A stretch of 64,000 nucleotides of DNA from Octopus vulgaris (lineage: Eukaryota), in assembly GCA_951406725.2 (NCBI GenBank), contig OX597832.1:53444001-53508000 (forward strand). Reading direction: 5' to 3'. Each line of letters begins with the position of its first letter. Positions within the stretch are counted from its first letter, which is position 1. The translations under genes and the position numbers were made by a program. The notes under the pieces were generated by a model. The model searched no databases. It was given only the letters and a program-made list of their open reading frames with translations, and was not told the origin of the DNA. Below, one piece after another: positions 1 to 64,000 of the stretch.

Positions 1-1
1 A

Positions 2-346
2 CCACCCTCCTCACCGGCACCCATCATCGACTCTTTCACTTGCACCTCCAACAATATCATCTATTGCATCTCCTGCTCTCTCTGCCATTCCCTGTACATC
101 GGACAAACGGGACGCCTCTTGGCTGACCGGTTCGCGGAACACCTCCGAGACATCCACCTCAGCAATGACACCCCAATCTCACGCCATTTCCACTCCACCG
201 GTCGCTCCTTGCAACACCTGTCTGTGTTTGGATTGTCCTTGCACAAAGGCCATCCAGACTCCCATTTGCGCTGTGAACAGGAATTAATCTTCTCTCTTTG
301 CTCTTTTACGCCATTTGGGCTCAACTCTCCTCCCCTCTTCATCTAA
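2..346 (+). mobile_element. Penelope-like element, GIY-YIG endonuclease C-terminal part (runs off window start)
   Basis: Frame from nt 2 reads FTCTSNNIIYCISCSLCHSLYIGQTGRLLADRFAEH...HF...R.EQELIFSL...PFGLN, the PLE GIY-YIG pattern. Confidence 0.85.
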
Positions 347-955
347 CCTTACCCCCAACTACTACTTCTCTTCACTCCTACATCTTTTCACCCCTACTCT
401 CTTTCCCTCTTCTCCCTTACTCTCTTCTCTCTGCTCCCTCACTCTTTTTCTCTCTTCTCTCCCCCTCCCTCCTCCTTCTTCGCAACCAACTCTTCTCTCT
501 GGCTCCGACTCCTACTTCTCTTCACTGCTACTTCCCTTCACCTCTACTCTCTTTCCCTCTTCTTCCTACTCTCTTTCTCTCCCCTCATTCCCTCTACCCT
601 CTTACTCTCTCCTCTCTTATTCTCTTTCTTCCTTCTCTCCTCCTCTTTCACCCTCTCTTTCCCTCTTCTCTCCTCCGCTCTCTCCTCACATACCCACCTT
701 CCCCTCCCCCCATGAACCCACCCACCCCTACACATCCCTATCCTTCCCATTCCCTCATCATATCCCACACCCTTCCCCCACTTATCCCACCTCTACCCCC
801 ACCCTCTGTCTACCACAAACCCCAACGCCCAGCCGAACCCACACCCAAACCGTGCTTTCCCCACCGTCGCCTCCCCACCTCCCAACAACATCTCACCACA
901 CCACACTACACGATACAACATTACACATCGCATCACAACACACCACCCACACAGG
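347..955. repeat. Pyrimidine/CA-rich low-complexity tract after the PLE ORF
   Basis: CT-rich then CA-rich degenerate simple sequence. Confidence 0.8.
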
Positions 956-1093
956 TGTTCCAAAATGGGTGCTGGGCACAGACCTTGTGCGAACTAAGTT
1001 TATGCAACACATAGCTAGATGGACTTAGAATAAAAGTTGTAGTATTTAAATATCATTATTATCATTAAATATTAATACTAAATTAATACACAT

Positions 1094-1706
1094 ACTCTTT
1101 TTACTTTACTCTTGTACTCTTTCATTTGTTTCAGTCATCTGACTGCGGCCATGCAGGAGCACCGCATTTAGTCGAGCAAATCGACCCCGGGACTTATTCT
1201 TTGTAAGCCCAGTACTTATTCTATTCTGCCGAACCGCTAAGTGACGGGGACGTAAACACACCAGCATCGGTTGTCAAGCAATGCTAGGGAGACACACATA
1301 CATATATATATACATATATACCACGGGCTTCTTTCATTTTCCGTCTACCAAATCCACTCACAAGGCATTGGTTGGCCCGAGGCTATAGCAGAAGACACTT
1401 GCCCAAGGTTCCACGCAGTGGGACTGAACCCGGAACCATGTGGTTTGTAAGCAAGCTACTTACCACACAGCCACTCCTATGCCTATGTGAGGGATTTCTT
1501 AAGGTTTAGAACTTTGAACATATACACACACATACATATATACGACAGGCTTCTTTCAGTTTCCGTCTACCAAATCCACTCACATGACACTGGTCGGCCC
1601 GAGGCTATAGTAGAAGACACTTGCACAAGGTGCCACGCAGTGGGACTGAACCCGGAACCATGTGGTTGGTTAGCAAGCTACTTACCACACAGCCACTCCT
1701 GCGCCT
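1094..1706 (-). mobile_element. tRNA-derived SINE family A: full copy (1094-1485) plus second head (~1520-1706)
   Basis: Head GGAGTGGCTGTGTGGTAAG...GGTTCAGTCCC (A/B-box-like), central TA/CA tract, tail CCAGCATGGCCGCAGTC..TGACTGAAACAAGTAAAAGAG; many copies in window. Confidence 0.85.
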
Positions 1707-2099
1707 ATGTATATTCTAACAAGCAAATTTAATGCATAAGCATTCCGCAATGAGAAGGGGAGGCTGGCTGAAATTGTGATGAAATTGTGATGTGGCCTTG
1801 GAAAACTAGATATTGAAAGAAAGAAGTGGGGAAATCCTAGATTCATTGATTAAGTCACATTTGAATAATAATAACAATAACATGGCTGTTGATTCAGGAA
1901 AGAACAAGCAAGTGAGCAAGCTGTTGATTCCTTAACAGCAGCAAAGAAATGGAACGATATTTGAGAAACTATTTTAAATATACGACAGATGTATGTATGT
2001 ATACAGTCTTTGTTTGCATATAGAACAGTAACTATACACACAGGTGTAGGAGTGGCTGTGTGATAAATAGCTTGTTTATCAACCGCATATATATATATA

Positions 2100-3765
2100 T
2101 AAAGGAAACGAAGAAAATGCTGACAAAATAATTTAAGTAATTTAAGTAATTTAATTAGGTGAAAGTTCTTTTTACCGGTTACGCATTTGTTATGCTTATC
2201 AAAAAATATTTTTTTAAGAGAGATTAGAGTTCCTTTTCTGATAGATTTTTTCCTCTTATCTGACTTTATGTTGGGTTTGCTGTCTCTTATATGTGAAAAA
2301 AGAGGCTCCAGAATTGTTTTGGATTTGCTTGGTTTCGCGCCTAAAATTTCTTGTGGACAATGGTCAATACAATTTTGATTGGTCATTATGAAGGGGTCAC
2401 GTGAATGTTTGAATGGAAGTTGGTGTTGGGGTAAGAAAAAAGGCTCCAGAGAAGTTAAAATTTGGCTAGTGTTGTGCCTAAAATTTCTTATTGGTCATAA
2501 TAAAGAGGTCACGTGGATGTGGTCATAATAGAGAGGTCACGTGAATGTTTAGAATTTTCGAAAATAGCGTTGTTGAAAATTCTTATTGTTCAGGCTGGTT
2601 AGTAGACGTCATGTGGATATTTTAAATAGCTTTTCAGAGCTTAGTTAGGGAGTGTATTTTCCGCTTGACTGAATTTGAGCTGGATAAGTAAGTTCCTTTA
2701 GGACAGGAAGAGCTGTATGTATGTATGTGTGTGCGCGTGTGTGTGTATGTGTGTGTGTATGTGTGTGTGTGTGTGTGTGTGTGTTTATATATATGTTGGG
2801 GCGCGCGCGTGTGTATATATGTGTGCGTGTGTGGGTACAATTTTCAATATTTATAGTTCTGCTGGCCTTGTGCCTGTATCGGGAAGCAACGTGTTTGTGT
2901 GAAGTCAATATTTACAGACATTTCCAAAAAATAGTGTTGGATGTTTTGCACCCGTATTCAATTATGTGTATGTGTGGAACCATATATTTGCGTGTGTCAT
3001 GGTGTTAATATCTGGGTAAAGGTGTGTGTAGGGTGTGTGCAGGTGTAAGTGTGTTTGTTGTGGGTTCGTGTTAGGGGTATGTGTTTAGAAGTGGTCTGTA
3101 TTTATTAATAAGGTGGGATTCCATGGTTATTCGCTGGATATGAGTGGCTCTTCCTGTCCTAAAGGAACTTACTTATCCAGCTCAAATTCAGTCAAGCGGA
3201 AAATACACTCCCTAACTAAGCTCTGAAAAGCTATTCAAAATATCCACATGACGTCTACTAACCAGCCTGAACAATAAGAATTTTCAACAACGCTATTTTC
3301 GAAAATTCTAAACATTCATGTGACCTCTCTATTATGACCACATCCACATGACATCTTTATTATGACCAATAAGAAATTTTAGGCGCAACACTAGCCAAAT
3401 TTTAACTTCTCTGGAGCCTTTTTTCTTACCCCAACACCAACTTCCATTCAAACATTCACGTGACCCCTTCATAATGACCAATCAAAATTGTATTGACCAT
3501 TGTCCACAAGAAATTTTAGGCGCGAAACCAAGCAAATCCAAAACAATTCTGGAGCCTCTTTTTTCACATATAAGAGACAGCAAACCCAACATAAAGTCAG
3601 ATAAGAGGAAAAAATCTATCAGAAAAGGAACTCTAATCTCTCTTAAAAAAATATTTTTTGATAAGCATAACAAATGCGCAACCGGTAAAAAGAACTTTCA
3701 CCTAATTAAATTACTTAAATTACTTATATTATTTTGTCAGCATTTTCTTCATTTCCTTTTTATAT
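2100..3765. mobile_element. Tail-to-tail PLE structure: inverted pseudo-LTRs (2100-2713 / 3147-3765) around an endonuclease C-terminal stub
   Basis: Arms are near-identical reverse complements; spacer minus strand from ~3152 reads GRATHIQRITMESHLINKYRPLLN (R..E..I...P.LN end of GIY-YIG); each arm has an HHR-like motif. Confidence 0.75.
3654..3691 (+). ncRNA. Minimal hammerhead-like motif, U3-A8 variant, A13 altered (mirror copy 2169-2206 on -)
   Basis: TTTT-TTGATAA-GCAT(AACAA)ATGC-GCAA-CCGG-TA-AAAA. Confidence 0.5.
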
Positions 3766-3795
3766 ATCACAACTCGTGTTCCACATCTCCTTTTT

Positions 3796-3828
<33 letters not shown>

Positions 3829-3831
<3 letters not shown>

Positions 3832-4232
3832 CACAAGTGTAGTTGTGTGGTAAGTGGCTTGCTTATCAACCACATGGTGCCGGGTTCAGTCCCACTGCGT
3901 GGCAACTTGGACAAGTGTCTTCTACTATAGTCTCAGGCTGACCAAAGACTTGTGAGTGGATTTGGTAAACAGAAACTGGAAGAAGCCTGTTGTATATGCA
4001 TATATGTGTGTATATATTTATTTCTTTACTACCCACAAGGGGCTAAACACAGAAGGGACAAACAAGGACAGACAAAGGGATTAAGTCGATTACATCGACC
4101 CCAGTGCGTAACTGGTACTTAATTTATCGACCCCGGAAGGATGAAAGGCAAAGTCGACCTTGATGGAATTTGAACTCGGAACGTAACAGCAGACAAAATA
4201 CGGCAACGCATTTCGCCCGGCGTGCTAACGTT
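3829..4232. mobile_element. SINE A head (+, 3829-4015) abutting SINE family B (-, 4018-4232)
   Basis: Family B core GCCTTTCATCCTT.CGGGGTCGATAAATTAAGTACCAG (MetaSINE-like). Confidence 0.75.
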
Positions 4233-4597
4233 TGTTGGGGCTAGAGAAAATGTGTCTGTCAGAGTGCGTATTCAAAAATAGATGGATGCGTGTTGCACGG
4301 ATGCTAGGTGTGAAAGACCTTGCATGAACACGCCATGATCACTTACCAAAAGGTTTCAGTTAAAATAACAGGGCTCGTGGGGTCGGCTATCCTGTTTTTT
4401 TGACTGTTCTTGTAACTCATTCGATTTCATTGTAAATAATTCATTCGATTTCATTGTAAATAATTCCATTTCATCCACATGACCCCAAATCATGTTGTAT
4501 TGTCCCCATCTGTGTAAACCCTTATGGGTGATAAAGAAATTTAAGTTTACGCACCACATAGCTAGATGTGCTTAGAAGAAAAGTTGTAGCATTTAAA

Positions 4598-4630
<33 letters not shown>

Positions 4631-4779
4631 CATTAAATATTAATGCTAAATTAATACACATGTACATTTTAACCGGCACATTTAATACATAGTTATTTTC
4701 CAATGTGAAGGGGAGGCTGGCTGAAATTGAAATGAAATTACAATATCTAATTTGCCAAGGCCACATGTAATTTCATTTT

Positions 4780-5272
4780 AGGTGCAGGAGTGGCTGTGTG
4801 GTAAGTAGCTTGCTAACCAACCACATGGTTCCGGGTTCAGTCCCACTGCGTGGCATCTTGGGCAAGTGTCTTCTTCTATAGCCCTGGGCCGACCAAAGCC
4901 TTGTGAGTGGATTTGGTAGACGGAAACTGAAAGAAGCCTGTTGTATATATGTATATATATATATGTATGTGTGTGTGTTTGTGTTTGTCCCCCTAGCATT
5001 GTTTGACAACCGATGTTGGTGTGTTTACATCCCTGTCAATTAGCGGTTCGGCAAAAGAGACCGATAGAATAAGTACTAGGCTTACAAAGAATAAGTCCAG
5101 GGGTCGATTTGCTCGATTAAAGGCGGTGCACCAGCATGGCCGCAGTCAAATGACTGAAACAAGTGAAAGAGTAAAAGAGTAATAAGTCCTGGGGTCAATT
5201 TGTTTGACTAAAAGGCGGTGCTCCAGCATGGCCACAATCAAATGACTGAAACAAGTAAAAGAGTAAAGAGTG
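4780..5272 (+). mobile_element. SINE A with duplicated 3' tail
   Basis: Full head/body; tail AATAAGTCC.GGGGTC...TGACTGAAACAAG occurs twice. Confidence 0.85.
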
Positions 5273-5536
5273 ATACTTACACCATTGAATTTTCCTTTTT
5301 TTCTTTTTTTTTTATAGGTTTTACTTTGATTTACAGTTTTCGTAATTGTTCAGTTTGTACATATTGGCAGTTGCTCGTCTCCTTCATTTCTCTCATGTGT
5401 TTTAATAGTGTTGTTGCCATAAAAGATATTCAAGCAGTCAGGGAGAAAGGAAATGTTAGGTATTCACAAAAAAATCGTACATGTTAAAGTTTTTAAAGTT
5501 TCTAAAGATGAGCGTTTGTGTGTCTACCAAAGAGAA

Positions 5537-5765
5537 AGGCAGCAAGCTGGCAGAAACGTTAGCACGCCAGGCAAAATGCTTAGCAGTATTTTGTCTGTCA
5601 TTACGTTCTGAGTTCAAATCCCGCCAAAGTCGACTTTGCCTTTCATCCTCTCGGGGTCGATTAAATAAGTACCAGTTGCGCACTAGGGTCGATGTACTCT
5701 ATTTAATCCCTTTGTCTGTCTTTGTATGTCCCCTCTATGTTTAGAGGGCAATAAAGAAAAAGAAA
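5537..5765 (+). mobile_element. SINE family B
   Basis: GGCAGCAAGCTGGCAGAAACGTTAGCACGCC head, GAGTTCAAATCCC B-box, Meta-like core. Confidence 0.8.
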
Positions 5766-6084
5766 TTTTGTGTTCTTGTAGTAAAAGGTATGTTTACATT
5801 TTCGAATAGTCAGCAAGGAGAAAGGAAAGGTTATTCACATAAAATTGTAGGTTTTAAAGTTTTTAAAGATAATCATTTGTGTCCAACCAGAGAAAACTGT
5901 AGATATGCAAGTTTTCAAACATATTTTGAAAGAAATTTTAAATACCCACAGGAATTTGGCGGTATTCCAGTTTTTGAGAGTTATTTTTCAGTTGTTCTGC
6001 TGGATTGTATAAGTGTATTTGTGTCTTTGGCTGCTGACTGGTCTGAACAGTGAAGAACATGTCCACCCGTTATCAATGCTAGGC

Positions 6085-6735
6085 ACTTCTTCTTCTTCTT
6101 CCCCCCAAGTCTCTAGGGACAGTTCCTTATGCACCGATAACTACAGAGATACATTTTACCTGCACTGCACTTTCCTTAGCCTGTGAAACCCAATGGTTAG
6201 GCCCTGATACTCTACTATCTTCTCTCTACCTCTCATATTGATTTTCTCATCATTTGGGACTGTAAAGTCAATTACCTGGCACTTTCTATTCTCTCTGTCT
6301 ACAACTACTAAATCACTAACTACTTCTTCCCTCACTTTCTTTAACTATGCTGCATCTTCATTATGGTTAACTGGCTTATTCCAAATGACTCCAGAACTTT
6401 CTAGCTTCTTCTGCATTAGGGTTCTCATCTTCAATGATTTCTTCTGTTTATTTGGCAATAAAACCTCCTCTGGTCTCCATTCTTTTCTGATATCTGGAAA
6501 GCTTACTTGCTATTGCTATGATATGCTGTTTCAGCTCATCACAATACAAAATCTTTCCTCTCTGACTAAATATTTTTTGCAAGATAAGATTTAAATCTTG
6601 TGTTTTCTAACTTGTCCTGTTTACAGGCTTCTATTCTACCCAGATTGTGTCTTAACGTTTTTGTTTTATTTTATCTCCTTTTCCACATCTCCTCTTTCCT
6701 ATTCTTTTCTTGGGGAATACATATTCTGCTAGTAG
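6085..6735 (-). mobile_element. Internally deleted R4/Dong-like LINE derivative
   Basis: 6100-6417 is the reverse complement of 54770-55089; encodes EEARKFWS...NKPVNHNEDAA joined to DLVVVDRENRKCQVIDFTVPND; 5' part resembles ~48530-48800. Confidence 0.75.
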
Positions 6736-7900
6736 CTATTTAGTCGAGCAAATCGACCCCGGGACTTATTCTTAGTAAGCCTAGTACTTATTCTATCGGT
6801 CTCTTTTGCCGAACCGCTAAGTGACGGGGATGTAAACACACCAGCATCGGTTGTCAAGCAATGCTAGGGGGACAAACACAGACACACAAACATATACGCA
6901 CACATACATAAATACGACAGGCTTCTTTCAGTTTCCGTCTACCAAATCCACTCACATGGCATTGGTCGGCCCAGGGCTATAGCAGAAGACACTTGCCCAA
7001 GATGCCACGTTACCACACAGCCACTGCTGCGCCTATTATTTATTATTTATTTAATTTTTTTGTAGGCCCTGTGAGTGGAATTTGGTGGAAGGAAATTGTG
7101 CATGAAACCAATCATTTATTCATGTATAGGCGCAGGAGTGGCTGTGTGGTAAGTAGCTTGCTAACCAACCATATGTATGTATATATATATATATGTATAT
7201 ATATGTATATGTGTATATATATGTATATATATGTGTATATATATGTATATATATGTGTATATATATATATATATTTTAAACTGGCATTGTGTCAGTTACG
7301 ACAACAAGGGTTCCACTTGATTTGATCAACAGAACAGCCTGCTTGTGAACATAACATACAAGTGGCTGAGTACTCCACAGACACACACACCCTTAGCATA
7401 GTCCTCAGGGAGATTCATTGTGACAAGGCTAGCCCCTTTGAATTACTGGTATTACTTATTTTTGTTCACTGAGTGGACTGGAGCAACATGAAATAAAGTG
7501 TCTTGCCCAAGGACAGAGTGCCCTGCAGGGAATTGAACTTACGAGCTTAGAATTATTAGCCAAGCCTTCTAACCATATGCCTTCAATAGACTGGCACTTC
7601 ATCGGTTACAAGTATATTCCAGTTGAATTTGATCAATGGAACAGCCTGCTTATTAACATGCAAGTGGCCGAGTACTCCACAGATGCATGTGCCCTCAATG
7701 TAGTTCTCAGGGAGATTCAGTGTGACAAGAATGTGTCATGGTTGGCCCTTTTGAATAACAGCTACAACTCATTTTTAGCAGCTGAGTGGTATAAAGTGGA
7801 ATAAAGTGTCTTGCTCAAGGATATGATTTGCCCCTGGAAATTGAACTTAGGATCTTATAATCATGATCCGAATACCCCTAACCACCAAGCTACATGCCTT
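6736..7900. mobile_element. Cluster of SINE A and degenerate SINE C copies
   Basis: SINE A (-) 6736-7035; two degenerate C-type copies ~7280-7575 and ~7600-7900 (AAATAAAGTGTCTTGC.CAAGG). Confidence 0.7.
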
Positions 7901-8120
7901 CACCGGTTATTGACTCCGGGGTGGGGGGCAGTGGTAGCTGTGGGTAGAGGAGACTCTTTTCTGGCTTGTTCCCCCCCCCAGGTTTGTGTTGCAAACTTGA
8001 ACAGTGCAGGATATGTCAGTGTCACTTGTAGCAGAGGCAAGAGGTCACTGTTGGGTTGTCTTTTGTTCAAAGAAATACCCAGACAAGACACGGTTCCGCT
8101 TGGCGTACTGTGTTGTTTGA

Positions 8121-8156
<36 letters not shown>

Positions 8157-8264
8157 AAACAGACAGAGTGACAGACAGACAGTATTCTGTGGGAGAGAGA
8201 GAGAAATACACAAATGTACTTCACAATGTAACAACTTGAATTATAATCTCTTCTATATAAACTA

Positions 8265-8817
8265 TTGGGTTGTCCGGAAAGTTCGTGCCGATTTATAGTA
8301 GCCTACCTTTTGACTTATTTTAGAACATGATTGAGTCCATAAAAGAGGATTTGACTACACCTCCATTTAGAGCTGTCTTTTCGTGGAAGAAGTTTTATGT
8401 TCCTATAACCTGTGTTTATTCTGTAACCCTTTAAAATGGAAGATAAGAAAATTCATTTATGGCACTTGATACTTCGGGAACCAGACAAAAATTGCTGCAG
8501 CTCGGCTGGGATGTGTTACCCCACCCTCCATATTCACCAGATATTGCTCCTTCAGATTTCCATTTATTCAGGTCTCTGCAGAAAAGTCTTATTGGTAAAC
8601 ATTTCAATTCCTTGGCTGATGTAAAAAGATAGCTTGATGAATTCTTTGCCATGAAAACCTCAGTTCTGGGAAGCGGGTATTTTCAAGTTAAAGGAAAGAT
8701 GGAGATGCATTGTGCAACAAAATGGTTCATATTTGGTTGATTAAAAATGTAATGGCAAGTATTTATTGACCTTTTTCTTTCCTTTAAAAATCGGCACGAA
8801 CTTTCCGGACAACCCAA
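8265..8817 (+). mobile_element. Mariner deletion derivative, 553 bp (mirror 19052-19604)
   Basis: TIRs TTGGGTTGTCCGGAAAGTTCGTGCCGATTT; internal WDVLPHPPYSPDIAPSDFHLFRSL and GIFKLKERW..IVQQNGSY. Confidence 0.9.
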
Positions 8818-9099
8818 CATGTGTGTGTGTGTGTGTGTATTTCCTTTTCTCAACATAGCAAGTTAGTTGTAAATGAGTGTTGCTGACATCTAAGCAGTGT
8901 CATTCATTTTCAGCAATCTGCAAGAACATGTCTGGCCATCTGAAAATAGTATGCTTGGAAACAGGTGAGGGTTGATGACAAGAACTGCATCTGGCCGTAG
9001 AAAAGATTATCTCAATAAACACTAATTCATAAAAAAGAGGATGTTAAAATGATGATAATGGTGATATACACACATACACATGTATATACATAACCATCT

Positions 9100-9305
9100 G
9101 CCTCGTCTGGCACCTGTGCCGGTGGCACGTAAAAAGCACCCACTACACTCATGGAGTGGTTGGCGTTAGGAAGGGCATCCAGCCGTAGAAACATTGCCAG
9201 ATCAGACTGGGCCTGGTGCAGCCTTCTGGCTTCCCAGACCCCAGTTGAACCGTCTAACCCATGCCAGCATGGAAAGCGGATGCTAAACGATGATGATGAT
9301 AATGA
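9100..9305 (+). mobile_element. RTE LINE 3' tail fragment (mirror ~18580-18770)
   Basis: Matches 42175-42370; ends in (GAT)n. Confidence 0.8.
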
Positions 9306-9320
9306 TGATATACATACATG

Positions 9321-9478
9321 CAGGGCCAGCTCTAGGCACCCCAGGCGAGCTGAACATCAGCATGTACAAGCTGACAGTCATGGAAATTTCTTTGTATTTG
9401 TCATGCTCTGCTTGGCACCCTCTAACACATGGTGCCCTGGGTGACTGCCCGAGTTGCTGGAACCTTCAACTGGCCCTG
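9321..9478. mobile_element. hAT-like MITE, 158 bp (mirror 18408-18565)
   Basis: Termini CAGGGCCAG...CTGGCCCTG; flanks CATACATG / CATATATA fit a decayed 8-bp TSD. Confidence 0.55.
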
Positions 9479-9489
9479 CATATATATAT

Positions 9490-9780
9490 TTATATCACGT
9501 GATCACGTGACCGACCTGACCATCAAATGTTGTTACACATCGCTGGTTTTAGCCTTCGAATGACGCCACCCTGCTGGCTAAGCGAGCAGGCCAACAAAAG
9601 AAAGAGTGGGAGAAAGTGTGGTGAAAGAGTACAGTAGGGATCACCACCCCCTGCCGGAGACTCGTGGAGCTTTTAGGTGTTTTCGCTCAATAAACACTCA
9701 CAACGCCTGGTCTGGGAATTGAAACCGCGATCCTGCTACCGCGAGTCCGCTGCCCTAACAACTAGGCCATTGCGCCTCTA
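9490..9780 (-). mobile_element. tRNA-derived SINE family C (mirror ~18105-18395)
   Basis: Head GAGGCGCAATGGCCTAGTTGTTAGGGCAGCGGACTCGCGG...GGTTTCAATTCCC; same head at 51724. Confidence 0.8.
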
Positions 9781-10108
9781 CATATATATTTATATATAAA
9801 TCAAGGAAATCATTGCTGAGTACTTGAGAGATATCTAAAATACAGTATAAACCTTCTACAGCTTAGCAACGAAGCCATTTGAAATAAATGTGAACAGATG
9901 TTCACAAATGAGACAATCGATAAATGGATAAATGATGTAAATATATACATAGGTGCAGTGTGGGTGTGTGATAAAGAGCTTGCTTCCCAACCACATAGTT
10001 CAGGGCCCAGTTCGAATCCATGGCAACTTGAGCAAATGTCTTTTACAATAGTCTCAAGCCAACCAAAACCTTTTGAGTGGATTTCGTTTATGGAAACTAA
10101 AAGAAGCC

Positions 10109-10160
<52 letters not shown>

Positions 10161-10383
10161 TATATATATATGTATATATATGTATATGTGTATATGTATA
10201 TGTATATATATATTATATATATATATGTATATATTATATATATGTATATGTATGTATATATATATATTATATATATATATGTATATATATATATATGTAT
10301 GTATATATATATATATGTATATGTATATATATATGTATATGTATATATGTATATGTATATATATATTTATATATATATATGTG

Positions 10384-10432
<49 letters not shown>

Positions 10433-11615
10433 ATAATAATATTAGGGAATAAATCTAAACTTACAGGGAAAAATTAGATTTAGGATTAAATCCAATTTTA
10501 TAGTATAAATATATTATATTATATTAAATTAGAGATAAAACCACTATTAAGCAAATCAAACAGTGAAAAACATAAGCCAATACATAAAATTAATTTAAAA
10601 ATATAAAAGTTAAAAATTAAAATATTATTTAAATAATTTAAACTTATAAATTTTAAACTTATATATATATATAAATATATATATATGTATGTATGTATAT
10701 TTTTATATTAATATATTATTTTATTAATTAATTAATTTATTTATTTATTTATTTATATATATATATATTTTTAAATAAATATCAAAAGTATTAAAAGTTT
10801 AATAAAAGATAAAGAGTAAAACACTACGATCGTTTCATGGCTGTACCAGTTCGAATAACAATAATTTAAATTCAATTAATAATTTGAGTTATGGTTACAA
10901 TCAATCTTCAGGTTAATTGAAATATTTTTAAAATAATCAGAAATATTTAAGCAATATTTTAAAGATATAAATAATATAATAATTTTACTTATAATAAACT
11001 CTTTTATCAAACTAGAAACTTAAAACTTAACATTTATGATTATATCAAAATCGATTATAATGTTAAATATTAATTTTAATTTATAATGTAAGAAACCCAC
11101 CAATAATCTAATATCGGTAATAGTCTATATCTAATTACATAAATATTTTTTTTTAAATGACTATTATATATAAATTATCAATGAAAATATATAAATGTAT
11201 ATAACTATTATAATTAAGATCTAAAATAATCTCTATAAATAAATATATATTCACATATAATAAAGACCTAATAAATTAATTTTTCATATTTAAAGATGAA
11301 ATAGCAAATTTCAAAAATACTAACAAATAAACTTAAACGAACTTTCGGAAATCTTATTTAAAATACTCAATTCGTAGTAATATAGTATCGAATAAATACT
11401 ATAAATACTATAATTATATTTATCAACGGGAATAACTAGCGAATATCAATTGAAAAAGACAATAACTAAGTTATGTTATTAAGTTAGACATGGCCTGGAC
11501 CAATGTTTGGTCGAAACATATCTAAGTTTATCAAAGTTTATCTAATTTTAATTAAAAGAAATTTAAAACTACAATTAATACTATTAATACATGTATATAC
11601 AAAAACCTAACTTTA

Positions 11616-12520
11616 GCTCATGTAACACAATCGTTATAACGAGCTGCAAAGAACTATCGTCAAATAGAAAAGGAAGCATTAGCAATTATATTTGGTGTGA
11701 AAAAATTCCACAGCTTTATTCATAGAAGAAGTTACTGTCTACAAACGGATCATCGCCCACTACTGTCAATATACGGTTCTAAAAAGGGAATACCAACACA
11801 CACACACACACACAACAAATAGGCTATAGTGATGGTGCACTACATTATTGAATTATGACTACAAAATGGAATATTTACTGTCAAAAAAATAGGGCATGCA
11901 GATGGTTTGTCCAGACTGATACTGAAACACTGTGAGCCATTCAAAGATATGGTAATTGCAGCTTTAAGAGAATAAGTCCTGGGGTCGATTCGCTCGACTA
12001 AAGGCAATGCTCCAGCATGGCCGCAGTCAAATGACTGAAACAAGTAAAAGAGTGAACCCAAGAGAATGGGAAAACTAATAGAATGGTTATTCGATACTTT
12101 TCAAGTACCAACGCCACTACAGGTGATTGAACCCAGGTGCACAAGCGTAAGAAAAAGAAAATGTATGGAGTTCCTGGAAGTGGATGTCAAGCAGAAAAAA
12201 AAATTAAATGTGTAACTAAGAGAGGAAAAAAAATCTTAAAACAGGGATGTAGGGTGATATAAAAAGTATTGCTGTTAAAAGAAATATAATGACACACCCT
12301 AAGGAAAAAAGAAAAACTTTAAAGGCGAGATATTGTGGGGATAATAGCAATAATGGTCCACCCCTCCCACGTGACGAGTGGCATGTGCTAGTCATTATAA
12401 ATAAAGGGACAGAAAGAGAGTACGCAGTATATGGTCATAGTCTTGGTCTTACTCGTCTTACTAACTATACTACTATACCAGAGTGGACATTATAATAATC
12501 TGACATTAAGGACCACAACA
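11616..12520 (+). mobile_element. Gypsy LTR-retrotransposon relic: RNase H, pol C-terminus, putative PPT and ~190 bp 3' LTR (mirror 15415-16322)
   Basis: KNYRQIEKEALAIIFGVKKFH..LQTDHRPLLSIYGSKKGIP..GHADGLSRL; later LFDTFQVP..RKRK; LTR-like 12331-12520 TATTGTGG...CCACAACA with TATAAATAAA; SINE tail at 11969-12052. Confidence 0.75.
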
Positions 12521-12931
12521 GAAGAATATTTTGTCGAATTAAGCTACTGGTCTCTCCAGCTGAACCACTAAGTTGGAAGGATTTAAACACCACAACAGCG
12601 GTTGTCAAGTAGTGGTGGGGGTACAAACATAAAGACACACACACACTCACACAGACACTCACACACACATATATATATATATATACACATACACACACTC
12701 ACGCGCCTCCTTATATACATAAATACATACATGCATACAAACGCATACTCATGTAATAAATAATGAATAATAAATAATAGATATATATACACATGCAGTT
12801 ACCCTTTGTACAGACGGAAACATACATATAAGCATACACGTATATACCTATCTGCACATATGCATATATACATACATACATGTACATACACATAACTCTA
12901 CATACTTACATATACTTAAACACACGAGCGT

Positions 12932-12985
<54 letters not shown>

Positions 12986-13299
12986 ACATATATATATATA
13001 TATACATATATACATATACATATATATATACATATACAGACATACATACATACACATACATACACATACATACACACACATATACACATACATACATACA
13101 TATACATACATACACATACACACACATACACATACATACACATACATATACATATATATATACATATATATATCTATATATACATTACACACATATATAT
13201 ATACATATACACATACACACACACACACACACATATACACATATATATATATGTGTGTATATATACATACATACATACACACATATATATACACACAAG

Positions 13300-13470
13300 C
13301 ACAACATAGTTTGGTTGTTATCCTTTTCATAAGGTCTGTGAGTACGAATTTTGTATACCAATATTGTTGGGAAAGAAAAAGTCAAGATTAAATGCAAGGT
13401 ATACATAATTGAGTTTTGAAATGACTGAAATAACAAGTAAATAAAAATACGATCTTTCATGTGAAACAAC

Positions 13471-13517
<47 letters not shown>

Positions 13518-14512
13518 TTGTAAAAAATGAAGTTTGAAAATGCTGCTATATTAGACAAATTTTAATTTTTATATATACATTATTTATTTAACATGTTTCG
13601 GTTCTTGAAATGACGAACCTTATCAAAAAAAATTTATAGATAAAAAAGATAGTTCATGCTATCAAATATAAAAAATTCATATATAATATTCAATAGAGTC
13701 AGACATAAAAAATTCATATATAGTAAAGCGAGTCCATGCTATATGTTTAAAGAGTATGATGTAGTAGTTCATAGTGGTGATATGCATTCAATATAAAAAA
13801 ATTCATGTTCTTGAAAAAGCGAGAAATTCATTTTAGATTTTACCTTGTGTTCCAATGGGAGCAACTGTAATGACTTTTGGTTGGTGTCTGTTCGTATAGT
13901 TTTCGTGAATATTGTGAATTGTTTGGGTTTTATATCAGTTCAGCTTAGCTGTCTCACTTGCATTTTTCACTGACGTCATATAGTTCCCAACCAATCAAAA
14001 CTCAGTCTCAAAGAAAAAAAAAATTTTTTGTTAGGAAACCAACCAAGCAGAACGACAGTTTGACCACAGAAGAAATATATCATGCTTGTTTTTGACGGAT
14101 TGAAATTAGATCTGATCTATGACTGTATCCTGTTAGGTGGCTAGTCCAGCGGAACAAGACGTCATCAATGTTTTGACCAATCATCTCGTTAGGTGGCGAG
14201 TCCAGCAGAACGGGACGTCATCAATGTTTTGACCAATCATCCCGTTAGGTGGCTAGTCCAGCAGAACGAGACGTCATCAATGTTTTGACCAATCAGAATC
14301 GGGTCTGACCTATAGCTGTATTAGATCTGACCCATGACTGTATCCTGTTAGGTGGTTAGTCCAGCGGAACGAGACGTCATCAATGTTTTGACCAATCATC
14401 CCGTCATATATATATATATATCGTTTCGCTCCTTGGCCACAGTTTTTCACAGAAACCATGTAGTTTCTGTTAAGCTGACTAGTGCTATGCTTCTACATAT
14501 TTACGGAAACCA
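13300..14512 (-). repeat. Inverted copy of 23956-25150 (mariner left end, TA tract, PLE pseudo-LTR)
   Basis: Reverse-complement match with scattered substitutions and one ~37 bp indel. Confidence 0.9.
14132..14405. promoter_or_regulatory. 56-bp tandem units each carrying GACGTCA (CRE-like) and CCAAT (mirror ~24059-24335)
   Basis: Unit GTTAGGTGGCTAGTCCAGC.GAAC.AGACGTCATCAATGTTTTGACCAATCATC.C starts at 14132, 14188, 14244, 14347; regulatory role inferred. Confidence 0.5.
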
Positions 14513-17021
14513 TACACTTGTTATTTCAGTCATTTCAAAACTCAATTATGTATACCTTGCATTTAATCTTGACTTTTCTTTCCCAACAATATTGGTATAC
14601 AAAATTCGTACTCACAGTCCTTATGAAAAGGATAACAACCAAACTATGTTGTGCTTGTGTGTATATATATGTGTGTATGTATGTATGTATATATACACAT
14701 ATATATATATGTGTATATGTGTGTGTGTATGTGTATATGTATATATATATGTGTGTGTAATGTATATATAGATATATATATGTATATATATATGTATATG
14801 TATGTGTATGTATGTGTATATGTGTGTATGTTTATGTATGTATGTATATGTATGTATGTATGTGTATATGTGTGTGTATGTATGTGTATGTATGTGTATG
14901 TATGTATGTCTGTATATGTATATATATATGTATATGTATATATGTATATATATATATGTATATATATGTATATGTGTATATATATATATATATATGTGTG
15001 TACGCTCGTGTGTTTAAGTATATGTAAGTATGTAGAGTTATGTGTATGTACATGTATGTATGTATATATGCATATGTGCAGATAGGTATATACGTGTATG
15101 CTTATATGTATGTTTCCGTCTGTACAAAGGGTAACTGCATGTGTATATATATCTATTATTTATTATTCATTATTTATTACATGAGTATGCGTTTGTATGC
15201 ATGTATGTATTTATGTATATAAGGAGGCGCGTGAGTGTGTGTATGTGTATATATATATATATATGTGTGTGTGAGTGTCTGTGTGAGTGTGTGTGTGTGT
15301 CTTTATGTTTGTACCCCCACCACTACTTGACAACCGCTGTTGTGGTGTTTAAATCCTTCCAACTTAGTGGTTCAGCTGGAGAGACCAGTAGCTTAATTCG
15401 ACAAAATATTCTTCTGTTGTGGTCCTTAATGTCAGATTATTATAATGTCCACTCTGGTATAGTAGTATAGTTAGTAAGACGAGTAAGACCAAGACTATGA
15501 CCATATACTGCGTACTCTCTTTCTGTCCCTTTATTTATAATGACTAGCACATGCCACTCGTCACGTGGGAGGGGTGGACCATTATTGCTATTATCCCCAC
15601 AATATCTCGCCTTTAAAGTTTTTCTTTTTTTCCCTTAGGGTGTGTCATTATATTTCTTTTAACAGCAATACTTTTTATATCACCCTACATCCCTGTTTTA
15701 AGATTTTTTTTCCTCTCTTAGTTACACATTTAATTTTTTTTTCTGCTTGACATCCACTTCCAGGAACTCCATACATTTTCTTTTTCTTACGCTTGTGCAC
15801 CTGGGTTCAATCACCTGTAGTGGCGTTGGTACTTGAAAAGTATCGAATAACCATTCTATTAGTTTTCCCATTCTCTTGGGTTCACTCTTTTACTTGTTTC
15901 AGTCATTTGACTGCGGCCATGCTGGAGCATTGCCTTTAGTCGAGCGAATCGACCCCAGGACTTATTCTCTTAAAGCTGCAATTACCATATCTTTGAATGG
16001 CTCACAGTGTTTCAGTATCAGTCTGGACAAACCATCTGCATGCCCTATTTTTTTGACAGTAAATATTCCATTTTGTAGTCATAATTCAATAATGTAGTGC
16101 ACCATCACTATAGCCTATTTGTTGTGTGTGTGTGTGTGTGTTGGTATTCCCTTTTTAGAACCGTATATTGACAGTAGTGGGCGATGATCCGTTTGTAGAC
16201 AGTAACTTCTTCTATGAATAAAGCTGTGGAATTTTTTCACACCAAATATAATTGCTAATGCTTCCTTTTCTATTTGACGATAGTTCTTTGCAGCTCGTTA
16301 TAACGATTGTGTTACATGAGCTAAAGTTAGGTTTTTGTATATACATGTATTAATAGTATTAATTGTAGTTTTAAATTTCTTTTAATTAAAATTAGATAAA
16401 CTTTGATAAACTTAGATATGTTTCGACCAAACATTGGTCCAGGCCATGTCTAACTTAATAGCATAACTTAGTTATTGTCTTTTTCAATTGATATTCGCTA
16501 GTTATTCCCGTTGATAAATATAATTATAGTATTTATAGTATTTATTCGATACTATATTACTACGAATTGAGTATTTTAAATAAGATTTCCGAAAGTTCGT
16601 TTAAGTTTATTTGTTAGTATTTTTGAAATTTGCTATTTCATCTTTAAATATGAAAAATTAATTTATTAGGTCTTTATTATATGTGAATATATATTTATTT
16701 ATAGAGATTATTTTAGATCTTAATTATAATAGTTATATACATTTATATATTTTCATTGATAATTTATATATAATAGTCATTTAAAAAAAAAATATTTATG
16801 TAATTAGATATAGACTATTACCGATATTAGATTATTGGTGGGTTTCTTACATTATAAATTAAAATTAATATTTAACATTATAATCGATTTTGATATAATC
16901 ATAAATGTTAAGTTTTAAGTTTCTAGTTTGATAAAAGAGTTTATTATAAGTAAAATTATTATATTATTTATATCTTTAAAATATTGCTTAAATATTTCTG
17001 ATTATTTTAAAAATATTTCAA

Positions 17022-17118
17022 TTAACCTGAAGATTGACTGTAACCATAACTCAAATTATTAATTGAATTTAAATTATTGTTATTCGAACTGGTACAGCCA
17101 TGAAACGATCGTAGTGTT
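17022..17118 (+). ncRNA. Hammerhead-like motif with long stem II (mirror 10820-10916 on -)
   Basis: CTGAAGA-TTGACTGTAACCA...TGGTACAGCCAT-GAAA-CGATCG-TA-GT; palindromic stem III, weak stem I. Confidence 0.6.
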
Positions 17119-17505
17119 TTACTCTTTATCTTTTATTAAACTTTTAATACTTTTGATATTTATTTAAAAATATATATATATATAAATAAATAAATAAATT
17201 AATTAATTAATTAATAAAATAATATATTAATATAAAAATATACATACATACATATATATATATTTGTATATATATATAAGTTTAAAATTTATAAGTTTAA
17301 ATTATTTAAATAATATTTTAATTTTTAACTTTTATATTTTTAAATTAATTTTATGTATTGGCTTATGTTTTTCACTGTTTGATTTGCTTAATAGTGGTTT
17401 TATCTCTAATTTAATATAATATAATATATTTATACTATAAAATTGGATTTAATCCTAAATCTAATTTTTCCCTGTAAGTTTAGATTTATTCCCTAATATT
17501 ATTAT

Positions 17506-17552
<47 letters not shown>

Positions 17553-17731
17553 CACACATATATATATAAATATATATATACATATACATATATACATATA
17601 CATATATATATACATATACATATATATATATACATATACATATATACATATATATATATATATACATACATATACATATATATATATACACATATACATA
17701 TATATACATATATATACATATATATATACAC

Positions 17732-17777
<46 letters not shown>

Positions 17778-19712
17778 GGCTTCTTTTAGTTTCCATAAAC
17801 GAAATCCACTCAAAAGGTTTTGGTTGGCTTGAGACTATTGTAAAAGACATTTGCTCAAGTTGCCATGGATTCGAACTGGGCCCTGAACTATGTGGTTGGG
17901 AAGCAAGCTCTTTATCACACACCCACACTGCACCTATGTATATATTTACATCATTTATCCATTTATCGATTGTCTCATTTGTGAACATCTGTTCACATTT
18001 ATTTCAAATGGCTTCGTTGCTAAGCTGTAGAAGGTTTATACTGTATTTTAGATATCTCTCAAGTACTCAGCAATGATTTCCTTGATTTATATATAAATAT
18101 ATATGTAGAGGCGCAATGGCCTAGTTGTTAGGGCAGCGGACTCGCGGTAGCAGGATCGCGGTTTCAATTCCCAGACCAGGCGTTGTGAGTGTTTATTGAG
18201 CGAAAACACCTAAAAGCTCCACGAGTCTCCGGCAGGGGGTGGTGATCCCTACTGTACTCTTTCACCACACTTTCTCCCACTCTTTCTTTTGTTGGCCTGC
18301 TCGCTTAGCCAGCAGGGTGGCGTCATTCGAAGGCTAAAACCAGCGATGTGTAACAACATTTGATGGTCAGGTCGGTCACGTGATCACGTGATATAAATAT
18401 ATATATGCAGGGCCAGTTGAAGGTTCCAGCAACTCGGGCAGTCACCCAGGGCACCATGTGTTAGAGGGTGCCAAGCAGAGCATGACAAATACAAAGAAAT
18501 TTCCATGACTGTCAGCTTGTACATGCTGATGTTCAGCTCGCCTGGGGTGCCTAGAGCTGGCCCTGCATGTATGTATATCATCATTATCATCATCATCGTT
18601 TAGCATCCGCTTTCCATGCTGGCATGGGTTAGACGGTTCAACTGGGGTCTGGGAAGCCAGAAGGCTGCACCAGGCCCAGTCTGATCTGGCAATGTTTCTA
18701 CGGCTGGATGCCCTTCCTAACGCCAACCACTCCATGAGTGTAGTGGGTGCTTTTTACGTGCCAGACGAGGCTGATGGTTATGTATATACATGTGTATGTG
18801 TGTATATCACCATTATCATCATTTTAACATCCTCTTTTTTATGAATTAGTGTTTATTGAGATAATCTTTTCTACGGCCAGATGCAGTTCTTGTCATCAAC
18901 CCTCACCTGTTTCCAAGCATACTATTTTCAGATGGCCAGACATGTTCTTGCAGATTGCTGAAAATGAATGACACTGCTTAGATGTCAGCAACACTCATTT
19001 ACAACTAACTTGCTATGTTGAGAAAAGGAAATACACACACACACACACATGTTGGGTTGTCCGGAAAGTTCGTGCCGATTTTTAAAGGAAAGAAAAAGGT
19101 CAATAAATACTTGCCATTACATTTTTAATCAACCAAATATGAACCATTTTGTTGCACAATGCATCTCCATCTTTCCTTTAACTTGAAAATACCCGCTTCC
19201 CAGAACTGAGGTTTTCATGGCAAAGAATTCATCAAGCTATCTTTTTACATCAGCCAAGGAATTGAAATGTTTACCAATAAGACTTTTCTGCAGAGACCTG
19301 AATAAATGGAAATCTGAAGGAGCAATATCTGGTGAATATGGAGGGTGGGGTAACACATCCCAGCCGAGCTGCAGCAATTTTTGTCTGGTTCCCGAAGTAT
19401 CAAGTGCCATAAATGAATTTTCTTATCTTCCATTTTAAAGGGTTACAGAATAAACACAGGTTATAGGAACATAAAACTTCTTCCACGAAAAGACAGCTCT
19501 AAATGGAGGTGTAGTCAAATCCTCTTTTATGGACTCAATCATGTTCTAAAATAAGTCAAAAGGTAGGCTACTATAAATCGGCACGAACTTTCCGGACAAC
19601 CCAATAGTTTATATAGAAGAGATTATAATTCAAGTTGTTACATTGTGAAGTACATTTGTGTATTTCTCTCTCTCTCCCACAGAATACTGTCTGTCTGTCA
19701 CTCTGTCTGTTT

Positions 19713-19750
<38 letters not shown>

Positions 19751-20437
19751 TCAAACAACACAGTACGCCAAGCGGAACCGTGTCTTGTCTGGGTATTTCT
19801 TTGAACAAAAGACAACCCAACAGTGACCTCTTGCCTCTGCTACAAGTGACACTGACATATCCTGCACTGTTCAAGTTTTCAACACAAACCTGGGGGGGGG
19901 ACAAGCCAGAAAAGAGTCTCCTCTACCCACAGCTACCACTGCCCCCCACCCCGGAGTCAATAACCGGTGAAGGCATGTAGCTTGGTGGTTAGGGGTATTC
20001 GGATCATGATTATAAGATCCTAAGTTCAATTTCCAGGGGCACATCATATCCTTGAGCAAGACACTTTATTCCACTTTATACCACTCAGCTGCTAAAAATG
20101 AGTTGTAGCTGTTATGCGTGTATGTGAATATACGTGAATGTATGTAGATGTATGCGTGTATGAATATAACACGTACGTGTGTGTACGTGTGAGTTCGTGG
20201 GCGTGAGTGAGTGCCTGCGTTCTTCGTATAAGTAAGTAGACAGATAAACGGAATCTTTAGATCGTCCCTTGAGACCGATTGACCGGTCAAGATAAAAATA
20301 AAAATAAAGATATAAACAAAAAGCAGTAATAATAAAATTAAAATAAGAGAATAAAAATGTGTGTGTATGTGTGTGCATGTATATGCATTTGTATATATTT
20401 ATGCGAGTGGGTATACATATATGTATGTATATGTATG

Positions 20438-23189
20438 TGAAACGAACTTAGTGTGAAGTGTGTCCTCGTGCACTTTTGGGGTGCACAAAGCAATCACTCA
20501 CTAGCCGTTGCTTTAATAATCCAGAATCTCTGCCCGTCAGAAACAACAAGACGCAGACGTAAAATATACATATAACTACTTTATTCTCTTTCTTGGTAAA
20601 CAATAACAATAAGTGTGTTATCTGATGTCCTTGATTCTGGGCGCGCAAGGCTGAAAGTTAATAGATTGTAATATTTACAATATTCAGCCCAAAAACAGAA
20701 ACGGATTCAAGATGGCGTCGAACAATGGAGACGATGTTGGTCTGCAACAATTTTGGTTAAAAGTCTTCGGCCAAAGGACTGCTAGAATCAGTTCGAACGG
20801 AGAGAAAATATGCCTGACCGCCGCCTTCAATCGCTGGGTCCCAAGTCCCCGATGACTGCTGCTAGTGGTCAAACGTTCTACGACCCCCTTGCCTCGCTAA
20901 CTACCACAATAGGCAAGCGGGTCGTGCTTCCGGTGGTTCGCGCATGCGCGAGAGGGCCCTTCCTTTCTCTGCTTTGGTAAAGGCACCAACACGCGCGAAA
21001 TACAAATGGACGGCGCGCGCGCGCGCACCGTTATAATATCACTACAAGGCTCCCCTCCAGTGCGTACGCACGAAAGGAAACTTATTGTAGTGACTGCAAA
21101 ACTCAAGGTGGACACCAGATAACCAAATAGCACACAATAATATAATGGCAAAAATTTATAACATACACAAGAAATTTACTAAAGGAAAAAGAGAAAAAAT
21201 ACTCAATGAGCAAAAATCAAGAGTGCATGCATGAAAGTGTATACGTCACAAAGTATAGAGCCTTCCGCTGTAGGAAGCGGAAGAAAAGGCAGAACTCACA
21301 GTTAATGAACCTAGGCGAAATTAAATCCAACTTCTCTAAAGGTGGTTGATCCTGCGAAATAGCAGTTAAATCAATTGCTGCAGGAGAGGAAATGGAATTG
21401 ACAGAAGCTCGCTAGTAACACAAAAGGCAAAAGTGCAAACATGCTGGTGTGATGCGCGACACAGATAATTTTCTGTTAATTACGTGACCAACAGTGGTCT
21501 AACAGGGAAAAATAATTACGCCCATACATAGGCGCAGCGCATGTGAACATCCGACATTCTATGAGTCGGGAAAAGAATTAGGCTAACGCACGTGTTGCAA
21601 AAACAAGGCAAGTACACGTGCGAAGCAAAAACGCATGAAATGCAATGGTGCTTGCCAGACCGAAAAACAGCAAATGAATATGCCAGTGGTTAAGCGATTA
21701 TATGCTTCGTTCGTATAGGAACAAAAATATGACATGCTGGCGCGTCATAGTGGACAAACAACCCTCTCTATGTATACGTGACCGACCTAGGGTCTATAGA
21801 AATGAGGGGTGTCCACAAAAGGCAAATTTAGCATGGAACAAACAAGCGAGAAAAGCATGTGTGACGTATGTATGTGAGAGAGAGCATTTATGTGTGTGTA
21901 CGTGTGTGCGACAGAAATACATACAAGGTGAATGCGAGCAAAATATAAAAACAGCGCATAGGAAAAATGTCTCTCGGGCTATTCCAGACAAGAGTTAATT
22001 TACCAGTCTGTAATAGCCTGATGTACAATAGCAGTTCGTTCTGTAACAGAATGTTGAGATCACAAATGCAGATGCCGATTGAACACATATCGTGTAGCGG
22101 TTGTGGCTTCAATGCTGTGACAGGTTAACTGGAACAGAAGAAATCTCGTAGATAGTGCTGTGAATCCTTGGTGTGCATATGCACAAACGGCAAGTGGACC
22201 AAACTTCCGCGAGTTGCTATGTACATCTTGGTGGAGGTCGACGTTGTTGAAAGGCGACGTGGTGGTGGCGACTGTAGTGGACTTGGGACAACATCGTTCT
22301 TAGTGATGATGGCGACGAAGATAGCGACGACATGAAGTAGAAAGACGACGATGACGATGACGAAGGTGGAGAAAAGGCATCGAATATATGATGGCGTCCG
22401 TCATCATGGCTGTAGAAGAAGAAAGAGGCTCCTTCTACAACTGTTTGTAGTGGCCGGAAACAAATCGTCGAAAGATGATGCGTAGAGTTAAATCGTGTTC
22501 CGACTTCGCAGAAAAACTGGATTTTTTTGTTTGTTGATAAGTGATCTCTGGTTTTAGACCAGAATCACGTCGGGGTCACCAGTGAAACGAACTTAGTGTG
22601 AAGTGTGTCCTCGTGCACTTTTGGGGTGCACAAAGCAATCACTCACTAGCCGTTGCTTTAATAATCCAGAATCTCTGCCCGTCAGAAACAACAAGACGCA
22701 GACGTAAAATATACATATAACTACTTTATTCTCTTTCTTGGTAAACAATAACAATAAGTGTGTTATCTGATGTCCTTGATTCTGGGCGCGCAAGGCTGAA
22801 AGTTAATAGATTGTAATATTTACAATATTCAGCCCAAAAACAGAAACGGATTCAAGATGGCGTCGAACAATGGAGACGATGTTGGTCTGCAACAATTTTG
22901 GTTAAAAGTCTTCGGCCAAAGGACTGCTAGAATCAGTTCGAACGGAGAGAAAATATGCCTGACCGCCGCCTTCAATCGCTGGGTCCCAAGTCCCCGATGA
23001 CTGCTGCTAGTGGTCAAACGTTCTACGACCCCCTTGCCTCGCTAACTACCACAATAGGCAAGCGGGTCGTGCTTCCGGTGGTTCGCGCATGCCCGAGAGG
23101 GCCCTTCCTTTCTCTGCCTTGGTAAAGGCACCAACACGCGCGAAATACAAATGGACGGCGCGCGCGCGCACCGTTATAATATCACTACA
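20438..23189 (-). mobile_element. Non-autonomous LTR retrotransposon, 2.75 kb
   Basis: LTRs 22583-23189 and 20438-21046 (TGTAGTG...GTTTCA on -); PBS TGGTGACCCCGACGTGAT at 22564-22581; purine tract GGAGGGGAG before 3' LTR; TATG on both flanks. Confidence 0.92.
22564..22581 (-). promoter_or_regulatory. Primer-binding site complementary to tRNA-Trp 3' end
   Basis: TGGTGACCCCGACGTGAT, 1 nt after the 5' LTR. Confidence 0.9.
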
Positions 23190-23613
23190 TATGTATATGT
23201 GTATCTGTGTGTACGTACATGGGTATGTGTATGTATGTATGTATATGTATGTATATATATATGTATATGTATGTGTATGTATGTATATAATGTATGTATA
23301 TGTGGGTATGTATGTATATGTATAGATATATGTGAATATGCGGGTGTATATATGTGTATATATATATATGTAGATGTACAAGTGAGAGTCTCCCTACTTA
23401 CCTAAAACCCTATTTTTCTATTTATATTTTCTTATCTTTTTATTTTATTTTTTTATTCTTTTATTTATTCTATTATCTACTTTACCAACGATTCCTTTGA
23501 CCACTCCCCTTATAATGACAGTTTTGCGCCATGCCTACCCCCAAAAAAGTCCCCCACCACCACCCATTTAAACCTGCCTAAATGTATAAATGCCAAAACA
23601 ACTCTTGTCTACT

Positions 23614-23664
23614 AGCTTCCTGATGATTTCTTTTGAATGAAACAGTTCTAGTCCTGTAGAAGCT
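23614..23664 (+). ncRNA. Type I hammerhead motif
   Basis: AGCTTC-CTGATGA-TTTC(TTTT)GAAT-GAAA-CAG(TTCTAGTC)CTG-TA-GAAGCT; 6-bp stem I, U-U at base of stem II. Confidence 0.75.
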
Positions 23665-23779
23665 CCTTCTATAAAATAAATAAAAAAAAATATATATATA
23701 TATATATAGATAGATAGATAGACAGATAGATAGATATATAGATAGATATAGATATAGATATATACATACATGCTATAGC

Positions 23780-23940
23780 TGTTACCCTCCGGGGATGGTG
23801 CGGTTAGGTCGTAGTAGAAAGCGTTCAACTTCATATTCCCAATCGCGTCCATTACTTTTTCCAGCAGCATGTGAATGTACAGTTCGTTGGATGGCGTGGA
23901 GATGTTTTTGGTGGAATATCCGAGGTCAAATCGCTCCATA
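23780..23940 (-). pseudogene. PLE ORF N-terminal fragment (Naiad-like)
   Basis: MERFDLGYSTKNISTPSNELYIHMLLEKV...MKLNAFYY resembles the YS.KNIP.PS...L.EK...MRWKA.F start of invertebrate PLE ORFs. Confidence 0.65.
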
Positions 23941-24796
23941 TTTATGAGAGACCCGTGGTTTCCGTAAATATGTAGAAGCATAGCACTAGTCAGCTTAACA
24001 GAAACTACATGGTTTCTGTGAAAAACTGTGGCCAAGGAGCGAAACGATATATATATATGACGGGATGATTGGTCAAAACATTGATGACGTCTCGTTCCGC
24101 TGGACTAACCACCTAACAGGATACAGTCATGGGTCAGATCTAATACAGCTATAGGTCAGACCCGATTCTGATTGGTCAAAACATTGATGACGTCTCATTC
24201 TGCTGGACTAGCCACCTAACGGGATGATTGGTCAAAACATTGATGACGTCCCGTTCTGCTGGACTAGCCACCTAACGAGATGATTGGTCAAAACATTGAT
24301 GACGTCTTGTTCCGCTGGACTAGCCACCTAACAGGATACAGTCATAGATCAGATCTAATTTCAATCCGTCAAAAACAAGCACGACATATTTCTTCTGTGG
24401 TCAAACTGTCGTTCTGCTTGGTTGGTTTCCTAACAAAAAATTTTTTTTTTCTTTGAGACTGAGTTTTGATTGGTTGGGAACTATATGACGTCAGTGAAAA
24501 ATGCAAGTGAGACAGCTAAGCTGAACTGATATAAAACCCAAACAATTCACAAGATTCACGAAAACTATACGAACAGACACCAACCAAAAGTCATTACAGT
24601 TGCTCCCATTGGAACACAAGATAAAATCTAAAATGAATTTCTCGCTTTTTCAAGAACATGAATTTTTTTATATTGAATGCATATCATCACTATGAACTAC
24701 TACATCATACTCTTTAAACATATAGCATGGACTCGCTTTACTATATATGAATTTTTTATATTTGATAGCATGAACTATCTTTTTTATATATAATTC

Positions 24797-24839
24797 TTTT
24801 TGATAAGGTTCGTCATTTCAAGAACCGAAACATGTTAAA
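24797..24839 (+). ncRNA. Minimal hammerhead motif, U3-A8 variant (mirror 13587-13629 on -)
   Basis: TTT-TTGATAA-GGTTC(GTCATTTCAA)GAACC-GAAA-CATG-TT-AAA. Confidence 0.65.
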
Positions 24840-24904
24840 TAAATAATGTATATATAAAAATTAAAATTTGTCTAATATAGCAGCATTTTCAAACTTCATT
24901 TTTT

Positions 24905-26288
<1,384 letters not shown>

Positions 26289-26431
26289 TTATATTGATAA
26301 AAATGGTAAGACAACAAAAGAAAGAAAGAGACCTCGATATTATGTAAAATTTACATTTACAGATATATATATATATATATGACGATTTTTTTCCCTCTGT
26401 CTTCCCTTCTCGGGATCTTTCCTTCTCCTAT

Positions 26432-26466
26432 GTTTCCGACGAAGAGCTCCGCTCGAAACGTTAAAC
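26432..26466 (+). ncRNA. Minimal hammerhead-like motif (U4C) in PLE pseudo-LTR fragment ~26380-26575
   Basis: GTTT-CCGACGA-A-GAGC(TCC)GCTC-GAAA-CG-TT-AAAC; related to 36018-36052. Confidence 0.6.
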
Positions 26467-26988
26467 CCTCCTTCTTCCCTTCTTTCCTGAGCGTCCAATA
26501 ATACTTTATTTGTTCCACGTCCTCGCGTTGTTGTTTTTTTGTTTTTTTTTGTGTTTTCTTGTTTGGATTAACTTTATATATATCTCTTATTATAAAAGGC
26601 AGATTTTATCTGCCTCCCTTTGTCAGTTATAGAAATCTACAATATAGGATTTCTTCAATTACAATTTACTTAGCATTTTTAAGAGTAGAATGCATCGGGT
26701 TTTGCCAGGTCCACTTTTTAAAATTTAAACTCCAATTAAGCAAAATTTACAGAAAACTCACATTCTGGTGTGTATGTCAAATGCTTTTCTTAATGTGTTT
26801 TACACCACACGCACACGCACACACACAGTGTGCAAGGAATAAAATGAAAGTAATTCACCTTTTGTAGTGAGTGACTCTTTCAGTCTGCCACTTCCTCTTT
26901 ACACACATAGACACGCAAATATATAAATAAAATTGTAAGCTAACGTGCGTGTGTGTGAGTGTGTGTGTGCGTGTGTGTGTGTGTGAGG

Positions 26989-27033
<45 letters not shown>

Positions 27034-27079
27034 AGTGTGTGACAGGAAAGTATTTTAGGACGAATATAAGACCTATATC

Positions 27080-27512
27080 GGCGATGTTTCGCTTGTCGTA
27101 GCACAGGTTTCCGTCGATTTCCGTAAAAAACTTATTTTTTTACATAAGTAATGAGAGCGAAAGAGACTAAGAGAAAGCGATTGTATGACGAGGGAAGTTC
27201 TTTTGAAGTTACCGTGCATGGGACGCATTGATGTACATGTGTGTGTGTGTTTGATGGAGTGTGGGAGACAGACAGTATGTTGTGTAAGTGAAGTGCTTCT
27301 GTTAGTGTGTGTGAAGAGACAGAGTAATGTGTGAAAGAGAGAGATAACTGAAATTTTTTACTCGGTTTATGTGTATATGTATGTATGCATGTATGTGTGT
27401 GTGTGTGTGTGTATGTGTGTGTGTATGTATGTATGTATGTATGGCCGATTCAGTGTTTACATTTTTTACGGAAATCGACGGAAACGTGTGCTACGACAAG
27501 CGAAACATCGCC
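27080..27512. mobile_element. MITE with ~50 bp TIRs and 8-bp TSD (Merlin-like)
   Basis: TIR GGCGATGTTTCGCTTGTCGTAGCAC..GTTTCCGTCGATTTCCGTAAAAAA; TSD CCTATATC at 27072-27079 and 27513-27520; absent from Helitron copy 2. Confidence 0.85.
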
Positions 27513-27519
27513 CCTATAT

Positions 27520-28000
27520 CCAAGTAGCAGAAAGATCGCCCAAAAGTGTATATAGATATCTAAATGTATTTATATATTCATCTATACACATATGTATGTA
27601 TAATGTGTGTGTATATATTTCCATACACGTAACCATTCACTCCGCACAAAGTTTTTTAGGACGAAAATAAGATCTAAAGTTATCTCTAAGTAGCACAGAG
27701 ATCGCCCAAAAGTGTATATAGATATATAAATGTATTTATATATTCATCTATGCACACATGTATGTATAACGTGTGTGTATATATTTCCATAGAGGTAACC
27801 ATTCACTCCATACAAAGTTTTTTAGCACGAAAATAAGATCTAAAGTTATCTCTAAGAAACAGAAAGATCGCCCAAAAGTGTATATAGATATTTAAATGTA
27901 TTTATATATTCATCTATACACACATGTATGTATAATGTGTGTGTATATATTTCCATAGAGGTAACCATTCAATCCATACAAAGTTTTTTTAGGACGAAAA
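27520..28000. repeat. 166-bp minisatellite x3 inside Helitron (also ~61615-62132)
   Basis: GATCGCCCAAAAGTG at 27534, 27700, 27866. Confidence 0.9.
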
Positions 28001-28249
28001 TATTTATATATAAAAGAAAGGTTGTGTGTCTGTCTACTCCGATTTAGATTCCTAACTACTCCCACATTTTGCGATGCAGTTTAACCAAAACTGGGTATCT
28101 TATAGTCGTGATTCATATCGAGCCCTTCTGGGTATTAGCGCGCGTCTACGATGAGTCTATGATTTTACAAATAATTTACCATCATTTTTTTCCATTTTAA
28201 TGCATATTTTTAAAAATAAACGGAAGTAACTCTCAAACTTCACACCAAT

Positions 28250-28771
28250 ATGCGTGCTCATATGCGACGTAATATCACATCAGCAGCATTTCCTCACACC
28301 CTCCTTGCACTTGGCGAAGGAAAAATACCAGGGGATGAAAATGGTAATATTGCCATCGATTCCATTTGTACCATTGTTAAGACGCCTTCTGATCTCAGAG
28401 ATGCAGTGTTCCCAGATCTACAAGCTAATTATCAGAATATGGATTGGATTGGCAAAAAGGCTATACTGGCCCCGAGGAATAAAACTGTTCACCATATTAA
28501 TGATGAAATGCTAAAACTCATTCCTGGGGAAGTCTATGTATATCAGTCTATCGATACAACTCCTGACCCAGAGGACGTCATCAACTATCCAATAGAGGTA
28601 CTCAATTCCTTTGAGCACCCCGGACTACCACCACACTTTCTCAAACTTAAAGTTGGTGCCCCTATAATGCTCATCAGAAATTTGGTTCCCCCAAAACAAT
28701 GCAATGGCACACGTTTGATCGTTAAGTCCTTATCTCCCACCGTAAGCTTATATCAATATTTGCCTGAATAA
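28250..28771 (+). pseudogene. PIF1-family Helitron helicase fragment, 173 aa open
   Basis: LLALGEG, KAILAPRN, YQSID, YPIEVLNS..PGLPPHFLKLKVGAPIMLIRNL...CNGTRLIV. Confidence 0.9.
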
Positions 28772-28857
28772 TCATCATAATTCAGTGCAATCATTAACAG
28801 TACTTTCAAGCAATTCAGCTCCGAGCAACGCCGGGCAATTCTGCTAGTATATATATA

Positions 28858-29020
28858 TAATAGTTATCGCCAAGCTAACATGTGCTGCTGATTAGCTCCA
28901 AGAGGTCGTCGCCTCTAGCAAGAGGTCATCACCTCTAGCAGCATTCATCCTATTTTTCTGGACTGCCATGTTAGTTTGGCGATAACTATTAATATCCAGC
29001 TGCCGTAGTCTCCTTAGAGA
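28858..29020. mobile_element. Internally deleted relative of the fold-back element at 59597-60033
   Basis: Same termini TAATAGTTATCGCCAAGCTAACATG / CATGTTAGTTTGGCGATAACTATTA and the same one-sided tail TGCCGTAGTCTCCTTAGAGA. Confidence 0.75.
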
Positions 29021-29325
29021 CTTTGAAATATTTTTAGAAAAAGATTGTCAAAAGTAAAATGTAAAAGCTTTGTAAAAGCTTTGTTGTGTAAATGACTGGT
29101 TGTGACAAAATATTACAATATATATATATATACATTCTTTGATAATAATAAGAAAATGTTAAAAAACAGTTTACAAGGAAATATCTTGAGAAAATATTAA
29201 ACAAAAATTTCAAAAAAGAAATATATAATTGGATTTCGTTAAAAATCATGTTTTGTTTGGAAGAATCTATATATATACACAGAAAGGTATTAGTTCAAAG
29301 ACAGTCATATTTGGTAGTATATATA

Positions 29326-29731
29326 CTCTTTTACTCTTTTACTGGTTTCAATCATTTGACTGCGGCCATGCTGGAGCACTGCCTTTAATCGAGCAACTTG
29401 ACCCCGGGACTTATTCTTTGTAAGCCCAGTACTTATTCTATCAGTCTCTTTTGCCGAACCGCTAAGTGACGGGGACATAAACACACCAGCATCGGTTGTC
29501 AAGCAATGCTAGGGGGACAAACATAGACACACAAACATACACGCACACACATATATATACATATATACGACGGGCTTCTTTCAGATTCCGTCTATCAAAT
29601 CCACTCACAAGGCTTTGGTTGGCCCAAGGCTATAGCAGAAGACACTTGCCCAAGGTGCCACGCAGTGGGACTGAACCCGAAACATGTGGTTGGTAAACAA
29701 GCTACTTACCACACAGCCACTCCTGCACCTA
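29326..29731 (-). mobile_element. SINE A, full copy
   Basis: Head, TA/CA tract and tail all present. Confidence 0.88.
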
Positions 29732-30206
29732 TGTATTTCTGTTTCGTTTTTTTTTTTTCTGCCTAAAGCCAAAAAATAAACAATAACTCTGAGCACCTTT
29801 TCAAACTCCACCTGTCTAACACCCGTGAACATGTTTACAAAGTCAGAAAACAGCACAGCTCTCATGACTTTCAGAAACATTTTTTCATGCGCCTATACAC
29901 AGAAGGAGATACATTTAGGAGTTTATAAAGAATTTGAGATGACCTGACCTGTTTTAACATTTTTTTCTTTTTCTGTGAAGCTAAAAGCCGTTTACTATTT
30001 TAAGGGACAGTGTGGGAGGTTGGTTGGGTGGGGGGAAGGAAGAGTAATGTATATATGTATAATATCTTGTTACAACCTGTACGTAACACAACAAAGCTTA
30101 TACAAAGTTTTACATTTCACTTTTGACAATATTTTTCTAAAAAAGTAAAACAGTGAATAAAAATCTTTTCAAATTGCATTTTCAAACCTTCTTTCATATA
30201 TATATT

Positions 30207-30900
30207 TCCACTCGTGTGCTACTGGTAACATGTAACCCAATACAATCTGTTGCATGGTTGGGCCGTTGGCGACTAAACCAGCAACCCCACCAACTTGGTG
30301 AGGAAGGTGTTATTGGACACCCTGCAGGATGAAAAACAAAACCCGTCAAAGGTCAGAGGAACTCTTGAGAGTCAACGACCATCCAATAAATGTGTAATTA
30401 TATATCACCTCATCGTGGTAAGCGGGTGAGATGGGAGTGTCAGAGCTATGCCGTCGGAGACTTCGGTTTCTGGTAGGGCCACCCAAGGCGGATTGTTCTG
30501 ACACCCAGCGGTATCAGGGCCGCACCCGGCTAACGGGGCTCTGGTGAACAGAAGCGTCTGATCTGGCAACCGGAGGCTTCAACCCGTCCTGTCCCTGCGT
30601 CTGTGGAAAATCTACGGCGAGCTGGCAGAAATGTTAGCACGCCGGGCGAAATGCTTAGCGGTATTTCGTCTGCGTTACATTGTGAGTTCAAATTCCGCTG
30701 AGGTCGACTTTGCCTTTCATCCTTTCGGGGTCGATAAATTAAGTACCAGTTACGAACTGGGGTCGATGTAATCGACTTAATACCTATGTCTGTCCTTGTT
30801 TATCCCCTCTATGTTTAGCCCCTTGTGGGTAATAAAGAAATAGGAAAATCTACGGCAAACTAGGCCCATGAGCCAACATAGGCTTTAAAAAGGGCGCATT
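30207..30900 (+). mobile_element. GC-rich structured LINE 5'UTR-like segment (RTE-like) interrupted by SINE B (30619-30842)
   Basis: GGTAGGGCCACCCAAGGCGG motif inside stem GTGTCAGAGC/GTTCTGACAC; SINE flanked by 14-bp TSD GGAAAATCTACGGC (30605-30618, 30843-30856). Confidence 0.6.
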
Positions 30901-30931
<31 letters not shown>

Positions 30932-32527
30932 TGCTCTGTCTACCATATTTACTTAGTAGATAAGAATAGGTAAGTGGGGGAAGAGGGCATATGTACAAGT
31001 TAGCTCCCCCTCCCTCCTTCCCCTTCCCATTGCTCGCTCTCAAGCTAATTAACTTTCTTCTTCACTTCCCCTTTTTTCTCTCCTCCTTCTCCCTTATTTT
31101 CTCCTTCTCCTTTCTTTCTTGCTTTCTTTCTTTCTTCATCACAGCTGCTGCTGCTATTTGATAATCTCATCTTGATTTTTACCTCATTCATTAATTTTGT
31201 CGTAGTTACTCGAGGAAGCTCCATCCAATTTACATATTCTGAAATATCAATCATTGTTATAGCTAGTAAGTCCTTTATCAATTATTATCTTTATAATATT
31301 CTTCCCTACCTGAGTTTCTTTGTTGCTACCTGCTCAGTTTTTTGTCTTTACCTTGTCTTTCCTCCTCTTTTCAACTTGCTTTCTGTTCCTCTCTCATGTT
31401 TCCATTCAACTAACCTTTACAGCGATCAAAGTTTTTCTCTCAATACTTCATCATGCATTAAACTATCAATCCCACTTTTTCAGTGCTAATTAAAAATCGA
31501 TATCTATTAGTATGAGTACCTTCATCCTTAATCTTTCCTCTCCCTCATGTTGTTGTCCACTGTGAATGTTCTCAGCTCCTTTCTTTTCGGTGGTGGTGGC
31601 AGGGGTCTTGCAGTGACTGTTTTTTTTTTTTTTTTGGTCATAATTTGCTGTATAGAGAACTGGACATGTCAAAGAGCATCGAAGAAAAATGAAAAAAAAT
31701 TATTTAAAATAAATACCATGCATGGAGCATGTCACATCAGGCAAGAAAACTAGAATCAATATATTTTGTGCATAAACAAGGAAACACACGCACACACACA
31801 CACATACATAATACATACATACACACACACACACATACATAATACATACATACACACACACACACATATATATACATACATACATATATACATACATACA
31901 TACATACATATATACATACATACATACATAATTCATACATACATACGTACATATATACATACATACATACATACATACATTCATGTATATAAATATAGAC
32001 AGACAGACAGACAGACAGACAGATAGATAGATAGTCTGCCTGAGTGATTGATTAATTGAATGATTGATTGAACTCATAAAGCAAAATATCCCAAATATGC
32101 TCCTTTGAAAAAATAACTGTTAAAATTGAACTGCACTCTTCAAAACTTGCACTAAGAATAAGGACAAGATAAAATTACTACCTGCTTTTATAGCAAGCTG
32201 ATGCATGTAGTTTATCCCATTCCCCTCCGACTGTTAGCTTATACAGTTGAAAAACTGAATTCTTTAGGAAATGACCCAATATATATATATATATATTTGA
32301 GTAGTTGAATGAATTATTTTGTTATGGATAATTCGGTTAACCGATACCTGGGTAGCAAATTCACATCAGAACCTTTAGAACCTTCTAGATTCTTCTACAT
32401 CCAACCATTTCGACGTCACTCCTTATAAAGGAATTTTTTAAAGAGACACTCATTTTCACTATGGGCTCCATGTGAGCAGTCATCTAAAAGTTTTTTGTGC
32501 ATCTTGATGTTGACGTAAGTTCCTTGC

Positions 32528-32610
32528 TTTTCCTGATGAGAAAGCGGCATAATGTACTCCTTATTCCTTCGCAATTAGGAATATGCAGCCTTCGAAACAT
32601 ATGTCGAAAA
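32528..32610 (+). ncRNA. Type I hammerhead motif with intact core
   Basis: TTTTC-CTGATGA-GAAAGCGGCAT...ATGCAGCCTTC-GAAA-CATATG-TC-GAAAA; GUC site. Confidence 0.82.
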
Positions 32611-32647
32611 TAAAGGAATTTTGTTAATTCGTCGTTCAACTCCATTC

Positions 32648-32702
<55 letters not shown>

Positions 32703-32759
32703 CATCATCATCGTAATTGTTATTATACATTATAGCTGTACATACACATACATCATACA

Positions 32760-33125
32760 AGCTGCCTTTCACTCTGAGAGAGGGGCTTTTAGTTGCCATC
32801 AATGGTAGAAGCTCTGAACTTTGCCCAGCCCATTCTTATTCTAGCAACTACACTTTCAGAATTTCTTCCACCACTGCTAACTTGGTCTCCTAGGTATCAG
32901 AAGCTATCCACTACTTCTAATGATCCTTCCCCACCACCCCACAAGCATTTGAGGGTGTCTATTGTCTGTGCATTTTTAGTACTTATTGTACCTACACATT
33001 TGCCACAAAGACTATTTTCTCATGTTTTACCACTACACCTCTTATGCGTTCTAATCTTGCACTGGATCCAATGTATGGATTTTTTTTGCCAACACCCTTC
33101 CTACATACTGAACAGCACAATCTCT
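32760..33125 (-). mobile_element. Degenerate RTE fragment
   Basis: Reverse complement resembles ~41060-41420 (EVVDSF.YLGDQVSSGG..ESVVARIRMGWAKFR). Confidence 0.7.
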
Positions 33126-33368
33126 GCATGGCTGTGTGGTAAGAAGCTTGCTTCCTGACCACATGGTCATCACTTGAGGAAAAGAAAGATGGATGATGGT
33201 CACATGTGAGCAATTCTTGTTTTCCATTTGTTTCTCTCGTTATGTATTCAACTCTTTTGTTTTCGTATTTCATGTTGTTTACGATGTCCTGTACCCATAT
33301 ATGCATATATATGTGTGTACATATACATATACATATACAAGTACATATACATATACATAGACATACAT

Positions 33369-33762
33369 AGGCATAGGAGTGGCTGTGTGGTAAGTACCTT
33401 GCTTACCAGCCACACGGTTCCAGGTTCAGTCCCACTGCGTGGCACCTTGGTCAAGTGTTTTCTGCTATAGCCTTGGGCTGACTAAAGCCTTGTGAGTGGA
33501 TTTGGTAGGCAGAAACTGAAAGAAGCCCGTCGTATATATGTATATATATACATATGTATGTGTGTGTATATGTTTGTGTGTTTGTGTTTGTCCCCCAACA
33601 TCGCTTGAAAACCGATGATGGTGTGTTTATGTCCCCTTAACTTAGCGGTTCGGCAAAAGTGACTGATAGAACAAGTACTAGGCTTAGAAAGAATAGTTGA
33701 TTTGCTCGACTAAAGGCGGTGCTCCAGCATGGCCACAGTCACATGACTGAAACAAGTAAAAG
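33369..33762 (+). mobile_element. SINE A
   Basis: Head, body and tail. Confidence 0.85.
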
Positions 33763-33772
33763 CATGTATATA

Positions 33773-33829
<57 letters not shown>

Positions 33830-34490
33830 TATATTTGATCGAACGCCACGCATACATTGCCGAGTAAGTTTATCTTGATATTTTGATGCGACTCTACCTT
33901 TTACTGTTCTCTCACCTATCACTTTCTCTTTCATCCTTTCTTTAATTCCATTTTTCTCCCCTTCACTGCTTTCTTTCTATCTCACTGTCTCTCTTTCTCT
34001 CCCTCTTTCTCCTTTACACACTCTCTCTCATTACTCACACGTGACCATCGTCCATCTTTCTTTTCCTCACGACATGATCTTTCTTTTCCTTCACGGCTGT
34101 CGTAGAGACTGCACGTATCTCAGCTGTCTCTCTCTTCTATCTTTCCTCTTGTTAAAGAGACTATTTCTCCAGCGTTCACTATTTTACTTTCGTCTGGTCT
34201 AATGGCCCTTCATATTTGTTTTCGTTCGGTTCTCTTGTATGTCTCCACTGCCCTGTTTTTGTTACCAACATTGACCCTCCGCAAATCCCAAATTATATCT
34301 TGGTTTGCTGGAGCAACTGCCCTTCGAAGCTCTTTCAATGCTCGAAATGAAGAATAGATGGACAGCCGACAGCTGATGAAGGGTCGTTCTTTATGTTACT
34401 TATTCTGTCTTCCATTTGTTTTTCTCGTTGTTTATATATTCAACACTTTTGATTTCGTATTTCATGTTGTCTACAGTTTGTACCCATATA

Positions 34491-34554
<64 letters not shown>

Positions 34555-35369
34555 TACAAATTGAGATAGGGGTTGTAAATGCAACCCTCCATGGGATAAC
34601 ATATATCCAATATACTGCTAGTGAAGTACCCAACAAAGTTAATACATAAATGTTAAGGATTGTGATGCAATCAATTCATTTACTGTATTATATGGGCAAA
34701 GGTAAAATGATTTACCACAAATTACTAATACAAGATAAGAAAATGGAGAAATACATCTAAATCAAATATCAATTACCAGATAATACTCAATCACATACTT
34801 TATTAAACCACCACATAAGAGACTGTAGGGTTAAACATAAAAAAGCAGAACAAATCAGTGTACATAAAGGAATGTACATAAAAAAGTGTACATAAAAGAG
34901 TAATAATGTATAATAAGTAGAATGTATATAAAAGAGAATATAAATATAAGTGTTTCATATTCAGATGCCTTTATGAAATTCATTCAGCCGTTCAACATAA
35001 ATAAATCTTAAAAGTAAATAGTTTTGATTTACCGTCTGGTGACTTTTGGCTGACCCTGTATATGTGTACGTATGTATGTATATCCATACTTATATAAAAG
35101 CCCCCAGTCCACACTGTAAAATGGTTGGTGTTCGGAAGGGCATCCAGCTGTAAAAACCTTTCTAAAACTAACCTCGCCTGTGCTTGTGCCACATAATAAG
35201 CACTAACTCCACTCTGCTGAGTGGTTGGTGTTAGAAAAGGCACCCAGCTGTAAAAATCCTGCCAAATGGTCACAGAAGTCTGGTGCAAGGCTTCGGCCTG
35301 GCCAGCTCTTGTGGCACCGTCTCACTCATGCCAGCATGGAACATGGATGTGATATGATGATGATGATCT

Positions 35370-35918
<549 letters not shown>

Positions 35919-35929
35919 ATATGGTAAAT

Positions 35930-36635
35930 TAACGTAGAACAAACACAAAAAAACAACAACGCGGCGTCGTGATACATTTAAAGTGTTAGTAGACGTTCTG
36001 GGAAGGAAAACATGGTGGTTTTATGTTTCGAGCAAAGCTCTTCTTCAGGAACAGGAAAGTCCAATAGAAAAGGAAGACGGAGGAAAATAAATTGCCAACG
36101 ATTCACATGTGACCGGAAAGGAATGGGTGAAGAAAAAGTTCTTTGTAAGACAGGGGAGTGTAAGAGAAAGAGGTATGTGGGGGTATTGCATATGCGCAAG
36201 TCTGTGTGTGTGTGTATGTGTTGTGTGTGTGGTGTTAGCTGTTTATATGTGTATGTGTGAGTGAACTTTGTGTCTCTTAATGTCGTAGGAAGAATTTAGC
36301 AGAATGGTAACAGGAGTGGTGGTCTTTTGTGTTGTTGTGTGTCTTTTCACATGTGCATAGATGACTGGTCAGTAGAAAGGCGTATGACTTGCAGTTTGAA
36401 GTATGTGTGTTTATGTATTTTTTTTTACTTGTTTCAGTCATTTGACTGTGGCCATGCTGGAGCACCGCCTTTTAGTCGAGCAAATCAACCCCAGGACTTA
36501 TTCTTTGTAAGCCCTGTACTTATTCTATCGGTCTCTTTTGCCGAACCGCTAAGTTACGGGGACGTAAACATACCAGCATTGGTTGTCAAGCGATGTTGGG
36601 AGGACAAACACAGACACACAAGCACACACACACAC

Positions 36636-36702
<67 letters not shown>

Positions 36703-38862
36703 TACGACAGGCTTCTTTCAGTTTCCGTCTACCAAATCCACTCACAAGGCTTTGGTCGGCCCGAGGCTATAGTAGAAGACACTTTCCCAAGGTGCCACAC
36801 AGTGGGACTGAACCCGGAACCGTGTGGTTGGTAAGCAGGTTACTTACCACACAGCCACTCCTGCGCTGTATATGTTGTATGTGTGTATTTTTTGTGAGTA
36901 GTGTGTGCATGCGTCTGTGTGTGCGTGTGTGAGTGCATGTATGTGCGGGTGTGTATGCCCATGAATGTAATTGTGTACGTGTTGTGTATGTGGGAGGTAT
37001 GTGTGTGTTCATGTGTGTGTGTGTGTGTGTGTATGCGTGTTTGTGTGTATATGTGTGTGCATGTGTGTATGTATGTGCGTGTGTATATGTGTGTGTACGT
37101 GGGTTTGTGTGTGTGGAGGTATGTGTGCGTTCTCGTGTGTGTGTATGTGTGTGTGAGTGTAGTTGTGTGTGTTAGGTATGTGTTCGTTCCTGCGTGCGTG
37201 TGTGTATGTGTGTGGTGAGTGAAAGGTATATGTGCATTCATGTGTGTGCGCGTGCGTGTGTGTGTGTATATGTACTTGTATGTATGTGTGCGTGTATACA
37301 GAAATAAAATAGAATATAATAAAAGATCGATAAAAAGGGGGAAAGAGGGAAGGGTAAAGATGTAAAAATAAAAATGAATAAAAAATACAAAATATAACTG
37401 ATACAAAATAAAAAATAAATTTAAAAAATTAAAATTAAAGAGAAAAAATAGAAATTAATACAATTATAAAAAATTAATACATTTAAAAAGTTAAAAAAAT
37501 TCGACAGGAAAAAACGATAAAAAAAATCGAAAAAAAAAAGATGCGCAGGAGTGGCTGTGTGGTAAGTAGCTTGCTAACCAACCACATGGTTCTGGGTTCA
37601 GTCCCACTGCGTGTCATCTTGGGCAAGTGTCTTCTGCTATAGCCCTGGGCCGACCAATGCCTTGTGAGTGGATTTGGTAGACGGAAACTGAAAGAAGCCT
37701 ATCGTATATATGTATATATATATATATGTATATATATATGTATATATATGTATGTGTGTGCTTGTGTGTTTGTGTTTTTCCCCCTAGTATTGCTTGACAA
37801 CCGGTGCTGGTGTGTTTACGTCCCCGTCACTTAGCGGTTCGGCAAAAGAGACCGATAGAATAAGTACTAGGCTTACAAAGAATAAGTCCCGGGGTCGATT
37901 TTCTCGACTAAAGGCGGTGCTCCAGCATGGCCGCAGTCAAATGACTGAAACAAGTAAAAGAGTAAAAGAGTAAAAGAGAGTGTAAAAAAAGTAAGTGGGT
38001 ATAAGAGAGGATAAAAATAAAGTAAAATAAAATAAAAAGTTGCTTTTTTTAGGGAAGGTTTAGAGACAGTCGTTAAAAGGAGGGGGTTGTGTTGAGTCCG
38101 AAAGGAGTTTGTGTGTGTAGACTGAAAATGTAACGCTGTTCCAGGCGGAGTCGGGAGTGTGTGGATCCGTGGTGCAGGGCAAGGACAAAAACGGAGATAT
38201 TAGAGGTGGACTGGTTGGCCAGGTGGAAAGGACGGGCAACGGGGTGTTCGTACATAGCAGAACATCTCGTAGATGTTCGGTGCACAGGACGGCCAGCCAG
38301 CGGCCCGTCTGACCAACGTAGAGTTTACTCTCTTTTACTCTTTTACTTGTTTCAGTCATTTGACTGCGGCCATGCTGGAGCACCGCCTTTAGTCAAGCAA
38401 ATCGACCCCGGGACTTATTCTTTGTAAGCCCAGTACTTATTTTATCGGTCTCTTTTGCTGAACCGCTAAGTGACGGGGACGTAAACACACCAGCATCGGT
38501 TGTCAAGCAATGCTAGGGGGACAAACACAGACACACAAACATATACACACACACTTATATATATATACATATATACGACAGGCTTCTTTCAGTTTCCGTC
38601 TACCAAATCCACCCACAAGGCATTGGTCGGCCCGGGGCTATAGCAGAAGACACTTGCCCAAGATGCCACGCAGTGGGACTGAACCCGGAACCATGTGGTT
38701 GGTTAGCAAGCTACTTACCACACAGCCACTCCTGATGCAATAGATAAGGCATGAAGAGGTGCAGGAGAAAGAGTTTCTAATGTGGAGAGTCTGCTGGTTG
38801 GATCCAGTGAGGGAGGTGATGTTCGTGATGAAAGGGCAGGTGTGTCAGCGGGATCTAGAGCA

Positions 38863-38866
<4 letters not shown>
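35930..38866 (-). mobile_element. PLE 3' half (Cys linker, GIY-YIG, low-complexity tail, pseudo-LTR with HHR) split by three SINE A copies
   Basis: CSRSR*HTCPFI...SFSCTSSCLIYCI | SINE | KLYVGQTGR...EH...EQRYIFSL..PFGLN; SINEs at 36423-36865, 37541-37980, 38325-38733. Confidence 0.75.
36018..36052 (-). ncRNA. Minimal hammerhead-like motif
   Basis: GTTC-CTGAAGA-A-GAGC(TTT)GCTC-GAAA-CA-TA-AAAC. Confidence 0.6.
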
Positions 38867-38910
<44 letters not shown>

Positions 38911-38924
38911 GTATATTTATATTT

Positions 38925-41900
38925 GTTGATGTATGTTGCATCCAAGAAGTAAGGTGGAGAGGTGGTTCTGCTAGGTTCCTCACAGGCAAAGGACACAGGT
39001 ACAAGATTTTCTGGGCAGGAAACACTGACGGGGTTGGAGGCGTGGGTATACTTCTCGCTGAAAAATTGGTAGATAAGGTACTTGAGGTAATCAGAGTAAG
39101 TGACAGAATACTTAAGATTAGAATAGTGCTTCATCATGGATTAGTAACCATTATATCGGCCTATGCCCCTCAGCCAGGGCTACCCAATGGACAGAAAGAC
39201 CAATTCTATGACGCCTTACTGCAGACTACCTCGTTGACGACCGACAGAGACTTTCTCTTTGTGGCTGGTGATTTCAATGGGCATGTTGGAAAACATGCTG
39301 GGGGCTTCCATGGTGTACATGGAGGCTATGGCTATGATTCCCGCAACGAGGAGGGAACCAGGCTCCTGGAGTTCTGCGACGCAAATGATCTCATGGTTTG
39401 CAACACTAACTTCAGGAAACCTACCAGCCACCTAGTCACCTACCGATCGGGTCGACATACCAGCCAAATTGACTACATCCTTGTCAGGAAAAGGGAAAGA
39501 TGGCTGCTTATAAATGCCAAAACCTTCCTAGGCGAAGAATGTACCCCACAACATAGACTGGTAGTTAGTGACTTTAGGATCAGGACTAAGAGGACAACCA
39601 GAAGACGACCAACATGGAGAAGAAGGATCTGGAAGCTTAAAGATCCTGCAAATGGACAGAGATTTAGGGACATATTACTTGAAACCTTTGATGAAGTAGA
39701 AGGGGATAGAGCATCACAGGGGGTAGAAGGCAACTGGAAGTTTCTAAGGGACAACCTGCTGAGAGCCACTGACCAGATCTGTGGCTGGTGCAAAGTCCCC
39801 TCTCAACCTAGAATAACGTGGTGGTGGAACAATGTTGTAGATAGGGTTATTAGAGAAAAGAGACAGGCTTGGAAGGACTGGAAAAATGGGGGTAGCAGGG
39901 AATTGTATCAGACTGCCAAAAGAGAAGCTAGGAGGGGAAGCAGATAGGAAAAAATTTGCCAATGTTCTGTGCCGTGAGGACCAAAGACTTGAGGTATTTC
40001 GCGTTGCAAGACAGTGTGTGAGAGAGAATCGTGATGTGGTAGGAGAGAAATGTGTTCGCATGGATGATGGTTCACTTGCGCTATATGAGGATGCAAAGAG
40101 AGAGGTGTGGAGATGCCACTATGAAAGGTTGCTGAATGAAGAAAATGAATGGGATAAAGAGAGTCTGCCAAATGTCGACCCAACAGAGGGACCAGCTATC
40201 CGAGTTGACAGTTCCTTGGTAATTGAGGCAATTAGAAGCATGAAGACAGAAAGCCCCAGGCCCATCAGGAATTACTGCAGAGATGCTCAAAATATCTGGT
40301 AGTGTTGGCTATAGCCTAGTCACCCGTATAGTTAACCAGGTAATACACGAAGGAGTCATACCCAATGACTGGTGTAGCAGCATAATAGTCAACTGCTACA
40401 AAGGTGACGCCCTAGATACAAATAATTACAGGGGTATCAAGCTGTTGGATCAGGTAATGAAGGTTACGGAGAGGGTCATAGCCCAACTAATTAGAGAGAG
40501 AGTTAGTTTAGATGAGATGCAGTTTGGATTCGTGCCAGAGAAAAGCACCACTGATGCTATATTCCTGGTAAGACAGCTGCAAGAGAAATATCTAGCCAAA
40601 GATAAGCCCCTGTACCTGGCTTTCGTCGACATGGAGAAAGCTTTCGACAGGGTCCCCCAATCCCTTATCTGGTGGTCAATGAGGAAACTAGGGATAGATG
40701 AATGGTTAGTGAGAGCTGTGCAAGCCATGTACAGGGATGCTGCTAGTAAGGTGAGGGTTGGCTACGAGTACAGTGAAGAATTCCGGGTAGAGGTAGGGGG
40801 CCACCAAGGTTCAGCCCTCAGTCCCCTCCTATTTATCGTAGTCCTCCTGGCAATAACGGAGGAATTCAAGACAGGATGCCCCTGGGAGCTCCTCTATGCT
40901 GATGACCTTGCTCTTATTGCTGAGTCACTATCAGAACTAGAGGAGAAGTTTCAGGTGTGGAAGCAAGGATTAGAATTGAAGGGCCTTAGAGTCAACCTAG
41001 CTAAAACCAAAGTCCTAATAAGTAGGAAAGCAGACAAGTCACAAACTACCCTTCAGGTAGATGGCCTTGCTCAATCTGTAGGAAATGCGTAGGTAGAAAC
41101 TCTATAAGATGCACCAAGTGTAAGCTATGGAAACACAAGAGGTGCAGCAACGTCAAGGGAAGGCTAACTAGGAAGATAGTTTTTGTATGTGGCAGATGCT
41201 CAGGAGCAATAAACACTGAAAATGCTCTGAGACCAACTTCCGTCACTTTCCAGGGAGAAAAACTAGAAATAGTTGATAGCTTCTGTTACCTAGGTGACCA
41301 AGTCAGTAGCGGGGGCGGGTGTGTTGAAAGTGTAACTGCTAGAGTAAGAATAGCTTGGGCAAAGTTCAGAGAGCTCTTACCTCTGCTAGGGACAAAAGGC
41401 CTCTCGCTCAGAGTAAAAGGTAGACTGTATGATGCTTGTGTACGAACAGCCATGCTACATGGCAGTGAAACATGGGCCGTGACTGCTGAGGATATGCGTA
41501 AGCTCGCAAGAAATGAAGCCAGTATGCTCCGATGGATGTGTAATGTCAGTGTTCATACTCGACAGAGTGTAAGTACCTTGAGAGAGAAGTTGGACCTAAG
41601 AAGCATCAGTTGCGGTGTGCAAGAGAGACGTTTGCGCTGGTATGCACATGTGGAGAGAATGGATGAAGATAGTTGTGTGAAAAAGTGCCACACCCTAGCT
41701 GTTGAGGGAATCTGTGGAATAGGTAGACCCAGGAAAACCTGGGATGAGGTGGTCTCACCGAGGAAATGACTAGAGACCGAGACCTTTGGAAGTATGCTGT
41801 GCGTGAGAAGACCCGGCAGGACAAGTGAGACCATCACCCATGGCCTCAGTCCACTTATGCATACCTTTCCTTCTTGGGACACAAAACCCTACTTGTGAAG

Positions 41901-42370
41901 ACCTGTTGAGGCAAGTGAAAATCAAAAAAATAAAAAAATCAATAAATCAAAAATCAAAATCGATCAACATCAATGGAAATTGTCGCTGTGATATCAGTGC
42001 TGGTGGCACATAAGAGAACCATCCGAACGTGGCCGTTGCCAGTGCTGCCCTGACTGGCTTCCGTGTCGGTGGCACGTAAAAAGCACCATCCGATCATGGC
42101 CGTTTGCCAGCCTTGCCTGGCCTCCATGCTGGTGGCACGTAAAAAGCACAATCTGACCGTGGCCGTTTGCCAGACTTGTCTGGCACCTGTTCAGGAGGCA
42201 CGTAAAAACCACCCACTACACTCATGGAGTGGTTGGCGTTAGGAAGGGCATCCAGCCATAGAAACATTGCCAGATCAGACTGGGCCTGGTGCAGCCTTCT
42301 GGCTTCCCAGACCCCAGTTGCACCGTCCAACCCATGCCAGCATGGAAAGTGGACGCTAAACAATGATGAT
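38925..42370 (+). mobile_element. RTE-clade LINE, slightly 5'-truncated, frameshifted APE-RT ORF plus 3'UTR
   Basis: APE: CIQEVRW, AYAP, AGDFNGH, SQIDYIL; RT: AFVDMEKAFDRV, HQGSALSPLLF, LLYADDL; RLRWY.HV.RM, GRPRKTW; 3'UTR ~60-66 bp repeats and (GAT)n tail. Confidence 0.95.
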
Positions 42371-43334
42371 GTATATGTATTCACACACCCACACAAGTGT
42401 GTGTGTGCATGACTGATGTATGAGAAGTTATTTTTTATTAAATGTAACTAGTACTTGAAGCTTTATATACCACCTCATATGCACCCAAGGATACATTTAT
42501 AATATTACAGTTTAAAATGCATACTCTAATGTAAATAGTGTGAATATATCAATTCCTTATAGATCCATCGATACGATAACGTACAAAGCTAAACAGATAT
42601 CTACTGAAGGATGTTTTTAATAAAAATACATCATCATCATTCAACATCTATTTCCTATGCTGGTATGGTTGGACAAGTTGACAGTGGAACTGGTCAGTCG
42701 GGAGCTGTCCAGGTTTGATGTCCTTCCTAACACCAGTCGCTTTACAGAGTGCGTTGGGTGCTTTTGTATTCCACTGGCACTGGTGTGTGTAGTGTGATGG
42801 AGGAAAAGGACAACAGAAAAAGAAGCAACGGGAGAAAGAAATACAAAAGGCCTTACCTCGGCGAAATCACCGGTCTCTCACGAATTCAACACGTCCTGTC
42901 GCTTTGCCGTCTATGCTGGAACTGACCACGCTTCCTCACTGACCACACGTGCTTCCGGCCACGCATGCGCCCTTCACTCTTCTGCCGGCCCCTGCAAGCC
43001 CTACTTCCGCCCACCTCATCTGTCATCCTCTCCACCAACACCACATAGCTCATCACGGCCCATAACACCGAGCGCCAACACCACAGTGTGTTTACACAAC
43101 ACAGGCATGAATGCATTTTACATGGAATCGGCACCTGTAAAGGACAACCTTGTATGTATGGATGACAGATTTTACTTCGTTTGACATGTCTTCTTATGTA
43201 CAGCTTGTCGCCATAACTTCCAGTCATTTATTATTTCCTGAAGATTGTGTCTAACCACAACGGCCCCCATCTTCATGGGGCTACGCCGTCTACAGATTCC
43301 CTCCACAATTAGAACACAGCACTTCTTTATGAGA

Positions 43335-43800
43335 TAACTAATTTGCCTGAGTTTTAACATCATCTCTTTCGAAATATATTTCTTTACTACCCATAAGGGG
43401 CTAAACATAGAGGGGACAAACAAGGACAGACAAAGGATTAAGTCGATTACATCGATCCCAGTGCGAAACTGGTACTTTATTTATCGACCTCGAAAGGATG
43501 AAAGGCAAAGTCGACCTCGGCGGAATTTGAACTCAGAACGTAACGGGAGACGAAATACGGCTACGCATTTCGCCCGGCGTGCTAACGATTCTGCCAGCTC
43601 ACCGCCATCTCCTTCGAAATAGTCACCTTGCACAGTAATACGCTGGTCCCAGCATTGCTGCCGTTTCTGGATGTTGTTTTCCGTAAGTGAGTCGAGGACC
43701 TTCTGCAATTCGCTCCGGATCTCGACAAGTGTTAAAACATCGACCAAGGAGCTGCATTTTCATGTTAGAGAAGAAATGGAAGTCCGTTGGTGCTAAATCT
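43335..43800 (-). mobile_element. Mariner C-terminal relic with SINE B insertion (43377-43605)
   Basis: DLAPTDFHFF..MK..L.G..F...W...I.VQGDYFEGD; 16-bp TSD CATCTC(T/C)TTCGAAATA. Confidence 0.75.
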
Positions 43801-44867
43801 ATATATATACGTGTGTGTATGCCTTCATAAGTGTTTTTGTCCATCCCCCTCATCACCGTTTGGCAAACAGTACTGGTGTGTCCCCATAACCTAGCAGTTT
43901 GGTAAAAGGGGCTGATAGAATAAGTATTAGGCTTTTAAAAATTTAGTACTGGGGTTGATTTGTTTGACTAAAACATTTCAAGGTCGTGCTCCAGCATGGC
44001 CGCAGTCAAATGACTGAAACAAGAATATGTATATACATACATAGATATATGAATTTGTAATGCAATATATGGACTCATGGAATCACAGAAATCACTGAAA
44101 GCTCCTTTAGTGGGCCCAGCTACAATACCACATAGATATCCAAAATGGAAGAATGTATTGTGGCATTCTATGCTGCTGAAATCCAGAAGATTCAATCTAT
44201 GATATTATTTCATGAGGACGTGTATAGACAATAAAATGTCAGAAGATATGAGAGGTGAATATATTTATTTAACCACTTGAATTCCTTAAATACATAGCTG
44301 TATATTCATACTTCTGTTAATATACATACATACATAGATACATACATACATGCATGCATACATACATACATAAATATATATATATACATACATGTATGCA
44401 TCCATACATACCTAAATACTTACATACATACATGCATACATACATACATACATACATACATACATACATACATACATACATACATACATAAATATACATA
44501 TATATATACATGCATGCTTGCATACATACATACATGTATGCATGCATACATACATAAATACATACATAAATGGTGGCTGCCCCCTCGTTGTCGAGTATGG
44601 CCATTGCACGAAGCTTAATCAATGTTATTATCATGCAATGCCTGTGCAAGAAGATATTTTTTTAAGTGAGGAAAGGCTGTGCACTGAGTCAATCCCACTC
44701 AGTAAGCAACAGCAGCCATAATCCGAAAAGAAGAACAAGTCAACATCATCGGTAACCACTGAGCCGCAGGTTTTATGTCGGAGTTATCCCAGTTACCTAA
44801 GTAACCGTGCGATCGGGTATTCAGTCCGATTATTTCTATGTCCCCGCGCATGATACAGCCTTAAGAC

Positions 44868-45746
44868 ATATATATATATACATACATGCATACATACATA
44901 CATGCATACATAATACCTACATACATACATGCATACATACATAATACCTACATACATAAATACATACATACATAATACATGCATACATACATACATGCAT
45001 ACATACATAATACATACATACATACATATATACATACATAAATACATACATACATACATGCATAATACCTACATACATACATGCATACATACATAATACA
45101 TACATACATGCATACATACATAAATACATACATACATACATACATACATACATACATACATACATACATAAATACATACATAAATACATACATACATACA
45201 TACATACATACATACATACATACATACATACATAAATACATACATATATACATACATACATACATACATACATACATACATACATACATACATACATACA
45301 TACATACATACATACATACATACATACATACATACATACATACATACATACATACATACATACATACATACATACATACATACATACATACATACATACA
45401 TACATACATACATACATACATACATACATACATACATAAATACATACATACATACATACATACATAATACATACATACATACATACATACATACATACAT
45501 ACATACATACATACATACATACATACATACATACATAAATACATACATACATACATACATACATACATACATACATACATACATACATACATACATACAT
45601 ACATACATACATACATACATACATACATACATACATACATACATACATAATACATACATACATAAATACATACATAAATACATACATACATACATACATA
45701 AATAGATACATACATACATTACATACATACATACATATATACATAC

Positions 45747-45793
<47 letters not shown>

Positions 45794-45827
45794 CATACAT
45801 ACATACATACATATATACATACATATA

Positions 45828-45861
<34 letters not shown>

Positions 45862-45960
45862 CATACTTACATACATACATACATATATACATACTTACAT
45901 ATATACATACATACATACATACATTACATACATACATATATACATATATACATACATACC
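44868..45960. repeat. ~1.1 kb (TACA)n array
   Basis: Direct reading. Confidence 0.97.
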
Positions 45961-46308
45961 AGGCAGAGACAAACCTTAGTATGCACTCAAGCATACATAT
46001 GTATCTTTTATTTTTTACTTGCTTTAGTCATTAGACTGTAGTCATGCTGGGGCACTCACCGCTTGAATTTTTTAGTCAAATGGATTGATCCCTCCACCCA
46101 CAAGCTTGGTCACTTTTGATGAACCACTAAGTTACAAGGATGCAAACACACCAACACCAGTTGTCAAGAGGTGGTTGGGAGACAAACGCAGACAGAAAGA
46201 CACCACACACAGATATTCATACATACATACATACATGCATACATGCATACATACATACATACATACATACATACATACATACATACATACATACATACAT
46301 ACATACAT

Positions 46309-46348
<40 letters not shown>

Positions 46349-46563
46349 CTAATGTAGGATAAAATATTTTCGAAAAAAGAATTTTATCAATGGCCAGCAT
46401 ATCAAAAAATACCTTTAAAGGTTAAATTTTTAAATAACTTACAAAATAAGGGCAAAAGGAAAATTCTAATGCCAAATATGCCGAAAAAAAGACAAAATTA
46501 TCAATAACCATTATAATTTATGCATCTCGAAACAAGCCGATAGAAATTTCTAAAAATCCGTCA

Positions 46564-46625
46564 TTACCGTATTGGTCTCAATTTCGGGGTTTAATTCATA
46601 TGAATTTTCCCCTCGTCAGCGATAA
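46564..46625 (-). ncRNA. Type I hammerhead motif with intact core
   Basis: TTATCG-CTGACGA-GGGG...CCCC-GAAA-TTG(AGAC)CAA-TA-CGGTAA; lies between ~100 bp inverted repeats 46435-46535 / 46718-46817. Confidence 0.85.
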
Positions 46626-46818
46626 ATACATAAGACATAAATGAGATACTTACTCATACCCATGGAAAAAGCAAGCACTAAGTCCTGAATAGACCTAAGT
46701 ACCCCAAATATATCCAACTTGTTTCGAGACGCATAAAGTATAATGGTTATTGACAATTTTGTCTTTTTTCGGCATATTTGGCATTAGAATTTTTCTTTTG
46801 CCCTTATTTTGTAAGTTG

Positions 46819-46858
<40 letters not shown>

Positions 46859-47044
46859 TATAAACGACAGACTTCTTTCAGTTTTCATCTACCAAATCTA
46901 CTCACAAGGCTTTGGTTTGCCTGAGGCTATAGTAGAAAACACTTGCCCAAGGTACCACACCAGAGGAACTGAACTTAGAAGCATGTGGTTGGGAAGCAAG
47001 CTTCTTACCACACAGCTATGTTTGTGCCTATACATAAGTAAGCA

Positions 47045-48015
47045 TATTATTGTAAAAATCCCTCAAATTAGATGACAGAACAGAACCTCTCCAGCCAAGA
47101 ACTTCATGAATCAACCTAAAGGATCGTAAACACAATTTTTGTAAGTAAATCTGTTAAATTAATCTACATAGCTTAGATATCAGTAAGATATATCAACTTA
47201 TAGATGGAATTATACCTACACTCAAAAAGGAAATATCACTTAGGCTGTAGTTTAACGCTATAGAAGTAATTAAATAGCTTAATGATATTAATGGTAAAAT
47301 AAATGTTAAGCTCTTATGATTCAATATTGATAATTACTATACTTTCATCTTGCTTATACATCTAAACGAAGGACTTATTTTCTTTATGATATTATTCATG
47401 TAGCCAAGAGAATAATTATTAAATTCACTGATAAGTTCTGGACTAGAAAATCATGGCAAAATAATTCTGATATCACTATGGGATCTAATGACTCTGTGCA
47501 AGTCACAGATCTCATGGAGGTATACTTATTATATTATATGAAAGATGAATTTCATAATCTTGAAGGTGGTCTTTATAGGGATGATGTTTTGCTCACAATA
47601 TGTAATTCCAGTAATGTTGACTATATTAGAACTTAGAAAAAACTTATTAGATATTTTAAGAATGTAGGTTTGCCTATTACATTTGATGACAACTGTAAAA
47701 TAGTAAACTTCCTAGTCATTACTTTAGACCTTACTACAAGTGTCTCTAAACTTGTCCGTAAACCAAATCAGCATCTTAATTATGTAAATCACTTCTCAAA
47801 TCATATCCAAAAGCTGTCGTATGTTCTATAGTAAATAGAATATCCTCCTGTATATCATTACTCTCCACTAACTACAACATTTTAAATCAAAATACTAATT
47901 ACAATAATGAAGCTCTAGCTTGGGCTGGTTTATAAAGAGAAAAAATAGCATATCTCCCTAAATATAATGATGACAATTGTAATTACATACTGTCTGAAAG
48001 TAATAGTGTAAATAA
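47045..48015 (+). pseudogene. PLE reverse transcriptase relic (Naiad-like)
   Basis: LKLDDR, NLKDRK.NF, FNIDNYY, DITMGSNDSVQVTDL, GGLYRDD, VNFLVITLDL, RKPN..L.YVN..SNH. Confidence 0.85.
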
Positions 48016-48249
48016 AATCAATATATGTTGCTCTTATAATATGCCCAGTCTAACTGTGGGTAACCATAAAATTTACATAAATAGAAGTCCTTGTATGGAT
48101 GGAAAAGAAGGTAAACTGGTAGGGAGAGAACTCTGCAATGAGTACACGTGTCTTTAAAGATAATTATAATATTAATAATAACACTAATAATAGTAACTAT
48201 AGTATTAATAAAACCAGGCAGTAGGAAAGACAAACAACATAAGATATAC

Positions 48250-50850
48250 ATCGCAAACCAAAGAAGAACCTAAAAGAAAAATAACAATAGCATTACCAAC
48301 AAGGAAAGGACAATTGGCACCAGCGACTTTAGTGATTTAAGTGAGGAAGATCAGAAGATTTTAGATGAGTTGCAGCAAGTAATGAGTAAAGAAATAAGAA
48401 AAAGATTGCCAGCATTTAAAGGCACCAACAGAAGGAAGCTGTTAGAAATGACTATGAAAGTAGATTCTGTTATCAGTAGGATAGATGCTAAAAATATAGG
48501 AGACACTGACTTATTGATCAATGCAGGAGGGGTAGTAGTTATTAGAAGATTAGATATTCCACAAGGAAAGATTAGACAAGAGCAAATGTGGAAAAGGAGA
48601 TGACAAAATAAAAGTGAAGATTTTAAGGCAAGATCTGAGTATAACAGAAACCTGGAAACTGAACAAGTTAGGAAACAAGATGCAAATCTTCCCTTAAGAA
48701 AAGGCACTTAGTCAGGTAGAAAGGGTTTGGGACAGTAATGGTTGAAACAGCTCATCATAGCAGTAGCAGCAAGCTCTCCAGATATCAGAAAAGAATAGAT
48801 TATAGGAAAGCCTTTGATATGGTCCCACAATCATGGATAAGTGAATGTTTGAGTATATTCAGTATTGCAGACAACATAAGAGAATTAATTAGCTTTAGCA
48901 TGAATATCTACTCAGGTAACACACTCTCAGGGAAAGTTAATATCAAAAGAGAAATTTTCCTGGGGGATTCATTGTCCCCTTTAAAATTTGTCCTATGTTT
49001 GATCCCCCTCAGTTTAGTATTAAGGAAGGCAAAGGCAAGGTGTGCATTCATAAATAGTAAGGCACCAACCATTTCCTCTGCATGGATGATCTGAAGCTTT
49101 TTAGTAAGAATGAAATAGAGATAGATTCCTTAATACAGACGGTAAGACTCTTCAGAAAAGATGTAGGCATGGAATTTGGCATAGATAAGTGTGCAATATT
49201 AATCTTGAGAAGGGGACATGTAGTCAACAGCGAAGGCATCCTATTACCAGATGGCCAGACATTAAAATTATTGAAAGGAGGAGAGAGTTATAAGTATCTA
49301 GGAGTATTAGAATCTGACAGAGTACCAACTGTAGAAATGAAAGTAAAAATTGAGGAGTACATCAGAATGGTGAGGAAGCTAATGAAGTAAAAGCTAAATG
49401 GTGCGAATCTAGTGAAAGCTGTAGATACTTGGGCAGTATCATTACTTAGATACTCAGCAGCTTTTGTAGACTGAACAAAAACTGAATTAGCAAAGCTAGA
49501 CAGAAGAACTAGGAATGAATTCAATATGAATGGAGAACTCCACCCAAGGGCAGCAATAGCAAGATTATACTTACCTAAAATGGAAGGCAGAAGAGGGTTA
49601 ATATCAGTAGAAGACTGTGTGGAGTTAGCTAGAGTAGATATAGACTACTATGTAGATAATAGTGAAGAAAGTTTATTGAAAACTGCTAGAGTCACAGCAA
49701 GACAGGGAAACCAAAAATCCAAATGAAATTAAAAACCAGAAAAGGAACAAATTATGACTGGCTGGAGAAGGTGTTGCATGGTAGATTCCCAAAGATAGTT
49801 CCTGTAAATAGTAGTAGTGAGACATGGCTATTGTTGCAGAAAGGAAAGCTGTAAAAGAAGACAGGAAGTGTGATAGTAGCTGCACGAGATCAAGCATTAA
49901 GGGCTAATTGGATAAAAGCCAAGATAGACAAAAACCAAGTAGATTCCCAATGTAGCTTATGCAAATCAAAAGAGGAAAGCGTTACTCATATACAAAGTGA
50001 ATGTAGTATGCTGGCACAGAAAGAATACAAGAAAAGAAATGACAATTTAGGGAGAGTAATCCACTGGAAGTTATGTAGAAAGCTAGGATTTGAACATACC
50101 AATAAATGGTATGAACTTGAACTTGGTGAAGTACTAGAAAGTAAGAAATACAAGTTGTGGGACTTTAACATTCAGACTGACAGAATAATAGAAGCTAGAA
50201 GGCCTGATTTAGTAGTAGTAGTAAATAAAGAAAATAGAAAGTGTCAGATAATTGACTTTACAGTCGCAAATGATGGGAAAAAGATCAATATGAGAGGTAG
50301 AGAAAATATAGCAAAGTACCAGGACCTGGCCATTGAATTACAGAGACTCAGGAAAATGTGGGTAAAATGTATCCCACTAGATATAGGTGCATTGGGAACT
50401 AACTCTAAAGATCTGAACAGAACTGAGAGAGGAAATAGGCATAAAACCTAGTTTAATACAGCTGCAGAAAACAATGTTATTAGGGACAGCTAGGATACTT
50501 AGGAAAGTTCTTGGATATCTAAGGTTACTTGTTGTAGCCCAATGCTAGGATTTTTTTCTTTTCCAACAGTCTAATCTGTTGTGAGTATATGAAAATAATA
50601 ATAATGATAATAATCCTGTAATACTTGGTGCATTGGGAACTGTAAGTAAAGATATAAAGCTATGATTGAAGGAGAATGGAATAGAATATCCTGGGGAGCT
50701 TCTACAGAAAGTTTGCCTCTAAGGATCAGGAGGGTTTAAAGCACTTGAAAGACTATTGAAAGCTTGTGGATACCTAAGGTTACAGACAGTAACTCACTAC
50801 CCACATAAAGTTTACCAGGAATAAGAATGAACCCGAGTCAAATCACCAAT
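48250..50850 (+). mobile_element. R4/Dong-like RLE LINE, internally deleted, plus a second short 3' fragment
   Basis: IDYRKAFDMVP, IFLGDSLSPL, MDDLKLF, FGIDKC, YKYLGV, LHPRA..RLYL...GRRGL, CCHC CSLC..EESVTHIQSEC, RPDLVV, KYQDL; both 3' ends followed by (TAA)n. Confidence 0.88.
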
Positions 50851-50861
50851 AATAATAATAA

Positions 50862-52895
50862 CTAGCACTATGACTTGGTGTTGCTTGTTGTTCATTGCTG
50901 GGTTGCAGTAAAAATTTCTCACTAAATCAAGAGCTATGTTTCTTATCACATTTCAGCCAGGGCCAGTTTTGTTGTTTATGAGCTAGTTGGATCTTTTTAT
51001 GAGAGTAATTAATATTCATTGGACTTCGGTTTTCATACCTGGAACGGCTTAATCATAGAAAATTAGCGGGACTGTGCACATGTCATTAGTCGGACAAAAA
51101 AGGAGGCAGAAGAAAGCGGAAAACTCGAATTTGGTCGCAAAATAGCATGATTTTGAAAATACACATAAATCTCATTTATTGAGTTTTGGTTTCACACCCA
51201 ACCCAGTTCTGCGCAATCAGTGTTGCAACGAGAACGCATGGGTTGGGAGCTTGACTGGCAGACGTGATCAAGCTGCACGTGCCAGCCCATTTGACACCAA
51301 TCCTCCCTCACCTAACCCCCTTGTCCTATGAGTGAATGATGGAAGCACTCCGTCGGTTACGATGATGAGGGTTCCGGTTGATCCGAATCAACGGAACAGC
51401 CTGCTCGTGAAATTAACGTGTAAGTGGCTGAGCACTCCACAGACACGTGCGCCCTTAACATAGTTCTTGGGGATATTCAGCATGACACAGAGAGTGACAA
51501 GGCCGGTCCCTTGAAATACAGGTACAACAGAAACAGGAAGTAAGAGTGAGAGAAAGTTGTGGTGAAAGAGTACAGCAGGGATCACCACCATCCCCTGCCG
51601 GAGCCTCGTGGACATTTTAGGTGTTTTCGCTCAATAAACACTCACAATGCCTGGTCTGGGAATTGAAACCGCGATCCTATGACCGCGAGTCCACTGCCCT
51701 AACCACTGGGCCATTGCGCCTCCACCCCTATGAGTGAATAGCAATGGTGGGAAGAAAAAAATGCTGATTCCAGCCAGAGCAATTAGAGCACAAAAAACAG
51801 CATTCAAAATGATTTTATGAGTATGACACATTGAAGCAACTAACGCAGTAAGGTCAATAGTTATAAGTTTATGGCACATAGGAGCACGTAAGGCACCAAG
51901 GTTAACTAAGGTATAAATAATAGGTATGCCTTTTTGCCGGAAGGCCAATTGGGCTCTGATCCACTGAAATGGAGGAGGTTAGGTTCGGAACACAACTAAG
52001 TCTTCAACTAAAACCTAGACTAATCTTACGGAAGGGAGCTCAAGAGCCTCTAATAGGCAGCTTCTAATCCCGATCTATCACTAACCCATCCTAGGGGTTC
52101 TAAATGACATGGCTGTAGAGGAAATTGGCTGTGGAGATGAGCATGGTGGGTATCTTTTGGAGGAGGACGACTGCATTGGATTAAGAACCATTGAAAAATG
52201 TAGCTTTGGAGATCCACATTGGTGAAACTTACCAAAACTTACCGACAGCCTTCACAAAAAGGGACCTAGCCCTTTAACCTAACTTAATAAACATCTGACA
52301 AAGTGAAAATTGTTTTCGTTGCAGATAGCATTGGTATACCAATGCATTTATAAATGCTTATCCAAAATCTCATTGTAAACAATATTGTGGGTTTTACCCT
52401 CAGGGGTATATACAAACAGGGCATTCCTACTTCCAACGTGGGAGCAGGCAACATTTTTTTTCCTTGCATTTCTCAAATCAAAAAAGCGTGTGTACGTTTG
52501 AAAGCCAAAATACATGATAATGTGTTTTCACAAAATACAAAAATGTGCTGAGTCATACAAATGAGTCTGCAAATGTGCATGCGCATTCTACTGTCAAGGG
52601 CAAAATTATCTCCATCCAATCAAAAAACAGCTGGCAGTCCATTAGTGTATCTAGCTGTACACACGCACCACATACAAATTTCTATGTTTTAGTGATTTTG
52701 AATGGGCATAAGGGGTCAGTTTATTGATTTTTTAATGGCTTTTCTGGGGTGACTGGGGAAATGAAAAGATCTTCACGACCACCCTCAGTCAGTTTTGAAA
52801 GCCCATAGAAAATGCGAGCCTTTTATATGAAAACTGTGGATTTGTATAAAGGACACACAGATACACAGACATTTTGCCGTTTATAGATATAGAGA
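50862..52895 (-). mobile_element. Probable non-autonomous Helitron containing a SINE C (51340-51724)
   Basis: Minus strand begins A|TCTCTATATCTATAAACGGC and ends AGCAACACCAAGTCATAGTGCTAG|T; SINE has 13-bp TSD CCTATGAGTGAAT. Confidence 0.55.
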
Positions 52896-52914
52896 TAATA
52901 ATGATAAGGATTTT

Positions 52915-53430
52915 TATTTATTTTCCTCAAGGGCAAAGGGTGAAGGGGACAATATAAGGACAGACATAAAGTGTGGGATTTACATATAATGAAATGATAA
53001 AAAAAAAGGAAAGAAAGAAAGTAAGAAACATGCATAGCATACAAATGTTAAAAAAGGGGCAAGGAGGACGATAGCGATGTGGCCCTCATGATCCCAGGAT
53101 GTCTCTTGGGATAATTGAGGAACCACACTGTCTTAGATTTCCCTGAAACCCCTAGAGCAAGTACCCTCTCCAACTCAGGTCTACACTTAGAGAGGCACCA
53201 TCCACTCTTGCCTTGTTTGCAACTTTCACCCACTTTTCAATAAACTTTCTCGAGGACAGCACTTCCCTCTCTACTCTCAATTTCCTTTTCAAGTGAAACT
53301 TGAAGAACTCAGTGAGAGCTCTATCAAAGAGGAATGTATCTGTCCTCGTGCCTTTCGGCCTTGTCCACCAAACAACCTATTTTGCTGCAGCCACCAGGCA
53401 AAGGAAAACTACCTTGCTTGCATGATTGAA
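52915..53430 (-). mobile_element. Tx1/L1-like LINE 3' end
   Basis: VFLCLVAAAK*VVWWTR...FFKFHLKRKLRVERE...F.EKW; 3'UTR ends AATAAATAAAAA. Confidence 0.5.
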
Positions 53431-53567
53431 GGAGTCCTTTTTACTAAAGGCACAAGGTCTGAAAATTGGGGTGAGAGAACAAGTCAATTACATCAACCAC
53501 ATTACTTGACTGGTATTTATTTTATCAGCCCCGAAAGGATGAAAGGCAAAGTTGGCCTTGGTGGAAT

Positions 53568-53671
<104 letters not shown>

Positions 53672-53689
53672 TTTTTTTTTTTTTTTTTG

Positions 53690-54020
53690 CTGAGACCCCC
53701 TTCGGTCATGACTGACCATGGGATTGCACCTAGACAGTTTCCCTCCGAGGCACAACTCTGGGCAAGGTTGTTTTTTATGGAAGACCAGCAGTCGCCCCTG
53801 CATACTGGCCTCCCCTCTCCATGCCACCAGTGTTATCCAAGGGAAAGGCAACGGCCTATACAGCTTGGCATCTGTGACATCGCAACTCATTTCTACAGCT
53901 GAGTGAACTGGAGTAACGTGAAATAAAGTGTCTTGCTCAAGAACACAACAAACAACCCAGTCCGGGATTCAAACTCACAACCCTGTGATTGTAAGCTCAA
54001 CGCTCTAACCACTGAGCCTT
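53690..54020 (-). mobile_element. tRNA-derived SINE between (TAA)n tracts
   Basis: Head GGCTCAGTGGTTAGAGCG...GAGTTTGAATCCC; body shares CTTGAGCAAGACACTTTATTTCACG with C-type copies. Confidence 0.7.
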
Positions 54021-54028
54021 CACAATAA

Positions 54029-54059
<31 letters not shown>

Positions 54060-54062
54060 ATA

Positions 54063-54110
<48 letters not shown>

Positions 54111-54769
54111 AATAAATGTCCTGATGCAGTACCAGGCAGTGGTTCTCATGGCTTCTGATCTTAACTGATTGGAGGTGTTATCATGTACATTGTTTTGTCT
54201 TGGTATAAAAGATGGGCTACAGCAAATATTCTGTTCAATACCACAGATTTTCTTGTCAATTGTCTGACCATAACCAGTTGAGCATGTCCCTTAGTGGCTG
54301 ACGATATGTGCATCTCTGATCATGAGCAGAAGTAGTTGGGGGAGCATCATAGCTATGTGTTGAGAGGAATTCTTTGGGATTTGAATAATTCACCTCTGGA
54401 AGCATGGGTGCTTTGTTCATCATCCTTAAAACAAACCTTATTCGTGGACCTTTTGAGTGGAATGGGCTACTTGATCTGAAGACAATTCTAACTGGGCCCC
54501 ACCTGCAAGGTCATGCACTATTTATCTTGACATGAGATTACCATGTCGTGCACATATGGTTGTGGTGCATGTGCCTGGTGTTATGATGGGTATTTTTGGC
54601 TTTGTATATTTGTACCCCAGTGTCACTTTGATGGTAGTCATGATGGGTATTTTTGGCTTTGTATATTTGTACCCCAGTGTCACTTTGATGGTATGCGTTG
54701 CATCTCACTCAATAATAATAATAATAATAATAATAATAGTAATAATGGTAGTAAAGGTGATGCTGTTAA

Positions 54770-55089
54770 TAATGCAGAAGAAGCTAGAAAGTTCTGGAGT
54801 CATATTTGGAATAAGCCAGTTAACCATAATGAAGATGCAGCATAGTTAAAGAAAGTGAGGGAAGAAGTAGTTAGTGATTTAGTAGTTGTAGACAGAGAGA
54901 ATAGAAAGTGCCAGGTAATTGACTTTACAGTCCCAAATGATGAGAAAATCAATATGAGAGGTAGAGAGAAAATAGCAGAGTATCAGGGCCTAACCATTGA
55001 GTTTCACAGGCTAAGGAAAGTGCAGTGCAGGTAAAATGTATCTCTGTAGTTATCGGTGCATAAGGAACTGTCCCTAGAGACTTGGGGAG
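54770..55089 (+). mobile_element. R4/Dong-like deletion derivative, copy 2, followed by GAA/GAG tract
   Basis: Near-identical to reverse complement of 6100-6417, same internal junction. Confidence 0.8.
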
Positions 55090-55591
55090 GCGGGGAGGAG
55101 AAGAAGAAGGAGAAGAAGAAGAAGAAGAAAAAGAAGAAGAAGGAGAAGGAGGAGAAGAAGAAGAAGAAGAAGATGATGAAGAAAAAGGAGGAGGAGGAGA
55201 AGAAGAAGATGATGAAGAAAAAGGAGGAGGAGGAGAAGAAGAAGAAGGAAGAGGAGGAGGAGGAGGAGAAGAAGAAGAAGAAGAAGAAGAAGGACAACAA
55301 TAACAATAAGAAGTTATTTAAATCAAGTCATATGATTAAGTATCAACAACCAAACTACTGCATCTAATCTGAAAAGCGTAGAGATAAAAGTAAGAGCAAA
55401 AACAATTTGTGTACAAATATTTTGTGGTTTAAACCTCACCCGTCCTTCAGTCTAAATGTTGTTTATAATGTGGCTTAAAAAACTTTTCAAGCTTTGGATA
55501 AGCAATTCTCTAAATCTAGTCCTTATCATAAAATTTTCAGTGGACACAGTTAAAACTGGTATACTCTACTATGCCTAATATTGCTGATATC

Positions 55592-55866
55592 CAATCTACA
55601 GTGGAGAAGGCTAGCCACTGGATTTGGTTAAAAAGAGACGATGAGCGATGGCTAGAAGTATATTGAGTTCTTCATAACCAGCTGATCTAGCAAGCGGGGC
55701 CTCATATCAGTGAGGGGGCCCGGTGCGCATTGATGCCGTCGAGAGGTAGGCCCCGAAACGGCGCGCATTCTCTCCTGATGACCCCATACACTTGCTAGCT
55801 TCCGATATACGGAGCTTTTAACTGGTAGCACTTGCATGTGCAAGTTGTTTGCAAGACATTTAAACC
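55592..55866 (+). mobile_element. HERO-like LINE 3' fragment
   Basis: QSTVEKASHWIWLKRDDERW...* matches the EKAS.W.W.KR terminus of HERO-type ORFs; GC-rich 3'UTR. Confidence 0.65.
55687..55798 (+). ncRNA. Rearranged (non-circularly permuted) hammerhead-like RNA
   Basis: Order is GCCG-TC-GAGAG, then GAAA-CGGC, then CTCTC-CTGATGA; closing stem CTAGCAAG/CTTGCTAG. Confidence 0.7.
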
Positions 55867-56407
55867 ATGCAGCTCATAATACTACAATAACTGACAGTAC
55901 ATCTAATATAGCAGCTTAAAGTCACCTAAATAATTGCAATCTGATGCAAATAATCAATATGCTAACGGTGCTATTAATGAATGTGAAGTTGAACCCATCA
56001 TACCTACAAATGATCAAGATAACATTGTTCTATGTAACTGTCATTATAAATGCTTGTGTTTCATTAATAGCCAATGCTTTAGTAAAAATATAGTATATAA
56101 ATGCTCTGTCACTGTTCTTGGTAAAGAACGTGCTTACATTGGTGCATCTTCCTCATTCAAACTTCACTGGAATAATCACAAATCTTTATTTAGGCATAGA
56201 GAAAAGGTTAATAGGTGTAGGAGGGACTATGTACTAAGTAGGCATAGGAGTGGCTGTGTGGTAAGTAGCTTGCTTACAAACCACATGGTTCCGGGTTCAG
56301 TCCCACTGCATGGCACCTAGGGCAAGTATCTTCAACTATAGCCTCGGGCCGACCAAAGCCTTGTGAGTGGATTTGGTAGAAAGAAACTGAGAGAAGCCCA
56401 TTGTATA

Positions 56408-56476
<69 letters not shown>

Positions 56477-59448
56477 TGTGTGTCTGTGTTTGTCCGCCCA
56501 GCATCTCTAGACAACAGATGGTGGTGTGTTTACATCCCCGTAACTTAGTGGTTCAGCAAAAGAGACCGATAGAATAAGTACTAGGCTTACAAAGAATAAG
56601 TCCTGGGGTCAATTTGCTCCACTAAAGGCGCTGCTCCAGCATGGCCACAGTCACTTGACTGAAACAAGTAAAAGGGTAAAGAGAGTACATCTCTAGCTAA
56701 ATTCATACATTCTCTCAATGATAATCTATACTATAATGGAGAAAACGGCTTATTAATTAAGTATTAAACAATTACTAAAAGTATTAAAAGAAAGCAATTA
56801 TTAAAAGGATGACCATCTGGAAATATTTTTATAAATTCATGTTCCAAGAGATTTCCTATAATTTCGATTTTTCAAGTTCGTTGAATTTTTATAACTCCAA
56901 CTTCTCACATATTTAAATATTCATTGCGTCCACTGTGTCCAATTCTTTACAAATTTAAATATTCATTGCATTCACTGAGGAGTATTCCATTCTTATTTGC
57001 AAAGTCTCACTCTCTCTCTCTTTTAATGTTTTCATTTCAAGTTTTAATTTGCTATTTGGAAAACTGACAGTTTATTCTATTAATGTATATGTAATGTAAA
57101 AACATTATTTATTGAATGAAAATTTTAAAAAAATATCTGTATAATTTTTGTAAAAAAAATTTTAAGTAATTTTGTTTTGTTGTTATGGCTGTTTGGAACA
57201 CTATAAGCCTTACAATAATAACTATCCAGACTGATTTTGGCCATTTTCCTTTATAACTTAAAAACCATGGGAGGAACTTTTACAGTAAAAAAAAAAAAAA
57301 TTGTAAATATTTCCAGATGAAATGGTGAACAATTCAAGGGCGGCTTCGCTGTTATTTCTAGCACAACCAAAACCACCCTCCCTTTTCACTTTCACCTGTA
57401 TTGATGTTTTTTTCAATATTTTTCTCCCATTAAACACATTTTATGAAATGTTGGTGCCGAAGTAACATGCGCTTGGTCCATTGATGGAAGAAAACCAGCA
57501 AAATAAATTGTAATCTAAATTTTTGACCCCACCATCACTTTTGTGAAGTTTTGTCAGTGAACAGGTCGCAGTTTCAAACCGACAAAAATGTTTTGACACA
57601 AAGGAAATTTAAATATTGAAGTGAAACTGTTTATGTGTGTTCCTGAATGGCTAACAAACATCTTCCACATTGCAATTGTTTTCTTTCAGCACATGATCTC
57701 AGATCAGGTCACTTGCTATGCAAGTACATTTCGATATTCTTTTTAAATCACTGTGAATAAATGCCAGCAATGACAGAAGCAATTGAGGGCAGGGAGTGGG
57801 GTTGCAAAAAAATTCGTAATTTCTCAAATTTTCTTTTTTATAGCATACAAATGCATTTATGGTGGAGGGGATATTGAAAATCATCAATACATGTGAGAGT
57901 GATAAAGAAACGAGAAGGGTTGCTTTTGGTTGTGCTAGAAACAGCAGCAAAATTGCCCTTAAATCACTCACTTTTCTCTTGGAAAATATTAACAATTAAA
58001 AAAAATTTTTTTCTGAAAATTCTCTTCCAATGGTTTTGAAGTGTAAAAAAAATTGACTTAAATAGGTCCACAGCAGGATTATGAGGGAGGAGGGTTGTAA
58101 AAAATGCTTTTTCAAAACTTTTTCATACAAAGATGTTCCTCTCCCACAATCTTATCATTTTGGTTTAAACCAGGCTGTGGTTTAAAAAAAAATGGAGAAA
58201 ACCCTGCCAAAAATTTTCCCCACAAATTTCTTTAAAATCATAATCTATGCCATTTGAAAGGAATTTGCATAAATTTTCATTAAAAGATACCCATTTTCCT
58301 GAAAGTTATGAGGCGAAAGAGTCAGGTCGTGTGAATGTTCCAAAACTCCTCTCCCCACCCCCTCAGAATAATTCTTTCCCATAAATCCCTATATACTCTG
58401 AAGCCACAATATCTAAGCAGTATTTGTAGAAAATTTTGTCAAAAAGTATCCATTTTTCTGGATGTTATGAGGTAACAAATTCGGGGACATATACATCTGT
58501 AGTAATGCCCTTTTATTTATATGACGTTTTCATTTCATGTTTTTTCATTCATTGTTTGCAATGTTCTCAGTCCCTTCCCACTCTCTCATGTACACACACT
58601 GCAAAGCTTACAGATGGGCTGCTCAATTGTAATCTCTATGTTGCTTTGAGGGGAAGGTAAAACTTGACAAATTGCTTCTCCTTCTGTTGTTGGACTACCG
58701 TGATGTTTGTTTAAAACAGAGAGATTATGACTGTGATAAAATAATGAAAGCAATATTTACGAAGCAAATGAGCACTATTATACAAAGAAATAATTAGACA
58801 AAAAATATGAAAATTATTAGAATTGGGAATCAAATGTGAAAATATTATCAAGGGGCTAGCACTTTAAATCTCAGCAATGACCCCCCTCCTCTTCATCCTG
58901 ATGAGGAGGTCATTGCCAAGATGCACTTTAACTGTAATCGAATGGTAGCAATGAACTCCTGAAATGGCCATGGACTCTAATCAACCATATTATTAATTGA
59001 ACATTTTGGACATATTATTAATTGAACTAATTGAACTTTTTGGACATACTTTTTGTATGAGGGGAGTAAAAAAAAAACTTTTTTCGATGATTAATATTTT
59101 ATTTTATCTTATTTAAATTTTTAGTAGCATGACACGCTTTAGAACTTTTAGTCGATTCCATTTATTTTTTTGACAGGTCATTCTATATATCTGTATTTTT
59201 ATTTGCATATACATTTTTACCTTCTGTGATTTTTGTAGATGTATAATCTATATGTTTAAGAACCGTGGTAATATTTATATGGGATCAAATGTTTGGAGGT
59301 ATGGTGTTACATATAAAGACAACTCAGATTTGATGTTTGTTCTATAATCTATGTTTCTTTATCTCTGTCTCAATTACATTTGAGCACTTTATTTTTGCAG
59401 TCCTATAAACCCTTTTGTTTTCATAAAAGAGACAAAAATTATTTCTTG

Positions 59449-59495
<47 letters not shown>

Positions 59496-59544
59496 TATAT
59501 ATATACATATACATATATACACACACACACACACACACAAACAC

Positions 59545-59577
<33 letters not shown>

Positions 59578-59596
59578 AATATCATTATTTCTAATT

Positions 59597-60033
59597 CTCT
59601 CTAAAGGAGACTACGGCATCGGTACTAGATATTAATAGTTATTACCAAGCTAACATGGCAGTCCAGAAAAATAGGACGAATGCTGCCGTTGATTAGCTCC
59701 AAGAGGCCATCGCCTCTAGCTAGCTATGTGACACATAAACCTGTGTCCATTATAACTTTTGAACAGGGGAGGTCACCAGCTTCCCTGTCGGTCAGCCGCG
59801 ACGTCTGCTGGTTCGGCTACTCCACATTGATAAGAGGCAAACACCTCAAAACTAGTCTGGATGCCAGACCAGCAAGGGGAAGTGGCTGACCTTCCCTGTT
59901 CGAAGGTTGTAATGGACACAAGTTTGTGTGTCACATAGCTAGCTAGAGGCGAAGGCCTCTTGGAGCTAATCAACGGCAGCATTCGTCCTATTTATCTGGA
60001 CTGCCATGTTAGCTTGGCGGTAACTATTAATAT
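59597..60033. mobile_element. Fold-back element, 147-bp arms (59629-59775 / 59887-60033), HHR-like motif at apex
   Basis: Arms reverse-complementary; apex 59821-59861 TCCA-CA-TTGATAA-GAGG(CAAACA)CCTC-AAAA-CTAG-TC-TGGA. Confidence 0.8.
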
Positions 60034-60039
60034 ATATAT

Positions 60040-60412
60040 ATCATCATCATCATCATCATCGTTTAGCGTCTGCTTTCCATGCTAGCATGGGTTGGACGGT
60101 TCAACTGGGGTCTGGGAAGCCAGAAGGCTGCACCGGGCCCAGTCTGATCTGGCAATGTTTCTATGGCTGGATGCCCCTCTTAACGCCAAAACACTCCATG
60201 AGTGTAGTGGGTGCTTTTACGTGCCACTGGCACAGGTGCCAGACGAGGCTGGCAAACGACCACGATCAGATGGTGCTTTTTACGTGCCACCGGCACGGGG
60301 GCCAGGTGAGGCTGGCAAATGACCACGATCGGATGGTGATTTTTACGTACCACCGGCACGGGTTCCAGGCAAGGCTGGCAAACAACCACGATCGGATGGT
60401 GCTTTTTACGTG
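60040..60412 (-). mobile_element. RTE 3'UTR fragment
   Basis: Reverse complement of ~42020-42370 with tandem units and (GAT)n. Confidence 0.85.
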
Positions 60413-60873
60413 CAAATAAATATATATAACAGGAGTGGCTGTGTGGTAAGTAGCTTGCTTACCAGCCACATGGTTCTGGGTTCAGTCCCACTGCATGGCA
60501 CCTTGGGCAAAGTGTCTTCTACTATTGCCTCTTTTTGTTTTCTTACATTGAAATTCATACTTATTAATCTCCTATCCCTTAAAATTGTTTCTGTTCTTAG
60601 AGATTTTTCAGGTCTATGCGAGTTTGTTATGTTGTATCCATATAAACATATAAATATTTGTATATATGTATTTATGCATATATATGCATAACCTATTAAT
60701 TTCTTGTCCCTTATAAATTGTTATCTTTTTTGTTCATAGATACAGGTCTATGCGAGTTGGTTATATTATATCCATATAAACGTATAAATATTTATGTATG
60801 TGTGCATGTGTGCACATAGATAAATATGTGTGTGTATCTGTACGCATCTTTATTTTTTCTGATTCTTGGCTTA

Positions 60874-62978
60874 TCTCTTATTATAAAAGGCAGATTTTAT
60901 CTGCCTCCCTTTGTCTCTTATAGAAATCTACAATATAGGATTTCTTCAATTACAATTTACCTAGCATTTTTAAGAGTAGAATGCATCGGGTCGTGCCAGG
61001 TCCAGTTTTTCAAATTTCAACCCCAATTAAGCAAAATTTCGAGAAAACTCACATTGTGGTGTGTAAGTGAAGTGCTTTCCTTAGTGTGGGCTACAGCACA
61101 CACACACGCACACACACACAAACGGAGCGAAGTGCTTCACTGAAGCTATCACCCTAATTTCTCCTCCTTTCTCTTTGCAAGTGTGCAACGATTAAAGTGA
61201 AAGTATTTATATAAAACGAGAGAAGTGTACCTTAAACCACTACTCAAAAAAAACAACAACACAGCAAACAGAAACAAATAAATACATAACGATTTACTCC
61301 TCACACAATTTCTTCAATTAGAGTTTACCTATGATTTTTCAAAGTACTTCCATTCGGTCATGGCATACAAAATTTCTTTCAATTTCACCCCCATTTCAGA
61401 AAAAATTCGAGAAAACTAAATATTTTACCATTTCACTCTTTCACTCTGCATTCCCACTTCCTCTTTACACACATAGACACGCAAATATATAAATAAAATT
61501 GTAAGCTAACGTGTGTGTGTGTGTGTGTGCGTGTGTGTGAGTGTGTGTGTGTGCGTGTGTGTGTGTGAGGGTGCGTGTGTGTGTGTGTGTGCGTGTGTGT
61601 GAGTGTGTGACAGGAAAGTTTTTTAGGACGAATATAAGATCTAAAGTATATCCAAGTAGCAGAAAGATCGCCCAAAAGTGTATATAGATATTTAAATGTA
61701 TTTATATATTCATCTATACACAGATGTATGTATAATGTGTGTGTATATATTTCCATACACGTAACCATTCACTCCGCACAAAGTTTTTTAGGACGAAAAT
61801 AAGATCTAAAGTTATCTCTAAGTAGCACAAAGGTCGCCCAAAAGTGTATATAGATATATAAATGTATTTATATATTCATCTATGCACACATGTATGTATA
61901 ACGTGTGTGTATATATTTCCATAGAGGTAACCATTCAATCCATACAAAGTTTTTTAGCACGAAAATAAGATATAAAGTTATCTCTAAGAAACAGAAAGAT
62001 CGCCCAAAAGTGTATATAGATATTTAAATGTATTTATATATTCATCTATACACACATGTATGTATAATGTGCGTGTATATATTTCCATAGAAGTAACCAT
62101 TCAATCCATACAAAGTTTTTTAGGACGAAAATATTTATATATAAAAGAAAGGTTGTGTGTCTGTCTACTCCGATTTAGATTCCTAACTACTCCCACATTT
62201 TGCGATGCAGTTTAACCAAAACCGGGTATCTTATAGTCGTGATTCATATCGAGCCCTTCTGGGTATTAGCGCGCGTCTACGATGAGTCTACGATTTTACA
62301 AATAATTTACCATCATTTTTTTCCATTTTAATGCATATTTTTTTAAATAAAGGGAAGTAACTCTCAAACTTCACACCAATATGCGTGCTCATATGCGACG
62401 TAATATCACATCAGCAGCATTTCCTCACACCCTCCTTGCACTTGGCGAAGGCAAAATACCAGGGGATGAAAATGGTAATATTGCCATCGATTCCATTTGT
62501 ACCATTGTTAAGACGCCTTCTGATCTCAGAGATGCAGTGTTCCCAGATCTACAAGCTAATTATTAGAATATGGATTGGATTGGCAAAAAGGCTATACTGG
62601 CCCCGAGGAATAAAACTGTTCACCATATTAATGATGAAATGCTAAAACTCATTCCTGGGGAAATCTATGTATATCAGTCTATCGATACAACTCCTGACCC
62701 AGAGGACGTCATCAACTATCCAATAGAGGTACTCAATTCCTTTGAGCACCCCGGACTACCACCACACTTTCTCAAACTTAAAGTTGGTGACCCTATAATG
62801 CTCATCAGAAATTTGGTTCCCCCAAAACAATGCAATGGCACACGTTTGATCGTTAAGTCCTTATCTCCCACCGTAAACTTATATGAATATTTGCCTGAAT
62901 AATCATCATAATTCAGTGCAATCATTAACAGTACTTTCAAGCAATTCAGCCCCGAGCAACGCCGGGCAATTCTGCTAG
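60874..62978 (+). mobile_element. Non-autonomous Helitron, copy 2 (helicase fragment 62381-62902 with in-frame TAG)
   Basis: Same termini as copy 1: A|TC ... CCCGAGCAACGCCGGG..CTAG|T. Confidence 0.9.
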
Positions 62979-63139
62979 TAATTAATATATGGATAGCATG
63001 TTTATCTTTCCAATATTCCACGAGTAAATGTCCAGAGAAGTCTTTATAGAAACCTCCTAATAAATAAATAAATAAGTACATGAATGAATAATAAACTGAT
63101 TGTATGTAATCTTTCCTCTTTAATGTTGAAAATTGATGT

Positions 63140-63189
<50 letters not shown>

Positions 63190-64000
63190 ATTTTACTTAT
63201 TTTGGTTATGATATGATTTTTGATAATCTTAAATTTTATCTTTATACACCATAGCAATATTGTTTATAAACAATCACCCATATTACCCTGTGATAAAATT
63301 TCCTCTGTATTAACATCATAGGTTTTATTAGCATCTTGCCCTTTTAACTGGTAATGAACATCATGATTTAGAGTCTACCCCAACCCAGTCTCCTTTATAG
63401 AATGTTACTTTATACCCAATTTACTACTCCTAATATCTTGACAATATTTATGACCATACCAAGCCATGAGCTGTCAACTCACACTTGCCCTTCATTCCAA
63501 ATGGACACAGTCTTAGATTTAGTAGTTGATAAAAAGACAAATAAATAAGACACACACAGTCTTAGATTTAGTAGTTGATAAAAAGACAAATAAATTAGAA
63601 ATGAACCACAATTCTTTACAGTCAATGACCCCAGTAAGCTTCATGCTTATCTTGGAAGTGTAGTATATTCTTAGTTACAATAGCGACAACATGGATTTCT
63701 TTTATCTTCTTGCTCTGTTAAAGTATTTAAGTAAAATTATATTAATGTGTCTGACTGATTAAAATTCTATTTATTTATCCAGTAGATGATAGCCCTGCAT
63801 TTAAATTGATGTAATGATTGCATTGTTCAATTACATGGAGCTGCTTGTAACAGTTGTACTGCATCACTTCTTGATATCCTGTTGCTTATTTTGATTTTTT
63901 CACCTTACTTTGAGCTGTGTGGATAATACCGGACTAACTTGGTGCTTCAACTTAAGCACCTAATTCAACTGAATATCAATTATTTCTGTATATGTGTGTG

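Follow-up and report, generated by a model that had tools for sequence, protein, structure and literature searches.

An aged insertion of a 361-nt non-coding hammerhead repeat in the Octopus vulgaris genome, likely copied by a Penelope-like enzyme

The window analysed here is a stretch of 64,000 nucleotides of Octopus vulgaris (contig OX597832.1, positions 53,444,001 to 53,508,000), which carries a fold-back element close to its right end (Table 1). The element is bordered on both sides by (TA)n, and these direct flanks mask any target duplication. It is composed of pieces of a monomer that we number from the base directly 3' of the predicted cleavage site of its hammerhead. The left arm differs from the majority sequence of its subfamily at 9 of 213 positions and the right arm at 14 of 249 positions, and three polymorphic sites distinguish the two arms from each other. 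The first-pass annotation had described a fold-back with arms of 147 bp beginning at 59597. The fold-back itself is confirmed by the RNA fold (-315.6 kcal/mol, z = -32), but the arms comprise 160 nt at 91% complementarity (59626-59785 and 59877-60036), and with the complete tail the element already begins at about 59573. The RNA fold also contains the pairing that had been noticed to continue from the arms up to the apex. This inward extension is the monomer's own stem, which prolongs helix I.

Table 1. Coordinates of the insertion, its parts, and a related copy in the window
Feature	Position	Strand	Description
Whole insertion	59573..60032		Two pieces of the 361-nt monomer, both truncated at the 5' end and inverted to each other; 3' ends outward
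Left arm	59573..59785	-	Monomer 22-234; stops at the distal 3' site
One-sided tail	59573..59629	-	57 nt; monomer 178-234, delimited by the two fixed 3' ends
Right arm	59787..60032	+	Monomer 290-361, then 1-177; crosses the cleavage site and stops at the proximal 3' site
Hammerhead	59815..59865	+	Degenerate type I with U3-A8 core; carries G12A (59848) and lacks 2 nt of helix I on its 3' strand
Two-armed relative	28850..29030		Internally deleted; with tail, without hammerhead

The surroundings of the element are rich in other repeats. Right after it, a common repeat begins in (CAT)n and contains three 63-nt tandem copies at 60215-60413. The same contig contains, at a distance of about 200 kb, a segmental duplicate of the region 56744-64000 in inverted orientation (98% identity), which includes the same damaged copy. 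Locus L002 is part of a 98%-identical segmental duplicate and does not represent an independent insertion. Helitron-like fragments are found at 27748-28858 and 61880-64000. The former encodes a Pif1 2B domain (28382-28744, E 1.6e-15) and ends in a hairpin and CTAG, and the internally deleted relative of the element sits only a few bases past this end. As had been annotated, this relative is two-armed, has the same tail, and lacks the hammerhead; its identity to the element is 84% over 101 nt. A PLE-like GIY-YIG endonuclease fragment at 2-259 scores below the Pfam cut-off. Further hammerhead motifs of the window are located at 24800 (+), 13626 (-), and 26436 (+); two of these match the pLTR hammerhead of the Penelope-like element (PLE) family with a 781-aa ORF described below, and one belongs to another family that is also present in locus L077.

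The hammerhead motif at the apex is found where the first-pass annotation had placed it, with TTGATAA at 59827, GAGG/CCTC at 59834-59847, AAAA in place of GAAA at 59848, and CTAG-TC up to 59857, after which cleavage is predicted. The exchanged G12 is part of a CpG (family CCTCGAAAC), which fits the suggested CpG decay, and the same change is seen in 3 of 60 aligned copies. Neither the core nor helix I of the window copy is intact, and the ribozyme is predicted to be inactive because of G12A at this CpG and the 2-nt deletion in helix I. Rfam searches gave no hammerhead match for the window copy at E<=10, only microsatellite noise, and none for five other loci at E<=0.5, which included intact copies and a PLE locus.

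To describe the hammerhead of the family, 60 of 69 matches were aligned; the dropped rows are a segmental duplicate, an identical tandem row, four truncated rows, two rows with indels, and a spurious one. The family consensus, proposed by the first-pass annotation as a check, restores GAAA, which is present in 54 of the 60 copies, and G12 is present in 57. The U3-A8 pair is found in 56 copies and replaced by U-G in two, and C17 is invariant. With a 3-8 pair in the core N3-U-G-A-N-N8-A, GAAA, and a UH cleavage site, the family hammerhead is, based on its sequence, a type I hammerhead with a U3-A8 core. Helix I comprises 6 bp, helix II 4 bp, and helix III 1-2 bp with a palindromic loop. Standard pairs account for 92.4% of the hammerhead cells of the alignment compared to 87.4% when shuffled and 24-51% when slid. 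Changes on both sides of a pair are found in helix I (CG 31/UA 21 and AU 41/GC 12) as well as in helix II (GC 36/AU 12 and AU 28/GC 18). These covariation tallies count copies of a few subfamilies and not independent events, and two of the five measures, those counting pairs or types, were no better than shuffles. Of the 60 copies, 50 have the helix III loop CUAG and 9 have CAUG, and the loop is palindromic in 34 of 37 further motifs (17 CAUG, 14 CGCG, 3 CUAG, 3 non-palindromic). Metazoan type I hammerheads are described with helices of 6, 4, and 1-2 bp and a palindromic loop, and U3-A8 is a known PLE variant (PMC4209133). The family hammerhead matches this canonical geometry and would be suited to cleavage as a dimer.

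A second hammerhead-like motif is located at about monomer positions 228-275, directly after the tail and about 90 nt upstream of the main hammerhead (e.g. in loci L105, L110, and L099). It is missing from the window copy and has 433 exact pattern matches; the young subfamilies have GAAA at this motif, whereas the subfamily of the window copy has GAAT. This motif was not classed as a ribozyme, its helix I being off by one base and two unpaired bases preceding helix II, in addition to the GAAA missing from the window's subfamily. A heterodimer with the main hammerhead was rejected as well, given that the main loop varies between CUAG, CAUG, and CGCG and the second motif does not follow.

A search of the 2.8-Gb genome with the window copy yielded 103 matches from the 40 candidates scored out of 2775. 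In an alignment of 23 loci the unit of the family turned out to be an ORF-less monomer of 361 nt, which is circularly permuted between the loci. The apex is present in both orientations relative to the tail, and several copies run beyond the tail into fresh sequence that reaches another hammerhead. The family is dispersed, as had been supposed, with 618 exact genome-wide matches to a strict pattern of the intact hammerhead (control 0), which is a lower bound because the pattern misses the CGCG subfamily. Head-to-tail dimers of the monomer gave five pattern matches (control 0). Tandem arrays have a period of 361-362 nt and comprise up to 5.5 units. In the 5.5-unit array, the units are 98.9-99.7% identical, and the array closes in the tail and (TA)n. 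The young array-forming subfamily and the window's subfamily share 77% identity. The longest ATG ORF in a monomer dimer encodes 55 aa, in agreement with the annotation of the element as non-coding. The monomer is thus a small non-coding unit with one hammerhead each, found in tandem repeats, which supports the retrozyme-like nature that had been proposed. None of the monomer loci examined has an ORF combining RT and GIY-YIG domains. Contigs from runs presumed to be RNA span the monomer but are uninformative with respect to level, strand, ends, and circles. A dip in depth over the hammerhead was dismissed as a signal because the same dip is found in a large run of undefined kind. One 3.5-kb stretch (L100) contains insertions from at least four different families with hammerheads, nested in one another.

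The ends of the copies are not distributed alike. In 56 loci, 39 of 95 outward 3' ends are located at positions 161-180 and 36 at positions 221-240, so that 75 of the 95 fall into two 20-nt bins around positions 177 and 233. The 98 5' ends of 56 loci are spread evenly over all 18 full bins. Among 79 loci, 54 are two-armed, all of them (54/54) with the 3' ends outward, and 25 contain one orientation only. In the set retrieved by the window copy, each of the 23 two-armed loci combines a short and a tailed end, although the query itself favours such pairing. In two sets not picked by this query, 21 of 31 two-armed loci have a short and a tailed end, three have like ends, and seven could not be classified; compared to an independent choice of the ends the pairing is significant at p = 0.04 and 0.006, respectively. 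The first-pass annotation had taken the rod with the hammerhead at its tip for the functional unit. This is contradicted by the variable arm length, by the apex in either orientation relative to the tail, and by the 25 of 79 loci with a single orientation. The long arms are therefore a by-product of the two-armed insertion of the 361-nt monomer and not the unit of the family. In 39 of 41 cases, the two arms are closer to each other than the median of their distances to other loci, but in only 9 of 41 cases is the arm-to-arm distance no larger than that to the closest other locus. Both arms might have been derived from one RNA template or from two, and gene conversion between the arms is also possible.

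Target duplications, which had been suggested as a further check, are probably present at some loci. Flank repeats of at least 8 nt were found in 14 of 79 loci compared to a mean of 2.7 in shuffled pairs. Roughly half of these repeats can be put down to low complexity or boundary artefacts, and about seven of the 14 are clear duplications of 10-14 nt; the window copy has its (TA)n only. Taken together, the family has 3' ends that are fixed and 5' ends truncated to varying extents, along with an inverted copy and a one-sided tail. By comparison with described insertions, we regard the scattered 5' and fixed 3' ends, the one-sided tail, and the occasional duplications as the insertion marks of a PLE. 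PLE insertions are reported to be truncated at the 5' end, to form partial tandems, and to include an inverted copy and, at one end, a tail of 30-40 bp (PMC8557442), and for PLEs target site duplications of 8-10 bp and a mobilisation in trans through pLTRs have been described (PMC3846280). In vitro, a PLE protein cleaves both strands of AT-rich DNA and extends them, initiating at two sites within the RNA that flank the tail (PMC11167929). The family shares with the endonuclease-bearing PLEs the 5' truncation, the tandems, the inverted truncated copy, and the one-sided tail, as well as AT-rich or (TA)n targets, probable target site duplications (10-14 nt at about seven loci here, 8-10 bp in PLEs), and two RT start sites, here predicted, that bound the tail. 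It differs from PLEs in lacking an ORF, in its tail of 57 nt instead of 30-40, and in its canonical hammerhead (6/4/1-2 bp) instead of the minimal geometry reported for PLEs. As in the family, covariation at the U3-A8 core is described for the U3-A8 variant of PLE hammerheads from Schistosoma mansoni, and metazoan PLE hammerheads have palindromic positions 15.2-16.2 and loop 3, which suit dimer cleavage (PMC4209133). However, that work describes U3-A8 in minimal hammerheads, whereas here it is found in one of canonical size.

In its composition the family resembles the animal non-LTR retrozymes. These are small ORF-less units, with 330 and 350 nt in the axolotl (PMC7229834). Like the monomer they contain one type I hammerhead, are present as monomers, dimers, and multimers, and are found alongside PLEs (PMC7229834; bioRxiv 10.64898/2026.07.22.740005). 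The axolotl HHR_Amex1 also has a weak helix III with a palindromic loop. In contrast to the animal retrozymes, the family has a U3-A8 core, the loci analysed are mostly dispersed two-armed insertions and not long arrays, and the monomer has no pLTR homologue among the PLE families sampled. The word "inverted" is absent from PMC7229834. In Xenopus, only one of nine predicted retrozymes cleaved in vitro (bioRxiv 2026.07.22.740005).

Based on these data, the window locus is best explained, with a probability of roughly 0.86, as an old and mutated insertion of a non-coding repeat of 361 nt with a hammerhead, a non-LTR retrozyme, that was likely copied by a PLE reverse transcriptase-endonuclease. 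The copies could instead be mere pLTR stumps of an autonomous PLE and not a separately replicating non-autonomous unit. Their insertion marks equal those reported for PLE stumps (PMC8557442, PMC3846280), and the PLE families were sampled only partially (150 of 6136 GIY-YIG candidates scored), but the tail of another monomer and no ORF follows upstream of the 3' end, ORF-less arrays extend to 5.5 units, and RT or EN matches are absent within about 1.5 kb of the monomer in 60 + 40 partly overlapping locus records. We therefore regard this explanation as unlikely. It is hardly probable that the family represents a non-autonomous element of the Helitron/Helentron type, with subterminal inverted repeats and a terminal hairpin, that moves by rolling-circle DNA transposition. 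The small hairpin in the tail, the tandem arrays, and the Helitron-like end adjoining the relative at 28.9 kb would suit such an element, but not the scattered 5' truncation with fixed 3' ends and target duplications of 10-14 nt, which together with a motif acting at the RNA level point to reverse transcription. The least probable of all is a DNA transposon of the MITE or foldback type, with long TIRs and a hammerhead likeness by chance, as might be assumed from the 160-nt inverted arms, the absence of an ORF, and the high copy number. This explanation is largely refuted by the varying arm and element lengths, the asymmetric ends, the inverted arm absent in 25 of 79 loci, the tandem arrays, the lack of a short TSD of fixed length, and the conservation and covariation of the hammerhead, so that the family is indeed unlike MITEs, as first annotated.

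The first-pass annotation had also proposed to look for an autonomous partner. Intact PLEs are abundant in the genome, but none of the sampled PLE families shows DNA similarity to the monomer. Scoring 150 of 6136 candidates yielded 148 GIY-YIG matches, and intact ORFs combining RT and GIY-YIG of 781 aa and 775 aa were found. All 76 scored copies of the 775-aa ORF are identical to the query at the protein level (100% over its length). In the 781-aa family, the nuclease is preceded by a CX4CX2C motif as in Neptune/Nematis. Its hammerhead has a U3-A8 core with a CAUG palindrome, its one-sided tail is optional, and its flanks are (TA)n. Similarity between monomer and PLEs at the DNA level was absent in 33 GIY-YIG locus records plus L102 and L103, which include both families; the monomer and the 781-aa family have only the hammerhead core type in common. 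A monomer copy in locus L079 was considered as part of a nearby PLE, but about 500 nt of microsatellite lie between the two, and the copy is probably a separate insertion. Both young PLE families have a separate reading frame upstream of the RT ORF (L081 445-1482; L102 from about 4710 onward), and the one in L081 matches no Pfam family above the cut-off. In addition, the pLTR of the 775-aa PLE (L102 about 4460-4505) contains, as judged by eye, an apparent minimal hammerhead with a U4C-type core and an AGUACU palindrome.

The following mechanism could account for the insertions. Tandem copies would be transcribed, and the transcripts would cleave themselves as double hammerheads via the palindromic helix III. 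The unit RNAs released by this cleavage may circularise. Both strands of an AT-rich target would be cut by a PLE protein, and reverse transcription would be primed from the two DNA ends, at monomer position 177 from one end and at position 233 from the other. Two incomplete cDNAs joined at their far ends would result in the fold-back. Arms that cross the cleavage site and near-identical multimers call for a template that was either a circle closed again by ligation or a multimeric RNA left uncleaved, and the data fit both.

A further reading is tentative. The family might be the fossil record of the copying of small circular RNAs by a Penelope enzyme. In this scenario, both DNA strands would be cut by an RT-endonuclease acting as a dimer, and reverse transcription would begin on each strand at a fixed RNA site particular to that strand, always yielding one short and one tailed end. 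The enzyme would roll round a self-ligated circle of 361 nt and thereby generate near-identical multimers. The second hammerhead-like motif by the distal start site could be a binding or start signal for the enzyme; the young subfamily keeps this motif adjoining the distal start site.

The window locus itself is a dead copy of an already known kind of element. The family belongs to the animal non-LTR retrozymes, of which it appears to be a new member, and it inserts like a PLE without being an autonomous PLE. A description of an octopus retrozyme was not found in the literature searched, and the main text of the Octopus vulgaris repeat annotation (PMC13282606) contains neither "ribozyme" nor "retrozyme" as a whole word. 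The mobilisation of animal retrozymes by PLEs has been proposed in print but not shown. For this question the family is useful because it has the insertion marks of PLEs on an ORF-less unit and provides exact predicted start sites at 177 and 233. In addition, its three compensating palindromes (CUAG, CAUG, and CGCG) predict cleavage as a dimer. If the family is indeed the fossil record of a Penelope enzyme copying RNA circles, it would be direct genomic evidence that PLEs mobilise retrozymes, and it would offer a compact substrate for in vitro work.
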